Positions 1-64,000 are shown, counted from the first letter of the stretch. The stretch is 64,000 bases of DNA from an uncultured Nitrospiraceae bacterium (GCA_963846575.1 CAWJWJ010000002.1:1536001-1600000), one strand, 5' to 3'. Made by a program: numbers and translations. Notes: generated by a model from the sequence alone, not told the origin.

Positions 1-591
1 CGCGCGCGCATGCAGTACGTCATGGGGAAGGCCGTGGTCAATCACACCCGCCGGGGGATCAGCAGCGGGATCCTTTCGGCGGATCAATACCGGAGCAACT
101 TCAACAATAATCTCATACGGACGGCCGAATTGACGGGACAGCGCATGCATGATCAATTCGAAGCCACCAGACAGGGGACACTGGGCCGGTCGATTGTCGA
201 GGCAGTGCAGGAAGAGGAGCGGATGGACTCGGCGGTGCAGGAGCAAATCGGGCGGGCGGTAATGCAAGTAACCCAAGCGCAGGAGCGTTATGGTGCGGCA
301 AGGGATGCACAAGAGACTCAATTGGCCGGCGCGGCTCTCGCGGCCGTGAGGGCCAATGCCCTGATGGAGCAGTTAACCCCGACTGAGGAGATTGCCCCGG
401 CACAAATCGTGGTGGCACATCACACGATTGCATCGGCTGACATATCCCGTGGGTCACTGATCCTGGCCTGTATGGGGTTGATCATCCTCTTCGTCGGCGG
501 GCTGGCTTTCGGCACCAGAAAGAGTGACGTGGAAACCATTCCGGTCTGGAAAATGGAAACGATACTGCAGTTACATCGATCCGGCAGATAA
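1..591 (+). CDS. Hypothetical coiled-coil protein with C-terminal transmembrane helix (probably 5'-truncated by window edge)
   Basis: Frame open from base 1; Gln/Ala-rich helical region, then hydrophobic segment LILACMGLIILFVGGLAF. Confidence 0.7.
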   Translation, partial: RARMQYVMGKAVVNHTRRGISSGILSADQYRSNFNNNLIRTAELTGQRMHDQFEATRQGTLGRSIVEAVQEEERMDSAVQEQIGRAVMQVTQAQERYGAARDAQETQLAGAALAAVRANALMEQLTPTEEIAPAQIVVAHHTIASADISRGSLILACMGLIILFVGGLAFGTRKSDVETIPVWKMETILQLHRSGR

Positions 592-651
592 CCACATACG
601 ACACCCCGGGAGTCGGGCTGGCGACACCCGGGGTGGCCGAGGAGGGTCGAT

Positions 652-774
652 ATGTCCTGGGAAAATTGGGTCGTGGCCATTGGGCTCGGCGCTCTCTTAA
701 TGATGTTTTTCGTGCTCATGGAGCTTTTCTTCGCCGGCAGGCGGCACCCCATGGATCATTCGCACAGGAAATGA
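652..774 (+). CDS. Small 40-aa single-TM membrane protein (MSWENWVVAIGLGALLMMFFVLMELFFAGRRHPMDHSHRK)
   Basis: Read directly; GGAGGG RBS upstream of ATG 652, hydrophobic core, TGA 772-774; below ORF-track cutoff. Confidence 0.6.
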   Translation: MSWENWVVAIGLGALLMMFFVLMELFFAGRRHPMDHSHRK

Positions 775-820
775 ACCGATTTGTCGGTGGGGACGGGGGG
801 GCCGGCGACGACGGTCAAAA

Positions 821-1162
821 CTAGTTCAGGCAGGACCAAAGACCCGGCAGCATGACTTTCGCCATCGCTTTAAGTTCGCATTCCGATTGCGGAGGAACGT
901 TTGCGAGCGCGATGCCGAATTCTTTTCCTTTCGCCCACCGTACGGTACCCCGGCGAATCAGCATCGGAATGTCGGGCGCCGGTTGGATAACAATCACCAC
1001 CAGTTCCATTCCCACACTGACTGGTTCATGGCCTCGAATTCGGCCCCCCGAGGTGGTGATATCCTCGGTTACTCCAATCGTCTGAAAGGTGCCATTGGAA
1101 TAATAGATCGGACACTGAGCCGGAATGCGACGGACTTCGCGTTCACGATAGGCGGCGTTCAT
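821..1162 (-). CDS. PilZ domain-containing protein
   Basis: RxxxR (REVRR), DITTSG, VRW..G.EFGI motifs; start reassigned to MNAAYRE. Confidence 0.75.
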   Translation of the reverse strand: MNAAYREREVRRIPAQCPIYYSNGTFQTIGVTEDITTSGGRIRGHEPVSVGMELVVIVIQPAPDIPMLIRRGTVRWAKGKEFGIALANVPPQSECELKAMAKVMLPGLWSCLN

Positions 1163-1593
1163 CACGAGAGACTTCCTTTCCTCGGGCTCCTGGGTCCGGG
1201 TGCCCGCATCAAGCATACTGTAGGCCTGGAAAGTGCGCACTGCCACCACGCTAACGTGGCGGCGATCATCCCGCCAAGCGCATCGTTCAGCACATCGTGT
1301 AGTGAGGTTTCGCGACCTGCTGCTGATCCCTGCGCCACCTCTGTCCATACGCCAAACACCGTCGTGAGCAGGATGCCGCAGACCAGGGCGTAGGGGAGCG
1401 GCCATCCGCGCAGGCGAAAGCCCTGGATGGCGAGCCAGGCGAGCAATCCGTAGGCCGGTACATGGGCCAAGTCCCGCCAGTTGTCCGGAACGAGTGTGAG
1501 TAGTCTACCGGTGACTCCAATGCCGGGCGAGGCGATCGCGAGACCGAGAAGGAGGAACATGTACCCGAGAACAACGACCACAACAACAGGCAT
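1162..1593 (-). CDS. VanZ-like family membrane protein
   Basis: D..H..AYG.L, E..Q...GR..S..D...D..G pattern, four TM segments. Confidence 0.8.
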   Translation of the reverse strand: MPVVVVVVLGYMFLLLGLAIASPGIGVTGRLLTLVPDNWRDLAHVPAYGLLAWLAIQGFRLRGWPLPYALVCGILLTTVFGVWTEVAQGSAAGRETSLHDVLNDALGGMIAATLAWWQCALSRPTVCLMRAPGPRSPRKGSLS

Positions 1594-1766
1594 GCAGGCA
1601 GTCCTTTCGGTGGGACCAATGATCCCGCGCAGAGTACTGTGCCCGGTTCCTGCGTTGCCATTCGTCGTTCGCCTGAGAACCTCATCCTTTCGAGGGGCGC
1701 GGAGTCAAACGAATTGGACCAAGCGTGGGTCGGGAATAGAAGGGAGGTTCAAAATGAGGAGAGACG

Positions 1767-2279
1767 TTACGCCTTTTTTTCCGGTGTCTGGTGCTGCCAT
1801 TGACTCGGGGCAGAGGCGTGAGCCTGGTATGCCTGGCCGAATCCCAACACGAGGTGAGCATCCGTCATCTGGAGTTCCCAGATGGCAAAGTCGCCGAAAC
1901 CGAACATCATTTGCGATTGCGGGAACCTTGCCAGATAACGCTCCTTCACGACCGTGTAGGACACGTCGGTGGGCGGCAGTACCGTTGCCGTACCCTGCAG
2001 ATTGATGCGTTGCAACGCCAGGGGATTTTTCCCGGGTTTGTCCGGCTCGGCAAGAAACAGGCTGACGCGAGCATTCGCGAGCAGGTGCTGGGTGTGCAAT
2101 GCCAGCCGGCTGAGGTGGAGATATACACGGCACCAGTCGGTTCCGAACACATAAGGGACGTGAGAGCCGAAGGGATGGCCGTCCCGCAGGGTCAGCAATA
2201 CACCGGTACGTACCTCATCCACCAGCCGCCGCCAGGCGGCCTGAACCTCTTCACTCGACATGTCATCCGCAATAGGCAT
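1767..2279 (-). CDS. Pyridoxamine 5'-phosphate oxidase-like FMN/heme-binding protein (HugZ-like)
   Basis: G.PFGS.VPY, S.LA.HT..L..N.RVSL, R..LQG.A, Y..RFP, GFGQA; GGAGG RBS before MPIADD. Confidence 0.8.
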   Translation of the reverse strand: MPIADDMSSEEVQAAWRRLVDEVRTGVLLTLRDGHPFGSHVPYVFGTDWCRVYLHLSRLALHTQHLLANARVSLFLAEPDKPGKNPLALQRINLQGTATVLPPTDVSYTVVKERYLARFPQSQMMFGFGDFAIWELQMTDAHLVLGFGQAYQAHASAPSQWQHQTPEKKA

Positions 2280-2469
2280 GAGCCAACCTCCTGGTCGGGT
2301 CATTGTATCGGCGGCGGGGGAATTGTCCAGAGATCGTGCATTGCCGACATGGCCTCTCTTTTGAAGCCATAGTCCGAGTCGATGTCCCTTTGCGCCCGGG
2401 AAGGACGACGGAGTAACATGGGCTCGACATGGAGCGAGGCTGCAGAAGGATGGAAAAGGGAGATATACA

Positions 2470-2871
2470 ATGAGAGACATGCGGCTGGGGATCGTGCTGG
2501 CAATCATCTGTATCGCAACGGGAGTAAGCGGCTGCGGTGGAAAACAAGCGGAGATCAAGGAAGACCGGCTGACGGTAGGTCGAGTTCAAGGCGAAGTGAA
2601 AGTAGGCATGTCCGCAGCTCAGGTGGCGGAGCTGCTGGGTTCCCCGAATATCGTGACCACGGACGATAAGCGCCGCGAAGTCTGGATCTATGACAAGGTG
2701 TCGACTGACCGTGTGGACACTGCGAGTTCCTCCTTTGCGGGGCTCATCATTCTCGGCGCCAACTCCAGTGACCGCTCGAGTTCACAACGGCAGCGGACCC
2801 TCACCATTATCATTAAGTACGACGAAGAGAAAAAGGTCCGTGATTTTGCCTATAACTCTACCCAATTCTAG
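2470..2871 (+). CDS. SmpA/OmlA (BamE-like) domain lipoprotein
   Basis: Lipobox VSGC; V.VGMS..QV..LLGSP...E.W.Y, L.I.YD....V..F. Confidence 0.7.
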   Translation: MRDMRLGIVLAIICIATGVSGCGGKQAEIKEDRLTVGRVQGEVKVGMSAAQVAELLGSPNIVTTDDKRREVWIYDKVSTDRVDTASSSFAGLIILGANSSDRSSSQRQRTLTIIIKYDEEKKVRDFAYNSTQF

Positions 2872-3463
2872 AATCTCGGGTCGACAGCGCCTTGGTTCGA
2901 CCGCTGGCCTGGTGACCGGTCTGATGGTGGTGCTGTCGATATACGGCTGTGTGCGCCAGACACAGCCTGCGGAATTATTCCAACTCTCTCCGGAAAGTAA
3001 TGCCAACCGGGCGATGCAAACCCGCTTTTTCGAGACGGCCAATAGCCGGGAACTACTGTCGGCCTCGGCCGCTGCGTTACAGGATCTTGGATTTCAAGTC
3101 GAGGAGAGCGTACGTGAAGTCGGGTTCTTGCGGGCGGCAAAGGAACGCAGTGCGCGGGAGTACGGACAATACCTCAATCAGTTTTTCGTCTGGCTCCTCT
3201 CGTTGGGCCACGTCATCATGCCAGTCGATTTGCATCAGAAGATCGCCGCCACCATTGTGGCGCGCCCGGTCACTCAGGACGGCACGAAGCAAGAGGTTCG
3301 AATCATGTTCTACCGGGTGCTGTGGAAGGGCGACGGTCAAAGCGACCGCAATTACATCCCGCCCGGCGAGCAGAAGATGGAAATGATCCGCGATCCTGAC
3401 ATCTACCAACAGTTTTTTGCGAAACTTTCGAAGGCTGTGTTTTTAGAGCCGTATACGATCTAA
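2840..3463 (+). CDS. Uncharacterised lipoprotein, paralog 1 (QTRxF...LQDLGF family); start uncertain
   Basis: Lipobox IYGC; shares motifs with the next two genes. Confidence 0.7.
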   Translation: MILPITLPNSRISGRQRLGSTAGLVTGLMVVLSIYGCVRQTQPAELFQLSPESNANRAMQTRFFETANSRELLSASAAALQDLGFQVEESVREVGFLRAAKERSAREYGQYLNQFFVWLLSLGHVIMPVDLHQKIAATIVARPVTQDGTKQEVRIMFYRVLWKGDGQSDRNYIPPGEQKMEMIRDPDIYQQFFAKLSKAVFLEPYTI

Positions 3464-3475
3464 TTGCGAGGACTC

Positions 3476-3913
3476 ATGACTTGGAGAGGAACGGGGCGAG
3501 CGGCTGTGGTTCTCATCGGATGCATGACACTATCTGGCTGCACAGCGCCGGAACCGCGCAAGGAACTCTTCGCGCCAACCGATGCGCAAATGAAAATACG
3601 TAGTGCACAGAGCCGCACCTTCGACGTCCAGGATGGTACGAATGCCATGCGCGGCGTGATCGCGGCCTTGCAGGACTTGGGATTTATCATCGAGCGAGCC
3701 AATGAACCCTTGGGACTGGTGACGGCCGCCAGATTCGCCGAGCCGAACTATTATGACGTGCTGGGGGTGACGGTGACCGTGCGCCCGCAGCAGGACGGAA
3801 AGACGATGATCCGCGCCAATGCCATTTATAACAATAAACCAATCGAAGACCCCAAGGTGTACCAGAACTTTTTTGCCGCAGTGGAACGCTCATTGTTTCT
3901 CACCAAGGACTAG
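3476..3913 (+). CDS. Uncharacterised lipoprotein, paralog 2
   Basis: Lipobox LSGC; QSRTFD...LQDLGF...YQNFF..VERSLFL. Confidence 0.75.
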   Translation: MTWRGTGRAAVVLIGCMTLSGCTAPEPRKELFAPTDAQMKIRSAQSRTFDVQDGTNAMRGVIAALQDLGFIIERANEPLGLVTAARFAEPNYYDVLGVTVTVRPQQDGKTMIRANAIYNNKPIEDPKVYQNFFAAVERSLFLTKD

Positions 3914-3915
3914 GC

Positions 3916-4515
3916 GTGACGAGACGAACTGCTTGGGTTTTCCGCCCGCCACTATTCGCCATCCGCCGGTTCGTTGCCTGTTTTCTGGGCCTGGCGTGTT
4001 TGACCACCGCGTGCTCGCCCTATGAGTGGCGGCACGAAAACCAATGGGAATCGCGCGACCAGATCTGGCTTTCGGAAGCCAGCCAGGTGAAGGTACGCTC
4101 GGCCCAAAGCCGGGTGTTCGACACAACCGATCGCTCCAAAACGATTCAGGCGGTGGTCTCGACGTTTCAGGATCTCGGCTTCGCAGTGGAAGTCCTGGAT
4201 GAGGAGCTGGGTATTGTGTCCGGCAAGAAATTCGACGATTATGAATCTCCCCTGGGGGGCGACCCGTCTTTCTATACCTACCGGGACGACGGGCTTTTGA
4301 TCCTGACCAGACAGTTCCGGAGTTGGGGACCCTTCTATCACCGCAGCGACCTTGTCCGCCTCACCGCTACGGTCAGACCTCGTGGCGACAGGCAACTTGT
4401 GGTGCGCGCCAGTGCACAGTACTATCTCAAGGCCGTTGAGACGCCAGAACCCTATCAGCAATTTTTTCGAGCCCTGGAACAGGCGCTCTTCATCCAGCCC
4501 CACACCTCGCCATAG
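3916..4515 (+). CDS. Uncharacterised lipoprotein, paralog 3
   Basis: Lipobox-like TTAC; QSRVFD...FQDLGF...YQQFF..LEQALFI. Confidence 0.75.
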   Translation: MTRRTAWVFRPPLFAIRRFVACFLGLACLTTACSPYEWRHENQWESRDQIWLSEASQVKVRSAQSRVFDTTDRSKTIQAVVSTFQDLGFAVEVLDEELGIVSGKKFDDYESPLGGDPSFYTYRDDGLLILTRQFRSWGPFYHRSDLVRLTATVRPRGDRQLVVRASAQYYLKAVETPEPYQQFFRALEQALFIQPHTSP

Positions 4516-4890
4516 GAATGGCGCAATCCTCATCACCTGCTAGTTCAGCCGCACAGCATATTCGGCTTTCCACTGGACCAAGGATCGGAGAATTCCTATG
4601 AGGTTCACCCGTTTCATAAAGACAATCTTGTGCAGGGAGTGGAGGGTGACCAACGAAATCCCGAAAGTTGCCCAGACTGACGGGCATGATTCGTTCGGCA
4701 CTCTGGCACAAGAGACAAGCAGATTTGCGGGACACCTAAGGCAGAGTCGTTGTCCCCGACCGTCCCTGCTCCTGACTGGATTCAAGGACGCTTCCTGCAC
4801 AGGGTAAGTTCTGTACCCGCTTCTGCCAGTCACGGCAGCAATTTGTGTACGCGTCTCTCCCGGCAGCCTGTAGCCTGTCGCCCGACCTCC

Positions 4891-4919
4891 TTGACACTTG
4901 CCAGTGCTCGGCCTAGCCT
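4891..4919 (+). promoter_or_regulatory. Sigma70-type promoter for dodecin
   Basis: TTGACA-N17-TAGCCT. Confidence 0.55.
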
Positions 4920-4962
4920 GATGGCTCAGAGGCAGTGCTCACCTTCAACCGGGAGGCCTATC

Positions 4963-5166
4963 ATGTCTGTCGCACGAGTAACGGAAATCATTGCCGCTTC
5001 TCCGAAGAGTTTCGACGATGCGCTCCACCTGGGCATTGCACGCGCGAATAAGACTCTCCAGAACGTGAAGAGTGCCTGGATCGAAGATCAGAAGGTGGAG
5101 ATTACGGATGGAAAAATCACGCAGTACCGCGTGGCACTCAAAGTGACGTTTGTCCTCAAAGACTAA
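4963..5166 (+). CDS. Dodecin (flavin-binding) family protein
   Basis: MSVARVTEIIA.S..SFDDA...GI.RA.KTL.NV..AW...YRV.LKVTF.L; GGAGG RBS. Confidence 0.9.
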   Translation: MSVARVTEIIAASPKSFDDALHLGIARANKTLQNVKSAWIEDQKVEITDGKITQYRVALKVTFVLKD

Positions 5167-5175
5167 GGGAGCTTT

Positions 5176-5352
5176 ATGAAAAATGTGGAGATGACCGTCG
5201 AGGGAACTCTGTTGACGATCAAGGTGGATCTCTCGAAAGAGTTTGGACCATCAGCCTCGGGAAAGACCATTATCATTGCCTCGACGGAGGGCAACGTCAC
5301 CATCCCGGACCGGGAAGAAAAAATCGGGCTGAATGTTTATCGGAAGAAGTGA
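5176..5352 (+). CDS. Small 58-aa hypothetical protein (MKNVEMTVEGTLLTIKVDLSKEFGPSASGKTIIIASTEGNVTIPDREEKIGLNVYRKK)
   Basis: Read directly; AGGGAG RBS, protein-like beta-rich sequence; below ORF-track cutoff. Confidence 0.8.
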   Translation: MKNVEMTVEGTLLTIKVDLSKEFGPSASGKTIIIASTEGNVTIPDREEKIGLNVYRKK

Positions 5353-5519
5353 AGGGGTTCGGATGCCGGGCCTTCTTCGGTAGATCCGCGCATGCAGTGC
5401 CATGGCATCGGCGAAGAACCGTGGAGAACATCCGCCTGGATTCTTGTCGTTAAACATAGGACAATGCGCGGCGGGGTAGTGGAGTGACCACCCCACGATC
5501 TGTGATGGGTAGACAAGCC

Positions 5520-7085
5520 ATGTCCATGACAGCAAAGACGCTGGTTGAATCTACTGGGCCTGCTGTCCTGATCGTCGATGACGATCCTGACATCGGACTC
5601 GTGCTGCACGATCTTTTACGACATGACGGATATCAGGTGCAGGTCACTTCCACGGGAGCGGAAGCACTGGCTCGGGCCAAAGACGCGTCATTTTCGGCCG
5701 TCTTGCTCGATTTGATGTTACCGGACATGGACGGTCTCTCCGTCCTCACCTTATTAAAACAAATCGATCCTCTCTTGCCGGTCATTATGCTGACGGCGTT
5801 TGTTGAAGTGGCCAAAAAGCATGGATCCCTCACCGAAGGCGCGTTCGGCTATTTGACCAAGCCCTACGATGGGGAGGAACTGAAAGCTCTGATCAAGCGT
5901 GCGGTCGGAGTGAAACATCTTTCGATTGAAGCCGCTGCGGCAAAAAAAGCATTGTCCGCCAGTGAGGATCGGTTCCGCGAAGTCGTGCAGACGGCCCCGG
6001 ACGCGATCGTGCTCGCCGATGGAGCGGGGTACATTCTGACATGGAACAAGGCGGCCGAGCGGCTGTTCGGGTATAACGCAGGGGAGGCACAGGGACAGTC
6101 TCTGACGATGATCATGCCCGAGCGATATCGGGTTCCCCACCAACTGGCGCTGCAGCGCATCAGCACGACGGGGGAATTGCGCCTGAAGGGGGCTACGGTG
6201 ACCATGCATGGCTTGCACAAGGACGGCCGGGAATTTCCGATTGAGATGTCGCTCAGCAGCTGGATTTCCGGAGGTCAGCGGGTGCACTGCGGTATCGTGC
6301 GAGACATCACCGCCCGGAAGGAGTCAGAAGCACGACTGCTGCAGCAGCAGCTTGAACAGCAGGCCCTGCTGGACTTGATCCCGGCAATGGTTTGGTATAA
6401 GGATCCGCACAACCGTATCCTGCGCGTGAATCGCCGTGCAGCCGAATCCCTTCAGAAGCCCATCGCCGAAATCGAGGGGCATACAACCGAAGAGTTCTAT
6501 CCGGACGAAGCTGAGCGGTATCATCAGGACGATCTGGAAGTCATCGTGTCAGGGCGGCCCAAAGTTGGGATCGTAGAGCCCTATCGCGCAGGGTCGGGGG
6601 AGAAACGATGGATCCAGACCGATAAGGTTCCCTATCTCGACCCGGGAGGGCATATACTCGGTGTGTTAGTGTTCGCGCAGGACATCACGGAGCGCCGGCG
6701 GACAGAGGAGGCGTTGCGTGAAACTGAGGAGCGATTACGCATCCTGATGGAATCCGCGCTGCATGGTCTTGTCATGGTCGATGCAGGCGGAACGATTCTC
6801 ATGGTGAATGCCCGTCTCGAAACCCAATTCGGGTATGAAAGCGGTGAACTGCTCAGGCGGGCGGTAGATAGCCTGCTGCCGCCGCGGTTGCGCGCTCGGC
6901 ATTCCGAACAGCGATCCGCGTTCCTGGTCCACGCTGAAGAGAGCTCGCTCAGTAACCGCCGCCACCTGATAGGCGTGCGGAAGGACGGAACGGAGTTTCC
7001 CCTGACTATTTATTTGAACCCCCGGGCGACCACGGAGGGGGTGTATGTCGTTGCCTCGGTAGGCGACCCGCATGGGGTCGCGTGA
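5520..7085 (+). CDS. Receiver (REC) plus three PAS domains, no output domain
   Basis: VLIVDDD...LLDLMLPDMDG...LT...YLTKP; three PAS/PAC repeats (N..AERLFGY, DIT.RK). Confidence 0.85.
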   Translation: MSMTAKTLVESTGPAVLIVDDDPDIGLVLHDLLRHDGYQVQVTSTGAEALARAKDASFSAVLLDLMLPDMDGLSVLTLLKQIDPLLPVIMLTAFVEVAKKHGSLTEGAFGYLTKPYDGEELKALIKRAVGVKHLSIEAAAAKKALSASEDRFREVVQTAPDAIVLADGAGYILTWNKAAERLFGYNAGEAQGQSLTMIMPERYRVPHQLALQRISTTGELRLKGATVTMHGLHKDGREFPIEMSLSSWISGGQRVHCGIVRDITARKESEARLLQQQLEQQALLDLIPAMVWYKDPHNRILRVNRRAAESLQKPIAEIEGHTTEEFYPDEAERYHQDDLEVIVSGRPKVGIVEPYRAGSGEKRWIQTDKVPYLDPGGHILGVLVFAQDITERRRTEEALRETEERLRILMESALHGLVMVDAGGTILMVNARLETQFGYESGELLRRAVDSLLPPRLRARHSEQRSAFLVHAEESSLSNRRHLIGVRKDGTEFPLTIYLNPRATTEGVYVVASVGDPHGVA

Positions 7086-7534
7086 ATCTTCGGATGGTCC
7101 TGATCATCAGCGTACTGGGCTTCGTCGGCTTGTTGCTGGTGATTGGAGTGCGCACCTTCATCCGTTGGATAAAAATTCACTACCCCCGGCGCGCCTCCGC
7201 CATCCTCACGGCATTCACGATCGGAGCCATCGCGACAGGGTGGTTGATTGTGCTGGAAATACAAGACCAGCCCGCTTTTCAATCGAATGATCTCATCACC
7301 CTGCAGGAGCCGGTGGTTGCGACGACCATTCCAGCCGACCGTGAGGCCCGTGCCGTTCCCTGCGTGGTGGATCTCCGGGCGCATCTGGGTGTGATGGAGG
7401 TCGAGATCGAGAGCGGCAGCTTGAATGCGCGCGTGGAGAGTAACAATACCTCGTCGCCGTTATACTGTCCGATCGGCGCGGACGTCCGGATTGACATCGC
7501 GTGGCTCCACCGGCCGACGGTGACGCGGCGCTAA
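7082..7534 (+). CDS. Hypothetical membrane protein
   Basis: Two TM segments; GTGA overlap with upstream stop. Confidence 0.65.
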   Translation: MNLRMVLIISVLGFVGLLLVIGVRTFIRWIKIHYPRRASAILTAFTIGAIATGWLIVLEIQDQPAFQSNDLITLQEPVVATTIPADREARAVPCVVDLRAHLGVMEVEIESGSLNARVESNNTSSPLYCPIGADVRIDIAWLHRPTVTRR

Positions 7535-7576
7535 CACACAGCTCCTTCCCGAAACGATTCCACCTCTGTCCCACCT

Positions 7577-8707
7577 TCACCGAGGCTCAGTCAGTCGCGT
7601 CTTGCGAAAAATCTGCACGAGCGCCCAGACGAAGAGTCCTCCTTCCAGCCAGCCGAATTGTTCTCTGCGGGGCACGGCCGTCGCCGACCCCTGTGGTCTC
7701 GAAGGCCAAATCGCAGCATGACCCGGAGAGCTTGTTGGTCCGGGGAGCGAAGCTCCAGGCTCCGCCGGCGTGCCTGCGTTCCGGGCTGCAGATTCGCCGG
7801 AGGCCTTTTCGGAATCCACGGTGACGGCGTCTTTTGACGGAACAATCCGCGCACCGGCTCGCCTGGCATAGACCTTGGTGAATTCTGCCCCGAACAACAA
7901 AATTTGCGTCGAGTAGTAGACCCATATGAGCAGAATGACCAAAGATCCGGCCGCACCATAGGCAGACCCGACGTCGCTTTTGCCGAGATAAAGCCCGATC
8001 GAGAACTTTCCAATCGTAAAGAGAAGGGCCGTGATTGCGGCACCCACCCAGACATCCCGCCAAGCCACCTGGGCATCAGGAAGGACCTTGAACATCATGG
8101 CGAACAGTGCGGTGATGACGACGAAAGACAAGAGGGCGTTCATCAGGTGCAGGATAAATTCAGGCGCGGGCAGCCACCCCTCGAAGACCCTGCCCAGAGC
8201 TGCCAATCCGGCGCTCAGGACTAACGACACCAGCAGCAGAAACCCGGTCCCGAACACGGCCAGAAAGGAGAGGAAGCGATCCCGGATGATGGCCCAGACC
8301 CCCTGCGTGGTTGGTTCAACCTCCCAGATGCTGTTCAACGAATCCTGGAGCTGTCCGAATAATCCTGACGCCCCGATCAGCAACGTCGCGAGCGCCGTGA
8401 CCGATGCCACGATGCCGGTGGCCGGCTGACTCGCGCGCTGAAGCATGTCCTTGATGGCCGCGGTGCTTTGTTGGCCGAGCAGATTTTCAAGTTCTTGCAG
8501 GATGTAGCTCTGCGCCGCCTCCTGTCCAAAGACCAGCCCGATCATGGCGATGATGATGATGAGCAGCGGAACGATCGAAAACACGGTGTAGTAGGCCAGG
8601 GCTGCGCCATGGCGTGGGATCTTGTCTCGACTCCATTGAGCAGCTGTTTCCTTCAGCAGGTCCCACATTTCGCGGGCGCTGGATAGACTCAAAGTGCGAA
8701 TGATCAT
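7577..8707 (-). CDS. YihY/virulence factor BrkB family membrane protein
   Basis: GAALAYYT.FS..PLL, L.DSLN.IW, YGAAGSLV.LL.W.YYS.QILL.GAE. Confidence 0.92.
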   Translation of the reverse strand: MIIRTLSLSSAREMWDLLKETAAQWSRDKIPRHGAALAYYTVFSIVPLLIIIIAMIGLVFGQEAAQSYILQELENLLGQQSTAAIKDMLQRASQPATGIVASVTALATLLIGASGLFGQLQDSLNSIWEVEPTTQGVWAIIRDRFLSFLAVFGTGFLLLVSLVLSAGLAALGRVFEGWLPAPEFILHLMNALLSFVVITALFAMMFKVLPDAQVAWRDVWVGAAITALLFTIGKFSIGLYLGKSDVGSAYGAAGSLVILLIWVYYSTQILLFGAEFTKVYARRAGARIVPSKDAVTVDSEKASGESAARNAGTPAEPGASLPGPTSSPGHAAIWPSRPQGSATAVPRREQFGWLEGGLFVWALVQIFRKTRLTEPR

Positions 8708-8917
8708 TCTCCTCGCATGCCTTTCGATGTTGGAACCGGAGTAAGGCCGAACATCCTGAAGATTTCGAATGTCATCATGCCATCATGGCCGATTCGTCTT
8801 GGGAACTAGGGCTTCCCCGAGCTACTTCCAATGCCTGGCAGATGTTACGTTTTTAAGGCGCGTACCCGCACGAGCAGTCCCCAAGAAAAACAGTCATCAC
8901 GAAGAAGGAGAGAGCTA

Positions 8918-9439
8918 ATGGCAAAGACAGCGGTCATGGCATCCGGAATTATTGAAATGTTGAAGGAGGATCATAACAAGGTGAAGGGACTATTCGAGGA
9001 GTTCGAATCCGCGGAGGGCCGGGAACGAGCCGGGATCGCAAAGACGGCCCTTCAAGAACTTGAAGTGCATGCCAACCTCGAAGAATCACTGATCTATCCG
9101 GCCATCAGAAAAGAGATTGACGGGCATGACTTGATGAGTGAGGCAATCGAGGAGCATCACCTTGTCCATGTCCTGATCAAAGAGCTCAAAAAACTCAAAC
9201 CCGGCGATGAGAAGTTTCAGGCCAAGTTCACGGTGCTCGGCGAGTTGGTGAAGCACCACATCGAGGAAGAAGAGAACGAAATGTTGCCGCAGGCAGAGGA
9301 AAGTGACCTGGATTGGGAGTCGCTGGAGGCGCGCGTGATGACGCGACGGGAGGCGTTGATGGCCAAAGCCAGCGGGCGAGGTAAACCGTCCAGGCGTGCT
9401 TCGTCCTCATCGAGAGCGTCGAAAAAGTCTGCCCGGTAA
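8918..9439 (+). CDS. Hemerythrin/HHE cation-binding domain protein
   Basis: L.EDH..V, L.VH..LEE..IYP, EEH, VKHHIEEEE; GAAGGAG RBS. Confidence 0.88.
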   Translation: MAKTAVMASGIIEMLKEDHNKVKGLFEEFESAEGRERAGIAKTALQELEVHANLEESLIYPAIRKEIDGHDLMSEAIEEHHLVHVLIKELKKLKPGDEKFQAKFTVLGELVKHHIEEEENEMLPQAEESDLDWESLEARVMTRREALMAKASGRGKPSRRASSSSRASKKSAR

Positions 9440-9480
9440 ATTAGATTCACGAACGGCTGGTCCCACTTGAGGAAATCACC

Positions 9481-11667
9481 ATGGCCAAAGATCGTCCCAA
9501 ACGCGACAACAAAAATAAGAAGGTACAGGCTCTGGACAGTGTGCGTGAGGAGTCCGGAGAACAATATCTCACTACCAATCAGGGCCTGCGGGTCAATGAT
9601 GACCAGAACAGTTTGAAGGCCGGTTCGCGAGGCCCGTCGCTCCTTGAGGATTTTCTCCTCCGGGAGAAAATCACGCATTTCGACCATGAGCGCATTCCGG
9701 AGCGGGTCGTCCATGCCCGGGGGTCCGCCGCCCATGGATACTTTCAGGTCTACAAATCCATGGCTTCGATGACCAAGGCGAAGTTTCTTCAGGATCCGAC
9801 GCTCAAGACTCCGGTGTTCGTACGTTTCTCCACTGTCGCAGGGTCGAGAGGGTCCACGGATCTTGCACGGGACGTCCGTGGATTCGCCGTCAAGTTTTAT
9901 ACAGAGGAAGGCAACTATGACTTGGTGGGCAACAACATGCCTGTCTTCTTCATCCAGGACGCCGTGAAGTTTCCCGACCTGGTTCACGCGGTGAAGCCGG
10001 AACCTCACCACGAAATGCCGCAGGCCGCGTCCGCCCATGACACGTTCTGGGACTTCATTTCACTCATGCCGGAATCCATGCATATGATCATGTGGTTGAT
10101 GTCGGATCGAGCGATCCCCAGAAGCTTCCGCATGATGGAAGGTTTCGGCGTCCACACCTTTCGTTTCGTGAATGATCAGGGTGTCGGTCGGTTTGTGAAG
10201 TTCCACTGGAAGCCCCTCCTGGGTGTCCACTCTGTACTGTGGGATGAAGCTCAAAAGATCTCCGGGTTAGATCCGGATTTTCTCCGGCGAGACCTATGGG
10301 ACGCCATCGACGCCGGTCACTATCCGGAGTGGGAATTGGGAGTGCAGGTAGTGGAGGAGAAGGATGAACATAAATTCGAGTTCGACCTCCTCGATCCGAC
10401 CAAGCTCATTCCTGAAGAACTGGTGCCTGTGACACGAATCGGCAAAATGACGCTGGATAGAAATCCTGATAATTTTTTTGCCGAGACCGAGCAGGTCGCA
10501 TTTCATCCCGGGCATCTCGTCCCGGGTATCGACTTCACCAATGACCCCCTCTTACAGGGACGCCTCTTCTCCTATACAGACACACAGCTTATCCGGTTGG
10601 GTGGTCCCAACTTTCATGAAATTCCCATTAATCGTCCGATTGCTCCGTTACACAATAACCAACGCGACGGACATATGCGCCAGACCATCAATGTTGGACA
10701 GGCGAGTTACCACCCCAACTCCTTGGGTGGCGGGTGCCCCATGCAGGCCAAGGGAGATATGGGCGGATTCCTCAGTTATGCAGAGAAACTGACAGGGTCC
10801 AAGGTCCGGGAGCGCAGCAAAAGTTTCTTCGATCACTTCAGCCAAGCGGGCCTCTTCTTCCGAAGCCAATCGGGTCCGGAGCAGGACCATCTGGTGCAAG
10901 CCTTGCAGTTCGAACTTGGGAAGGTCGAACGTCTTCCGATTCGAGAACGAATGGTCGGCCTCCTGGCGCATGTCGACAAAGGGCTGGCTTCGCGTGTGGC
11001 CGAGGGCTTGGGCCTGCCGGTCATGAAAATAGATGGCCCGTTGAATATGAGTGTCCCGGCGGACGGGGATCCGAAGGATTTTCAACCGAAGCGAGCGACT
11101 GCGACGCTGGAAAAATCGGCAGCTCTTAGCATGGTTCTGGCTCCAAAAAAGGGGATTCAGACCAGGAAAGTCGCCATTCTCGCGGCCGATGGGGTGGACG
11201 GCGAGGCGGTTCTGGGGATGAAGACAGCATTGACGGCGGCGGGAGCCATGGCCAAAATTGTTGCACCTCGCTCTGGAGTGCTGAAAGCCATGGATGGAAG
11301 CGAGATGAAAATCGATTTCAGCCTCTTGACCATCGGTTCTGTACTGTTTGATGCGCTCTATGTCCCGGGCGGTGAGGAGAGCATCCGCACGTTGCTGCGC
11401 ACGCCCAAGGCCGTGATGTTCACGCAGGAAATCTATCTCCATTGTAAAGCCATAGCGGCCACAGGGGCCGGTGGAGATGTGTTACAGGCTGCCCTGACAA
11501 CACTTGGCCCATCCAGCCGGAAGGGTACGAGCGGCGAGGTCCCTTCCGACGACGCCGTCGTGATGTCCCGTGAAGGCTCCGGAAAACAGATTGCAGCGCG
11601 TTTCATCAAGGCGATGGAATCGCACCGTCAGTGGGATCGGGAAGTCGCGCTGGCGAGCCCTCAGTAA
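9481..11667 (+). CDS. katE: Large-subunit monofunctional heme catalase (HPII type)
   Basis: FDHERIPERVVHARG active site, RLFSYTDTQ heme-Tyr motif, C-terminal DJ-1/GATase-like domain. Confidence 0.97.
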   Translation: MAKDRPKRDNKNKKVQALDSVREESGEQYLTTNQGLRVNDDQNSLKAGSRGPSLLEDFLLREKITHFDHERIPERVVHARGSAAHGYFQVYKSMASMTKAKFLQDPTLKTPVFVRFSTVAGSRGSTDLARDVRGFAVKFYTEEGNYDLVGNNMPVFFIQDAVKFPDLVHAVKPEPHHEMPQAASAHDTFWDFISLMPESMHMIMWLMSDRAIPRSFRMMEGFGVHTFRFVNDQGVGRFVKFHWKPLLGVHSVLWDEAQKISGLDPDFLRRDLWDAIDAGHYPEWELGVQVVEEKDEHKFEFDLLDPTKLIPEELVPVTRIGKMTLDRNPDNFFAETEQVAFHPGHLVPGIDFTNDPLLQGRLFSYTDTQLIRLGGPNFHEIPINRPIAPLHNNQRDGHMRQTINVGQASYHPNSLGGGCPMQAKGDMGGFLSYAEKLTGSKVRERSKSFFDHFSQAGLFFRSQSGPEQDHLVQALQFELGKVERLPIRERMVGLLAHVDKGLASRVAEGLGLPVMKIDGPLNMSVPADGDPKDFQPKRATATLEKSAALSMVLAPKKGIQTRKVAILAADGVDGEAVLGMKTALTAAGAMAKIVAPRSGVLKAMDGSEMKIDFSLLTIGSVLFDALYVPGGEESIRTLLRTPKAVMFTQEIYLHCKAIAATGAGGDVLQAALTTLGPSSRKGTSGEVPSDDAVVMSREGSGKQIAARFIKAMESHRQWDREVALASPQ

Positions 11668-11758
11668 CACCCTGTCAGGGGAGATCAACTCTAGGAGGAA
11701 GAGCGCTGGTTCGCTTCGCCCTCGGGTTGTCGGACTGGTAGACGAATCCGGCGCTGAA

Positions 11759-11791
11759 ACCGCCGTCTGCATCGAAGATGCAGGCGGCGGT
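11759..11791. terminator. Hairpin between convergent genes (likely intrinsic terminator)
   Basis: ACCGCCGTCTGCATC-GAA-GATGCAGGCGGCGGT, 15-bp stem. Confidence 0.6.
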
Positions 11792-11813
11792 GCGGTCTGG
11801 AGATTTATTCGAT

Positions 11814-12266
11814 TTACTGCACCATGATGGTCCCGTTTGATTTCGTCAGGCTCCCTCTGTCTTCGGAGGAGGGCCGCACTGAGTACGTCACGGTGCCGAT
11901 CCGGGTAAAACAGAGGCCGGCTGTTTCATTGCTTGCCAGGGTGGTCGAGTTGTCTACGCCCATGCCCATGGCCTTCGAGAAGCCGTTGCGACAGGACACT
12001 CGATTGTCCAGCGGACCTTCAATTGCCACGATGACGGATTCCTGTCGCTGATTGATCCAGCGTACTTCGTCACCGGCATGTGCGGTCAGAGTCGTCGGCG
12101 TCACGGTATCGCTGATGACGATGTTCTTGACCATCCCCGTTTTCATCCCGACGTCCGTAGCAGACTGAGTTTTCGACGCGGTGGGCGAGCTTGAGCAAGC
12201 GGCGACCATTAAAAACGTTAGGGCCAGCATGGAATTCAAAAAAACCGAAGGGGCAGTCGTCTTCAT
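11814..12266 (-). CDS. Cupredoxin-fold-like lipoprotein lacking canonical Cu ligands
   Basis: Lipobox VAAC; P..L....GDEVRW.N, F...GT..Y; paralog of 18184-18618. Confidence 0.7.
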   Translation of the reverse strand: MKTTAPSVFLNSMLALTFLMVAACSSSPTASKTQSATDVGMKTGMVKNIVISDTVTPTTLTAHAGDEVRWINQRQESVIVAIEGPLDNRVSCRNGFSKAMGMGVDNSTTLASNETAGLCFTRIGTVTYSVRPSSEDRGSLTKSNGTIMVQ

Positions 12267-12520
12267 ACAGTCCTCCCTGTTGAAAGTAGTTAGAGTAGGT
12301 CCACGGTCATGGCTCGTTCGGCCTGGGGTTGAGGGGCGGGAACCCTTTGACGTGCTGCTTCAGTGATGTTTTCCCTCGACTCCATCACAGTACTGAGCGC
12401 GCCGTATCGGCCACACTCGGCATAACCCTAGTCCCCCGGTCGATGCAGGCTGGTTTTTGGTGTGAGTCCGATGCCCCATGGTACGCGGTACAATATTCGT
12501 GGCGATGCGGTAGGGTAAGT

Positions 12521-13396
12521 ATGATGGAGAGGCACAACCTGAGCACACCTCGACGATTACTGGTCATGACCATGCTGGCGGTCATGATGGTGCTCGCCGG
12601 CTGCGCGATGATTTCGATGAGTTTTGGGTATCGACATGCCGACTGGCTGATTCGCCGGCAGTTGGATCATTATCTGGACTTCAGTTCTGCTCAGCGCCGC
12701 GATGTGACGGCTAAGTTGCAGACGCTGCTCCTGCGGCACCGGACGGAGGCTCTTCCTGCATACGAGGAATTTCTCAGCGACATTCAGCGGCGACTCGCCC
12801 GGGGCCTGGAGCCTGAGGATTTGACCTGGATCTACGCATCGTATGATCGTTTTCGAGCGGACCTGTTCGAACGGGTTGCGCCCGATAGCGCAACTCTCAT
12901 GACGACCCTTACGGATGCACAAATTCAGAACTTCGAAGCAGTCTTACTCAAAGAGGCGAACAAAGCTGAGCGGGGATTGCGGGAGCCGGCGGGAACCCGT
13001 CTGGAGGAGCGGGCTAAATCAATGCTCTCCATGGCACAGGATTGGCTTGGTCCTCTGAGCGCAGAACAGAGAGCCGGAATCCGTCGATGGAGCGTCGACC
13101 TGCCGGATACGCAGCCCGCATGGTACCAGTACCGACAGTACCGGCAACGGGAGCTGGTGACTCTCATGCGGAATCATCCTCCTGCGGGGCAAGCGGCACA
13201 GGCATTACGCGCTATGTTCGTTTCTCCAGAGCGCAGCGCGCCTCGAACCTATATGGAGACCGTAAAGGAGTTCAGGGCCGAGCTCACCAGTATGCTGCTG
13301 AAGATCGATCGCACGCTCACCCCGCTCCAGCGTCGTCAAGCTATTGCGACTCTTCAGCAGCTCATCGATGACATACACGACTTACGCGCCGGATGA
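12521..13396 (+). CDS. DUF6279-like helical lipoprotein
   Basis: Lipobox LAGC; Y..ADWLI...LD.YLD....Q, HR...LP.Y, W.G.LS.EQ, LT..QR. Confidence 0.7.
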   Translation: MMERHNLSTPRRLLVMTMLAVMMVLAGCAMISMSFGYRHADWLIRRQLDHYLDFSSAQRRDVTAKLQTLLLRHRTEALPAYEEFLSDIQRRLARGLEPEDLTWIYASYDRFRADLFERVAPDSATLMTTLTDAQIQNFEAVLLKEANKAERGLREPAGTRLEERAKSMLSMAQDWLGPLSAEQRAGIRRWSVDLPDTQPAWYQYRQYRQRELVTLMRNHPPAGQAAQALRAMFVSPERSAPRTYMETVKEFRAELTSMLLKIDRTLTPLQRRQAIATLQQLIDDIHDLRAG

Positions 13397-13448
13397 CGGC
13401 TAGGCCCCCCCTAGTCAGACCGGCCAATTCGTGGATCTTTCTGCAGCG

Positions 13449-13529
13449 CTAAAAGCTGACCACTCCAAACAACCACAACAGCAGAATGAGACTGAACGGG
13501 ACGCCGAGCAACCAAAGAAGAATAGGCAT
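13449..13529 (-). CDS. 26-aa hydrophobic membrane peptide (MPILLWLLGVPFSLILLLWLFGVVSF)
   Basis: GGAAGG RBS upstream; LLWLLGVP small-peptide pattern. Confidence 0.6.
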   Translation of the reverse strand: MPILLWLLGVPFSLILLLWLFGVVSF

Positions 13530-13758
13530 GGTACACCTTCCCTTTCCTGAACGCACAGTGATTAAGATCGGGGCGGAACCTTCGGGTGATCCGAGGGCTC
13601 CCACCCCGATAGAGCGGACATCTTCTTGTGGACGAGAGAAAATGTGCGCTGCTGGCCCTATGATCGAACGAGCGGCCGGAGACAACCACTAGGAGTAGCC
13701 CTGGATAGGACCTTAATCGGGCCTTGCGAGATGACTGGATAATGCTATCACCAACCTC

Positions 13759-13788
13759 TTGACTCGCACGCCGGTGGAAGCCTATCGT
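13759..13788 (+). promoter_or_regulatory. Sigma70-type promoter for the 6S-like RNA
   Basis: TTGACT-N18-TATCGT ending about 6 nt before the RNA 5' stem. Confidence 0.5.
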
Positions 13789-13794
13789 GACCTT

Positions 13795-13946
13795 GTGGGG
13801 GGAGTGAACGCCCCGGGGGAATATCGACATGAAGGGGATCGAGTGCTGAGGACGGTGTGCATGCCCAGCTCGTACTGGGAAGCCTGAAATCCTCCCGAGA
13901 TCTCCGCCGTATCTACCTCTCCTCGGTAGGTGCGTGCTCCTCCCAC
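13795..13946 (+). ncRNA. ssrS: Probable 6S RNA
   Basis: Rod-like fold: GUGGGGGGAGU/GCUCCUCCCAC, ACGC/GCGU, CCGGGGG/UCCUCGG, central bubble (AUAUCGACAUGAA / GCCGUAUCUACC), GGGGAUC/GAUCUCC, GAGGA/UCCUC, terminal CCCAG/CUGGG. Confidence 0.7.
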
Positions 13947-14131
13947 CTAATCCTGTTCGTAGAGGCCCGCCTGTCGCTTGCCGCTCCCCGCCACAAGACG
14001 TGTCACTGCCCACGAATCCTGTCAAGGCTTGACTCTCGGACCCGTTCCCTGTAAACGACCAGGAGACTACGTATCCTTCGTTCCAGCTAGCTCGAATCTC
14101 GCTTGTCCGGCTCCCTTGCTTGAGAGGTTGA

Positions 14132-16240
14132 ATGGCCACCAAGACATCATCGTCATCTACTCGCACCTCGAAGCCTGCACTCCATACTGATAGCGTCGAC
14201 TCCGAACCGGCTGCCCCACGAAAAAAAGCTACATCACCGGAGAAGGCTCCGCCGGCAGTGACGGCGGTGGAGATGGGTACCCGCCAGCGTGAAATTTCCG
14301 TTTCGGAGTTTTTCACGAAGAACCGGCATCTTTTAGGGTTTGACAATCCCCGCAAGGCTCTCCTGACCTGCGTGAAGGAAGCGGTTGACAACTCCCTGGA
14401 TGCCTGTGAAGAAGCGGGCATCCTTCCTGACGTCACCGTGAAGCTCGAAACCGTGGTGGAGGGGACCGCTGCCGTCACACCAGGTCAAGCCACGCGCTTC
14501 CGTGTGACGGTGACCGACAACGGCCCCGGCATCGTACGCGCCCAGATTCCGCGGATCTTCGCAAAGCTGCTGTATGGGTCGAAATTTCACCGCATGCGCA
14601 TGAGCCGGGGCCAACAGGGCATCGGGATTTCCGCCGCCGGGATGTACGGCCAGCTCACCACGGGCAAGCCGGTGAAGGTCATTTCGCGCACCGGCCCGCG
14701 CGCTACCGCGCATTATTTCGAGGTACAAATCGACACGAAGAAAAACGAGCCGCTGGTCCATGAAAATAAACAGATCGACTGGACCCAGTCCCAGGGCACC
14801 GAGGTATCGATCGAGGTCGAAGGCCGGTACCAGAAGGGACGGGCCTCCGTTGATGAGTGGTTGGAACAGACGTCGATTGCCAACCCGCACGTGCGGCTGG
14901 TGTATCACACGCCGGAAGGGGAAACGAAGGAGTATCCCCGGACCTACCACGAGCTTCCCCCGTCGCCGAAAGAGATCAAGCCGCATCCCTACGGGATTGA
15001 ATTCGGTGTGTTGCTCAAGATGTTGCAGGATACGAAGAGCCAGACGGTGGCGGGTTTTCTGGCGGGCGACTTTTGTCGTGTGTCACCGGCATTGGCCGAG
15101 GAGATCTGCAGGGCGGCCAAGTTGCCCCTCGGAACCAAACCACGGGCCGTGAAACCGCATCTCGCGGAGGTGCTGTACAAAACGATCCAAACGACCAGAA
15201 TCATGGCCCCTCCGACGAACTGTATTTCGCCGATCGGTGAGAAGGCCATCCTTTCCGGCCTCTATAAACAGATCAAGGGTGAATTTTATACGGCCGTGAG
15301 TCGTCCGCCCGCGGTCTATCGGGGCAATCCCTTCATCATCGAAGCCGGGTTGGCATTCGGCAGGGGACCGGAAGATTCTGCCAAGCCGCAGCAGGCTAGC
15401 ATGCCGCTGGCCGAAGGCGAGGATCAGGGGCAGGATACCGAACTCGCGCGCGTGATTCGTTATGCCAATCGAGTGCCGCTGCTGTTTCAGCAATCGGCTT
15501 GTGCGACCTTCAAGGCGGTGCTCAATACGAAATGGCGCAACTATGGCATGACGCAGTCCCGTGGCGCACTTCCCGCCGGGCCGATGGTGATCTTCGTCCA
15601 TATGGCCTCCGTGTGGGTGCCCTTCACCAGCGAGTCGAAAGAGGCCATCGCGGACTATGACGAAATTCAGAAAGAAATCACGCTGGCGTTACGCGAGGCC
15701 GGGCGGCGCCTCGGTATTTTTCTTCGGCGCAAGGAACGGGCTGCCAGTGAATTTCGACGCCGCAACATTTTTGAGCTCTATATCGAAGAGGTCGTCGAGG
15801 CCTGCAATCGTCTCAAAGGCGGCCATCTCCCCACCGAACAGTTAAAGGCGCAGCTGCACAAGGTCGCCAGCTCACGCACCGGCGGCCTTAAAACGGATGA
15901 AGCCTTGGGCAAGACCGGCGCGGGACCGGAAGGACTGCCGCATTCGATCATTGTGACTCTGGAGGGAGTAGAGGGGGAGCCGGAGTCCGCTCAGGAGATT
16001 GCAGCGCCGACCGTGATTCCACGCGATCCGCCTTCCGTCGAGCGCTCCGAGCCGAGGGTGCCGGCTAAGTCCCCGCGAACTCCTGGGGCGGGTGGCCGGC
16101 GTGAAAGGAGCAGGGTTCCCGGAACCCCGAAAGGCAAGGGCGGACAGCAGGATCTGTTTGTCCGAGGCGGCCCGTCGGTTAAGAAAACCGTGCCAGGGAC
16201 CAAACCGGCGAAAGCGCCCGGGGCTCGGAAAAGGAAATAG
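14132..16240 (+). CDS. top6B: DNA topoisomerase VI subunit B
   Basis: EISVSEFF.KN.HLLGF, KEAVDNSLDACE, DNGPGI, SRGQQGIG, RYANRVPLL, VPFTSESKEAIA. Confidence 0.97.
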   Translation: MATKTSSSSTRTSKPALHTDSVDSEPAAPRKKATSPEKAPPAVTAVEMGTRQREISVSEFFTKNRHLLGFDNPRKALLTCVKEAVDNSLDACEEAGILPDVTVKLETVVEGTAAVTPGQATRFRVTVTDNGPGIVRAQIPRIFAKLLYGSKFHRMRMSRGQQGIGISAAGMYGQLTTGKPVKVISRTGPRATAHYFEVQIDTKKNEPLVHENKQIDWTQSQGTEVSIEVEGRYQKGRASVDEWLEQTSIANPHVRLVYHTPEGETKEYPRTYHELPPSPKEIKPHPYGIEFGVLLKMLQDTKSQTVAGFLAGDFCRVSPALAEEICRAAKLPLGTKPRAVKPHLAEVLYKTIQTTRIMAPPTNCISPIGEKAILSGLYKQIKGEFYTAVSRPPAVYRGNPFIIEAGLAFGRGPEDSAKPQQASMPLAEGEDQGQDTELARVIRYANRVPLLFQQSACATFKAVLNTKWRNYGMTQSRGALPAGPMVIFVHMASVWVPFTSESKEAIADYDEIQKEITLALREAGRRLGIFLRRKERAASEFRRRNIFELYIEEVVEACNRLKGGHLPTEQLKAQLHKVASSRTGGLKTDEALGKTGAGPEGLPHSIIVTLEGVEGEPESAQEIAAPTVIPRDPPSVERSEPRVPAKSPRTPGAGGRRERSRVPGTPKGKGGQQDLFVRGGPSVKKTVPGTKPAKAPGARKRK

Positions 16241-16248
16241 GACAGCGT

Positions 16249-17355
16249 ATGGCACAGGCGAAACCGAAGAAGAACGGCGCGGTGGAAAAAAAACTCGTGG
16301 GAATGGCCGATGTGGTGATAGCAGCTGCGCAGCGGGCCAAGGACCCGACGTTTGCGATCCCCATCCGCGCGCTCTCGAACGTCTCGTTCAACCCCCGCAA
16401 GGGTTTGATCGAAATGGGAGAAAAGAAGCAGGCCCGTTCATTTTTTAATGTCGGGATGGCCAAAAAGTTCATGCAGACGATGCTGGTCGCCGATGCGCTC
16501 TCGGAGCTGCAACGGGCGGCCCTGACCACTTCGCTGAGAGAGATCTACTACCGTACCAAACACACCATTCAGGATTCGCATGAGAACACCTTCGATACCC
16601 AGGACGAATCCGATCCAATCATTGAGGATTTGGAGGTCTCGCTGGTGGCGTTGCGGGAAGAACTGCACGTCCGGGCGGAAAACAGCGGGAGCATCGTCGG
16701 GCCGGTGGTGTTCGGTGACGATGGGGACCGCGTGGATTGCGCCAAGCTCGGAAAGGGCGGCTACTCCGTTCCCTCGATCGTTGAGCCGGAATATCTCGAG
16801 ATCCGGCGCTGCACGGCGGACTTCCTCCTGCTGGTTGAAAAAGGTACCCAGTGGAACCGGTTATCCGAAGACAAGTTTTGGCGGCGGTACAACTGTGTAC
16901 TTCTGACGGGGAACGGACAGCCCCCGCGGGGTGTCCGGCGGCTGGCGCGACGGCTTCATGAGGAACACAAGCTGCCGGTCTACGTCCTCGTCGACAACGA
17001 TCCCTGGGGGTACTACATTTATTCGGTGGTGAAGCAAGGCTCGATCAACCTGGCGTTCGAGAGCCAGCGGATGGCGATTCCCAAGGCAAAGTTCATCGGG
17101 CTCTCCAGCGCCGACCCGGAACGGTATGAACTGCCACGCAACGTGGGGATCAAGCTGAACGAGAAAGACATTACCCGCGCCAAGGAGTTGCTGAACTATC
17201 GATGGTTTCAGAAGCCGGCCTGGCAGGAAGAAATCAAACGGATGCTCGCCAACGGGCTGAAGTTCGAACTGGATGCCCTGGCGAACAAAGACTTTCAATA
17301 CCTGACTAAAAAGTACCTGCCACGGAAGTTGAAGGAAAAGGACTGGCTGGATTAA
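16249..17355 (+). CDS. top6A: DNA topoisomerase VI subunit A (Spo11-like)
   Basis: SLREIYY catalytic Tyr motif, F..Q.ESD..IEDLE, VEK, D.DP.G..I TOPRIM, K.ELDAL. Confidence 0.97.
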   Translation: MAQAKPKKNGAVEKKLVGMADVVIAAAQRAKDPTFAIPIRALSNVSFNPRKGLIEMGEKKQARSFFNVGMAKKFMQTMLVADALSELQRAALTTSLREIYYRTKHTIQDSHENTFDTQDESDPIIEDLEVSLVALREELHVRAENSGSIVGPVVFGDDGDRVDCAKLGKGGYSVPSIVEPEYLEIRRCTADFLLLVEKGTQWNRLSEDKFWRRYNCVLLTGNGQPPRGVRRLARRLHEEHKLPVYVLVDNDPWGYYIYSVVKQGSINLAFESQRMAIPKAKFIGLSSADPERYELPRNVGIKLNEKDITRAKELLNYRWFQKPAWQEEIKRMLANGLKFELDALANKDFQYLTKKYLPRKLKEKDWLD

Positions 17356-17426
17356 CAGGGAACCCTCGACCGTCTTAATCCGTAGCGCAATACAGCAGCG
17401 CTCCCTACTAGAGAAGGAAGGTCGCC

Positions 17427-17732
17427 ATGAATATGGTCATGCTGGTGTTCCGTTCTTCGCTCAAGGAGCGGGTCCATGCACTGCTGGAACAGTGTGACGT
17501 CCGCGCCTACACCGAAGTTCCCGAGACAATAGGAGCGGGGCAAGCAGGCCCGGCGGAGGGTGTGTCCTTTTACCCGGGGGTCAACAGCGTGGTCATGGTG
17601 GCGATGGACGACGCCCATGCAGACCGGGTGGAGCAGAGTGTGAAAGAGTGGTGTGATGAGGTGACACAGAAGCCCGGTGGGCTCAAACCGGCCATCACGC
17701 TCTTCACCTGGCCCTGCCGGCGATTAATTTGA
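17427..17732 (+). CDS. P-II-like small protein (PG0541-like)
   Basis: YT......G.G..G...G....PG.NS pattern, 101 aa; GAAGG RBS. Confidence 0.65.
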   Translation: MNMVMLVFRSSLKERVHALLEQCDVRAYTEVPETIGAGQAGPAEGVSFYPGVNSVVMVAMDDAHADRVEQSVKEWCDEVTQKPGGLKPAITLFTWPCRRLI

Positions 17733-18160
17733 GTGAACGGCGGACACCCATACCGATGAATATGCCGCGCCCACGGTGGAGACGTCTGCTCCTGGCTGGG
17801 AGCTGCTTTATGTTGGCCCCGTGGGTTGGCATGGCGCAAAGCCTCTCACTTCCCTTGGGATCGCAGAATCAACCTGTACAGAATATCCAGCCCCTGGGAT
17901 CTCTCAGCATGCCCAATCTGTCGACCCAGTCCTCGACGATCTCGTCGACAGCCTCAGGCGCCAGTCCCCCGCCGGGTGCGACGATTCCCTCCAGCCAGGG
18001 CAAGGCATTCGGGACCGTCGGCGCCGGACTGCCCGGTATGACCGGTGGACCGCCATTGACCTCGGGGCTGGGAGCTCTGGATCCAGCCTCCGGTTACAGG
18101 CCCCCGTCGGTCATTGAGCCACTGTTTTGCGATCCTTCGGTGAATATTCCCTGCCAGTGA
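17729..18160 (+). CDS. Hypothetical exported Ser/Gly/Pro-rich protein
   Basis: Signal-peptide-like N-terminus, low-complexity body, terminal CDPSVNIPC. Confidence 0.55.
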   Translation: MSERRTPIPMNMPRPRWRRLLLAGSCFMLAPWVGMAQSLSLPLGSQNQPVQNIQPLGSLSMPNLSTQSSTISSTASGASPPPGATIPSSQGKAFGTVGAGLPGMTGGPPLTSGLGALDPASGYRPPSVIEPLFCDPSVNIPCQ

Positions 18161-18183
18161 CGGCTCGGGACAGGTCGGTGATG

Positions 18184-18618
18184 TCAGGAACTGCGTTTCG
18201 TTGGGGCAGACCGTTCCACGCGGATCGTGCCTGTGGGAGTCATCGCACCCTGGGGATTGTCGGCCTCAAGCCAGACGTTGAAGCGAAGGGTCGCGGCCTT
18301 CGAGAAGCAGAGACTAACATACTGAAGCGGAGCGATCGTGACGCTGTCTTGTACGACTCCGAGTTGTGAAAAGCCCTTGTCGCACACGAATAAATCGGGT
18401 CCCTGGTCTCCAAGCATCCGCAGGCGAACCGCATGTTCGTTCAGATTTTGCCAGCGGACCTCGTCGCCCACCTGCACGATCAGCTGACTTGGCGCGACCT
18501 CCGTTCTGATATTGAAATAACGTACGGTACCAGTCAGGCGGGGATCGGGTCTGGAACTGCAGCCCGTTTCGAGGCCTAGGGCAAGCAGGACAAACAGGAT
18601 CAGCAAAGGACGCAGCAT
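18184..18618 (-). CDS. Cupredoxin-fold-like lipoprotein lacking canonical Cu ligands
   Basis: Signal peptide with GC; APSQLIVQVGDEVRWQN, C.KGFS, SLCF. Confidence 0.7.
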   Translation of the reverse strand: MLRPLLILFVLLALGLETGCSSRPDPRLTGTVRYFNIRTEVAPSQLIVQVGDEVRWQNLNEHAVRLRMLGDQGPDLFVCDKGFSQLGVVQDSVTIAPLQYVSLCFSKAATLRFNVWLEADNPQGAMTPTGTIRVERSAPTKRSS

Positions 18619-18758
18619 GCGCGATCCTACAAAATGTGATCGCGCGGTGACTACTAGGATGGTTCCCAGGTATGGAACGGCTAATGGTCCCGGTCAACCG
18701 GGCGGCTGGGCCTGCGTTATGCGAGGTACCGTCTAGGCCGACGTTTACTGACACCGTC

Positions 18759-20087
18759 ATGAATCTGACCTTCGACGACAGTCGTCATCTTCAAGCGCGC
18801 ATTGGGTTCGGGGGCATCCCGGATGAGATTCGGCAAGTCATGCGGCTGGATCGTAGTGCGGCAGTCGCGCAGGCTCTGGCCATTCCTACGGCCGGAGCCC
18901 AGACTCCTCCTCCACAATGGGTGGACCGGCTTCCCCCTCCGCCGCATCAGCGGAAACATTGGAGTGAGACCGAACGGAAGGCCTTCCGGGAGGCACGCAG
19001 GGCAGAAGGTCTGGAACTGAAGAGCTGGTGGTATCGGGAACTGCTGACGACGCGCAGTCCGCTGTTGGAACGCATGACCCTCTTCTGGCACAACCACTTC
19101 ACCTCCAGCCTCCACAAGGTCAAATGGCCTCCGTTTTTATATCAACAGAACGTGCTCTTCCGCCTGCACGCGCTGGGTTCGTTTCGAACACTGCTGCATG
19201 CCGTGGCGAAAAATTCCGCGATGGTGCTGTATCTCGATACCCAGACGAATCACCGGGATCATCCGAATGAAAACTTTGCCCGTGAGTTGTTCGAGCTGTT
19301 TACCCTGGGGGAAGGGCACTATACCGAACAGGATATCAAGGAGGCGGCGCGAGCATTTACCGGATGGCACCTTGATGTTCGCACCGGAGCGTTTCGAGTG
19401 GATCGGCGTTGGCACGACGGCGGCCGGAAGGAGGTCCTCGGGAAATCCGGCTACTTTGACGGAGACGATGTCCTGTCGCTGACGCTCGAACAGCCTCAGG
19501 TGGCTCGTTATCTGGTTCGTAAACTGTGGCGGGAATTTATCTCCGAAGCCCCTGATTCCGTGGAAGTCGATCGCCTGGCCGGCTCATTCAGACGGAGCGA
19601 TTATAATGTGGCTGCCCTGCTAAACGAGCTGTTTCTGACGCCTCAGTTTTGGGCCATCGAGAACCGAGGCTGTCTGATCAAGTCCCCAGTGGACCTTCTG
19701 GTCGGAACGGCGCGGCTCTTCGACCTGCCGATGGACGAACCCCTCCAACTTGTCCGGTACGGACGCCGGCTTGGACAGGATCTGTTCGATCCGCCCAACG
19801 TGAAGGGATGGGCTGGCGGCACGCGATGGATTACGACATCGAGTCTTCTGGATCGGACGCAGATGCTGACTCGTGCGATTCGCGGTCATGAAACGGGGCA
19901 TGGTAGGGGAGAGAAGATGGGAACGATGGTCTCGACGCATGGCGCATCTTGGCTCGCGCAAGAACCGATCGAAGTGGTGCAAGCGACTCTTCTTCCCCTG
20001 ACTCCCATTCATCCCCCCGCCGCAGGCGATGACCGGAGTCAGGCCGTTCGCCAATGGGTTGTTGACCCGGTCTATCAACTCAGGTAA
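18759..20087 (+). CDS. DUF1800 domain-containing protein
   Basis: ERMTLFWHNHF, AM..YLD, PNENFARELFELFTLG.G.YTE.D, F.PPNVKGW, P.YQL. Confidence 0.93.
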   Translation: MNLTFDDSRHLQARIGFGGIPDEIRQVMRLDRSAAVAQALAIPTAGAQTPPPQWVDRLPPPPHQRKHWSETERKAFREARRAEGLELKSWWYRELLTTRSPLLERMTLFWHNHFTSSLHKVKWPPFLYQQNVLFRLHALGSFRTLLHAVAKNSAMVLYLDTQTNHRDHPNENFARELFELFTLGEGHYTEQDIKEAARAFTGWHLDVRTGAFRVDRRWHDGGRKEVLGKSGYFDGDDVLSLTLEQPQVARYLVRKLWREFISEAPDSVEVDRLAGSFRRSDYNVAALLNELFLTPQFWAIENRGCLIKSPVDLLVGTARLFDLPMDEPLQLVRYGRRLGQDLFDPPNVKGWAGGTRWITTSSLLDRTQMLTRAIRGHETGHGRGEKMGTMVSTHGASWLAQEPIEVVQATLLPLTPIHPPAAGDDRSQAVRQWVVDPVYQLR

Positions 20088-20094
20088 GGCGACC

Positions 20095-21303
20095 ATGATC
20101 TTGAGGAACCTCCAACGCCGGGAACTCATAAAAGCCGCAGCGGCGCTGCCGTTGATAGTGATGCGCCCGTTCTGGATGGACAGGTTATGCGCCGCCTCAC
20201 CGGATGAGCCGGTGGGTGGGCGGGACCGGGACCGACTGCTCGTGCTGGTCGAGCTGCATGGCGGCAATGACGGACTCAATACGGTGGTGCCCTATGAGGA
20301 CGCCGCGTACTACCGCGCGCGGCCGCAACTGGCCATCGCCCGCGATCAGGTCAGGCACCTCACCCCGAAGTGCGGATTTCATCCGGCGCTGACCCCCTTG
20401 CTGTCCTTATGGGAGGGACGGGAGCTGGCGGTCGTGACCGGTGTCGGGTATCCCAAGCCCAATCGTTCCCACTTCCGTTCCATCGAAATATGGGAAACCG
20501 GATCGGACAGCGAGCAGATGATCGACGAAGGCTGGTTGTCGAGAGTCTGTGAGCGATTTCCTCTTCCGCCCTCATTCATCGCGGAAGGCATTCTGTTGGG
20601 CAAGGGAGACGCAGGTCCTCTGAGCGGAGGACCGACGCGCACGATCACCCTGCATGACCCCGAGCAGTTCCTGCATCGGGCAGGAACATTACCAACCGGC
20701 TCGATTCCGACCACGAATCGTTCGTTGGCCCATATCATGACTGTGCAGCGTGAGATTTCCCGGGCTGCGACGGATCTCCAGGGGCGTATCCGGCAGACGC
20801 CGCCCCTCACGGTTGACTTTCCGCCGAGCAGGATCGGTAAACAACTCGACGTGGCGGCCAGGTTGATTGCCTCAAAAGTTCCGATCTCCGTCATCAAGGT
20901 CACCCACGGCAGTTTCGATACCCATGCCGGGCAGTCGCCCGCTCATCATCGGCTGTTGGACGAGCTTGCACAGGGACTTATGGCCTTTCGCGGAGCGTTG
21001 CAGCAGCTGGGCAGGTGGAACGAAGTACTGGTGATGACCTATTCCGAGTTCGGGCGCCGGGTGCAGGAGAATGCCAGCCATGGAACTGATCATGGTACGG
21101 CTGCCCCCCATCTCATCCTGGGCGGGCGAGTGAAAGGCGGGCTCTATGGTACCCCGCCGGCACTCGGGGATCTGCAGGACGGAGATTTGAAACATACGAT
21201 TGACTACCGGAGCCTCTATGCGACCGTGATCGAGAAATGGTGGGGACTGCCTCCCGTGACCTTCGGTCGGGAACGGCATCCGGCTATCGAATACCTTTCC
21301 TGA
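20095..21303 (+). CDS. DUF1501 domain-containing protein (Tat-like signal)
   Basis: RRELIK; LHGGNDGLNTVVP, NRSHFRS..IW, FDTH, SEFGRR..EN.S.GTDHG, DYRS.Y. Confidence 0.93.
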   Translation: MILRNLQRRELIKAAAALPLIVMRPFWMDRLCAASPDEPVGGRDRDRLLVLVELHGGNDGLNTVVPYEDAAYYRARPQLAIARDQVRHLTPKCGFHPALTPLLSLWEGRELAVVTGVGYPKPNRSHFRSIEIWETGSDSEQMIDEGWLSRVCERFPLPPSFIAEGILLGKGDAGPLSGGPTRTITLHDPEQFLHRAGTLPTGSIPTTNRSLAHIMTVQREISRAATDLQGRIRQTPPLTVDFPPSRIGKQLDVAARLIASKVPISVIKVTHGSFDTHAGQSPAHHRLLDELAQGLMAFRGALQQLGRWNEVLVMTYSEFGRRVQENASHGTDHGTAAPHLILGGRVKGGLYGTPPALGDLQDGDLKHTIDYRSLYATVIEKWWGLPPVTFGRERHPAIEYLS

Positions 21304-21412
21304 CGGCCGCGGCCCGGCGCGCCCCGGGGCAGGCTTTCCCGACGTCGCAATCGGGGTTGATTTGGCGAGGCATTCTTCCTATCCTACGGGCCGTCGAAAG
21401 GAAGGTGATCTG

Positions 21413-21778
21413 ATGAGGAAGCGTCTCTTACCGGCAATGATCGAACAGGGAACTCTGGTGCTCATATTTTTGCTGGTTGGGTTCAGCGCGGCGGTGGCGG
21501 CGGAAACGACCGGCATGGGGCGTGACTCGCCACAGACCACCATAACGGCCGACCGACCGGACGCATTACAGCAGACCAAGGCTCCCGTCCTGCCTTCTTT
21601 ACCGTTGTTGATGGCTGAAGGATCTAATTCCTGCGAGATCGTCTCGTGCGGGATGGGAATCAAGCAGACCTGTCAGATCACATGCCCAACCGGAAAAACA
21701 CCCAAATGTAGTTGCGACTGCGAGAGAAGTTTCGGCCCGATGTGTATGGACTACAAGGCCAATTGCCGCTGCGAATAG
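21413..21778 (+). CDS. Secreted protein with C-terminal 10-cysteine mini-domain
   Basis: Signal peptide ...AAVAA; 10 Cys in last 48 aa; upstream TTGATT-N17-TATCCT at 21357-21385. Confidence 0.7.
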   Translation: MRKRLLPAMIEQGTLVLIFLLVGFSAAVAAETTGMGRDSPQTTITADRPDALQQTKAPVLPSLPLLMAEGSNSCEIVSCGMGIKQTCQITCPTGKTPKCSCDCERSFGPMCMDYKANCRCE

Positions 21779-21793
21779 AGGCCTGATCTCCGG

Positions 21794-21994
21794 TCAGTCA
21801 CTCTCCGGGGACGAAGATTCCGATCCACCCACCGTCAGGCTGGGTCCTGCTACGCGGTACTTCTCGCCGGCCCATGCCCCCAGGTCGAGGATCTGGCATC
21901 GCTCGGAACAAAAGGGACGCCAGGGATTGTCCTGCCATGTCGCGGGACGGCGGCACTGAGGACAGCGGGTGGTGGTTGGCTTCGAAGAGGACAA
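21794..21994 (-). CDS. yacG: DNA gyrase inhibitor YacG
   Basis: CPQC...[16 protein letters not shown]. Confidence 0.92.
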
Positions 21995-22026
21995 GGTGTT
22001 TACCGTCTGTCGTTAAGCGGTGCGAA

Positions 22027-22701
22027 TCACTCTATCACTCTCCTGCCGAACGCCGCAAATAACTCACCCGTCAGATAGGGCGTGTGTTGCCCGTCCCTCG
22101 AGTGTTTCCGCCGAAGGTAATCGTTGAGAAGGCGACCGTCGTCGGTCCGATGAACGTGCGGCTGCGCCAGGTTCATGCGATAACGTTCGATCGCGCTTGC
22201 CACACGACTGATAAACACCACCGTGCCGTCGTGCTCCACCGCTTCGACCACGCCCACGTGGGTCAAGGGATCATTGATGCGGCCGTCCCCATTGACGTCC
22301 CACGTATTGTCGAAGAACACCAGGTCACCGGGTTGAACGACTGGACCGCGGTGGATCCGTCCATGCGTGCGTATGTGATTGTAGATGAGTCGCACGCCAT
22401 TCGTCGCGCTGTCCCCTGCGCCGTCGGTGTAGAGATCGACCCCGTGGGCAAGATAGATGGCCCGCGTCACGCCGGCGCAATCATAGACAACGCGGCGCCC
22501 CTGACTTTCTATCGTCTTCGCGCCCACGAGGTTGACTGCCGTGCGAACGATCGCCTGGTGAGGCCTGTCTGCCTCCGTGGCACGGCAGCAATCAGGGATG
22601 GGGGTGACCGTCGAGCGAAGGCCTTGGGAGGCAGGCGCAGCGCAGGCGGTGAGCGTCGCGCTGAGGATCAGGCTGTGCAGCAGGCGGAACAGGGTCGGCA
22701 T
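22027..22701 (-). CDS. NlpC/P60-family lipoprotein (peptidoglycan endopeptidase-like)
   Basis: Lipobox LTAC; YDCAG, PGDLVFFD, THVG. Confidence 0.82.
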   Translation of the reverse strand: MPTLFRLLHSLILSATLTACAAPASQGLRSTVTPIPDCCRATEADRPHQAIVRTAVNLVGAKTIESQGRRVVYDCAGVTRAIYLAHGVDLYTDGAGDSATNGVRLIYNHIRTHGRIHRGPVVQPGDLVFFDNTWDVNGDGRINDPLTHVGVVEAVEHDGTVVFISRVASAIERYRMNLAQPHVHRTDDGRLLNDYLRRKHSRDGQHTPYLTGELFAAFGRRVIE

Positions 22702-22759
22702 ACTGAATGAAGTATACCTGGTCCTTACCATCATGGGGGCGCGGTGGGCTCCGGCCTGA

Positions 22760-24412
22760 TCAGGCCCCGGCCCTGGCAAAGACCTGCTTGATCAAGGACT
22801 GTGCGTCGTCCTGAATCAGCCGGAGGTGGGCCGGGCCGTGGAAACTTTCCGCATACAGCTTATAGACGTCTTCGGTACCGCTGGGGCGCGCGGCGAACCA
22901 CCCGTTTGCCGTCGTCACTTTGAGCCCTCCGATCGAGGCCTGGTTTCCCGGCGCTTCCGTCAACATGGCTGTAATCGGTTCTCCGGCCAGTTCCCGGCTC
23001 GTCACCTGTTCCGGGGAGAATTTTTGCAGGGCCGCCTTCTGTGCCCGCGTGGCGGGCGCATCGATCCGTTCGTACACCGGTTCACCCAAGCGAGCAGTCA
23101 GCTCAGCATAGAGCTGCGCGGGATTTTTGCCAGTGACGGCCAACATTTCCGCTGCCAGGAGATCCATGATGATCCCGTCCTTGTCGGTGACCCAGGTGGT
23201 GCCGTCGTGACGGAGATAGGCCGCGCCCGCACTTTCCTCGCCGCCGAATCCGAGGGAACCGTCGCGGAGTCCCGGGACAAACCATTTGAACCCCACCGGT
23301 ACTTCAACGAGCCGTCGTTGGAGGTCCTTCGCCACCCGATCGATCATGCTGCTGCTGACGATTGTTTTGCCGACTCCGGCGGACGTCTTCCAGCCTGGGC
23401 GGTGGGTAAAGAGGTAGGCGATTGCGGCAGCGAGATAGTGGTTGGGATTCATCAAGCCGGCGCCGGGCGTCACGATGCCGTGACGGTCGGTATCAGTGTC
23501 GTTGCCGAAGGCGAGATCAAAGCGGTCCTTTAATCCTATCAAGGAGGCCATGGCGTAGGGCGAAGAGCAGTCCATGCGGATTTTGCCGTCCCAATCCCGC
23601 GTCATGAATCCGAAGGTTGAATCGACTTGGTCGTTGACGACCTGGATGTCCAAACCATACCGCTCAGCCAGCGGCCGCCAGTAGGCCACCGCTGCCCCTC
23701 CCAGCGGGTCAACCGCGAGGCGGAGTTTGGCCGCCTTGATGCGATCGAGATCGACGACATGCACGAGGTCCGTCAGGTAATTTCCCACGAAATCATGTCT
23801 GGCCGTGGAGGAGGCCCGCAGCGCCTGTTCGTAGGGCACACGTTTCACCCCTTGTAGTTTGGCGACCAGCAGTTCATTGGCGCGGCTCTCAATGGCCTTG
23901 GTCACCTCGGTATCGGCCGGCCCGCCGTGCGGCGGATTGTATTTGATCCCGCCGTCTTCTGGAGGATTATGCGAAGGCGTAATGATGATGCCGTCCGCCC
24001 AGCCGGACGTCCGGGACTGATTAAAGGTGAGAATCGCGTGAGACATCACGGGCGTGGGGGTATAGCCGCCATCACGATCCATGCGGAGCTGCACCTGATT
24101 TGCGGCCAGTACTTCCACGACCGTGCGTTGCGCCGGTGCTGAAAGCGCATGGGTGTCCATGCCGACGTAGAGGGGGCCGGTCGTGCCGGCCGCCTGCCGG
24201 TACTCACAGATCGCCTGTGTAATGGCAAGGATATGCGCCTCGTTGAACGTATGCCGGAAAGCGGAACCGCGGTGCCCGCTGGTGCCGAAACTGACCCGCT
24301 GCTGAGGATCGGAGGGATCCGGCCCGTCCGTATAATAGGCCCGTTCAAGTTTCGCAAGATCAACCAACTGCTCCGGCTGCGCCGGTTGTCCGGCATGTGG
24401 ATGGAGAGGCAT
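22760..24412 (-). CDS. pgm: Phosphoglucomutase (alpha-D-glucose-1,6-bisphosphate-dependent)
   Basis: [36 protein letters not shown]. Confidence 0.97.
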
Positions 24413-24572
24413 AGGCTCCTCGATCAGGAATTATAAGTCGTGGTTCAGTCGTTCCAGCCCCACAGGGGCGCTCAGTATATACAGGTCGATGCGTAATGTC
24501 AGGCGGGCATTTGCTTGCGCGCTCCTCCGCGCGGGTGTTAAGATCCGGCCACGTTAAGGAGAGGGGTTGACC

Positions 24573-24839
24573 ATGCCAAACGTGACCTTGCTGCACTCAC
24601 CCACTTGCGGAGCCTGTCCCTCGGCCAAACGGCTATGGAAGGAACTGAGGGTGAAGTATAGCTTTAGCTATCGAGAAATCGACATCACCACGACGGATGG
24701 CCAGGAATTGGCTAATCGCCATGCGGTTCGAGCGGTGCCCGCGACTATTATCGACGGACGGTTGACCTTCGTGGGTGTTCCACCGCGTCAAAGCGCCGAG
24801 AAGGCGTTGCAGCTGAAAATGAAACCGCAGGGCGCATAA
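24573..24839 (+). CDS. Small thioredoxin/glutaredoxin-like protein
   Basis: SPTCGACP CxxC, VRAVP cis-Pro, F.G.P. Confidence 0.85.
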   Translation: MPNVTLLHSPTCGACPSAKRLWKELRVKYSFSYREIDITTTDGQELANRHAVRAVPATIIDGRLTFVGVPPRQSAEKALQLKMKPQGA

Positions 24840-24851
24840 GATCGGAGAGTT

Positions 24852-25016
24852 ATGACGGCTCCAGACGAAGATGACTTTGAACTGCCGGAACTTTTGTTCC
24901 TCGATAAGGGCCCGCCGCCTGAATGCGGAACGTGCGGGGAGGCGATGAAGTTCATCGATGGGGATTGGTCCTGCATCGATTGCAATGGTGAACTACTGGG
25001 GCCCGAGACAGGGTAG
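24852..25016 (+). CDS. Small acidic zinc-ribbon protein, 54 aa (MTAPDEDDFELPELLFLDKGPPPECGTCGEAMKFIDGDWSCIDCNGELLGPETG)
   Basis: Read directly; GGAG RBS; CxxC...CxxC; below ORF-track cutoff. Confidence 0.7.
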   Translation: MTAPDEDDFELPELLFLDKGPPPECGTCGEAMKFIDGDWSCIDCNGELLGPETG

Positions 25017-25106
25017 TCATTGACCGATCACGTCATGACTGTGCCCCGAGGAATGATGTCTATCGATGAGTGCGTAACGGCTTTGATTTCCGTTCGTGCA
25101 ATGTAG

Positions 25107-28100
25107 ATGCTTCGTCTTGTCACCGGACCGTTTCATCCCACCCTCGAATCCGCACTGGTTCAAGACCTCCGATCGCTGAAAGCGCAAGACCCGTTCGCCG
25201 CCGTGGCACTCGTGGTGCCATCCGATCAACTGCGCGGTGCGCTCAAACGACTTCTGGCCGTGACGCATAACCTGTCGCTGCTTAACCTGCACGTGTTTTC
25301 ATTCCATCAACTCGCGCTGCACCTTGACCGTGAGCGGCTCTTGCACGGACCAGCTTCTGATCGGGACCGGCCTGTGGCATTGGTGACCGATATCTTTTTC
25401 GAGCATCTGCTGCAGCACCTTGGCCGGCGCCACGTCCCACAGACGGAGGCGCTCCGCTTATCACATCTCCCCCCCGGGGCCTGGGCCGCGTTGTGGGCGA
25501 GCTTACGTGACTTGAAAGATGCGACGGTAGATTCCGCGGTTGCTTTGCGCGCGGTGGATGAGGAGCAGTTTGCGGGTGCAGATCGGGAAAAGCTCAAGGG
25601 ATTATTTACCTTGCATGCTGCTGTCCGGGAGAGTCGAGTCGCCCTTGGAGTAGGATCGCCCGATGACCTGGCCGCCTCCGTCGCGGACTTCGTTCCGGCC
25701 TCGCCATTTCTTCGCGACCTGACCCGTCTCTACTATTACGGTTCCTATGACCTCACGCAAACCCAATTGACCCTTCTCGAGGCGCTGAGTGCTGTCGTCC
25801 CGGTGACGGTCTACTTTCCGCTCGAGGACAAGCCGGGCTACGCCTTCGCGCGCCAATTTCTGGAACGCTACCTCTATCCGCTGGCGGGAGGACCAGGAGC
25901 CGCTGGCGCCCCGGCGCCGGACGAGGTCGTGGCCGCGCCGGGAGCCAAAGTGGAAGTATCGGTCGAGGTTCGTAATGCCGCCGGGATCGAGGACGAGTTG
26001 GCGTTGGTCTGCAAACAGATACTTTCACTCGTCGAGACAAATCATTACCACTTCGATGAGATCGGAGTGGTGGGGCGAACACTCGCACCCTATCAAACGG
26101 CCCTCAGGCGAACGTTTGAGCAACACCGGATTCCGTTCAGTTCGAGCGCGACGCTCCCGCTGTTGCAGGAGCCGTCGGTGAAGGTCCTGCTGCATCTGGC
26201 GCAATTAAAGGCACGGGACTTTGACCGGGCCGCCATGATGGACGTCATCACCTCGCCCTGGAACCGCTGGCTCCTGCAACAGGCCGAATCCATTGAGCCG
26301 CGCCCGGATCTCTGGCGCATAGCGGTGCTGGCGTTGGGCATCAGTCGCGGCGAGGCGGAGTGGCGGCGATTGGCCACCCTGAGCCGTCTGGATACATGGA
26401 CCACCGATGAGGACGAGCCCTTTCAGGAACAGATCGGGTCGCTCGTCATAGAGGGCGCGCAGCTGCGCATGCTCTGGACCTCTATCTCGCAGCTGATTGC
26501 AGCGGTGAAGAGCCTCCCTGAACGGGGGGAATACGGGACGCTCACGGATGCATTCGTCTCGATGGCCGAAGCGCTGCTGACCGTGCCCCTGACAGATTCC
26601 GGAGACTCGGATCAGGCCCTGTCCGAGGAGGCCGCAGGTCAGGTGGGGGAGGCGCTCGCACAGGTTTTGACGCAACTGCGTGAGTTGGATCGCCTTGCAG
26701 TCGAAATCACGTGGCAGGAATGGACCGAGACCTTCCTCCAGGTCCTCGAACGCACGACCTGTTCCGTGGTCTCCGGATCTCATGCCGGCGTTCAGGTGCT
26801 GGATGCGATGGGTGCGCGGGGGGTGGGATTCCGTGCGCTGTTCATGATCGGGTTGAACGAGAAACTGTTTCCCCGCTTTATTCACGAGGATGGATTTCTC
26901 CGTGATCGGCATCGGCTGATTCTCAGCGAAACCCTGGGTTATAAAATCGATCAAAAACTCCAAGGATATGCGGAGGAATCGCTGCTCTTCGAATTGCTGC
27001 GGTCGTCCGCGTCAGAGCGGTTGTATGTATCCTATCAGCGGGCGGATGCCGCCGGACGGCCCCTGGCTCCCTCGAGTTATTTGGAGATGGTGGGAGGCAT
27101 GCCCTCTCCGGCCAGACCGGAGGCGGTTTTTGCTGTGCCGCGTCGATGGCCGGACCGGCATGGCCTGGCGTTGTTCGCGCCGCCGCTGCTGACTCGTGAG
27201 GAACTCACGGTGAGCAGGGTGCTGGAGGGACGGGATGTGACCCCGTTGCTGGGAATGGCCGGACGCGATGGGCGCCTCTTTTCCCACGGACTGGAAGCTC
27301 AGCAGTCAATTGAAAGCGATCAGCCGCTATTGGGCGCGTACGACGGCATGCTGAAAGGTCCCACCGCTCACTGGTCCGCCGTGAGCCGGCAGGGATTTTC
27401 GCCGACGGCGCTCGAATCCTATGCCCGGTGTCCCTTCCAATATTTTGCCGGACAGGTTCTGAGGTTGAAACAGATTCGCCAGCGTCCTTCCATGCAACTC
27501 ACACCGCCGGCGATGGGGCAGCTCTGCCATGATGCCCTCCGCCTGTGTTACCTGGCCTTGATCCAGCAGGGCTGGCCCGCGCTCCCACTGTCCGGAGATT
27601 CCGTCGCCCTGGAGGTGAACCGGTCGGTGGCGCACGTCTCCGCCGGCTATGCCGCGACGCATGGAACCGGCTATGCGCTGACCTGGCAACTGGCGCAAGA
27701 ACAGGTCCGGCGCCTGGTGGCGCTTGCATTGGCATCCGATCGGGAGGAGACGATGTCCTCAGGCTTTGTTCCACTGGAGTTCGAGATCGATGCCACGGGC
27801 ACGTTACCCCCTTGCCCTGACCGCGAGCCTGTGGCGATTCGGGGACGCTGGGACCGGGTCGATCGTCATCCGGCGTCGGGATCCCTACGTGTGATCGATT
27901 ACAAATACCGCGGCACTGGCCAGGTGGATGCGAAGGATCGGAATCTGCTTCAGGCCGGCTTGCGGGGTGCACGGCTGCAACCGGCTCTCTACGCTTTAAT
28001 GACGGCGACCTCACCAGCCGGCGAGCAGCTTGGGCCGATTCCTGAGCAGGTCGATTTTCTCTACCTGCTGTCGCAGCGACACCCGGGAATCGAACGCGCC

Positions 28101-28340
28101 TCCTTCTCCGGCGCGGCCTGGCAAGGCCCCTCGGGAGCGATGTTGACCAACACTATTCGGTTGCTGGTCGAAGGGGTGCGCGCCGGCCAGCATGAGATTG
28201 TCCCGGATGCCTACTGCGTCCATTGCGAGTTTTCGACCGCCTGCCGTCGCACACATCAGCCAACCTGGTGGCGTGCCTATCGTTCCTCGCAGGCGCGCCT
28301 GTTACGAAGTCTGCGATCACTGAAGGTGGCACGTGACTGA
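25107..28340 (+). CDS. addB: AddB-like helicase-nuclease subunit (inactive helicase-like N-terminus, PD-(D/E)xK nuclease with Fe-S staple)
   Basis: SPTALE.YARCPFQYF, G.WDRVD, VIDYK, Q.ALY, C..C.....C. Confidence 0.88.
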   Translation: MLRLVTGPFHPTLESALVQDLRSLKAQDPFAAVALVVPSDQLRGALKRLLAVTHNLSLLNLHVFSFHQLALHLDRERLLHGPASDRDRPVALVTDIFFEHLLQHLGRRHVPQTEALRLSHLPPGAWAALWASLRDLKDATVDSAVALRAVDEEQFAGADREKLKGLFTLHAAVRESRVALGVGSPDDLAASVADFVPASPFLRDLTRLYYYGSYDLTQTQLTLLEALSAVVPVTVYFPLEDKPGYAFARQFLERYLYPLAGGPGAAGAPAPDEVVAAPGAKVEVSVEVRNAAGIEDELALVCKQILSLVETNHYHFDEIGVVGRTLAPYQTALRRTFEQHRIPFSSSATLPLLQEPSVKVLLHLAQLKARDFDRAAMMDVITSPWNRWLLQQAESIEPRPDLWRIAVLALGISRGEAEWRRLATLSRLDTWTTDEDEPFQEQIGSLVIEGAQLRMLWTSISQLIAAVKSLPERGEYGTLTDAFVSMAEALLTVPLTDSGDSDQALSEEAAGQVGEALAQVLTQLRELDRLAVEITWQEWTETFLQVLERTTCSVVSGSHAGVQVLDAMGARGVGFRALFMIGLNEKLFPRFIHEDGFLRDRHRLILSETLGYKIDQKLQGYAEESLLFELLRSSASERLYVSYQRADAAGRPLAPSSYLEMVGGMPSPARPEAVFAVPRRWPDRHGLALFAPPLLTREELTVSRVLEGRDVTPLLGMAGRDGRLFSHGLEAQQSIESDQPLLGAYDGMLKGPTAHWSAVSRQGFSPTALESYARCPFQYFAGQVLRLKQIRQRPSMQLTPPAMGQLCHDALRLCYLALIQQGWPALPLSGDSVALEVNRSVAHVSAGYAATHGTGYALTWQLAQEQVRRLVALALASDREETMSSGFVPLEFEIDATGTLPPCPDREPVAIRGRWDRVDRHPASGSLRVIDYKYRGTGQVDAKDRNLLQAGLRGARLQPALYALMTATSPAGEQLGPIPEQVDFLYLLSQRHPGIERASFSGAAWQGPSGAMLTNTIRLLVEGVRAGQHEIVPDAYCVHCEFSTACRRTHQPTWWRAYRSSQARLLRSLRSLKVARD

Positions 28341-31300
28341 TACCGCCTCGATACCGGACCAGGCGGCGCGTATTGCGGCCGCCACCACCTTCGATCGTAA
28401 CGTGGTGGTGATCGCAGGAGCCGGAACGGGTAAAACGACACTGCTCGTGAACCGTCTTCTCTACCTCCTGATGCGGCGGGCTGATTCGCTGGACCTGTCC
28501 CGTATCGTCGCCTTAACCTTCACCAACAAAGCCGCCGCGGAAATGAAACTCCGCTTGCGGGAGCGGCTGCGTGCGCTCGCGACGGGAGAGGGGCGCGACA
28601 GCCCAGCTGCCGGCAGCGGAACGGTGTCTGTCGCAGACCTTCGCCTGCGGTATGGCTGGACCACTAACGACATCGTGGCGAGGGCGGAGGCGGCCCTGCG
28701 TGACGTCGAGAAGGCGCAGATCGGCACGCTCCACAGTTTCGCCGCACATTTGCTGCGGCTGTTTCCCATCGAAGCCGGCGTTTCTCCTACGTTTCGCACG
28801 GACGAAGATGGGTCGCGCTTCGAGGAACATTTCAGTCGGGAGTGGGACCTGTGGCTGGATCGTGAGTTGGGCGCGGCGGGCGGCGGCCATGAGAACTGGC
28901 GCACACTTCTGAACCTGTTCGCGCTTCATGAGTTGCGTGAGCTGGCCTACAGACTCCACGGTGATCTGATCGACCTTGACGGGCTGGCGACCCAAGTCGG
29001 GGAGCGTACCCTTGGGCCAGGACTACAGGCATGGGTTGCCCGACGGCAGGCGGAAGCGGAATCGTTGCTCGCACGGCATGATGGGCCGAAGCGGCGAAAA
29101 ATCGAACAGATCCTTGAAGCAATCGTCACGCTCTGTGAAACATTGACCACTCAGGGACTCCAGGGGTTGCGCGACACGCCGATCGACATGCAGCAACTGC
29201 TGGCCAAGGATCTCGGCGCCGGGCCGGCCGGCTGGACGGAAGAGGAAGTGCGGGATGTTGAGGCCTTGCAGCGGATCGCACGGCGCTTGCTCAAAGTCGA
29301 TCATGACCTGTTGCAGAACTTGTTGGCCGTCCTCGCACCCTTCGTGCAGGCCGTGCGAAAGTCTTTTCTGGACTCTGGCTGGCTGGCCTTCGACGGATTG
29401 TTAGGTAAGGCCCGCATGCTCCTCCGCGATCATCCTGCGATCCGCGAACAATTGAAGCAGGACTATCGAGCGCTGCTCGTGGATGAATTTCAAGATACGG
29501 ATCCGGTGCAGTACGAGATCGTGCTTTATCTCGCCGAGCAACCGGGGAAGCAGGCCACGTCCTGGCGCGACGCCGAACTCGAACCGGGCAAACTGTTCAT
29601 CGTGGGCGACCCGAAACAATCGATTTACGCGTTTCGCCGCGCCGACATCGAAGCCTTCGATCATGTGGTCGAACGACTCGAGCAACGCGGCGCGCTCCGT
29701 TGTGAGTTGTCGACCAACTTTCGAAGCCATGCCCGGGTGCTTGAGGTGGTGAATGGGGTGTTCAACGCACTGCTGGTAGCGGAGCCCGCGATTCAGCCAC
29801 CGAACGTGCCGCTGATGGTTCAACCCGATCGTTCGAGTACGTTTCGCAGTCCCGGGGTCGAACTTCGGTTGGTGGCGGCGGAAGCCGATGACGAGCTGGA
29901 CTCCGCCGCGGCAACCAGGCTCGAGGCGGAGCAGATTGCCCTCTTGCTTGAGGGCCTATTGGGTCCGGCCGGCCTGGAAACCACGCTCGTCGGATCCGAT
30001 CGCGACCTGCGTCCAGGGCACATTGCGATCCTGTTCAGGAAACTCACTCAGGCCGAGCATTACCTGGAGGCTCTCCGCCGGCACCACATCGCGTACATCA
30101 TCGATGGTGAGAAACATTTCTATCGCCGTCAGGAAGTCATCGATCTGGTGAACATTCTGCGGTGCATTGAGAATCCCCATGATCGCATCGCCTTAATCGG
30201 CGTGCTTCGTTCGGCTGTGGGCGGTCTGCCGGACTCGGAGCTGGCTGCCTTGCAGGAATTGAACGCGTTGGACTATCGGCAGGCTGATCGGCTGACTGGC
30301 TGGACCAGTGTGCATGCCGACTCGCTCCAACACCTCTATGGCGTCCTCTCGCGACTACACGAGCAGGCTAGCCGCTATCCGTTGCCCGAGACCGTGAGTC
30401 TGGTGTTCCATGAGTTGCCGGTCCTTGAACTGGCGGCGGCCTCTCTGCATGGCGAGCAGGCGGTCGCTAATCTCTTCAAGGTTCGCCGCATCGCGGAGGA
30501 GCTTGCGGATCGTCCTGCGCTGACCTTGAACGGGTTTGTCGAGTTGATGCTGGCACGACTCACCGAGCAGCCCGAGGAAGCGGAGAGCGCCCTGGCGGAA
30601 GACACCCTGGACGCGGTGCGGGTCTTAACCATCCACAAGGCGAAGGGATTGGAGTTTCCTCTGGTCGTTCTGGCCGGGCTGCATCACGGAGACGGGGCGG
30701 GCCGTGGTCCGGCAGGACCGCTCATTTGGCACGATTGGTCGACCGGAATCCAGGGCCTCGATCTGGGCGAGCATTGCAGTCTCGGTGCGGTGATGGCCGC
30801 CGAGAAAGCACGCACGCGCGAACAGGCGGAACGCAGCCGGCTCTTCTACGTCGGGATGACGCGAGCCCGCGAGTCTTTAGTCCTATCAGGAGCCGTCTCA
30901 CGACGACGGACGGGCGGGGCGCTGTTGGAGTTGCTGGAACGGGCGACGGGAGTGAAACTCGGCCATGCTGACATGCCCACTATCCCGGTAGGGACTGTAA
31001 ACCTTCGTCAAACCATGCTCCATGGCGAGGATCGTCCACCCGCCAGATTACGCGCCCACCCGGTCTTCCTGGAGGCCGACGTGACAGACGAGGTGTTGTC
31101 CGCATTGTGGGCAGAACGTGACCGGGAATGGGGCGCGCAATCGGGGGCGTCGCTGGTGGTCTCGCCGACTGAACTTCTTGTGCAATCGCCGCGCCTGAAG
31201 GTGTTTGCATCAAGCCGAAGAAATCGTTCAAACGTAGGCCAATCAGTGGGGAAGATCGTTCACCGTCTCCTGCAGTACTGGGAGTTCGGTGTTGACCCAT

Positions 31301-31719
31301 CGGCCCAACTGGCCTTGATCAATCCACATACCGTGGAATGGCTCGGGGAGGGGGAGCCCCCACAAGAGGTGATCATGGAAGAGGTGCGAGATCTGGTGCG
31401 CACTTTTGTCGAATGCTCCTGGTACGAACGGTTGTGCCGGGCGACCATTGTGGGGCGCGAGGTGCCCTTTCTGATGCCATGGACTGGTGGGCGGCAGGTG
31501 GTGGAAGGGGTCATCGACTTGCTGTATCGTCTCGATGGCGAGATCTGGATCGCCGACTACAAGACCGACCTGATCCCTCGCGATCAGGTCGCGTTGAAGG
31601 CGGAGACCTATCGAGAGCAGGCACGGTGGTATCGGAGAGCGGTGGAGCAATCGTTGGGCAGACCGGTCGCAGGATTTGAATTCGTTTTCTTGCGGCATGG
31701 ACTGGTCGTGACAACTTAA
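28333..31719 (+). CDS. addA: AddA-like UvrD helicase-nuclease subunit
   Basis: AGAGTGKT, TFTNKAA.EM, VDEFQDT, VGDPKQSIY.FR, TIHKAKGLEF, YVGMTRA, GVIDLL..DYKT. Confidence 0.92.
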   Translation: MTDTASIPDQAARIAAATTFDRNVVVIAGAGTGKTTLLVNRLLYLLMRRADSLDLSRIVALTFTNKAAAEMKLRLRERLRALATGEGRDSPAAGSGTVSVADLRLRYGWTTNDIVARAEAALRDVEKAQIGTLHSFAAHLLRLFPIEAGVSPTFRTDEDGSRFEEHFSREWDLWLDRELGAAGGGHENWRTLLNLFALHELRELAYRLHGDLIDLDGLATQVGERTLGPGLQAWVARRQAEAESLLARHDGPKRRKIEQILEAIVTLCETLTTQGLQGLRDTPIDMQQLLAKDLGAGPAGWTEEEVRDVEALQRIARRLLKVDHDLLQNLLAVLAPFVQAVRKSFLDSGWLAFDGLLGKARMLLRDHPAIREQLKQDYRALLVDEFQDTDPVQYEIVLYLAEQPGKQATSWRDAELEPGKLFIVGDPKQSIYAFRRADIEAFDHVVERLEQRGALRCELSTNFRSHARVLEVVNGVFNALLVAEPAIQPPNVPLMVQPDRSSTFRSPGVELRLVAAEADDELDSAAATRLEAEQIALLLEGLLGPAGLETTLVGSDRDLRPGHIAILFRKLTQAEHYLEALRRHHIAYIIDGEKHFYRRQEVIDLVNILRCIENPHDRIALIGVLRSAVGGLPDSELAALQELNALDYRQADRLTGWTSVHADSLQHLYGVLSRLHEQASRYPLPETVSLVFHELPVLELAAASLHGEQAVANLFKVRRIAEELADRPALTLNGFVELMLARLTEQPEEAESALAEDTLDAVRVLTIHKAKGLEFPLVVLAGLHHGDGAGRGPAGPLIWHDWSTGIQGLDLGEHCSLGAVMAAEKARTREQAERSRLFYVGMTRARESLVLSGAVSRRRTGGALLELLERATGVKLGHADMPTIPVGTVNLRQTMLHGEDRPPARLRAHPVFLEADVTDEVLSALWAERDREWGAQSGASLVVSPTELLVQSPRLKVFASSRRNRSNVGQSVGKIVHRLLQYWEFGVDPSAQLALINPHTVEWLGEGEPPQEVIMEEVRDLVRTFVECSWYERLCRATIVGREVPFLMPWTGGRQVVEGVIDLLYRLDGEIWIADYKTDLIPRDQVALKAETYREQARWYRRAVEQSLGRPVAGFEFVFLRHGLVVTT

Positions 31720-31735
31720 GCATAAGGAGGATGGT

Positions 31736-32143
31736 ATGCGATCTCTTCTGACGGGGGCGACTGTTTTGACGCTGGTGCTGACTGGTTGTACGGGTCAACA
31801 GAAGATAGAAGTCCGAACACTTCATGCCCCGTCCGGCACCAGCGCCCTGGTCAGTCAACAGTTAGAGGAGGGGAATCTGCTGTATGCGCGACAGAACTGG
31901 GCGGGGGCAAAGCAGGTGTATCTTGCGACGATCCAGCTTGATTCAACCTTGGCGGAAGCTCATTACAATCTGGCGCTGGCGCTGGAGCGATTGGGCGAGA
32001 AAAGCGAGGCACGGAAACACTATGTCGCCGCCGCCAATCTGGCGCCCGGCAACAAGGTCATCTGGGACGCGCCACCGCTGCGCAAGTATGACAGCGAACT
32101 CGGGCTGGATAAAAAATCCTTCATGGATGCCAATCCGAAGTAG
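31736..32143 (+). CDS. TPR-containing lipoprotein
   Basis: Lipobox LTGC; AEAHYNLALAL..LG...EA..HY..A..LAP. Confidence 0.82.
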   Translation: MRSLLTGATVLTLVLTGCTGQQKIEVRTLHAPSGTSALVSQQLEEGNLLYARQNWAGAKQVYLATIQLDSTLAEAHYNLALALERLGEKSEARKHYVAAANLAPGNKVIWDAPPLRKYDSELGLDKKSFMDANPK

Positions 32144-32170
32144 CCCTGAGGGGCGGAGGACGATTCGGAT

Positions 32171-33016
32171 TCAGCTCATGGCGGGCCGCGAGTCTATCGA
32201 GACCCGGCTCTTGCGTTGGTACGAGATCGCCAGGATGACCGCCCCCGCCACCACCATGGGCAGGCTAAGGAGCTGGCCGATTGAAATCGTCCCGAAAATA
32301 AACCCGATTTGTGCGTCCGGCTCGCGAAAAAATTCCACCACGATCCGGCAGAGTCCGTAACCCACCAGAAAGGCTCCGAAGACGGTTCCAGGAGGAGGGA
32401 CACGTCGGGACAGGAGCCAGAGCAGGGTAAACAACAGGAGGCCCTCCAGCAAGGCTTCATACAGTTGCGAGGGATGACGACAGGCGGGACCGCCGGCTGG
32501 AAAGACCATACACCAGTCCACGTCCGTTGGCCGCCCATAGAGTTCGCCGTTGATAAAGTTGCCAATTCGCCCCAGTCCAAGACCCACGGGGGTCACGCCG
32601 GCGGCCAAGTCGGCAATGGTGAGTACCGTAATTCCCTGCCGCTTTGCGAACAGCACCAGTGCGACGATGGTACCGATCAACCCGCCATGGAACGACATGC
32701 CGCCTTCCCAGACGGCGAAGATCTTGAGTGGATTCTCTGCATAGTAGGACAGGTTATAAAACAGGACATACCCTAGTCGGCCGCCCGCAAAGACACCGAC
32801 GGCCGCATAGACGATCATGTCGTAGACCTGGTCCTTGTTCATCGGGAGCTTCTGTGCCCTGGCCCGCGCCTCGATGATGAAATAGGCTAGGGTGAGTCCG
32901 ATGAGATACATCAGCCCGTACCATCGGAACTGTAACGGACCCAATCGCAGGAAGACCGGATCGATGTCGGGGTAGGGGATCGCGCTCATCCAAGACAACA
33001 TAGGGGGACTCCACAT
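32171..33016 (-). CDS. lgt: Prolipoprotein diacylglyceryl transferase (start may be MSAIPYP at 32989)
   Basis: WYGLMY, GGRLGYVLFY, GGMSFHGG, GRIGNFINGELYGR, HPSQLYE, EFFREPD. Confidence 0.96.
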   Translation of the reverse strand: MWSPPMLSWMSAIPYPDIDPVFLRLGPLQFRWYGLMYLIGLTLAYFIIEARARAQKLPMNKDQVYDMIVYAAVGVFAGGRLGYVLFYNLSYYAENPLKIFAVWEGGMSFHGGLIGTIVALVLFAKRQGITVLTIADLAAGVTPVGLGLGRIGNFINGELYGRPTDVDWCMVFPAGGPACRHPSQLYEALLEGLLLFTLLWLLSRRVPPPGTVFGAFLVGYGLCRIVVEFFREPDAQIGFIFGTISIGQLLSLPMVVAGAVILAISYQRKSRVSIDSRPAMS

Positions 33017-33240
33017 AGTTTCGCGATCTTATGTGAGCTGAAATCGCATTGCAAGGCAGGCCGCGAAGCCGCAACAGGCAAGGGCTGAGCACTCTCCAGT
33101 ATGTTCCCTACGGAAGTCTGTCGCTTTTGTGAAACGGTTGTCTCCTTCGATTGTTCACAAAACAGCACCGTTTATGAGACCAGGTTAACCTTTTATTTTA
33201 GGACGGCGCGAATGTCCGGCCAATCCGTAGTTCCTGCCCG

Positions 33241-33256
33241 TGGCACAGTTGATGCT
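33241..33256 (+). promoter_or_regulatory. Putative sigma54 (-24/-12) promoter for the YtxH gene
   Basis: TGGCAC-AGTTG-ATGCT with GG-N10-GC spacing. Confidence 0.55.
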
Positions 33257-33326
33257 GTAGAGATCAGTAGCTCTCGCCGGATTCAGTGGACCGTAAACCT
33301 TGTTGCACTATAGGGAGGAAGTCACG

Positions 33327-33578
33327 ATGTCTACCAAGGGGCGCGAAGCGGCAAAGATTGCAGCGATCATCGGAGGAGGCGCAATCGTAGGGGCGGCGTT
33401 GGGACTCCTGCTGGCTCCAAAGACCGGGGCGGAAACCAGGCGGGACGTTGCCCGTTACGCCAAGCGGGCTCAGTTACAAGCCACCCGCTTCAGTCGATCG
33501 GTGAAGAGCGGCGTGTCGACCATGGTCGAACGAAGCAAGGCGCTGGTCAAGAAAGATGACCAGAAGGTGGCGGCATAA
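33327..33578 (+). CDS. YtxH domain (general-stress-like) protein
   Basis: GAIVGAALGLLLAPKTG.ETR; GGAGG RBS. Confidence 0.88.
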   Translation: MSTKGREAAKIAAIIGGGAIVGAALGLLLAPKTGAETRRDVARYAKRAQLQATRFSRSVKSGVSTMVERSKALVKKDDQKVAA

Positions 33579-33625
33579 CCGCCTGGCCGACGGCCAATCC
33601 GAACGTCAGTCGCACAGGTGCTGCA

Positions 33626-33661
33626 ATGGCCTGTCCCGCAAGGGACAGGCCGTTTGTATTT
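33626..33661 (+). terminator. Intrinsic terminator after YtxH gene
   Basis: ATGGCCTGTCCC-GCAA-GGGACAGGCCGT followed by TTGTATTT. Confidence 0.75.
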
Positions 33662-33684
33662 GAGCGAGAAAAACTGCGCGCAGC

Positions 33685-33713
33685 TTGACCCCTCAAGACC
33701 CGGGTGTTAGATT
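33685..33713 (+). promoter_or_regulatory. Sigma70 promoter of tRNA-Leu
   Basis: TTGACC-N17-TAGATT with extended TG. Confidence 0.6.
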
Positions 33714-33734
33714 TCGGCCCGACGGTTTTCCCCT

Positions 33735-33821
33735 GCGGGAGTGGCGGAATCGGCAGACGCCCAGGACTTAAAATCCTGTACTGTAAAAGGTGTGCGGGTT
33801 CAAGTCCCGCCTCCCGCACCA
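33735..33821 (+). tRNA. tRNA-Leu (anticodon TAA)
   Basis: Acceptor GCGGGAG/CTCCCGC-ACCA, anticodon arm CAGGA-CTTAAAA-TCCTG, long variable arm, GGTTCAAGTCC T-loop. Confidence 0.97.
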
Positions 33822-34795
33822 ACCTGTATCTCTGGGGCTACTATCCCTGCTCCATAGCATCCCGGCGAGTTCTATCTGGTCTCCAGCCCGGTTCTTGACG
33901 GCTTTTGCCGTTCAATCGCTCCCATTCCGCCAGCCAAAACGGTTGCCGTCTTTGCACTAATCTTACGCCTGCCGAATATGAGTTCTTTCGGATAGATCCG
34001 TTGCCCACGTGGTGTAGCCCACGATGCCGATCCTGCATCCTATGGCCTAAGATGTAATCCGTGGCAGCAGAATCCGAGACGGTCCTCTTTTTGAGGGCTT
34101 TGCCGTGGCTGTCGGTAGCCCCGCGGACTGCTGTTCAGGACTCCCGCTGGTGACTATCGTGTCTTTACTCGATTTGCAGGGAAGGCCGAATCGATCGTTG
34201 GACGTCCTTGACGAAGCACAGCCCGAAAAGGGGGAAGGAGGGGGGAAACAGGCATCATTCGAGACCTTCACAATTTCCTTGTGAGTTCTCTTCGGGTCGA
34301 GTGATGGTTGGTCATTCCTCAAGGAGCAGCTTCGCTCGGTCACTCATTCATCCCAACGTGATTTCTCCGGTACATTTCCCGGGCACGTGGGCCGCAATTT
34401 GTCGTGCGGTGGGGGTCGTAAGCACCCCCCACCAGTGAGTTCCTTGGAGATCGTGGGCATGCATCGGGTCGAAGAACAACGCCGGGATCAGCCCTTTACT
34501 CCACACTGGGCTTAGCTGCCACCAACCCTCGAATTGCCATCTGTGATAGACCTGAAATCAGGATGCTCGCGAGAAGAACGTACCCTCTCTCTACCGGTTG
34601 GTGGGAGAGGCGTCCTCTCCCGGCTGGCCGACTGTGGCCAAGGATGGAGGCCCCCGGGGACAGAAGAAACCGACTGACGCTGCGTCCTTTCTCTCCTTTC
34701 TGGACTCAGTGGAAACCGCCCCTTAGTAATATGACTTGAATAGAACTGTTTATTCGGCAATAATCCCGACCCTCACAATCACAAGGGGGGCTACC

Positions 34796-35074
34796 ATGCC
34801 GAAATACATCGTCGAGCGTGAGCTAACCGGAGCCGGTGCGTTGAGTACCGCACAACGTGCTGCCATTGCGCAAAAGTCCTGCGACGTGCTCAGGACCATG
34901 GGCCCCGAAATTCAGTGGCGAGAAAGTTACATCACAAAAGATAAAATTTATTGTGTATATATTGCCCCGAATTCTGACCTGATTCGCCAACACGCCAAAG
35001 CCGGACAGTTCCCTGTCACAAGCGTGGAGGAAGTAAAATCCGTGATCGATCCCACGACTGCCGAAGCCGTCTGA
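34796..35074 (+). CDS. DUF4242 domain-containing protein
   Basis: MPKYIVEREL.GAG.L...IQW.ESY...DK.YCVYIAP....IR.HA....FP...V.EV...IDPTTAE. Confidence 0.88.
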   Translation: MPKYIVERELTGAGALSTAQRAAIAQKSCDVLRTMGPEIQWRESYITKDKIYCVYIAPNSDLIRQHAKAGQFPVTSVEEVKSVIDPTTAEAV

Positions 35075-35187
35075 CCCTTTGGCAGATACATAGTGATGCC
35101 AGTTCGAAACTTCCGACGAGCATGCGGCAATGCTGTATGATCTCGCGGAAGTTTCGGCAAGGTGACGGGTCTGAATGACCCGGTTCG

Positions 35188-35910
35188 TCATTTGAACTGG
35201 TATCCGATACCTGCAAGCAGCATATGCGCCTGGTAATCCACATCAATGTTACTGAAACTTCGAACTTGATGGAAATTGGCCGTCGTCGACATATATTTCC
35301 ACTCGCCAAACAGCACGACTGAGGTCTCCGTCACATACCGCAGGCCAGCCTGACTCGTCCACCCGGCTGTCACACTGGAGGTGTCAACCGCCGGGCCGGG
35401 GCAGGTGTTGTTGCATGACAGTCCTGTGCCGCTGGCGTGACCCCAGAAGATGGCAGGCCCGATCCCTGCGTAAGGTTGCCAATGGAGTCCAGGGTAGCGT
35501 GCCATCAAGCTGAAGGCCCAAGTGGTAAATCGGAGATGAACTCCGCTCTGGGCCTCCCGGAACGTCCCAACAGTGGATGATTTAGTATCGATCGCAATCG
35601 TTCCCGCCATCACATGCGGCGTCGTTGTAAACACGTCTGTTTCCGCTCCCAACCAGGGAAGTGAATCAAAATAATGTCCCAGCTTGATGCCATATGACAC
35701 TGACTCTTTTAGCCCGATGGTGGTGCTCGAGCCTCGAAACAACTGCCCGGGGCCTGGTGGATTCGGATAATTGATATTTTCGTCTGCCCGAACCGATGCG
35801 GGAAGCGCCAGAGTGGCACCTATCGCGCCGGCGATGTAGGTTTCGGCGGAGCTTTCCGAGAGAGAATTAAACGACATCAAAGTGACTAAAAGTATTGTAC
35901 GAATGCTCAT
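35188..35910 (-). CDS. Small outer-membrane beta-barrel (OmpW/OmpA-like) protein
   Basis: Signal peptide, amphipathic strands, WQPYAGIG, C-terminal GIGYQF. Confidence 0.8.
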   Translation of the reverse strand: MSIRTILLVTLMSFNSLSESSAETYIAGAIGATLALPASVRADENINYPNPPGPGQLFRGSSTTIGLKESVSYGIKLGHYFDSLPWLGAETDVFTTTPHVMAGTIAIDTKSSTVGTFREAQSGVHLRFTTWAFSLMARYPGLHWQPYAGIGPAIFWGHASGTGLSCNNTCPGPAVDTSSVTAGWTSQAGLRYVTETSVVLFGEWKYMSTTANFHQVRSFSNIDVDYQAHMLLAGIGYQFK

Positions 35911-36191
35911 GACGTACGCGAAACCTCCCTTCATGAACAGTGTTGGGTCGAGCGATGCCTCAGATGCGATTTGCATGGCATGGAGTAAAATGCGCACGAA
36001 TGGGATGGGTAGAAGCTCCCAACTGGCAGTGGATGCAGCAGTTGCATACCGAAGTCTTTATACCGCAGTTCGGATTCGACGCCATGAGAATCCCCAATTT
36101 TCTACAAGCCTCTAGCCGGCCGACCGATGGTTGTAGAAGGCGTTGCGCTTTCACGCCACATAGCTCTCGGCACCCTTTTACGATTCATGCA

Positions 36192-37064
36192 TCAGGGCAA
36201 TGGAAGTTTCACGCTGATAGCCCCTCCCAGATCGCCTTCCTGTGCTCCCTCTCGTGGGTAGCCGGTCACGTCCCGCTCACCTTTAGGAGCCCCATGACAA
36301 CTCAGGCACCCTTTGCCGTAGAACAGTGGAAGGAGGGCGCGGAGGCTCTTTCCGTCTTCCACCACTTCACTCAAGATCTGATCGCTTGCTCGAGGGAATG
36401 AGGGCTCTTCAAGTTTGTGCATCGCTGCGGTCTCGAAGGCATCCGGTTTGTTTTTCGGATTCCGAAGCAGTGTTTCGGGTGCGGTCTGCTTTAGATAAAT
36501 TCCTGACCATTGCTGGAATCGGGCCCCTGTTTCCGTGCCGAACGTGGCCGGTATCAGGCCTTTATATTTAATCCCCTTCACGTTGATGACGGTTTGATAG
36601 GTGGCCACCGTTTTTTTGCTTTCCTCCAGCAGCCGTTCGAGCAATGGCTTTGCCATGGCGGGTACCTGTGCCGTGGAGAGATTTTTCACGTCGTGTCCCG
36701 TCCGCTGCTTGAACAAGGTGACCATTTGTTCTGCAAATACGTCGGGAGTGAAACCTTTCTCCCCCTGGTTGGGATCATTGATCAATTCCTGATTCCGGCC
36801 AATGGCCACACGACCAGAATCAAGAAGGACCGCCAGTAAACGAGCTGTTTCACGCACGCCTGGCTCATCTTCCGCTATGGCCAGCGGAACGGAACCGCCT
36901 GTCAAAATGGCACAGAACATGACGATGATTTGGAATTTCCAGAATCGGACAGCGCGTGCTTCTCTCGAATCAGAGTGATCCACGCTCTCTGAATCAAGCC
37001 TTTGACCTGTCACATTCTTCGCCTTGTATCCTCGCCCATCTCGACCGTGCGGACAGCTTTTCAC
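36192..37064 (-). CDS. DUF3365 (Tll0287-like) periplasmic c-type heme protein; start uncertain
   Basis: RNP.N.PD.FE, P.....GCLSCHG, GDLGGAISV. Confidence 0.82.
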   Translation of the reverse strand: MKSCPHGRDGRGYKAKNVTGQRLDSESVDHSDSREARAVRFWKFQIIVMFCAILTGGSVPLAIAEDEPGVRETARLLAVLLDSGRVAIGRNQELINDPNQGEKGFTPDVFAEQMVTLFKQRTGHDVKNLSTAQVPAMAKPLLERLLEESKKTVATYQTVINVKGIKYKGLIPATFGTETGARFQQWSGIYLKQTAPETLLRNPKNKPDAFETAAMHKLEEPSFPRASDQILSEVVEDGKSLRALLPLFYGKGCLSCHGAPKGERDVTGYPREGAQEGDLGGAISVKLPLP

Positions 37065-37658
37065 TTTTGCATCCTCCTAGGTGTGATCACAAGGAAAGTT
37101 ATCGGGTTCATTCATTTTTTGAATAGCCCTGTTCGGAGGCCAATGGCCTCTCAGCTGCGCTGCCATGAAGGACTGACCCGAGGGTCTGATTGTACTGGGC
37201 CGCTGCTAGGTCGCCTCCTAGGGTGATCCCGAGTGCCCGAATACTTCTCAAAGTCCTTAGGGCGCGTTTCTGACTCCGATCTGATCCTGGCCATCCAGGG
37301 TTTTGCCTAGTACATTGACAGATCTCCCCCATAGATCATCAAAATTTAACGAAGCAGCTAAAACAAGTTGTTTGTGGAGCTTCATCCCCGCATCGTTCTG
37401 GTCGAACTGCATTTTTCCATACCGTTCTTTTTCCACGGGAATACTTGCGCGGGATGTCAGTCTCTAGCGGGGCCATCGCTTTCTCTGGAAGAACGTGCTG
37501 CGTGTGAAAGATGTACCGGTCGTCCAGGTTCCTAAACCAATACCGCAAGGACGATATGCAGAGGTTAATCTGTCACCGATACGGAACGATTCCGAAAACC
37601 AGGATGTCCAGTCCGATGGAATTTATCCCCGCGGTGTCGTCCTCCCACCTCGAGGTGG

Positions 37659-39407
37659 TTGATCGATGCAATCTCTCCACGGCAATTGGCACATGGTATC
37701 TCACACCGTTTAGGCCTCACCTCCGCTTCGCATATGTGGCAGCAGAAACCGGTCCCGACGGTAAGAAGGGTGCTACCGATTCCTGCGCAGTCCCCTGTAT
37801 GGCCCATGTCTAGGTGGCGCCTCTTGCTTTCGGGCAGCGAGACCTCCGCCCAATTCAATTGGGCGCTATTCATCGCCTGGGGACTCATTGTATCCATCAC
37901 AGCGAGCCACCATGAGTTCTGGCGCGATGAGGTGCGGGCGCTGTCGTTTAGCATGCAGGCCTCCACGCCCTCGGATCTTGTGAGCGCGTTGGAGAATGAA
38001 GGCCATCCCTTACTCTGGTACGTCCTGCTCTATGGCACTTACCATGTGATAGGTTCGACGTGGGTGCTGCCTGCCGTAAGCCTGCTCATTGCCGCTGTGG
38101 CCGTATACATCTTCATTTTCTTTTCCCCCTTTCCTGAGTGGATGAAGACCATCTTTGTCCTGTCGGGATTGCCGGTCTATGAATATTCGGTCATGGCTCG
38201 CAATTACGGGATCTCGATGCTGTTACTTTTTATGTTCGCCACCCTGTATCCCTTACGAAAGACGCACCCTCTGTCGGTGGGGTGTACCCTTGCGTTGCTG
38301 TGCAACACCAATGTCCATTCCATGATACTCGTAGGCCTTCTCATGAACCTTTGGTTATGGGACCTGTTCGTGGCGGAGAAGATATCCCCGGTCGGACCGG
38401 AGGCCTATCGCCTTTATCAGGCGACAATGATTGTGGGTGCCGGGGCCGCTGCTGCGCTGTATGCGGTTTGGCCGACGGATAATATGATTGCCTCAGACCG
38501 CTCGGGTTACACGGCCGCTCATATTGGAGAAGCCTTCGTCAGCGCGATTGAGGCGCCCGCTAAACAGTTTGGCGAGCTGTTTCCGAGCGGCGTTCCAATT
38601 AAACTGAGAATGGTGGTGCTGGTTGCACCCATCCTCGGATTGCTGGTTCGTCCACCGGTTGCAATGATTGCCTGCGCAGCGTTTCTCCTTCTGAGTGTGT
38701 TTTTTGAGGTCGTATATACAGGCTGGTACCGACATCAAGGTTTATTTGTCGTGTTCCTTGTCAGCCTGTATTGGATCGTCATCAATGGAATGGCTACGAG
38801 ATTTTCTGAGACGTTTTGGGGGAGACGTCTTCACCGTTGGCGATACTCAGGAATAGCAGGACTTCTGGCTTGCACCATGGCCAGTGGCGCGGAGAATGTC
38901 TATCGAGACTGGACCTATCAAAAAAGCGCCAGCAAAACATTCGCTGAGGATTTTTTGAAGGCGCGCCCAGAATATAAAGAGGCCATATTAATGGGGGAAC
39001 CGGACTTTATTTTTGAGGCCGTCCCTTACTACACGGACCATCTTATGTACATTGCGCGGGAGAGTCGTTTTGGACACGTGGTCCGATTCGTCCGGAACGT
39101 TCAGTTGAATATGAGCCTAGGCGAACTGCTTTGCATAGCCTGGCGCATTCAGGTTGCGGAGCAGCGGCCAGTGTTACTTCTGCTGGGGCATCGCTTTCTG
39201 GGAACGGATTTGCTCGAGCCGGGCACATCCGCTTCGTCCATCAAGTATATCTATGAACGAACGTTTACATGGTCGAAGGAAGATCTAACCGTTTGGAAAG
39301 AATACACTCACTTTCAGCGAAAATTCGATGATCAGGTGATCGGCGATGAAGCGTATACGGTGTATAGCCTCATCTCTCCGGAGGGGCGGCTCTCTCCTTG
39401 TCACTAG
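37659..39407 (+). CDS. Polytopic GT-C-fold-like membrane glycosyltransferase (start probably downstream, e.g. 37734 or 37806)
   Basis: HE.WRDE, EGHP.LWY, YEYSV.ARNY, more than 10 TM segments. Confidence 0.72.
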   Translation: MIDAISPRQLAHGISHRLGLTSASHMWQQKPVPTVRRVLPIPAQSPVWPMSRWRLLLSGSETSAQFNWALFIAWGLIVSITASHHEFWRDEVRALSFSMQASTPSDLVSALENEGHPLLWYVLLYGTYHVIGSTWVLPAVSLLIAAVAVYIFIFFSPFPEWMKTIFVLSGLPVYEYSVMARNYGISMLLLFMFATLYPLRKTHPLSVGCTLALLCNTNVHSMILVGLLMNLWLWDLFVAEKISPVGPEAYRLYQATMIVGAGAAAALYAVWPTDNMIASDRSGYTAAHIGEAFVSAIEAPAKQFGELFPSGVPIKLRMVVLVAPILGLLVRPPVAMIACAAFLLLSVFFEVVYTGWYRHQGLFVVFLVSLYWIVINGMATRFSETFWGRRLHRWRYSGIAGLLACTMASGAENVYRDWTYQKSASKTFAEDFLKARPEYKEAILMGEPDFIFEAVPYYTDHLMYIARESRFGHVVRFVRNVQLNMSLGELLCIAWRIQVAEQRPVLLLLGHRFLGTDLLEPGTSASSIKYIYERTFTWSKEDLTVWKEYTHFQRKFDDQVIGDEAYTVYSLISPEGRLSPCH

Positions 39408-39539
39408 CGGCATTTAGGACACCTCCTCTGAGGAGTCGGAACGCGATCGAATAATCCGCTAGAAAGCTCAAATGTTCACCACGGGGCTTGTCGCGACTAT
39501 TGCAGGCCTGCCTCAACATCATGCGCGCGTGAGGTACTT

Positions 39540-40319
39540 ATGATTGAAGGACTAAAGGTCATTGTGGTTATGCCGGCCTATAACGCAGCTCGTACGCTGA
39601 AGCAGACTTGCCTGGAAATCCCACGCGATGTTGTTGATGAGGTGCTCCTCATCGATGATCACAGTAATGACGAGACTGTACTGCTTGCCAAGGAACTGAA
39701 CCTGACTACGTTTGCGCATGACCAGAATTACGGCTACGGCAGGAATCAAAAAACGTGTTACCTGGAAGCACTCAGGCGGGGCGCGGACATAGTGCTCATG
39801 ATTCATCCCGATTATCAATACACGCCCCGATTGGCACGAGCATTGGCCAGCATGATTTCCTCCGGCCATTATGACGTAGCGATTGCCTCACGAATTCTTG
39901 GTGGGGGAGCTGTGAAAGGCGGCATGCCCCTTTATAAGTATGTCTTCAATCGAGTGCTGACCGCACTGCAGAACCTTCTCATCGGGAGCAAACTATCGGA
40001 ATTCCACACGGGGTACAGGGCGTTTTCCAAAACCGTTCTTCGAGCGCTGCCGTTAAACGAGAACTCCGACGGATTCACTTTCGACAATGAAATGTTGGTT
40101 CAGGCCCACTATTTCGGCTATCAGATCGGAGAAATTTCCTGCCCCACGAAATATTTTCAGGAAGCATCTTCAATAAACTTCAGGGCGAGTTGCATCTATG
40201 GAGTGGGGGTACTCCTGTCCTCCTTCAAGTATAGGCTTCAGAAAATGCGTTTGGCCCGTTTTCGTATTTTCAGTCCCAAAGGCAGAACATTGGAGGAATA
40301 TTATGCCTGCATGTCATAA
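39540..40319 (+). CDS. GT2 polyprenol-phosphate glycosyltransferase (DPM/GtrB-like)
   Basis: VMPAYNAA, IDD.S.D.T, N.GYG.NQK, HPDYQY, GYRAF, FDNEML.Q. Confidence 0.92.
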   Translation: MIEGLKVIVVMPAYNAARTLKQTCLEIPRDVVDEVLLIDDHSNDETVLLAKELNLTTFAHDQNYGYGRNQKTCYLEALRRGADIVLMIHPDYQYTPRLARALASMISSGHYDVAIASRILGGGAVKGGMPLYKYVFNRVLTALQNLLIGSKLSEFHTGYRAFSKTVLRALPLNENSDGFTFDNEMLVQAHYFGYQIGEISCPTKYFQEASSINFRASCIYGVGVLLSSFKYRLQKMRLARFRIFSPKGRTLEEYYACMS

Positions 40320-40778
40320 GGGAGCAGATATTCCATCCGGCGCGCCGGGCGACATGTGCTGACGAACGTTCCAATACCTTCAAAAACTTGAAGATGGGGG
40401 ATACAACAAGGGAACAAGCCGGTTTCTCCAGCTCCAATGGCTTTGGGTTCCGGCTGCGGGTTTGAGAGACCTACGGAATGACTTGAAGGTTGTGCTTTCC
40501 AAATTCCCCGAAACAGCCCTGCTTGTCTGGCTGTAATTGATCCCGCTCCGGCATGAGCGGCATCAACGAATCGGAGGCGAATGAGCGCCCTCGTACGACG
40601 GGTGATGGTTGACCCTAGAGCTGGCACCCTGTTCCCATAACTCATGACCCATAATTGTCGTGGCAACCACCCCTTACTCCCACCTTTCGACGTACCTATA
40701 TGGTGGAATGCCAGAGCGACCAGTCTGGGGTAATCTTGATTCAAGCAAGCCGTACAATATTTCTAACCAGGAGGCATT

Positions 40779-41144
40779 GTGAAGGCACGATACACCGACC
40801 GAAAAACTGTGCAGTGCACGTCCGTATTGTCCTGTGACGGCGTCATGGGACATGGTCAGTTGGTCAATCTTTCAGTGCCTGGATGTTTGCTCAAGAGCGG
40901 CATGAAACTCAAGGTCGGACAGTACATCGAGATGCGGCTCGCATTTGCCAAAGCTCAAAACCCTGTGCAGGTTAAATTAGCTGCCGTGCGCTGGGTGAAC
41001 GGCTGGGAGGCGGGTATCGAGTTTATTCGCATGTCGGAGGTCGACCAGGCTCGGATCAGAGGGTTGGCGGGTGTTATCGACAGACGGACTCCTCAGCACA
41101 CATGGAGTGAGCGGATTATGTGTGTGGGAGTGTCCGCAGGGTAG
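40779..41144 (+). CDS. PilZ domain-containing protein
   Basis: RYTDR, NLSVPGC, AAVRW...AGIEFI. Confidence 0.88.
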   Translation: MKARYTDRKTVQCTSVLSCDGVMGHGQLVNLSVPGCLLKSGMKLKVGQYIEMRLAFAKAQNPVQVKLAAVRWVNGWEAGIEFIRMSEVDQARIRGLAGVIDRRTPQHTWSERIMCVGVSAG

Positions 41145-41168
41145 CGAACCGACATGAATCTGCCGGAG

Positions 41169-41206
41169 GGGCCCGGGGCCATTCGTGCGCCGGGCCCTTA
41201 CTTTTT
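41169..41206 (+). terminator. Intrinsic terminator after PilZ gene
   Basis: GGGCCCGG...CCGGGCCC followed by TTACTTTTT. Confidence 0.6.
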
Positions 41207-41453
41207 CCAGAGCTTTTCAGCCCGTCTTTCGGTTCATGATTGGGGTGTGGTCGTACAAGTCTCTATCGTTGGATTCTCCGACGGTCACCTTCTGGCTGCT
41301 TCTTGACCCCGCTTGCGACTCTATCCTGAAGGGCACGGGACAGTTCAAGGCCGCTTTCAAGAGGCCCGAGACCAATGGCTCTATGTCCTTTGATCTATAG
41401 ATGATACGCTTTGGGAGTACGTCGGGATAGCCGTGTTAGATAGAAAGGTCAAT

Positions 41454-41831
41454 GTGGCATCCATCCTCGTCATTGATGACAATGCAGCGCTTCGTGAGGT
41501 CCTTCGACTCGGTTTGGAGACTGCCGGCCACAGCGTTCGTGAAATGAGAAATGGTCGGGAGGGAGTCCGTGCATTCCGCAGGGAGCCGTGCGATCTCGTC
41601 ATTACCGATATCTTTATGCCGGACCGAGACGGTTTGGAGTTGATTGAGGCCTTACGAAGGACGCATCCTCAGGTGAAGATCATTGCCATGTCGGGCGCAT
41701 CTGGCACCATGGACTATCTCCCGGTCGCGCGGTCGTTGGGCGCGGCCAGGATCATACGAAAGCCGTTTGCCGTACCGACCATGCTAACCGTGGTTGCCGA
41801 GCTGTTGGGCAGGCAGGTGCCCCCGAAGTGA
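41454..41831 (+). CDS. Single-domain response regulator (CheY-like)
   Basis: ILVIDD, DLVITDIFMPDRDG, MSG, KPF. Confidence 0.9.
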   Translation: MASILVIDDNAALREVLRLGLETAGHSVREMRNGREGVRAFRREPCDLVITDIFMPDRDGLELIEALRRTHPQVKIIAMSGASGTMDYLPVARSLGAARIIRKPFAVPTMLTVVAELLGRQVPPK

Positions 41832-42810
41832 CATGGTCCCGAATACCGCACCCCTGACTCGAGATGAGCGTTTTAGCCATTTGGCAGTGAATTGCCACTT
41901 TTGAGTCATGGACCACCCTTTTACCAATCTAGAGTCCAAAGGCATAGAATCCGTCTTGCTCGCTGTTCCCAGAGTATTAGAAACAAGGCTGAAGGTAGCT
42001 CCGGTCCTCTTTCCGTAGCCTTCTCATCTGGCTCCGTCGACTAGTTCAGCGAAACCGTACAGGGAAGCGTCAATGCCGGCAAAGGCAGCCAGGCCGGTTA
42101 CCGTGCTCCGTTGCTTGATGTTGTCCGGTCTCGTCCCGCCATACACCCGTTTGAGAGACCTTCTACAAGGGATTCACCCAGTGGTTTTTGTCTTGTTTTC
42201 ACGTACCCTCATACAACACAAGTGAGAGATTCATCTGGATCTCCGTAGCCGTCACAACGGATGCGCTTTGCCAAGGTCGGTGACCTGCTCCTCAATCCTG
42301 GTTTAATGTATCAGCCTGACGGCGGATGCAATGGCTGGATACAGGTAACGGCGCTCAAGAAACGGGTAAAATAGGCCCTTGAAAAGCGGAAGAGGTAAAA
42401 AAAAATTATGAGCCGCGAGCAAGCCGCTGCAATTGGTCTTTCCGACGCATGCAGGAAGGCGATTAAAGTGCCTTCGAAGATCCTGAATCAATGCCAAACA
42501 AACCCGTGACGTGAGAGATGACGGCCAATCCACATGGGCCTCTGACTACAGTGAGCTTTACCGACAATTTCTGCATGCAGCCCGCCTCCGCGACAAAAGC
42601 AACGACTGCGTCTCGGTACTGCCGACTATGCGTTCATACACCGTAGTCCTTCAGGTCGAATATGAAGATTGGATTCCTCCATACAGAGATCCCCACAAAA
42701 AAGACATATCGGGAATGCATCACGTTAGATAGAATGAGCGACCTAATATTTTGAATCGCTCAGATTCGTCGCGGTGGTCCTGAGAGTTGTATCCCGAAAG
42801 GAAACAAAGC

Positions 42811-44970
42811 ATGAACGGAAAAGTGATTAAACAGTGGCCTGGTTCTCCTTATCCTCTGGGCGCGACCTGGGACGGCAGAGGCGTTAATTTTGCTCTCTTT
42901 TCGGAACATGCGACGGGGGTCGACCTTTGCCTGTTCGACTCGGCCGAGGCGGAGAAGGAGTCAGAGCGAATTCGTTTTACCGAGTATACGGATCACGTGT
43001 GGCATGCGTATCTACCGGAAGTCTTACCGGGCCAACTCTACGGTTATCGGGTTCACGGGCCTTACGAGCCAAGCCAGGGACACAGGTTCAATCCGAACAA
43101 GGTACTCCTAGACCCCTACGCCAAAGGTATCGGACGCGATGTGAAATGGGCCGACGAGGTATTTGCCTATCGCGTAGGCGATCCCGAGGCGGATCTAGCC
43201 TTCGATGACCGTGACAGTGCGGCCTACGCGCCCCTTGCTAAGGTCATTGATCCGTCCTTCACCTGGGGTAATGATCGCCCCCCCAGGACTCCCTGGCACA
43301 AAACCATCGTGTATGAGCTTCATGTGAAAGGGTTTACGCGCCTGCATCCGGACCTCCCGGAAGAGCTTCGTGGAACCTATGCCGGCCTCGCCTCGGAGAG
43401 CGTGATTAAACACCTGACGGACCTGGGCGTCACCGCCGTGGAACTCGAGCCTGTCCATTATTTTCTGAACGATCGCCATCTGCTGGAGCGTCAACTGTCA
43501 AACTACTGGGGGTATAACACACTGAGCTATTTTGCCCCTGCCCATCGATATGCTGCCGGACACATTCAGCAGGATGCCGTACAACAGTTCAAGATGATGG
43601 TCGCGGCCATGCATGAAGCAGGGATCGAAGTCATTCTGGACGTGGTTTACAACCACACGGCTGAGGGGAATCAATTGGGACCGACCTTGTCGATGCGTGG
43701 TATCGACAACGTGGCCTATTACAAGCTGACGGAAGCGGATCTTCGTTACTATATGGATTATACCGGCACCGGCAACTCTCTGAATGTCCGGCATCCGCGT
43801 GTTCTCCAGCTCATCATGGACAGCCTGAGATACTGGGTCACGGAGATGCATGTAGATGGCTTCCGGTTTGACCTGGCCAGCACCTTGGCACGTGAACTCT
43901 ACGAGGTCGATCGACTCGGCGCCTTCTTCGACATTATTCACCAGGATCCTATCCTCTGTCAGACAAAGTTGATCGCCGAGCCATGGGATGTCGGATCAGG
44001 CGGCTACCAGGTCGGAAACTTTCCTGTCTTGTGGAGTGAATGGAATGGTATTTACCGGGATAATGTGCGCCGCTTCTGGAAAGGAGATCTGGGCCTCCTG
44101 CCGGACTTTAGCGCGCGATTGAGCGGGAGTAGTGATCTATACAAGGACGATGGTCGAAAACCATATGCCAGCATTAACTTCATCACTTGCCATGACGGCT
44201 TCACCCTGCACGACCTCGTCAGCTACAACGAAAAACACAATGAGGCGAATGGGGAGAACAATCAGGATGGCGCCAATGACAATAACAGCTGGAATTGCGG
44301 CACTGAAGGGCCGACCGATGATCAGAACATCGCAGCACTACGAGGGCAGCAGAAGCGAAACTTTATGACCACCTTGCTGCTCTCCGCCGGCGTGCCGATG
44401 ATCTTAAGCGGGGATGAATTCTGCCACACCCAACAGGGCAACAATAACACCTACTGTCAGGACAACGAACTCACTTGGCTGGACTGGAATATCACCGAGG
44501 AGCAGCGCGCGTTTTGCGCATTTGTCCGCTCGGTTATTCAGATTCGAAAAACACAACCGGTCTTTCAGCGTCGAAAATTTTTCCAGGGGCGCTCTGTCGA
44601 AGGGACCGACGTCGCAGACATTCACTGGTATCAGCCATCCGGCGAGGAAATGTCGGACGAAGCATGGAACACGGGATACGGACAGTGCCTGGGAGTTCGT
44701 TTGCCAGGCGATCTCATCGGCGACGTGAACGAACGGGGTGAGCCCATTACCGGCGACTCTATTGTGCTGCTTGTTAACGCCCATCACGAAGCCATTCCCT
44801 TCGTCCTGCCTTCTCCTAACGGCGGATCCGAGTGGGAACGTTTAGTGGATACGGCCGACGCGGGCGCCGGACCCGTCGAATTTGCAGGAGGCAAACAATA
44901 CGATCTCAAAGGACGATCGATGGTCGTGCTCAGGTCCCGGAGGGCTCAGTCGACGGAAAAACCCACTTAG
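42811..44970 (+). CDS. glgX: Glycogen debranching enzyme (isoamylase, GH13)
   Basis: [57 protein letters not shown]. Confidence 0.97.
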
Positions 44971-45061
44971 GTAACGGCCGACCGAGGACTTTCGCCAAGC
45001 GATTCACAGGTCGTTAGGTGACTCCACCTTCTCTCGCCGCGGTCTGGTGGTTATTCGGGGC

Positions 45062-45096
45062 GACGGCCTCCTGTCTGTCCGCGACAGGAGGCCGTC
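45062..45096. terminator. Hairpin between convergent glgX and SRPBCC genes
   Basis: GACGGCCTCCTGTC-N7-GACAGGAGGCCGTC, perfect 14-bp stem. Confidence 0.65.
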
Positions 45097-45105
45097 CTCT
45101 CGGGG

Positions 45106-45561
45106 TTAAGGTCTTTTTACTTCGCCCCTCCACTCGCCGCTCTCCCGCCCTCGTGCCTCAATAAACTCTCGAAAGCGCTCCAAGTCCCCCGCCACGCGCA
45201 TCGATATCGCACCCACCGCATCCCCGAGGGTCTCAATAGCTCCTTCCGGCTCATAGTCCATTTGCAGCATGATTTTGCTTTTCTGATCGGACAACCGGTG
45301 GAACGTGACGACACCAGCGTTCGGTGCTCCGTCGGTGCTTTTCCAGGCTATCCGTTCATCAGGCAGCTGTTCCGTGATAACCGCATTCCAGTGTTTCTCT
45401 TTGCCTGCAATCTGGGCTTCCCAATGCAAATGCATATTGTCCAATTGCCTCACCTTCTTGACGCCCTCCATGAATTTCGGGAAATCCTCGAACTGTGTCC
45501 ATTGGTTGTAGGCGGTCCGAACAGGAACATTAACTTCGATAGACTTTTCGATGGTCGGCAT
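45106..45561 (-). CDS. SRPBCC/START family (cyclase/dehydrase-like) protein
   Basis: IEKSIEVNVPVRTAYNQWTQFE.FP.FMEGV, EQ.PDERIAW, DL.RF..FIE.RG.E.G.WRG. Confidence 0.92.
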   Translation of the reverse strand: MPTIEKSIEVNVPVRTAYNQWTQFEDFPKFMEGVKKVRQLDNMHLHWEAQIAGKEKHWNAVITEQLPDERIAWKSTDGAPNAGVVTFHRLSDQKSKIMLQMDYEPEGAIETLGDAVGAISMRVAGDLERFREFIEARGRESGEWRGEVKRP

Positions 45562-46250
45562 GACTTCCTCCTTGTGTGGTTGCTGGGACTATCGCGGACT
45601 CGCATAGATACTTCTCAGCAAGAGTGAGGCCGACCGCAAAGCCAGGGTTTCGACGTTCGGTACAGCTGATGTTAGGATTGATAGTCCATATATTCAATGT
45701 GTTACAAGCATCGGTCATTCCGGTGAAGAAATTCATGGGAGAGGTGAAAGGACAAAAAGCAGCTGTCCGGACAGACTGTCTCTCTACGCTGGAAAGAGGC
45801 GTATGCATGAAATGACACGAGGGTGGGGCGAGTGAGTTGCCGCTCTCTGAGTCGGTTGGGAGTGAGGTAATTAACGGGAAGTGAGTGAGTGTGTTATCGA
45901 TAAATTCAGAACGCATCTGTGCATAACTACGCTGGCAATTGCAGCACATTTCGGAGAGTGTACTACGTAGTAGATTATAGGATAGGCAGACCAGGCCGGG
46001 TGAGCTGGTTAGGCCCTATAGAACGACCAAAGAGTCAAGCCGCAAGATATGGGGTGTCAGAATTGAGTCGGCTCAATGCCCAAAAAATGGGCAGTATGGT
46101 AGGCGGCGCGTCTCTAGCACCTGTCAGAGCCTTCGCCGTGCGTTATCAACAGACTTATCCACAAAAATTGTGAACCGCGTAATGTGTTCATTATTGGAAC
46201 GTCAGGGAGGGCTAGGGGCAGCTTCCGGGTTGTCAGATTGACGTCTGGGA

Positions 46251-46934
46251 TCACTTGGTACCCGAACCGACGTCGTCCCGGGGTAAGGTCACCACGATCC
46301 GGCAAGGAGTCGAACTCAAGACATAGGTACCTCCTCGTGCTTCAATGTACTCGCTGGTCAAGAGTCCAAGTGAAGCGGGTGGTTCGTCGTCGCTCGCCAC
46401 AGACACCTTCAGAATAGTCATTTCAACAGTTCCTGGGCCTTCAAGGAGTGTCACCATCCACGCCGCCGATCGATTCAAACCAGAGGCACCAAAGGCCTGT
46501 TCCAATACTCGATACAAGCAGATGGAGGACTGCCGAACGCACTTGATGTCAGGAGGAATCGACCATTTAATCAAGTAGCCATGGTCTTTGGTGAGCCGGT
46601 CCAGGAGCCCCTTTACCGCGATGGGTAATGATAGCTCGACCACTTTTGGGTAGAGACCGAATTCAAGGTCCCGGACCTTCCGTTGGGTCTCGGTAATAGT
46701 CTCCTGTAATGGAGGAATGAGGCTGGCGAGATTCACCGCGTCTCCCGAAAGTTTTTTGAGGAGCATCGCAAGGTGCAATGAAATTAAGGCTAAATTCTGA
46801 CCAATTTGATCATGCAGAGTAAGGGCCACCTCACGTCGCTTCTCTTCGCTCGTCCGCAGCAACGCATGCAGCTCGGACCGCAGGAGGCGACTTTCATCTT
46901 CCTTCATCATGCTCATGTCATCCTTAGCCGGCAT
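46251..46934 (-). CDS. HisKA_3-type histidine-kinase-like protein with degenerate ATP-binding domain
   Basis: EEKRREVA..LHDQIGQNL H-box and LYRV present; N-box Asn and DxGxG absent. Confidence 0.72.
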   Translation of the reverse strand: MPAKDDMSMMKEDESRLLRSELHALLRTSEEKRREVALTLHDQIGQNLALISLHLAMLLKKLSGDAVNLASLIPPLQETITETQRKVRDLEFGLYPKVVELSLPIAVKGLLDRLTKDHGYLIKWSIPPDIKCVRQSSICLYRVLEQAFGASGLNRSAAWMVTLLEGPGTVEMTILKVSVASDDEPPASLGLLTSEYIEARGGTYVLSSTPCRIVVTLPRDDVGSGTK

Positions 46935-46954
46935 AGCTCAGCCTCTGCATTGCC

Positions 46955-48940
46955 CTAGGCAGAAGCGTCACGATCTTGTATATACGTTGCAAGTAGACGG
47001 TCAAGTGCATCATGGTCGAGTGGTTTGACGAGGTACGCGTCGAACCCGGCGGCCTTCCCGAGGTCCTGATACTCGGCATGTCCATACCCGGAGATCGCGA
47101 TGATGCGGAGAGGACGAATACTCTGACGTTGACGGAGTTGCCGCGCCACCGTAAACCCGTCCATCCCCGGCAGACCAATATCGAGGAGGACCACATGCGG
47201 TTGGAAAGTGGTCGAACGCTCGAGGGCTTCGGTTCCATTCAGGGCGGTCTCTGGCTGATGGCCCGATAGGCTTAACAGCGTGGCAAGTGTCGTGACGAGC
47301 GCAGGATTGTCATCCACGACAAGGATACGCAGGCCGGTCGGTACCTCCTGGGAGGTGGCGGCTGGCGGGAGAGCTTGAGCATCGTCTGGCGGCGATGCCA
47401 GAGGAATCCGCACGACGAATTCGCTCCCTCGTTCCGGCCCGTCGCTTTGTGCGACGATCGATCCATTATGCAGGGCGACGATGCTCCGAACCAAGGTGAG
47501 GCCTATCCCCAGACCACCCTCCGTGCGACTCAGGGATTGGTCGCCTTGCACGAACAGATCGAAAATGTATGGAAGGAGGGTTTCCGGAATTCCGCTCCCC
47601 GTATCCCGAACGGACACCAGCGCATCTTGATGATCCCGCGTCACGCGTAGGGTCACCCGTCCCTGCGGAGCCGTATATTTCCCGGCATTATGGAGAAGAT
47701 TACTGACCACCTGCGCGAATCGGAAGGCATCGGCTTCAACCCATATGGTCTGCGGGGCCACAGTCACTTCAAGATCTATGTCCCGTGAGACGAGAAAGGG
47801 CCTCATGGTGGTGACGGCATGAGACACAATCGTGGATAAGTCCACGCGGCTCGTCGTGAGGCTGATCTTGCCGTGGGTCATGCGGGAGACATCCAGGAGG
47901 TCGTCGATGAGCCGACGCAGATGCCGCAGTTGACCCTCGCCAATGTGACAGGTTTCGGTTGCGATGGAAGGCAGACCGGGGATTTTTTTCAGGACCGCGA
48001 AGGCATTGGCTATCGGCGCCAACGGATTGCGTAACTCATGCGCCAACATGGCCAGATACTCGTCTTTGCGCCGGTTCTCTTCCAATAATCGTTGGGTTTG
48101 TTCCCGCAGAGACTTCTCTAAATTCCGCTGATTCGTCACCTCGTGAAAGACCAGCACGACCCCCTGGATACGTCCCGCCTCATCACGGATCGGCGCCGCG
48201 CCATCGTCGATCGCCACGCTGCTGCCGTTCCTCGAAATGAGCATCGTATGGTTGGCCAGGCCTGTGATGACACCTTCTTGCAAGGTGCGTTGTGCGGGAT
48301 TTCTCACCGGGAGTCCGGTCTCCTCATTCACGATATGGAAAATCGTCTCCAGATCTTGTCCCACAGCGTCCGCCAACGCCCAGCCGGTCAGCACACTGGC
48401 CGTCGGATTCATAAAGACGACGCGCGCGGCCGTATCCGTGGCAATGATGGCATCGCTGATGCTGGAAAGGGTGACATGGAGCCAGCGTTGTTGTTTGGCC
48501 AATTCAGTTTCAGCAGCCCGGCGGAGTTTGATTTCGGTGTTGAGCGCGTCAATCTGCTGTTTCAGGAAGGTGAACTGATTGGCCTCCGAACGGGGGGTCA
48601 GGCGCAAAAGAAGGCCTGTGGGATTGCCATCCTGGGCCGGGGCAAACAGCGCGCCTTCGGATCGAACGTGCCCCTCGTCGCTTCCCAGTGAAGGCAGTTT
48701 GAGTTGTAGCGTTCCGAGTACAAACTGGCGGCTTCTCGCGCAGAGGCCAAGCCATGAATGGATTTCCTCGTCTGATGTGACGACATACCGGGAGAGAGCC
48801 TGCCCCCGTACTTCCTCTGCGCCGCATCCTAGGAGGTCGAGGAAGCGCCGGTTGGCGGCCTGAATGACGCCCTCTCGGGTGACCAACGCGAGTGCTTGGG
48901 GGAATATCTCTGCCCATTGAGAAAACGGCTCCGGTCTCAT
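46955..48940 (-). CDS. Hybrid sensor histidine kinase (PAS-PAS-HisKA-HATPase-REC)
   Basis: LAHELRNPL, NLLHNA.KY, DTG.GI, F.Q, GLGIGL, ILVVDD..LLDIGLPGMDG..KP. Confidence 0.95.
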   Translation of the reverse strand: MRPEPFSQWAEIFPQALALVTREGVIQAANRRFLDLLGCGAEEVRGQALSRYVVTSDEEIHSWLGLCARSRQFVLGTLQLKLPSLGSDEGHVRSEGALFAPAQDGNPTGLLLRLTPRSEANQFTFLKQQIDALNTEIKLRRAAETELAKQQRWLHVTLSSISDAIIATDTAARVVFMNPTASVLTGWALADAVGQDLETIFHIVNEETGLPVRNPAQRTLQEGVITGLANHTMLISRNGSSVAIDDGAAPIRDEAGRIQGVVLVFHEVTNQRNLEKSLREQTQRLLEENRRKDEYLAMLAHELRNPLAPIANAFAVLKKIPGLPSIATETCHIGEGQLRHLRRLIDDLLDVSRMTHGKISLTTSRVDLSTIVSHAVTTMRPFLVSRDIDLEVTVAPQTIWVEADAFRFAQVVSNLLHNAGKYTAPQGRVTLRVTRDHQDALVSVRDTGSGIPETLLPYIFDLFVQGDQSLSRTEGGLGIGLTLVRSIVALHNGSIVAQSDGPERGSEFVVRIPLASPPDDAQALPPAATSQEVPTGLRILVVDDNPALVTTLATLLSLSGHQPETALNGTEALERSTTFQPHVVLLDIGLPGMDGFTVARQLRQRQSIRPLRIIAISGYGHAEYQDLGKAAGFDAYLVKPLDHDALDRLLATYIQDRDASA

Positions 48941-48947
48941 ATGGCGT

Positions 48948-49475
48948 TCAGCCCTTGTAGTACTCTCGAGCGGTGCCGTCTCCGGTCACAGCGGTAGGTT
49001 TTAGATGCACCACCACGCGACATTCGCCAGCACCTTCCGCAATGGTTTTCTCCAGCACAACCTTGGCATACCCCAGATTCTCGGCGGTAATGCCCCCGAA
49101 TACGTTCGAGGTCATCATGCACAGCGCCTTTTTCCCGATGACCTTATCTCCAAACGGGCAGGCACGATTCCCCAGGACAATCTTGTCCTCATCTTGCTCG
49201 ATGACAAAAAAATCACCTTGAATCCGGCGTTTCAGATCCACCAGGACATCGGACACTTGAGCGGGGTTTAACGAGGACACACCCATGGTGCTTCGGTACA
49301 TGTCGTTGATTTGTTGTCCCATGCGCTGACCGACGACACTCACAAAGCCGGACGCCTCCTGCAATCCCACCACACTGGACAGAGTCCCGGCCAATTCGCT
49401 CAGCAAGGTTCGCAGAAAGACATCCCGTTCGAGCGGAATTTCAGCCATCGGAAGGGGCTTCAATCGTTCAGTCAT
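48948..49475 (-). CDS. Methanogen output domain 1 (MetOD1, V4R-like) protein
   Basis: [31 protein letters not shown]...CRVVV; GGAGG RBS. Confidence 0.82.
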
Positions 49476-49787
49476 ATCGCCTCCTGTGCCCATGAAGGGG
49501 AGCGGTCGATTGTCGGTTCGCGAGCGTAAATTCAATCGGACAGTGCTTGCCACGATCTGAGCACAAGACTGTCCGTCAGCCTTCAGAACGGCTCTGCGGG
49601 GCAGTGTATCGAGACGGTCCGTCTCATAGCAAACGGGAAGTAATAATCGGCTGGGGGCCTTCGTGATTTTTTCAGGCTTGATGGCGGGAGCCGCTTCCGC
49701 ACCTCCTGCCCGCAGAGTCGGTCAATCGGCCACCTGCTGTCACAGAGAGTGCTGGACCGAATTTTCCAATTAGGCTACTATGTGCAC

Positions 49788-50354
49788 ATGCTTGATCCGC
49801 ACGTCGCTTCTGACCATTCTCACAGCGTCCACTTCTATGCTGACGACGCCGACCTCGAACTACATGTCGCAAAGCATATTCAACGGGGGATTGCAGCAGG
49901 CGAGACTGTCCTGACGATCGCGACCAAGGGACATCGGGAGGGGTTTTCGCACCATCTCCGTGCGGCGTTCCCGGATGTGCCCGGCACGATCAACCTCCTA
50001 TCCTCGTATCGCGCCTTAGATGCAGATGCGGTGCTTTCAAGGTTCCTGATCGATTGCCGGCCCGATCGATCACGATTCTTCAGGACGATGGACGACATCT
50101 TATCCGGGCCGATGCGAGAAGGACGGTCCATCCGCGTATACGGAGAGATGGTGACTCGATTGTGGCAGGCCGGGGCGCCGCAGGCCGCCCTAGAACTCGA
50201 AACGCTGTGGAACGAACTGGCGCTGAAGTATACATTCTCGCTGTTGTGCGCCTATCCGCTTCGTGTCTTTACCGACCAGGACAGCCAGCTCTTTTTAGCC
50301 ACTTGCGCCGCCCATTCCCAGTTGTCTCTTCCACAGGCTCCTGCGACTCGCTAG
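49788..50354 (+). CDS. Stand-alone MEDS domain protein
   Basis: H.V.FY, GE....IAT..H, R.YGEMV..LW..G...AA.ELE.LWN.L, LLCAYP. Confidence 0.85.
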   Translation: MLDPHVASDHSHSVHFYADDADLELHVAKHIQRGIAAGETVLTIATKGHREGFSHHLRAAFPDVPGTINLLSSYRALDADAVLSRFLIDCRPDRSRFFRTMDDILSGPMREGRSIRVYGEMVTRLWQAGAPQAALELETLWNELALKYTFSLLCAYPLRVFTDQDSQLFLATCAAHSQLSLPQAPATR

Positions 50355-50358
50355 CGCC

Positions 50359-50943
50359 ATGCCGCACACAGGCATTAGAGGACTAGACACTCTGCCCTGG
50401 GGGACGCATCTCTGCCTGTTCTATAAATCTGGGATCGAACTCCGGCAATTGCTCACCCCTTATTTCCAAACCGGTTTGGCCGACGGAGAAAGTTGTGTGT
50501 GGGTCACCGGTCCTTCATTCACGGAACAGGAAGTCCTCGACTCCGTGCAGCAGATCCATCCACAGGTATCACACCATCTCGAGACCGGACAGTTGGAAAT
50601 ACTCCCCTATACCGCCTGTCATCTGACTACAGGAATCTTTCGCTCGGAGGCGATGCTCGAGTCATGGTCCTCTAAACTTGAACGGGCCATCGATCGAGGA
50701 TTTTCCGGATTGCGTATTGCAGGAGATACATCCTGGTTGACTTCCAGGGAACAGCGACAGGAGTTTCTCGTGTACGAGAAGCGACTGACTCACGCCGCAT
50801 CCGTCCAGCGGTTACTCACGCTGTGTGCCTATCCAAGCTCGGATTGGGCTCCAGACGAGATGCTCACGGTCATGCAATCCCACGGCTCGGTGTTACTTCC
50901 AGGGAAGGCGGGATGGAAAGCGATCGACGTGCGTTGTGGCTGA
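50359..50943 (+). CDS. Stand-alone MEDS domain protein (methanogen-like type)
   Basis: TGI.....LPWGTH.CLFY, YF..GL..GE.C.WVT, GLRIAGD..W, YE, LC.Y, H. Confidence 0.85.
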   Translation: MPHTGIRGLDTLPWGTHLCLFYKSGIELRQLLTPYFQTGLADGESCVWVTGPSFTEQEVLDSVQQIHPQVSHHLETGQLEILPYTACHLTTGIFRSEAMLESWSSKLERAIDRGFSGLRIAGDTSWLTSREQRQEFLVYEKRLTHAASVQRLLTLCAYPSSDWAPDEMLTVMQSHGSVLLPGKAGWKAIDVRCG

Positions 50944-51155
50944 GTGAGTCGCTACCAGATTTTCCCTAAGCGCTGTATCTCACGGACTCTCCCTGGGCCA
51001 AAGCCCTGGCCTGGGTCTGATATACTTGCAGCAGGCGGCGTGGATAGGGTAGCTTCGACCCTCAATGATCTGCATGTTGCTCTAGGGCGAACTCTTCGCG
51101 CGGATCCATGCTTACTGGTTCTACGTTCAAGCACTGTGCTTTAGGAGATCCACGG

Positions 51156-51701
51156 ATGGCACGGCACATTGAGAAGGTGACCTCGCAGAAGCACGGATCG
51201 TTTGGAGAGGAGCCGGGGCAGGGGACACCCCCTGAAATCATTGAAGTTGATCAGGCCCAGACAGCGGACGGTCTTTCGGGGATCAGCTGTCCGGTAAACA
51301 AATGCGACGGGCGTCTGAGCGCCGGAGCTTCCGGTTTTGACGCCAGGACCGCGCTGGAGTCCCTGGTGTGCCCACTCTGTGGTCATCGGGGATTACGATC
51401 GCGTGACGGTGTGGTGCTCCTATTTCGAAGCGGATATGAATTCAAGTTTAGTTATGGTCCTTCAGTGCAGACCATTACGATCATTTTGAGTTCAGCTGCG
51501 GTCAATCTGTGGAGCACCCACGACGTCATGGATGATCACCTCGCGAGGGTCGCAGCAGAGTGGGCCCTCCTGTGCGGCCATACCGACAAACAAATCCATC
51601 TGGGGCTACCCGCTGCGGAATTTGCAGATTTTTATCTCTACTTCTGCAAACAAAAAGAGAACCTCCTGAAGCAACCGGCTGGGCGGTCGTCCCGGAGTTG
51701 A
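51156..51701 (+). CDS. Hypothetical protein with putative Zn-ribbon (CPVNKC...CPLCG)
   Basis: AGGAG RBS; four Cys in two knuckles. Confidence 0.6.
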   Translation: MARHIEKVTSQKHGSFGEEPGQGTPPEIIEVDQAQTADGLSGISCPVNKCDGRLSAGASGFDARTALESLVCPLCGHRGLRSRDGVVLLFRSGYEFKFSYGPSVQTITIILSSAAVNLWSTHDVMDDHLARVAAEWALLCGHTDKQIHLGLPAAEFADFYLYFCKQKENLLKQPAGRSSRS

Positions 51702-51738
51702 TGACTCGACCCTTTTTCACTGGAATGCACCGGAAAAG

Positions 51739-52305
51739 CTACCATTTCCCCAGCCAGTTCCTGCTCCCCGCGTAGTACGACGTAATCGCAATCGCTAGAA
51801 GAAACAGAATTTGCATGACGTGCTGAACGAGCACACTGGGCTCGATCGTTCTCGTCACGAAGAGGACGGCTGCGGCTACCAGTGTGACAATGAACGTGGT
51901 GCGCTTGGGGCAGAGAGTGCCATCGCGCTTACTTTGGGCCGCCAGTGCGATCCAGACGCAGGCCCAGCCGATAGCTCCCACGACCAGCGCCGCGGCGAGA
52001 TCCGTCAGTCCGACCATGAGACTGCTCAATCCCAGCTCGGTCTTCGGTCTGCGCGGCAGTTCGATTCGAATACGATAGAGCTCACCAACGGAAAGAGCCA
52101 ACCAGATCAACAGAATACCCAGCAGAAAGCTGCCCCGGCTCATTTCTTCGGAGAAGAGACGTTTGCCGGGCGAGGCTTGCGTGGAGGCCTTGAGAGGCAG
52201 ACCTTGAAAGTGGGGCGTAAAATCGTAGCCGCACTCGCAGAACTGTGCTGCGTCGGGATTAGAGAGCAGACAACGGGGACACTCAAGAGGCACCGGTTCG
52301 CTCAT
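51739..52305 (-). CDS. Membrane protein with N-terminal zinc ribbon
   Basis: CPRC...N...AQFCECGYDF followed by about four TM helices. Confidence 0.65.
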   Translation of the reverse strand: MSEPVPLECPRCLLSNPDAAQFCECGYDFTPHFQGLPLKASTQASPGKRLFSEEMSRGSFLLGILLIWLALSVGELYRIRIELPRRPKTELGLSSLMVGLTDLAAALVVGAIGWACVWIALAAQSKRDGTLCPKRTTFIVTLVAAAVLFVTRTIEPSVLVQHVMQILFLLAIAITSYYAGSRNWLGKW

Positions 52306-52375
52306 GTTCTCGCCACTGGCATGTTAGAATCGCCGAATTGACCTGTCCCGGGCCGTACTGGTATTGGAGGACGTG

Positions 52376-52771
52376 ATGACTCAGCCGACGCGGTCATTTG
52401 TATTTGCATTGTGGGCTGCCCTATTCGCCGCCTCATCCGTGGGGGCCGGCGCTTTCGGTGCGCACGCGCTCAAAACCATCTTGGATCCACCGATGCTCAT
52501 CGTATACGAAACAGCGGCGCGGTACCAAATGTACCATGCTCTGGGCCTTTTTGTCGTAGCCTGGTTGTATCGCGAGACTCATGATGGATGGGCAGTGACG
52601 GCGGGGTGGTTGTTCTGTACCGGGATTCTTCTCTTCAGCGGCAGCCTATACGTGGTGGCCTTGGCTGGAATCAAGTGGATGGGCGCGCTGACTCCCCTGG
52701 GGGGTCTGTGCTTCATTGCCGGATGGATGTGCCTGGCCTGGACGACATGGCATGCCCGGCACGATCACTGA
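52376..52771 (+). CDS. DUF423 (YgdD/TMEM256) membrane protein
   Basis: GAFGAHAL, TAARYQMYHALGL, FSGSLY, GALTPLGG. Confidence 0.92.
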   Translation: MTQPTRSFVFALWAALFAASSVGAGAFGAHALKTILDPPMLIVYETAARYQMYHALGLFVVAWLYRETHDGWAVTAGWLFCTGILLFSGSLYVVALAGIKWMGALTPLGGLCFIAGWMCLAWTTWHARHDH

Positions 52772-53790
52772 TGACGACGCTGCCGCACCGCCGGCTTGTC
52801 ACCTGGCTTTGAGAAACAGGACGCGGTGCGTTTCCCGGTAATGGATCCCCAGCCTCCTGCCGTGTTGACGAAGGTTCCTTCCAGTCGTTGGCCTTCCGCC
52901 GAAAACAGGAGACTGTCTTCCTGCATGCCGGCCCTCGTCTCCCATCGAAGATAGACACCGTCGCCAAGCACGACGATTTCCGCAGGACTGACTGCGGAGG
53001 TGGATCCCGGTGGGGCAAAGGTCACGGCGGTCTTTTCCTCTCGATGGTTCTGGTGGTTGTGAATCGACCATTGCCACGTCCCGCACAATCGTCCCAGCCC
53101 CCGTTGCTGTCGCACCTGATCTTTCCAATTCCATAGTCGAAACCACTCCCGGTACACGGTTTGAATCGTCCTGGTTTCAATGCCGGCGGCAACCTCGGCC
53201 AGGGTCAGTCCCACATCCTCATCAGGTGCCGAACCAGCGACCCCGTCCGAGGTCGTTTCTTGAGGATGATCAGGTCGCAAGAGCGTCAAGAGGCGACGAA
53301 GGGCCGGTTCCAGATTCGTGCCTTCTGCTACCCAATCTTTCTGAGTCGTGATCTGTCGGTACAGTTCTGCCGATTGTTCATCGCTCGCGGATGGACGTAG
53401 CTCGCGCACCGCATGCGACAGCCGCCATGCCGCGAACCCGCGCACGAGTTGGGTCGCCGACCTGGTCAGGTCGGGCAACAGCAGCTCCTGAGCCACGGCG
53501 GGAGAGAGCCCCCTGGCCCCAATCGTCATTGCCGCATCCTTCAGGCCTAAGCTCGGGCCGATCTCATTCTTGAAGAGCGTCAAGGCATCGCCTTGCTCGG
53601 GTAGTAATGCCAAGTGGGGGGCACTGGTCCGCAACACTTCGTCAAAAGCCGGAAAACGATCGGTGAGGGTTGCCTGTGCCGGAGCTGGTGGCTCGGCAGC
53701 CATTGTGACAGTCCAATGATCGGCAACGAGCACGGCCGTGAGGCAGAAAGCTCCGATACTGAGTAGGATTCGATTCGGGTGGTGTGCCAT
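52765..53790 (-). CDS. Hypothetical exported protein
   Basis: Signal peptide; C-terminal beta domain LCGTWQW.IHNHQNH...ITGKR. Confidence 0.65.
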   Translation of the reverse strand: MAHHPNRILLSIGAFCLTAVLVADHWTVTMAAEPPAPAQATLTDRFPAFDEVLRTSAPHLALLPEQGDALTLFKNEIGPSLGLKDAAMTIGARGLSPAVAQELLLPDLTRSATQLVRGFAAWRLSHAVRELRPSASDEQSAELYRQITTQKDWVAEGTNLEPALRRLLTLLRPDHPQETTSDGVAGSAPDEDVGLTLAEVAAGIETRTIQTVYREWFRLWNWKDQVRQQRGLGRLCGTWQWSIHNHQNHREEKTAVTFAPPGSTSAVSPAEIVVLGDGVYLRWETRAGMQEDSLLFSAEGQRLEGTFVNTAGGWGSITGKRTASCFSKPGDKPAVRQRRHQ

Positions 53791-53898
53791 GAGTGAAGCC
53801 GCTCCGGTTCGAGCTAAGCAGAATGGAGAAAAACCAAGGCCTGCTGCAGGTGAGCATCAGCAGACCATGGTGATACTCTCTGTCCCTCGCCGAACCTG

Positions 53899-54690
53899 TT
53901 ATGTTCCCTGAAAGGAATTTTTTAAAAACGCCACGGTGGCATCCCAGGCTTGGGCGGAAGCCGCCGCGTCGTAGCTGGCGGGGCGTGTTTCATCGCAGAA
54001 TGCATGCGAGGCACCCGGATATGTCCTAACTTCGATCCGTTTACCCTGAGTCGCTGCGTGACGGAGATGCTCGACATCCTGTTGAGTGGCCCAGGTGTCC
54101 TGCTCCGCCTGGTGATACTGCAGCGGACCCAGCATGTTGGTTAGCAGGTCCGGGGCCGTGACCTTTCCGTAAAAGGATACCGCTGCGCGCAGACGCTTGC
54201 GCTGGCAGGCGAACCGGATGGCAAGGGACCCCCCCATGCCAAAGCCAACGACACCATGGATGTTGCGCTTGATGTGTTCGAGCGTATTCAAATATTCGCA
54301 GCAACTATTGATGTCCTGAAGCAACAGCTGATCGTTGCACTTGGCCAGAAGCGCTTCCGCCACCTCCGCATTGGCCGTTACCATGCCGCCGAGACGCCCA
54401 TATAATTTCGGAATGATCACCCCATACCCCTCGCAGGCCAACCTCATGCCCAGGTCCGTGATCTGCGAATTCATACCCCACCAGTCATGCAGAAGCACAA
54501 TGCCGGGGTACGCGACTTTGTCTTGAGGCCAGTACTGGATGCATTCCACCTGCACGTCTTTGGTCACACGCGTCTTGATGTAAGGATCCACCATGGCATC
54601 CGTCGCGCTGGGAATCGCCGTCCCACTGGGGAAACGAGCCGTACTGGTTCCGATCTGGTGTAGCGAAAATGGGGCGGCCTGAGTAGTCAT
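53899..54690 (-). CDS. Dienelactone hydrolase family protein (nucleophile Cys replaced)
   Basis: P.IVLLHDWWG.N, RLA.EGY, GVVGFGMGG, FYG, D, YPGASHAF, AW. Confidence 0.85.
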   Translation of the reverse strand: MTTQAAPFSLHQIGTSTARFPSGTAIPSATDAMVDPYIKTRVTKDVQVECIQYWPQDKVAYPGIVLLHDWWGMNSQITDLGMRLACEGYGVIIPKLYGRLGGMVTANAEVAEALLAKCNDQLLLQDINSCCEYLNTLEHIKRNIHGVVGFGMGGSLAIRFACQRKRLRAAVSFYGKVTAPDLLTNMLGPLQYHQAEQDTWATQQDVEHLRHAATQGKRIEVRTYPGASHAFCDETRPASYDAAASAQAWDATVAFLKNSFQGT

Positions 54691-54746
54691 GGGCGAGGAG
54701 GTCCTTTCTCGATTGGCGTCTACCGTCCATCGGCTGTTCAAAATGT

Positions 54747-54835
54747 ACTATAGGGAGCGCATTTGGGCGTTGTCAATCAACGGCGCCACGGGTTGCTCGC
54801 GCCATATTGACCACCCGGCGCGGCCTCGGTACAGT
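54747..54835. promoter_or_regulatory. Divergent sigma70-type promoter pair
   Basis: Minus strand TTGACA-N18-TATAGT (54776-54747); plus strand TTGACC-N17-TACAGT (54807-54835). Confidence 0.55.
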
Positions 54836-54847
54836 GCGTCCCCATTG

Positions 54848-55837
54848 ATGGTCTCCGACACACCTACACCTCTCGGCATCGGACTGATCGGGCTCGGTCG
54901 TCACGGCAGGCGATATGCCAAACACCTGATGGCCGATCTGCCTCAGGCTCGCCTGGTTGCGGTGAGCCGTCGCCGCACAGGTGAGGGGCATGGGCTGCCC
55001 GCAGATCTGGCCGTCGCCTGTTACTCCGACTATCGCGATCTGATTGCCGATCCCGATGTGGCAGCGGTCGTTGTCGTCACGCCCCCGACGCTCAATCGGG
55101 AGATTTGCCTCGCCGTCATGCGGGCGAACAAAGCCTTGTTGGTTGAGAAGCCATTGGCCCTCACGGCAGACGATGCCCGCGCGATCGCGCGGGAAGTCCA
55201 ACAACCGGGACAGGTGAGGATGACGGCGCACACGCTCCGGTATGACGCCGCGATCGTCGGCCTTCGCGAACGGCATGCGCAGATCGGCGCGCTTCAATAC
55301 CTCAGCCTGGCCAGTCGCATGGAACCGCACGGGTCCGGTGACGAGGTTCAGGGGTTCGGCGGCCGCGGCTGTTTGCTCGAAACCGGGATCCACCTCCTGG
55401 ATTTAATTCGTGTCCTGACAACGGATGAGGTTCATTCGGTCTCCTGCGAGATGGACGTACTGCCTCCGCAAGGAGCAGAGCACCGGATCGTGGGGCGACT
55501 CATGACAGGCCGCGGAATACCATGTCTCTTGGATGTGTCGCGGGTCTCGTCGGGGCGGATCGGACGGGTGGAATTGATTGGTTCCGAGGGGCAGTTGTCG
55601 GGGGAGTGGTGCGGGCAGCGGGTGGTACAGGTGTCTGCGCGACATGGTGATGCAGCATGGCACACCGCTGCCGACCCGACGGTACTGAATACGTTACGCG
55701 AATTTGTGCGAGCCGTACGCGAGGGTCTGCCGCCTCCGATCACCCTTGAAGACGGCAAGCGCGCAGTCGAAATAGCCGAGGCCTGTTATGCCTCGGCGCG
55801 GCAGGGCGGACGCACGGTTCCGGTTGAATACGCCTGA
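54848..55837 (+). CDS. Gfo/Idh/MocA family oxidoreductase
   Basis: GLIGLGRHG, LLVEKPLA, G.LLETGIHLLD. Confidence 0.9.
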   Translation: MVSDTPTPLGIGLIGLGRHGRRYAKHLMADLPQARLVAVSRRRTGEGHGLPADLAVACYSDYRDLIADPDVAAVVVVTPPTLNREICLAVMRANKALLVEKPLALTADDARAIAREVQQPGQVRMTAHTLRYDAAIVGLRERHAQIGALQYLSLASRMEPHGSGDEVQGFGGRGCLLETGIHLLDLIRVLTTDEVHSVSCEMDVLPPQGAEHRIVGRLMTGRGIPCLLDVSRVSSGRIGRVELIGSEGQLSGEWCGQRVVQVSARHGDAAWHTAADPTVLNTLREFVRAVREGLPPPITLEDGKRAVEIAEACYASARQGGRTVPVEYA

Positions 55838-55838
55838 C

Positions 55839-56075
55839 CTAGGTTTCAGCGACGATATGGGTATCGGTTTCTTCCACGCCTTCGATGGCATGAATGCGGG
55901 TAATCACGACATCGGAGAGGGCGCGCTCATCCGCCACGTTGATAAATACGAAAATATCCGGCTGCCCGAAACAGGCGTGAATTTGCTCGACGCCGGCAAT
56001 GCTTTTGAGCGAGGCGAGGACCGACTTCCCTTTGCCTGCTTTCACCTTAATGAGAATGTACGCTTTGGTTGCCAT
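55839..56075 (-). CDS. Stand-alone Lrp/AsnC ligand-binding (RAM) domain protein
   Basis: AYILI.V..G....V...L..I.GV......G..DI...I..I.GV..T.T.IV. Confidence 0.85.
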   Translation of the reverse strand: MATKAYILIKVKAGKGKSVLASLKSIAGVEQIHACFGQPDIFVFINVADERALSDVVITRIHAIEGVEETDTHIVAET

Positions 56076-56146
56076 GGTGCCTCCTCGGGCTGAGAGTCGT
56101 GAACATTAGGTGGCTCGACGTCACTGATTCATTGTGTGCGGGACGC

Positions 56147-56770
56147 TCACTCCGAGCTGGCGCCGGGCATTTCCCGACGCCGCTGGGCATACACCTCGTG
56201 AAAGGTCTTGCCCTGCGTCAAAAAGGCGGCCGCACTCCGCTGATACAATTGCGCAAGGATTTCGAAATCCTGCCTGTCGATATTGAATTCCCTGAAGCCG
56301 TCGTCGAGGCCCGTCGCGTTCCATTCGCTTGGGGCTCGCCCGGCCTGGATTACCGCATCCAATGTGTCCGCAGACCAGCCGCTCTGGCGAAACGAGGCTT
56401 CAACCTCTTCCGCGCGGTCACCGAATCTAGCGCGGTGGGCCTCGGAAAAAAACTCTTTTATGGCGGGGTGCTGGCTTTTCAGAAAGGCCGATTGGAATTG
56501 TATGGTGGCTTTGATGATCTCATTGGCTTGCGCCGTACCTTCCGGCGGAAGAATCCCCGCGTCCTGAAAGGTCGCAAGCAGGGCCATGACCGACCCGATG
56601 TATGTCGAAGCGGTTCTCGCGGATTGAGCCACCGGGAGCGACACAGCCGGTGGTGCTGCCCATGGGGACTGACTTACGCCTATGGAGGGAAGGAGCATCG
56701 ACAACGAGAGGCCCGTGCCTAGAACATATGACTGAATCGAACGCCTGCGCCTCTCGTCGCAAGTCTTCAT
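56147..56770 (-). CDS. Hypothetical exported protein
   Basis: Signal-like N-terminus, helical body; start approximate. Confidence 0.6.
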   Translation of the reverse strand: MKTCDERRRRSIQSYVLGTGLSLSMLLPSIGVSQSPWAAPPAVSLPVAQSARTASTYIGSVMALLATFQDAGILPPEGTAQANEIIKATIQFQSAFLKSQHPAIKEFFSEAHRARFGDRAEEVEASFRQSGWSADTLDAVIQAGRAPSEWNATGLDDGFREFNIDRQDFEILAQLYQRSAAAFLTQGKTFHEVYAQRRREMPGASSE

Positions 56771-57007
56771 CCGGAGTTCAACCAGATGAAATGCACAAAA
56801 CCTGCGGCGCGGCATTACGGGGGGTGAGGGCATGGCGGGCATTATACAGAACAGGCGCAAGTCACGCTACCGCGCGGACCCGGGGGGGCCGACAAGGCAG
56901 CAGATGATTGAATTCAGGAGAACCGGCTGCCTATAATTCGGCCACTGGAGCAGGTTTTCAGGCACCCCTGATGCTCTGAGCACTTACTTCCCTCCCGTCT
57001 GGATGAG

Positions 57008-58543
57008 GTGACAGTGCTGGCGAATGTTGTGAGTGCGGCGATCGTCGGAGTGGACGCACACCTGGTGGATGTGGAAGTGGATATTTCGTCCGGGCTTCCG
57101 CAGTTCTCAATCGTGGGACTCCCTGATGCCACCGTGCGAGAGAGCCGTGACCGTGTTCGTGCGGCGCTCAAGAATAGCGGCTTCCGCTTTCCTGTGAAGA
57201 AAATTACCGTCAACCTGGCACCTGCGAACATCAAGAAGGAGGGAGCCGGCCTGGATCTGGCCATCGCGCTGGGCATTCTCGCCGCCGAGGAGATCCTTCC
57301 CGCTGACGCCGTCAAGGGGCATGTGTGTGTTGGTGAATTATCACTTGATGGCCGCCTGAAACCGATTCCCGGTGCGCTGTCCATCGGGGTCGTCTGTCGC
57401 CGTCGTCATCGCGTACTGATCTCCGCCGACAACGCGCCCGAAGCCGCACTAGTGGAGGGGGCGGAAGTTTTTCCTATCCATACGTTGCCTGAAGCGGTTG
57501 AATTCCTGCGTGGGACCCAGACCATCGCCCCGCTGTCGAACTTCAGCGAGAGCAAGGGTTTCGTCGGATCGCTCGAAGACGAGGACTTTGTCGATGTCAA
57601 AGGGCAAGCTCATGCGAAGCGGGCGTTGGAGGTCGCGGCAGCCGGAGGCCACAACCTTCTCATGTTGGGGCCTCCCGGAGCAGGCAAGACGATGTTGGCC
57701 CGACGCCTTCCGGGGATCCTGCCCTTGCTGGCTCAAGAGGAGGCGCTGGAAACCAGCCGGATCCATAGCGTGGTGGGGCAGCTATCCCCGATTCATCCTC
57801 TGATGCATCGCCGTCCTTTTCGCGCCCCCCATCACAGCATTTCGGAGGCCGGGCTCATCGGTGGCGGGTCGACACCGCGGCCGGGTGAGGTCTCACTCGC
57901 GCACAACGGCGTCCTGTTTCTTGATGAAGCCGGCGAGTTTGGCCGCGCCACGCTCGACGCATTGCGACAGCCGCTCGAAGACGGCCATGTCACCGTCACT
58001 CGCGCCAGCGGGTCACTGCGTTTTCCTGCGCGCTTTATGCTTGTTGCGGCCATGAACCCCTGTCCCTGCGGTTACTATGGAGACCGCACGAAAGACTGCC
58101 TGTGCAGCGCCGCCCATGTGAGGCGATATCGGAGCCGGCTATCCGGCCCGCTGCTGGATCGTCTGGATCTTCAGATCGAAGTGCCAGCTGTGCCGATACG
58201 CTCGCTAGGCGAAGACCTTCCGGTCACCGATTCATCGGCGGCGATCAGAGCCAGGGTCATGGACGCACGCAGTCGCCAAGAAGCTCGGTATCGCCGCGAA
58301 GGGATCTACACCAATGCGCAATTGAAACCGCGCCACCTGAAGCAGTATTGTGCATTGAATCTGACAGGGCGTGAGTTATTGGAGCAGGCCATGACTCGTT
58401 TGGGATTTTCAGCCAGGGCCCATGGGAGGATTCTTCGTGTGGCACGAACTATTGCCGACTTGGCTGAGTCTGTTACTATCGAGCCGTCGCATCTGGCCGA
58501 AGCCATTCAATATCGAAGTTTTGACCGGCGGATAGAATGGTGA
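57008..58543 (+). CDS. comM: YifB/ComM family AAA+ ATPase (Mg-chelatase-like)
   Basis: VGLPD..VRESR.RV, NLAPA, GPPGAGKTMLARR, PGEVSLAHNGVLFLDE, NPCPCG, SGPLLDR. Confidence 0.95.
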   Translation: MTVLANVVSAAIVGVDAHLVDVEVDISSGLPQFSIVGLPDATVRESRDRVRAALKNSGFRFPVKKITVNLAPANIKKEGAGLDLAIALGILAAEEILPADAVKGHVCVGELSLDGRLKPIPGALSIGVVCRRRHRVLISADNAPEAALVEGAEVFPIHTLPEAVEFLRGTQTIAPLSNFSESKGFVGSLEDEDFVDVKGQAHAKRALEVAAAGGHNLLMLGPPGAGKTMLARRLPGILPLLAQEEALETSRIHSVVGQLSPIHPLMHRRPFRAPHHSISEAGLIGGGSTPRPGEVSLAHNGVLFLDEAGEFGRATLDALRQPLEDGHVTVTRASGSLRFPARFMLVAAMNPCPCGYYGDRTKDCLCSAAHVRRYRSRLSGPLLDRLDLQIEVPAVPIRSLGEDLPVTDSSAAIRARVMDARSRQEARYRREGIYTNAQLKPRHLKQYCALNLTGRELLEQAMTRLGFSARAHGRILRVARTIADLAESVTIEPSHLAEAIQYRSFDRRIEW

Positions 58544-58770
58544 AACCCTCTCCCCTCATTCACACGATGCGCGTCTTTGCCTGGTGGTTTATCGTGGGTG
58601 CCACCATGGCGCTGGCGGTGATTCTCCTCCAGGGAGGGATCCGCGAGGCAATGCAGGCCCAGGGGTCGGTCTGGGAATTAAAGTTGGTGGAGCTCCTGAC
58701 GACGGTCCTGGGCGGTGGACTGTTGGGAGGCTGCATTGCATTGATTCTGGATCGAATCAAGAAATCCTAA
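58537..58770 (+). CDS. Small two-TM hypothetical membrane protein
   Basis: Two hydrophobic segments; overlaps comM stop. Confidence 0.6.
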   Translation: MVKPSPLIHTMRVFAWWFIVGATMALAVILLQGGIREAMQAQGSVWELKLVELLTTVLGGGLLGGCIALILDRIKKS

Positions 58771-58810
58771 CCGCACCACTGGTGCCGCACAGCATAAGGA
58801 GCAGTAAGGA

Positions 58811-59236
58811 ATGGATATTGAAGTCGGCTCGAATCTATATCGGAATTCTAACGGTATCATTCATATTGAAGGGGTGCCGCAGTTCGAAGTGGCAATTAAG
58901 GAACCGGCGCGGACCTTGCTCGTGAATTTTGCTTTGTTCGATGAGGTGGGGCGAATGATGGCCAAAATCGTCGACAGCAACCTGACTTTTAATGAGCGGC
59001 GAGCCTATCAGCTGGCCAAGAGCCCGACGAGTCTCTCGTTAAAACACGAAGCCTCGGGGACCGTTGTCTTCTCGATGGAACTGCGTGAGGGCAATCGAGT
59101 CGTCATGAACCGCGGCACGTTTCATACGATTAAAGGCCATCGGCTGGACGTATCGCAGACCGAATGGCGCATAGATAAGAAACAATTCAGCGGGAAAGAG
59201 ACGGACCTGCAGGGAGGCTCGGTCCTCCTGGGCTAA
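58811..59236 (+). CDS. Hypothetical beta-rich protein
   Basis: RBS-like AAGGA; natural composition; no family recognised. Confidence 0.65.
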   Translation: MDIEVGSNLYRNSNGIIHIEGVPQFEVAIKEPARTLLVNFALFDEVGRMMAKIVDSNLTFNERRAYQLAKSPTSLSLKHEASGTVVFSMELREGNRVVMNRGTFHTIKGHRLDVSQTEWRIDKKQFSGKETDLQGGSVLLG

Positions 59237-59288
59237 CTTTAGAGCTCAAGCGATGTATTCCTATCCCTGCGTCTGCTCCGCTGCCTGA

Positions 59289-61883
59289 TTAGGGCGTGAC
59301 CGTGGGAACGATCACGATCTGTCCGTCCTTCAGATCGACCATGGCGGTATCTCCGTCCCGCAGTTCGCCCTTGATCAACTGACGCGCCATGGGAGTTTCG
59401 ATTTCCTGTTGAATCAGTCTTTTAAGCGGACGGGCTCCATACACAGGATCATACCCACGCTGCCCGAGATTCGCTAAGGCGTCCGGGCTCACGGTCAGTC
59501 TCATCCGTCGCTCCAGCAACCGGGCGCGCAACCGCTCCAGCTGAATTTCCACAATTCGCGACAGGTGCTCGTTCCCCAGGGCGTGGAAGACCACGATTTC
59601 ATCGACCCGATTCAAAAATTCCGGCCTGAAGTGAGACCGCAACTCGCCGGTGACCTGCGCCTTCATGGTTTCGTAGGTGGCGCCGGCCTGTTGAGCTTCG
59701 AGGATGTGCTGGCTACCGATATTTGAAGTCATGATCAGGACGGTGTTTTTGAAATCCACGGTGCGCCCCTGAGAATCGGTCAGCCGCCCATCGTCGAGGA
59801 CCTGCAACAAAATATTGAACACATCGTGATGCGCCTTTTCGATTTCATCAAACAGGATGACAGAGAACGGGTGTCGGCGCACCGCTTCGGTGAGCTGTCC
59901 GCCCTCTTCATATCCCACATAGCCGGGAGGTGCCCCGATCAGCCGCGCGACGGTGTGTTTTTCCATGTATTCAGACATGTCGATACGGATGAGGTTGGAT
60001 TCGTCGTCAAACAGCGTCGCGGCGAGCGCACGAGCCAGCTCAGTCTTTCCTACACCCGTCGGCCCGAGAAAGAGGAATGACCCGATCGGGCGATTGGGAT
60101 CCTTGATGCCGGATCGAGCCCGCAAGACCGCGTCAGCCACCGCGGTAACCGCTTGTTCCTGGCCCACGACGCGGGTGTGCAGAAGTTCATCTAACTTCAA
60201 GAGTCTCTCCTGTTCGCCTTCGACCAAGCGAGTGACCGGGATGCCCGTCCACCGGCTCACGACCGCAGCAATGTCCTCTTCGTCGACTTCTTCTTTCAGG
60301 AGCCGCGTCTCATTTTGCTTTTTACCGAGTGATTGCTGTTCCAGGCCCAGCTCCCGTTCGAGTCGCGGAAGCTCTCCGTACCGCAATTCAGCAACTTTAT
60401 TCAGGTCATAGGCTCGTTCAGACCGCTCGATCGTCTGTTTGACTTCCTCGATTTGCTGGCGGATTTTCCTGAGCTTGCTCACCGAGTTTTTCTCGGATTC
60501 CCACCGCGCCTTCAAAGCTCCGAGGTCGCGGTTCTTGTCGGTCAATTCATTTTCGATGGTCTGGAGCCGTGCTTTGCTGCCGGCGTCGGTTTCCTTCTTG
60601 AGCGCTTCCCTCTCGATTTCCAGTTGCAGCACTTTCCGCGACACTTCGTCCAACTCGGCCGGTAAACTGTCGATTTCGGTGCGGAGCCGCGCGGCCGACT
60701 CGTCAACCAGATCAATCGCCTTGTCCGGCAGAAACCGATCCCCGATGTACCGGTTCGAAAGTTTCGCCGCCGCAACCAGAGCGGCGTCCTTGATGCGTAC
60801 TCCATGATGGACCTCATAACGTTCCTTCAGGCCGCGCAAGATCGAAATGGTGTCCTCCACGCTCGGCTGATCGACTAAAACCGTTTGAAAGCGACGTTCG
60901 AGTGCGGCATCTTTTTCGATATGTTTTCGATACTCGTCGAGGGTAGTGGCACCTATCAGATGCATTTCGCCTCTGGCCAACATCGGTTTGAGCAGATTGG
61001 CGGCATCCATCGCACCTTCGGCTGCCCCGGCGCCCACGACCGTATGCAATTCGTCGATGAACAGCAGCACCTGCCCCTGTGCGGCTTGGACTTCTTTTAA
61101 GACCGCTTTCAAACGCTCCTCGAATTCCCCACGAAACTTCGCGCCGGCGACCAGCGCCCCCATATCCAGGACGACGACACGTTTCTGCTTCAAGCCTTCC
61201 GGCACGTCTCCCTTCACGATGCGTTGCGCGAGACCTTCTACAATGGCCGTCTTACCGACCCCGGGTTCACCAATGAGCACCGGATTGTTTTTCGTTCGTC
61301 GGGAAAGAATCTGGATGGTGCGACGGATCTCCTCGTCCCGACCGATGACGGGATCCAATTTCCCCTGTCCGGCCAGTTTGGTCAGATCCCGACCGTATTT
61401 TTCCAGCGCTTGATATGTGCCCTCCGGATCCTGGCTGGTGACTCGCTGGTGACCCCGTACCTGTTGCAATGCCGTGAGCAGGCGATCACGCGTGAGGTTC
61501 AACCGCCGCAAAACACCGCCTTCCTCCACCATAGCCAGGACAACGTGTTCAACGCTGACGAACTCGTCGCGCAATTCCTTCATTTGGTCTTCGGCTTTCG
61601 TCAAGAGGGAGCCCAGACGCGGAGTCAGATGAATTTGCCCCGGCGCCGCGCCCGGACCTTGCACTTGAGCCAGTTTGGACAGGGCCTGGTCTGCGGCTTG
61701 ACGTACCGCGGCAGGAGACACTCCCGCTTGTTCAAATAAGGATCCCGCAATGCCTCGCTCTTGCTCCAAAAGCGCCAGGAGCAGATGCTCGACATCAATG
61801 CCCTGGTGCCCCCGGCGCATGGCGATGGCTGATGCGCTCTGCAGCGCCTCCTGAAGTTTGACGGTCATGCGGTTCATATCCAT
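59289..61883 (-). CDS. clpB: ATP-dependent chaperone ClpB
   Basis: Two AAA+ domains ([16 protein letters not shown]), coiled-coil M domain, GYVG pore loop, YGARPL. Confidence 0.98.
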
Positions 61884-62113
61884 ATCGCGTACTCCTGGGT
61901 GTGTCTCTCGACATGAAGGAACATAATCATATTGGCTCCCAAGTCAAGACTGTTCATGGCGTGGCGCGGGACCGACTGATCCTGAAATAAGCTTCCATCC
62001 TGGCTTGACCACCTGGGGTATTCCAGCTTATGGTCCGCCTCCGAATGACTCCAGTGCGGTAAGGAACGGGCCAGCTTGCCGTTGGTAGGTGGTCCCTTGT
62101 ACAACCATTGTCT

Positions 62114-62929
62114 ATGTCGCTGCTCACTTCCACACTCCACCTGTATCGCGACGCATTACGCGCGACCGGCCGATCCTTTGTCCGTGGATGGTTGGTCATA
62201 CTCGCTGTCATCGCCTTCACGCTCATCATGTGGTTTGCCGGGACTGTTGCCAGACCCCTGGGGATGCTCGGTGGCTTTATTATGGGGGCCGTCAACGCAC
62301 TCCTCATCGGCGCAACGCTCAGTCTGGTCCAGCAAGCCATCCAGGGCATGCGGGGTGTCTCCTTCCGGGATGTGTTGGACAGTATGGGGCATTATTTCTG
62401 GGACGTGATCAGTGTAGGCTTTATCCTGTGGATTCCAACCATGGTTCTGGATATGAGTCTGCGCGCGAATCCAGACAGTCAATTGCTGGTCACCGCCTGT
62501 TTGTTACTGGTCTTTATCCTGCTCAATCCCGCGCCGGAGGTGATCTACCTGACCCGGCATGACTCGCCACTCGACGTGCTCAAACGGAGTTACGATTTCG
62601 TGCTCGAAAACTGGATCGAATGGTTCCTTCCCATGGCGCTGGTGCTCGCCCCATTAGGACTCTCGTTGTTTTTTCAATTGTCGAGTCGGTTGGGGAGGGG
62701 CGCAGGACTCGATTTCATCCAGTTGCTCCTGGTGCCCTTCACGGTGCTGACTGCGTGGCTGACCGATCTCGGAATTTCTGCGGAGCTCACAGGCAGCATG
62801 GCGCTGTTACTGACGCCGCCGCTCACCGTTGGGATGCTCCTGTTTCGCGGCCATCTATTCGCGGCGTTGTCCGCCTCATCCCGGCGGCAGCGTCTATATC
62901 AGTCACAATTCCATGATTCCTCCCGCTAA
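62114..62929 (+). CDS. Hypothetical polytopic membrane protein
   Basis: About six TM segments; NPAPEVIY, F..ENWIEW. Confidence 0.7.
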   Translation: MSLLTSTLHLYRDALRATGRSFVRGWLVILAVIAFTLIMWFAGTVARPLGMLGGFIMGAVNALLIGATLSLVQQAIQGMRGVSFRDVLDSMGHYFWDVISVGFILWIPTMVLDMSLRANPDSQLLVTACLLLVFILLNPAPEVIYLTRHDSPLDVLKRSYDFVLENWIEWFLPMALVLAPLGLSLFFQLSSRLGRGAGLDFIQLLLVPFTVLTAWLTDLGISAELTGSMALLLTPPLTVGMLLFRGHLFAALSASSRRQRLYQSQFHDSSR

Positions 62930-63079
62930 TTATCCTTTCATCTGGTTCAACCAGCCGCTCCGCTCCTCAGCACAAACATGAGAACTTGTTGAGGGTGGGC
63001 AGGAAGTGGTGTATGGCTTAACCTACACAGCCTGCACTCGGATGCTCGCGCCTTTCATCAACAGGGAGGATGCGCGATC

Positions 63080-64000
63080 GTGCGTCTCTCCATTTTCTGG
63101 CGACTGGTCCTGACCTATCTGGTCATCATTGCGGTGATGACTGCCGTCAATCTTTATGCCTTGTTGCAGATTCGAACACTCGCCGGACTCAATACAGAGA
63201 TCGGGTCCCATCACCAGACAGAGATTGAGTCGGCGAAGCGGCTGCTGACCTCATTTTATGAGCAGATTCAGAGCGAAAAAAAGTATGTGGCCGTGCCTGC
63301 AGCCACGTTTCTGGGACATTTTGACGAGGAAAGTCATGAATTTCAGCAGGTACTAGACGACCTACTCACGCGCGAGAGGGCCGAGCCGGAAACCCGGCTG
63401 CTTCAAGAAGTCGCGCACCTCCAACAGACGCATCTTGCCTTATTTCAGGCGCAGCTTGCGCAGCCGGTCGGATCTCAATCGGAATCTGTGATCGACTACG
63501 ACGAGCGTCGAGATGCTCTGGCCGGCCGTTTATCGTCCACGTTGCGGCAGTACATCGGGTTGCACGAAGCTCGTATTGCAGTCGGGGTGGACGAGTCGCG
63601 AGCCAGTTCCGCTCAAGCAGAATCCGTCACGCGTGAGTTGGTGTTGATTGCACTCGTATTCGGGCTCGGCCTGGCTGCAGTGGCAAGTTACAACATTCTT
63701 CGTCCTCTACGCCGACTACAAGCAGTAATTCAGGAAATGGGGCAGGGCAACTTCCGCGCCTCCCTCGATGGCCAGGCGCCTCGTGAACTTCGCGAGTTGG
63801 GCGAAACCGTGAAGTGGATGGGCACCAGGCTTCAGCAGCTCGACGATATTAAGAGTGAGTTTCTTGCGCATGTCTCACATGAGCTTCGCACACCGATGGC
63901 TTCGATTCAGGAGGGCACGCACCTCCTGCTGGATGAAATCCCTGGCCCCCTGACGCAGGAGCAGCGAACGACATTGCGTATCATGTCGGATAGCAGTCGC
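63080..64000 (+). CDS. HAMP-domain sensor histidine kinase (3' truncated by window edge)
   Basis: GTG start (VRLSIFWRLVLTYLVII), periplasmic domain, TM2, HAMP, KSEFLAHVSHELRTP H-box; absent from ORF track because no stop in window. Confidence 0.88.
   Translation, partial: MRLSIFWRLVLTYLVIIAVMTAVNLYALLQIRTLAGLNTEIGSHHQTEIESAKRLLTSFYEQIQSEKKYVAVPAATFLGHFDEESHEFQQVLDDLLTRERAEPETRLLQEVAHLQQTHLALFQAQLAQPVGSQSESVIDYDERRDALAGRLSSTLRQYIGLHEARIAVGVDESRASSAQAESVTRELVLIALVFGLGLAAVASYNILRPLRRLQAVIQEMGQGNFRASLDGQAPRELRELGETVKWMGTRLQQLDDIKSEFLAHVSHELRTPMASIQEGTHLLLDEIPGPLTQEQRTTLRIMSDSSR

Follow-up and report, generated by a model that had tools for sequence, protein, structure and literature searches.

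The C-terminal tail of topoisomerase VI subunit B (Top6B) from an uncultured Nitrospiraceae bacterium carries a short isolated motif, QQDLF, which is most likely a binding motif for the bacterial sliding clamp DnaN and would tether topoisomerase VI (topo VI) to clamps on replicating DNA. The gene lies within a 64,000-nucleotide stretch of DNA (GCA_963846575.1 CAWJWJ010000002.1:1536001-1600000), hereafter the window, and all positions are counted from the first letter of that stretch. The role of topo VI in bacteria is described as needing further work (Allen and Maxwell, 2024; PMC11302465, available text), and a clamp-docking tail makes that role experimentally approachable.

Top6B, its partner gene and its tail

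The top6B gene (14132-16240, + strand; 702 amino acids plus stop) was identified from its open reading frame, Pfam matches PF09239 and PF02518, NCBIfam NF003218 and a PDB match, and it is followed by top6A (16249-17355, + strand; 368 amino acids; Pfam and NCBIfam), whose start lies 9 nt past the top6B stop. Within Top6B, Pfam places a GHKL (Bergerat-fold) ATPase domain (HATPase_c at aa 75-187, E 2.6e-09, and HATPase_c_3) and the Topo-VIb_trans transducer domain (PF09239, aa 360-540, E 2.1e-54). The protein scores 656.7 bits against the NCBIfam equivalog NF003218 (cut-off 274; span aa 47-584) and 501.3 bits against TIGR01052 (cut-off 380.7). Top6A matches TOP6A-Spo11_Toprim (PF21180, E 8.4e-61), TP6A_N (PF04406) and Topo_VI_alpha (PF20768), and scores 576.3 bits against NF003333 (cut-off 465). 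The pair at 14132-17355 is thus an intact Top6B/Top6A, for which strand passage and decatenation activity are predicted from the family. No link to replication was found among the neighbours of top6B: the flanking ORFs match DUF6279, a P-II-like family (below cut-off) and DUF1800, and three others are without a Pfam match.

An AlphaFold2 model of Top6B was built from an input alignment of 47 rows and has a mean pLDDT of 81.5. From the putative start codon, an S/T/P/K-rich N-terminal extension (aa 1-44; 14132-14263, + strand) is modelled with pLDDT 39-66 over its first 40 residues, and the NCBIfam and PDB matches begin only at aa 45-47. The folded core (aa 45-594; 14264-15913, + strand), comprising the GHKL ATPase, the transducer and long C-terminal helices that run to aa 591, has a pLDDT mostly above 90. 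Like the archaeal Top6B proteins of known structure (Methanosarcina mazei 2q2e_B; Saccharolobus shibatae 2zbk_B and 1mx0_A), the Nitrospira protein is paired with Top6A and has a GHKL and transducer core, aligned over aa 45-556 (2q2e_B alone matches aa 45-555, E 2.1e-140). Unlike it, the solved proteins have no counterpart of aa 557-702: where M. mazei Top6B has an Ig-like C-terminal domain, according to the available text of PMC11302465, the Nitrospira protein has a basic tail that is modelled as disordered and bears a bacterial clamp-type motif.

This tail (aa 595-702; 15914-16237, + strand) was delimited by low pLDDT and by composition, and lies outside every solved Top6B. Residues 595-606 and 608-702 have a pLDDT below 50 and almost no secondary structure, in keeping with the earlier note's description of a roughly 100-residue tail after the conserved domain, here about 108 residues. 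The same note called the tail Pro/Lys/Gly-rich; all three residues are indeed abundant, and Pro/Gly/Arg/Lys-rich describes it better, as the last 94 residues hold 15 Pro, 13 Gly, 11 Arg and 9 Lys. They hold a single Phe, that of the motif. The basic C-terminal end (aa 677-702; 16160-16237, + strand) contains nine Lys/Arg and no Asp/Glu, finishes in ARKRK and likely makes non-specific contact with DNA. Basic ends are common among related proteins: at least three of the last five residues are Lys/Arg in 78 of 88 Top6B tails, and the Arg at position 62 of the aligned 65-residue tail is kept in at least 90% of rows. A second conserved motif, DLLG, is present in 15 of the 88 tails.

The QQDLF motif and its conservation

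Translation of cag cag gat ctg ttt at 16145-16159 gives QQDLF (aa 672-676) with GG directly before it, so the isolated pentapeptide that had been reported in the Top6B tail is present as described. We delimit an extended motif, KGKGG-QQDLF-V (aa 667-677; 16130-16162, + strand), on the basis of the sequence, its conserved flanks and modelled DnaN contacts, with QQDLF as its core and predicted DnaN-binding element. Three established beta-clamp clients encoded in the same genome carry motifs of this kind: QMELF in an S/P-rich C-terminal linker of MutS, which the Top6B motif closely resembles, QCNLF in ImuB, and QTSIF in a piece of DnaE.

In a 2024 review, the canonical clamp-binding motif is written Q-aliphatic-x-[L/M]-[F/L], with a longer form that has an additional residue ahead of the final position (PMC11139829). 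According to its available text, such motifs often lie in disordered termini, the Gln enters subsite II and the final two hydrophobic residues enter subsite I of the clamp, and substitutions at position 2 are tolerated with lower affinity. Measured against this pattern, the earlier reading of QQDLF as clamp-binding-like holds at positions 1, 4 and 5 and fails at position 2, where the window has Gln in place of an aliphatic residue; motifs of relatives (QMALF, QIALF, QLALF) match in full. Like the motifs of beta-clamp clients such as Pol II, Pol IV, Hda and MutS (PMC11139829), that of Top6B has Q1, L4 and F5 and sits in a region modelled as disordered. Unlike those clients, as far as the available review text describes them, Top6B belongs to the type IIB topoisomerases, carries Gln as the second residue of the motif, and places its motif 27 residues before the C-terminus and not at the end. 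The words 'topoisomerase' and 'gyrase' do not occur in the available text of the review. A PIP box is ruled out for the window motif, since residues 7-8 of QQDLFVRG are Arg and Gly and not the aromatic pair of Qxx[LIM]xx[FY][FY].

The motif is conserved within otherwise variable tail sequence. Across 65 aligned tails of 65 residues, mean column identity is 24%, the first Gln of the motif (position 35) is kept in 90% or more of the tails, and the consensus is QxALF. Within the genus of the window genome, QQ[DAET][LM]F is found in 21 of 22 Top6B tails, the exception being a 665-residue protein (L020) without the motif. An alignment of Top6B C-termini had been proposed as a check for a conserved Qx[SD]LF-like motif in variable surroundings, and its outcome is favourable. 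More broadly, Qxx[LM]F is present in 45 of 88 distinct complete Top6B proteins of the Nitrospira clade and related groups, compared with 0.11 expected from shuffling each tail, and it arises in 10 of 20,000 shuffles of the window's own tail; because kin are not independent, these counts overstate the number of independent observations. Of the 58 Phe among 7729 tail residues, 45 are the motif Phe. The variants include QMALF (10 tails), QQDLF (6), QQELF (6), QQALF (5) and QIALF (5) as well as others such as QLALF, and Gln occupies position 2 in 21 of the 45 motifs, those of the window's subclade. The flank consensus over the 45 tails is K(-5), K(-3), G(-1), Q, [QMIL], [AED], L, F, [AV], [ED], and the motif lies 22-41 residues from the C-terminus.

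A Top6B tree was built leaving out L091 and L097 (without the anchor motif), ORFs cut by contig ends, ORFs shorter than 600 aa and exact duplicates. All 45 tails with Qxx[LM]F fall inside one clade of 74 rows (support 98). Within this clade, 21 rows are without the motif and eight have the weaker Q-x-x-L-[LVI], so that it is lost or degraded in 29 of 74; at least eight state changes are required on the tree, meaning that losses were repeated. The tails that have lost the motif include those of a group of 676-residue proteins (L047, L048 and L055). The looser class comprises ten tree rows when counted regardless of position. At least two of these, L090 and L092, qualify by a fortuitous match in another part of the tail; the aligned site of the motif shows the class only in L041, L042, L044, L045, L050, L053 and L098. 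The outgroup tails L090 and L092, of Binatia/delta type, themselves carry QMSLGF, which fits the six-residue clamp pattern, and the motif is missing from the outgroup tails of Methylomirabilota type and of Manganitrophaceae. Among about 90 representatives (50% identity, at least 560 aa), Qxx[LM]F was not found in the last 110 aa of any protein outside the Nitrospira group.

Predicted docking on DnaN and alternative readings

We predicted the complex of two copies of Nitrospira DnaN with the 65-residue Top6B tail. The tail alignment had 65 rows; the DnaN alignment was shallow, with 25 rows at 93-97% identity after the more distant L134-L138 were left out. Three runs gave an ipSAE of 0.61, 0.61 and 0.62, compared with 0.00-0.01 for three controls; the mark used for such scores is reached by 116 of 157 solved complexes and by 2 of 215 mismatched pairs. 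The runs share at least 44% of their contacts, and the pLDDT of the tail partner is low (39-47). The confident interface of the tail consists of residues 33-39 (GGQQDLF, aa 670-676) and residues 43-53.

In the model, the least-error contacts of the tail Leu (L38) are with DnaN residues 176, 178-181, 252, 257, 356, 370 and 372, those of the Phe (F39) with 176, 178 and 252, and those of the two Gln (Q35 and Q36) with 179, 330, 354 and 372-374. Mapped onto E. coli DnaN by BLASTP (32% identity), the modelled Leu/Phe contacts correspond to T172, G174, H175, R176, L177, P242, V247, V360 and M362, which form subsite I, and the modelled Gln contacts to H175, N320, V344, M362, P363 and M364, which form subsite II. 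Within the DnaN pocket, which lies between domains II and III, Gln672 and Gln673 are thus predicted to fill subsite II, and Leu675 and Phe676 subsite I. This predicted pose agrees with the canonical one described for beta-clamp clients in the available text of PMC11139829. A peptide-DnaN model had been named as a second check, and its result is likewise favourable, with the tail in the canonical pocket at 0.61 and the best control at 0.01. The score may nevertheless reflect model memory, because many clamp-peptide complexes have already been solved, and passing the mark is a likeness recognised by the model, not proof that the Nitrospira copy binds. The earlier note had proposed that topo VI may have been coupled to the bacterial replisome: conservation and modelled docking speak for this, while the modelled nature of the binding, the Gln at position 2 and the loss or degradation of the motif in 29 of 74 clade members weigh on the other side.

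Conservation shows selection without naming the partner, and Qxx[LM]F could be a linear motif for something other than the clamp, or for an intramolecular contact (for example with Top6A, the Top6B ATP gate, SMC-ScpAB/ParB or a protease adaptor), in which case it would resemble clamp motifs by coincidence. The off-pattern Gln at position 2 in the window's subclade would be at home in such a reading, and the DLLG found in some of the tails indicates that they can carry other docking sites. We consider it unlikely, given that the model puts the motif into the DnaN pocket in the canonical way while the controls score close to zero, that accepted clamp clients of the same genome bear near-identical motifs, and that other Top6B clades have clamp-type motifs matched to the clamp of their own domain; no result obtained here points to an alternative partner.

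Two further readings assign the motif less. One holds that the tail serves chiefly for non-specific DNA binding or solubility, as do the basic tails of other topoisomerases, with LF as a minor hydrophobic patch that tunes DNA binding or self-association without touching the clamp. The basic, acid-free last 26 residues and the widespread Lys/Arg ends agree with this, as does the retention of a basic tail by many relatives after motif loss, yet we think it improbable, since it leaves unexplained both the fixed Q, L/M and F at a steady distance from the tail end amid variable surroundings and the pocket-specific docking seen in the model. The other takes the motif to be functionless, a chance occurrence or an inherited leftover such as what is left of a PIP box from archaea; that the clade lost the motif several times, and that the tail of L020 in the same genus is free of it, speak for this reading. 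Chance or inheritance alone is, however, ruled out as the origin of the motif by the shuffles, which yield 0.11 where 45 tails are observed, and by the low tail identity through which the motif persists, and with the PIP-box aromatic pair also missing from QQDLFVRG we regard a functionless motif as very improbable. We retain DnaN binding as the probable function of QQDLF.

Topoisomerase complement and clamp-type motifs in other lineages

The window genome is 99.93% complete in 2 contigs and has a dnaA-dnaN-gyrB-gyrA cluster. It contains exactly one GyrA/ParC-type and one GyrB/ParE-type gene, indicating that gyrase is present and that topoisomerase IV (topo IV) is not. A single gene of this kind was found in each of the 24 same-genus genomes searched, the two matches in one of them (G022) being contig-end fragments, and Top6B was found in 22 of the 24. 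A sister family (f2) has two GyrA/ParC- or GyrB/ParE-type genes in six of six genomes, and the related families f3 and f4 have gyrase alone, without Top6B and without topo IV. That these two families live with gyrase alone indicates that a dedicated decatenase is not strictly required. Nitrospiraceae are listed as having topo VI and lacking topo IV, and topo VI is cited as a preferential decatenase, in the available text of Allen and Maxwell (2024; PMC11302465); in the same text the word 'clamp' is used for the GHKL clamp alone, and 'PCNA' was not found. The absence of topo IV fits a decatenase role for topo VI.

If the tail binds DnaN, an A2B2 enzyme would bear two motif-carrying tails, and the linker of about 75 residues between folded core and motif would let topo VI reach DNA crossings near the clamp, with the basic last 26 residues supplying a weak additional contact to DNA. 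The Gln at position 2 suggests a modest, exchangeable affinity. In B. subtilis and E. coli, sliding clamps mark DNA that is being or has just been replicated, so that docking would concentrate a preferential decatenase where sister duplexes intertwine, and we infer that topo VI may act behind the fork. Should this be true, topo VI would be the first type II topoisomerase that is directly a client of the replication clamp, and the job of an 'archaeal' enzyme in bacteria, the replication-coupled unlinking of sister chromosomes, would be explained. With confirmation, the known clients of the sliding clamp would come to include a topoisomerase, and it would be explained how bacteria without topo IV direct decatenation to new DNA. 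The proposed arrangement resembles that of E. coli topo IV, which is positioned by MukBEF and SeqA (PMC11253446), in that a dedicated decatenase behind the fork would be placed by a protein partner. It differs in that topo IV is a type IIA enzyme with other partners, and no clamp-binding motif is described for it in the available text of that paper.

Clamp-type motifs also end the tails of two other groups of Top6B. In archaeal Top6B of Methanomethylicia (Methanomethylicus, Methanosuratus and Verstraetearchaeota by NCBI names), 49 of 50 proteins have a PIP-type box at the end of a P/K-rich tail, 39 of them fitting the stricter pattern and 10 more ending in FI; the end pattern is KK-Q-x-T-L-[DE]-x-[FY]-[FLWI], as in QHTLDAFF and QSTLEQFF. 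One PIP-box protein was found among the family representatives. In a separate bacterial clade with members named Polyangiaceae and Pendulispora, Qxx[LM][FLIVM] lies within the last 12 residues in 97 of the 120 proteins listed, mostly as QL[ST]L[LIV] at the extreme end; 48 meet the strict pattern, and among the 23 proteins that miss, seven finish in QLS[LF]PE. Judged by sequence, then, three Top6B lineages combine a flexible basic tail with a putative clamp-type motif, in each case of a type that would match the lineage's own clamp.

A published precedent for a host-matched switch of clamp motif, by analogy, is the archaeal-type repair nuclease EndoMS/NucS, which also occurs in Actinobacteria: at the C-terminus, the archaeal enzyme carries a PIP motif directed at PCNA, and the actinobacterial one a DnaN-directed motif of five residues with LF at its end (PMC8228993). 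The putative Top6B motifs divide by host in the same way, with a PIP box in Methanomethylicia and a clamp-type motif in Nitrospira and Polyangiaceae; unlike for topo VI, known here from sequence and model, stimulation of NucS by the clamp has been measured, as the available text of PMC8228993 reports. We hold it evenly balanced whether clamp tethering is a recurrent adaptation of topo VI matched to the host domain, through a PIP box and PCNA in Methanomethylicia and through a DnaN-type motif in the Nitrospira and Polyangiaceae lineages that lack topo IV. If confirmed, a horizontally shared enzyme would have been re-wired to the replisome of a new host by the swap of one short motif. In the available parts of the literature searched, whose coverage did not extend to subscription journals, no paper was found to describe a clamp motif on topo VI, and the sole link between topo VI and a clamp came from a P. 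abyssi NucS pull-down, which contained PCNA and RFC together with subunits of topo VI.

Other short motifs and the N-terminal extension of Top6B

At 59-68 residues from the C-terminus, the tails of 15 of the 88 distinct complete Top6B proteins compared share a second conserved motif, the short DLLG (loci L036, L045, L046, L049, L054, L059, L060, L063-L065, L067-L069, L071 and L072), and all but one of these tails (14/15) also carry Qxx[LM]F, the predicted DnaN-binding motif. DLLG is absent from the Top6B tail of the window. The window's Top6B additionally has an N-terminal extension of ~44 aa that is rich in S, T, P and K (14132-14263, + strand, from a putative start codon) and is modeled with low confidence in the structure model.

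C-terminal motifs of Top6B in other lineages

What looks like a canonical PIP box, such as QHTLDAFF, QSTLEQFF or QFTLEEYL, follows a P/K-rich tail at the end of 49 of 50 archaeal Top6B (P0112 and P0151-P0199, placed in Methanomethylicia/Verstraetearchaeota on the names of their sources). These endings suggest that topo VI of this archaeal lineage docks on PCNA. In the Polyangiaceae-type Top6B set (P0205, P0215, P0220, P0252 and P0274-P0381), QLxL[LIVM]-type motifs are located no more than 12 residues from the C-terminal end in 97 of 120 proteins and follow a basic tail. Of the 23 proteins lacking such a motif, 7 end in QLS[LF]PE.

Small ORFs around the top6 operon

Two small ORFs with signal- or lipoprotein-like N-termini, of 150 aa (11814-12266, - strand) and 144 aa (18184-18618, - strand), lie on either side of the top6 operon region, and a Pfam search with both returned no match for either. 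They share GDEVRW within a wider stretch that is similar by eye, and may be paralogues. Directly downstream of top6A, a 101-aa ORF (17427-17732, + strand) resembles P-II nitrogen regulators at 23.2 bits, under the Pfam cut-off of 25.

dnaE genes of the same genome

Outside the window, the TIGR00594 match of the main dnaE (G000, the window's own genome, C2:1834385-1837440, loci L140-L145) is broken across three reading frames, with pieces at model positions 1-451, 385-646 and 643-1018 and in-frame TGA stops. This essential gene thus carries two apparent frameshifts, which point to either assembly indel errors or something unusual. An intact second gene, dnaE2, adjoins an ImuB-like gene in this genome (C2:2377849-2382105).
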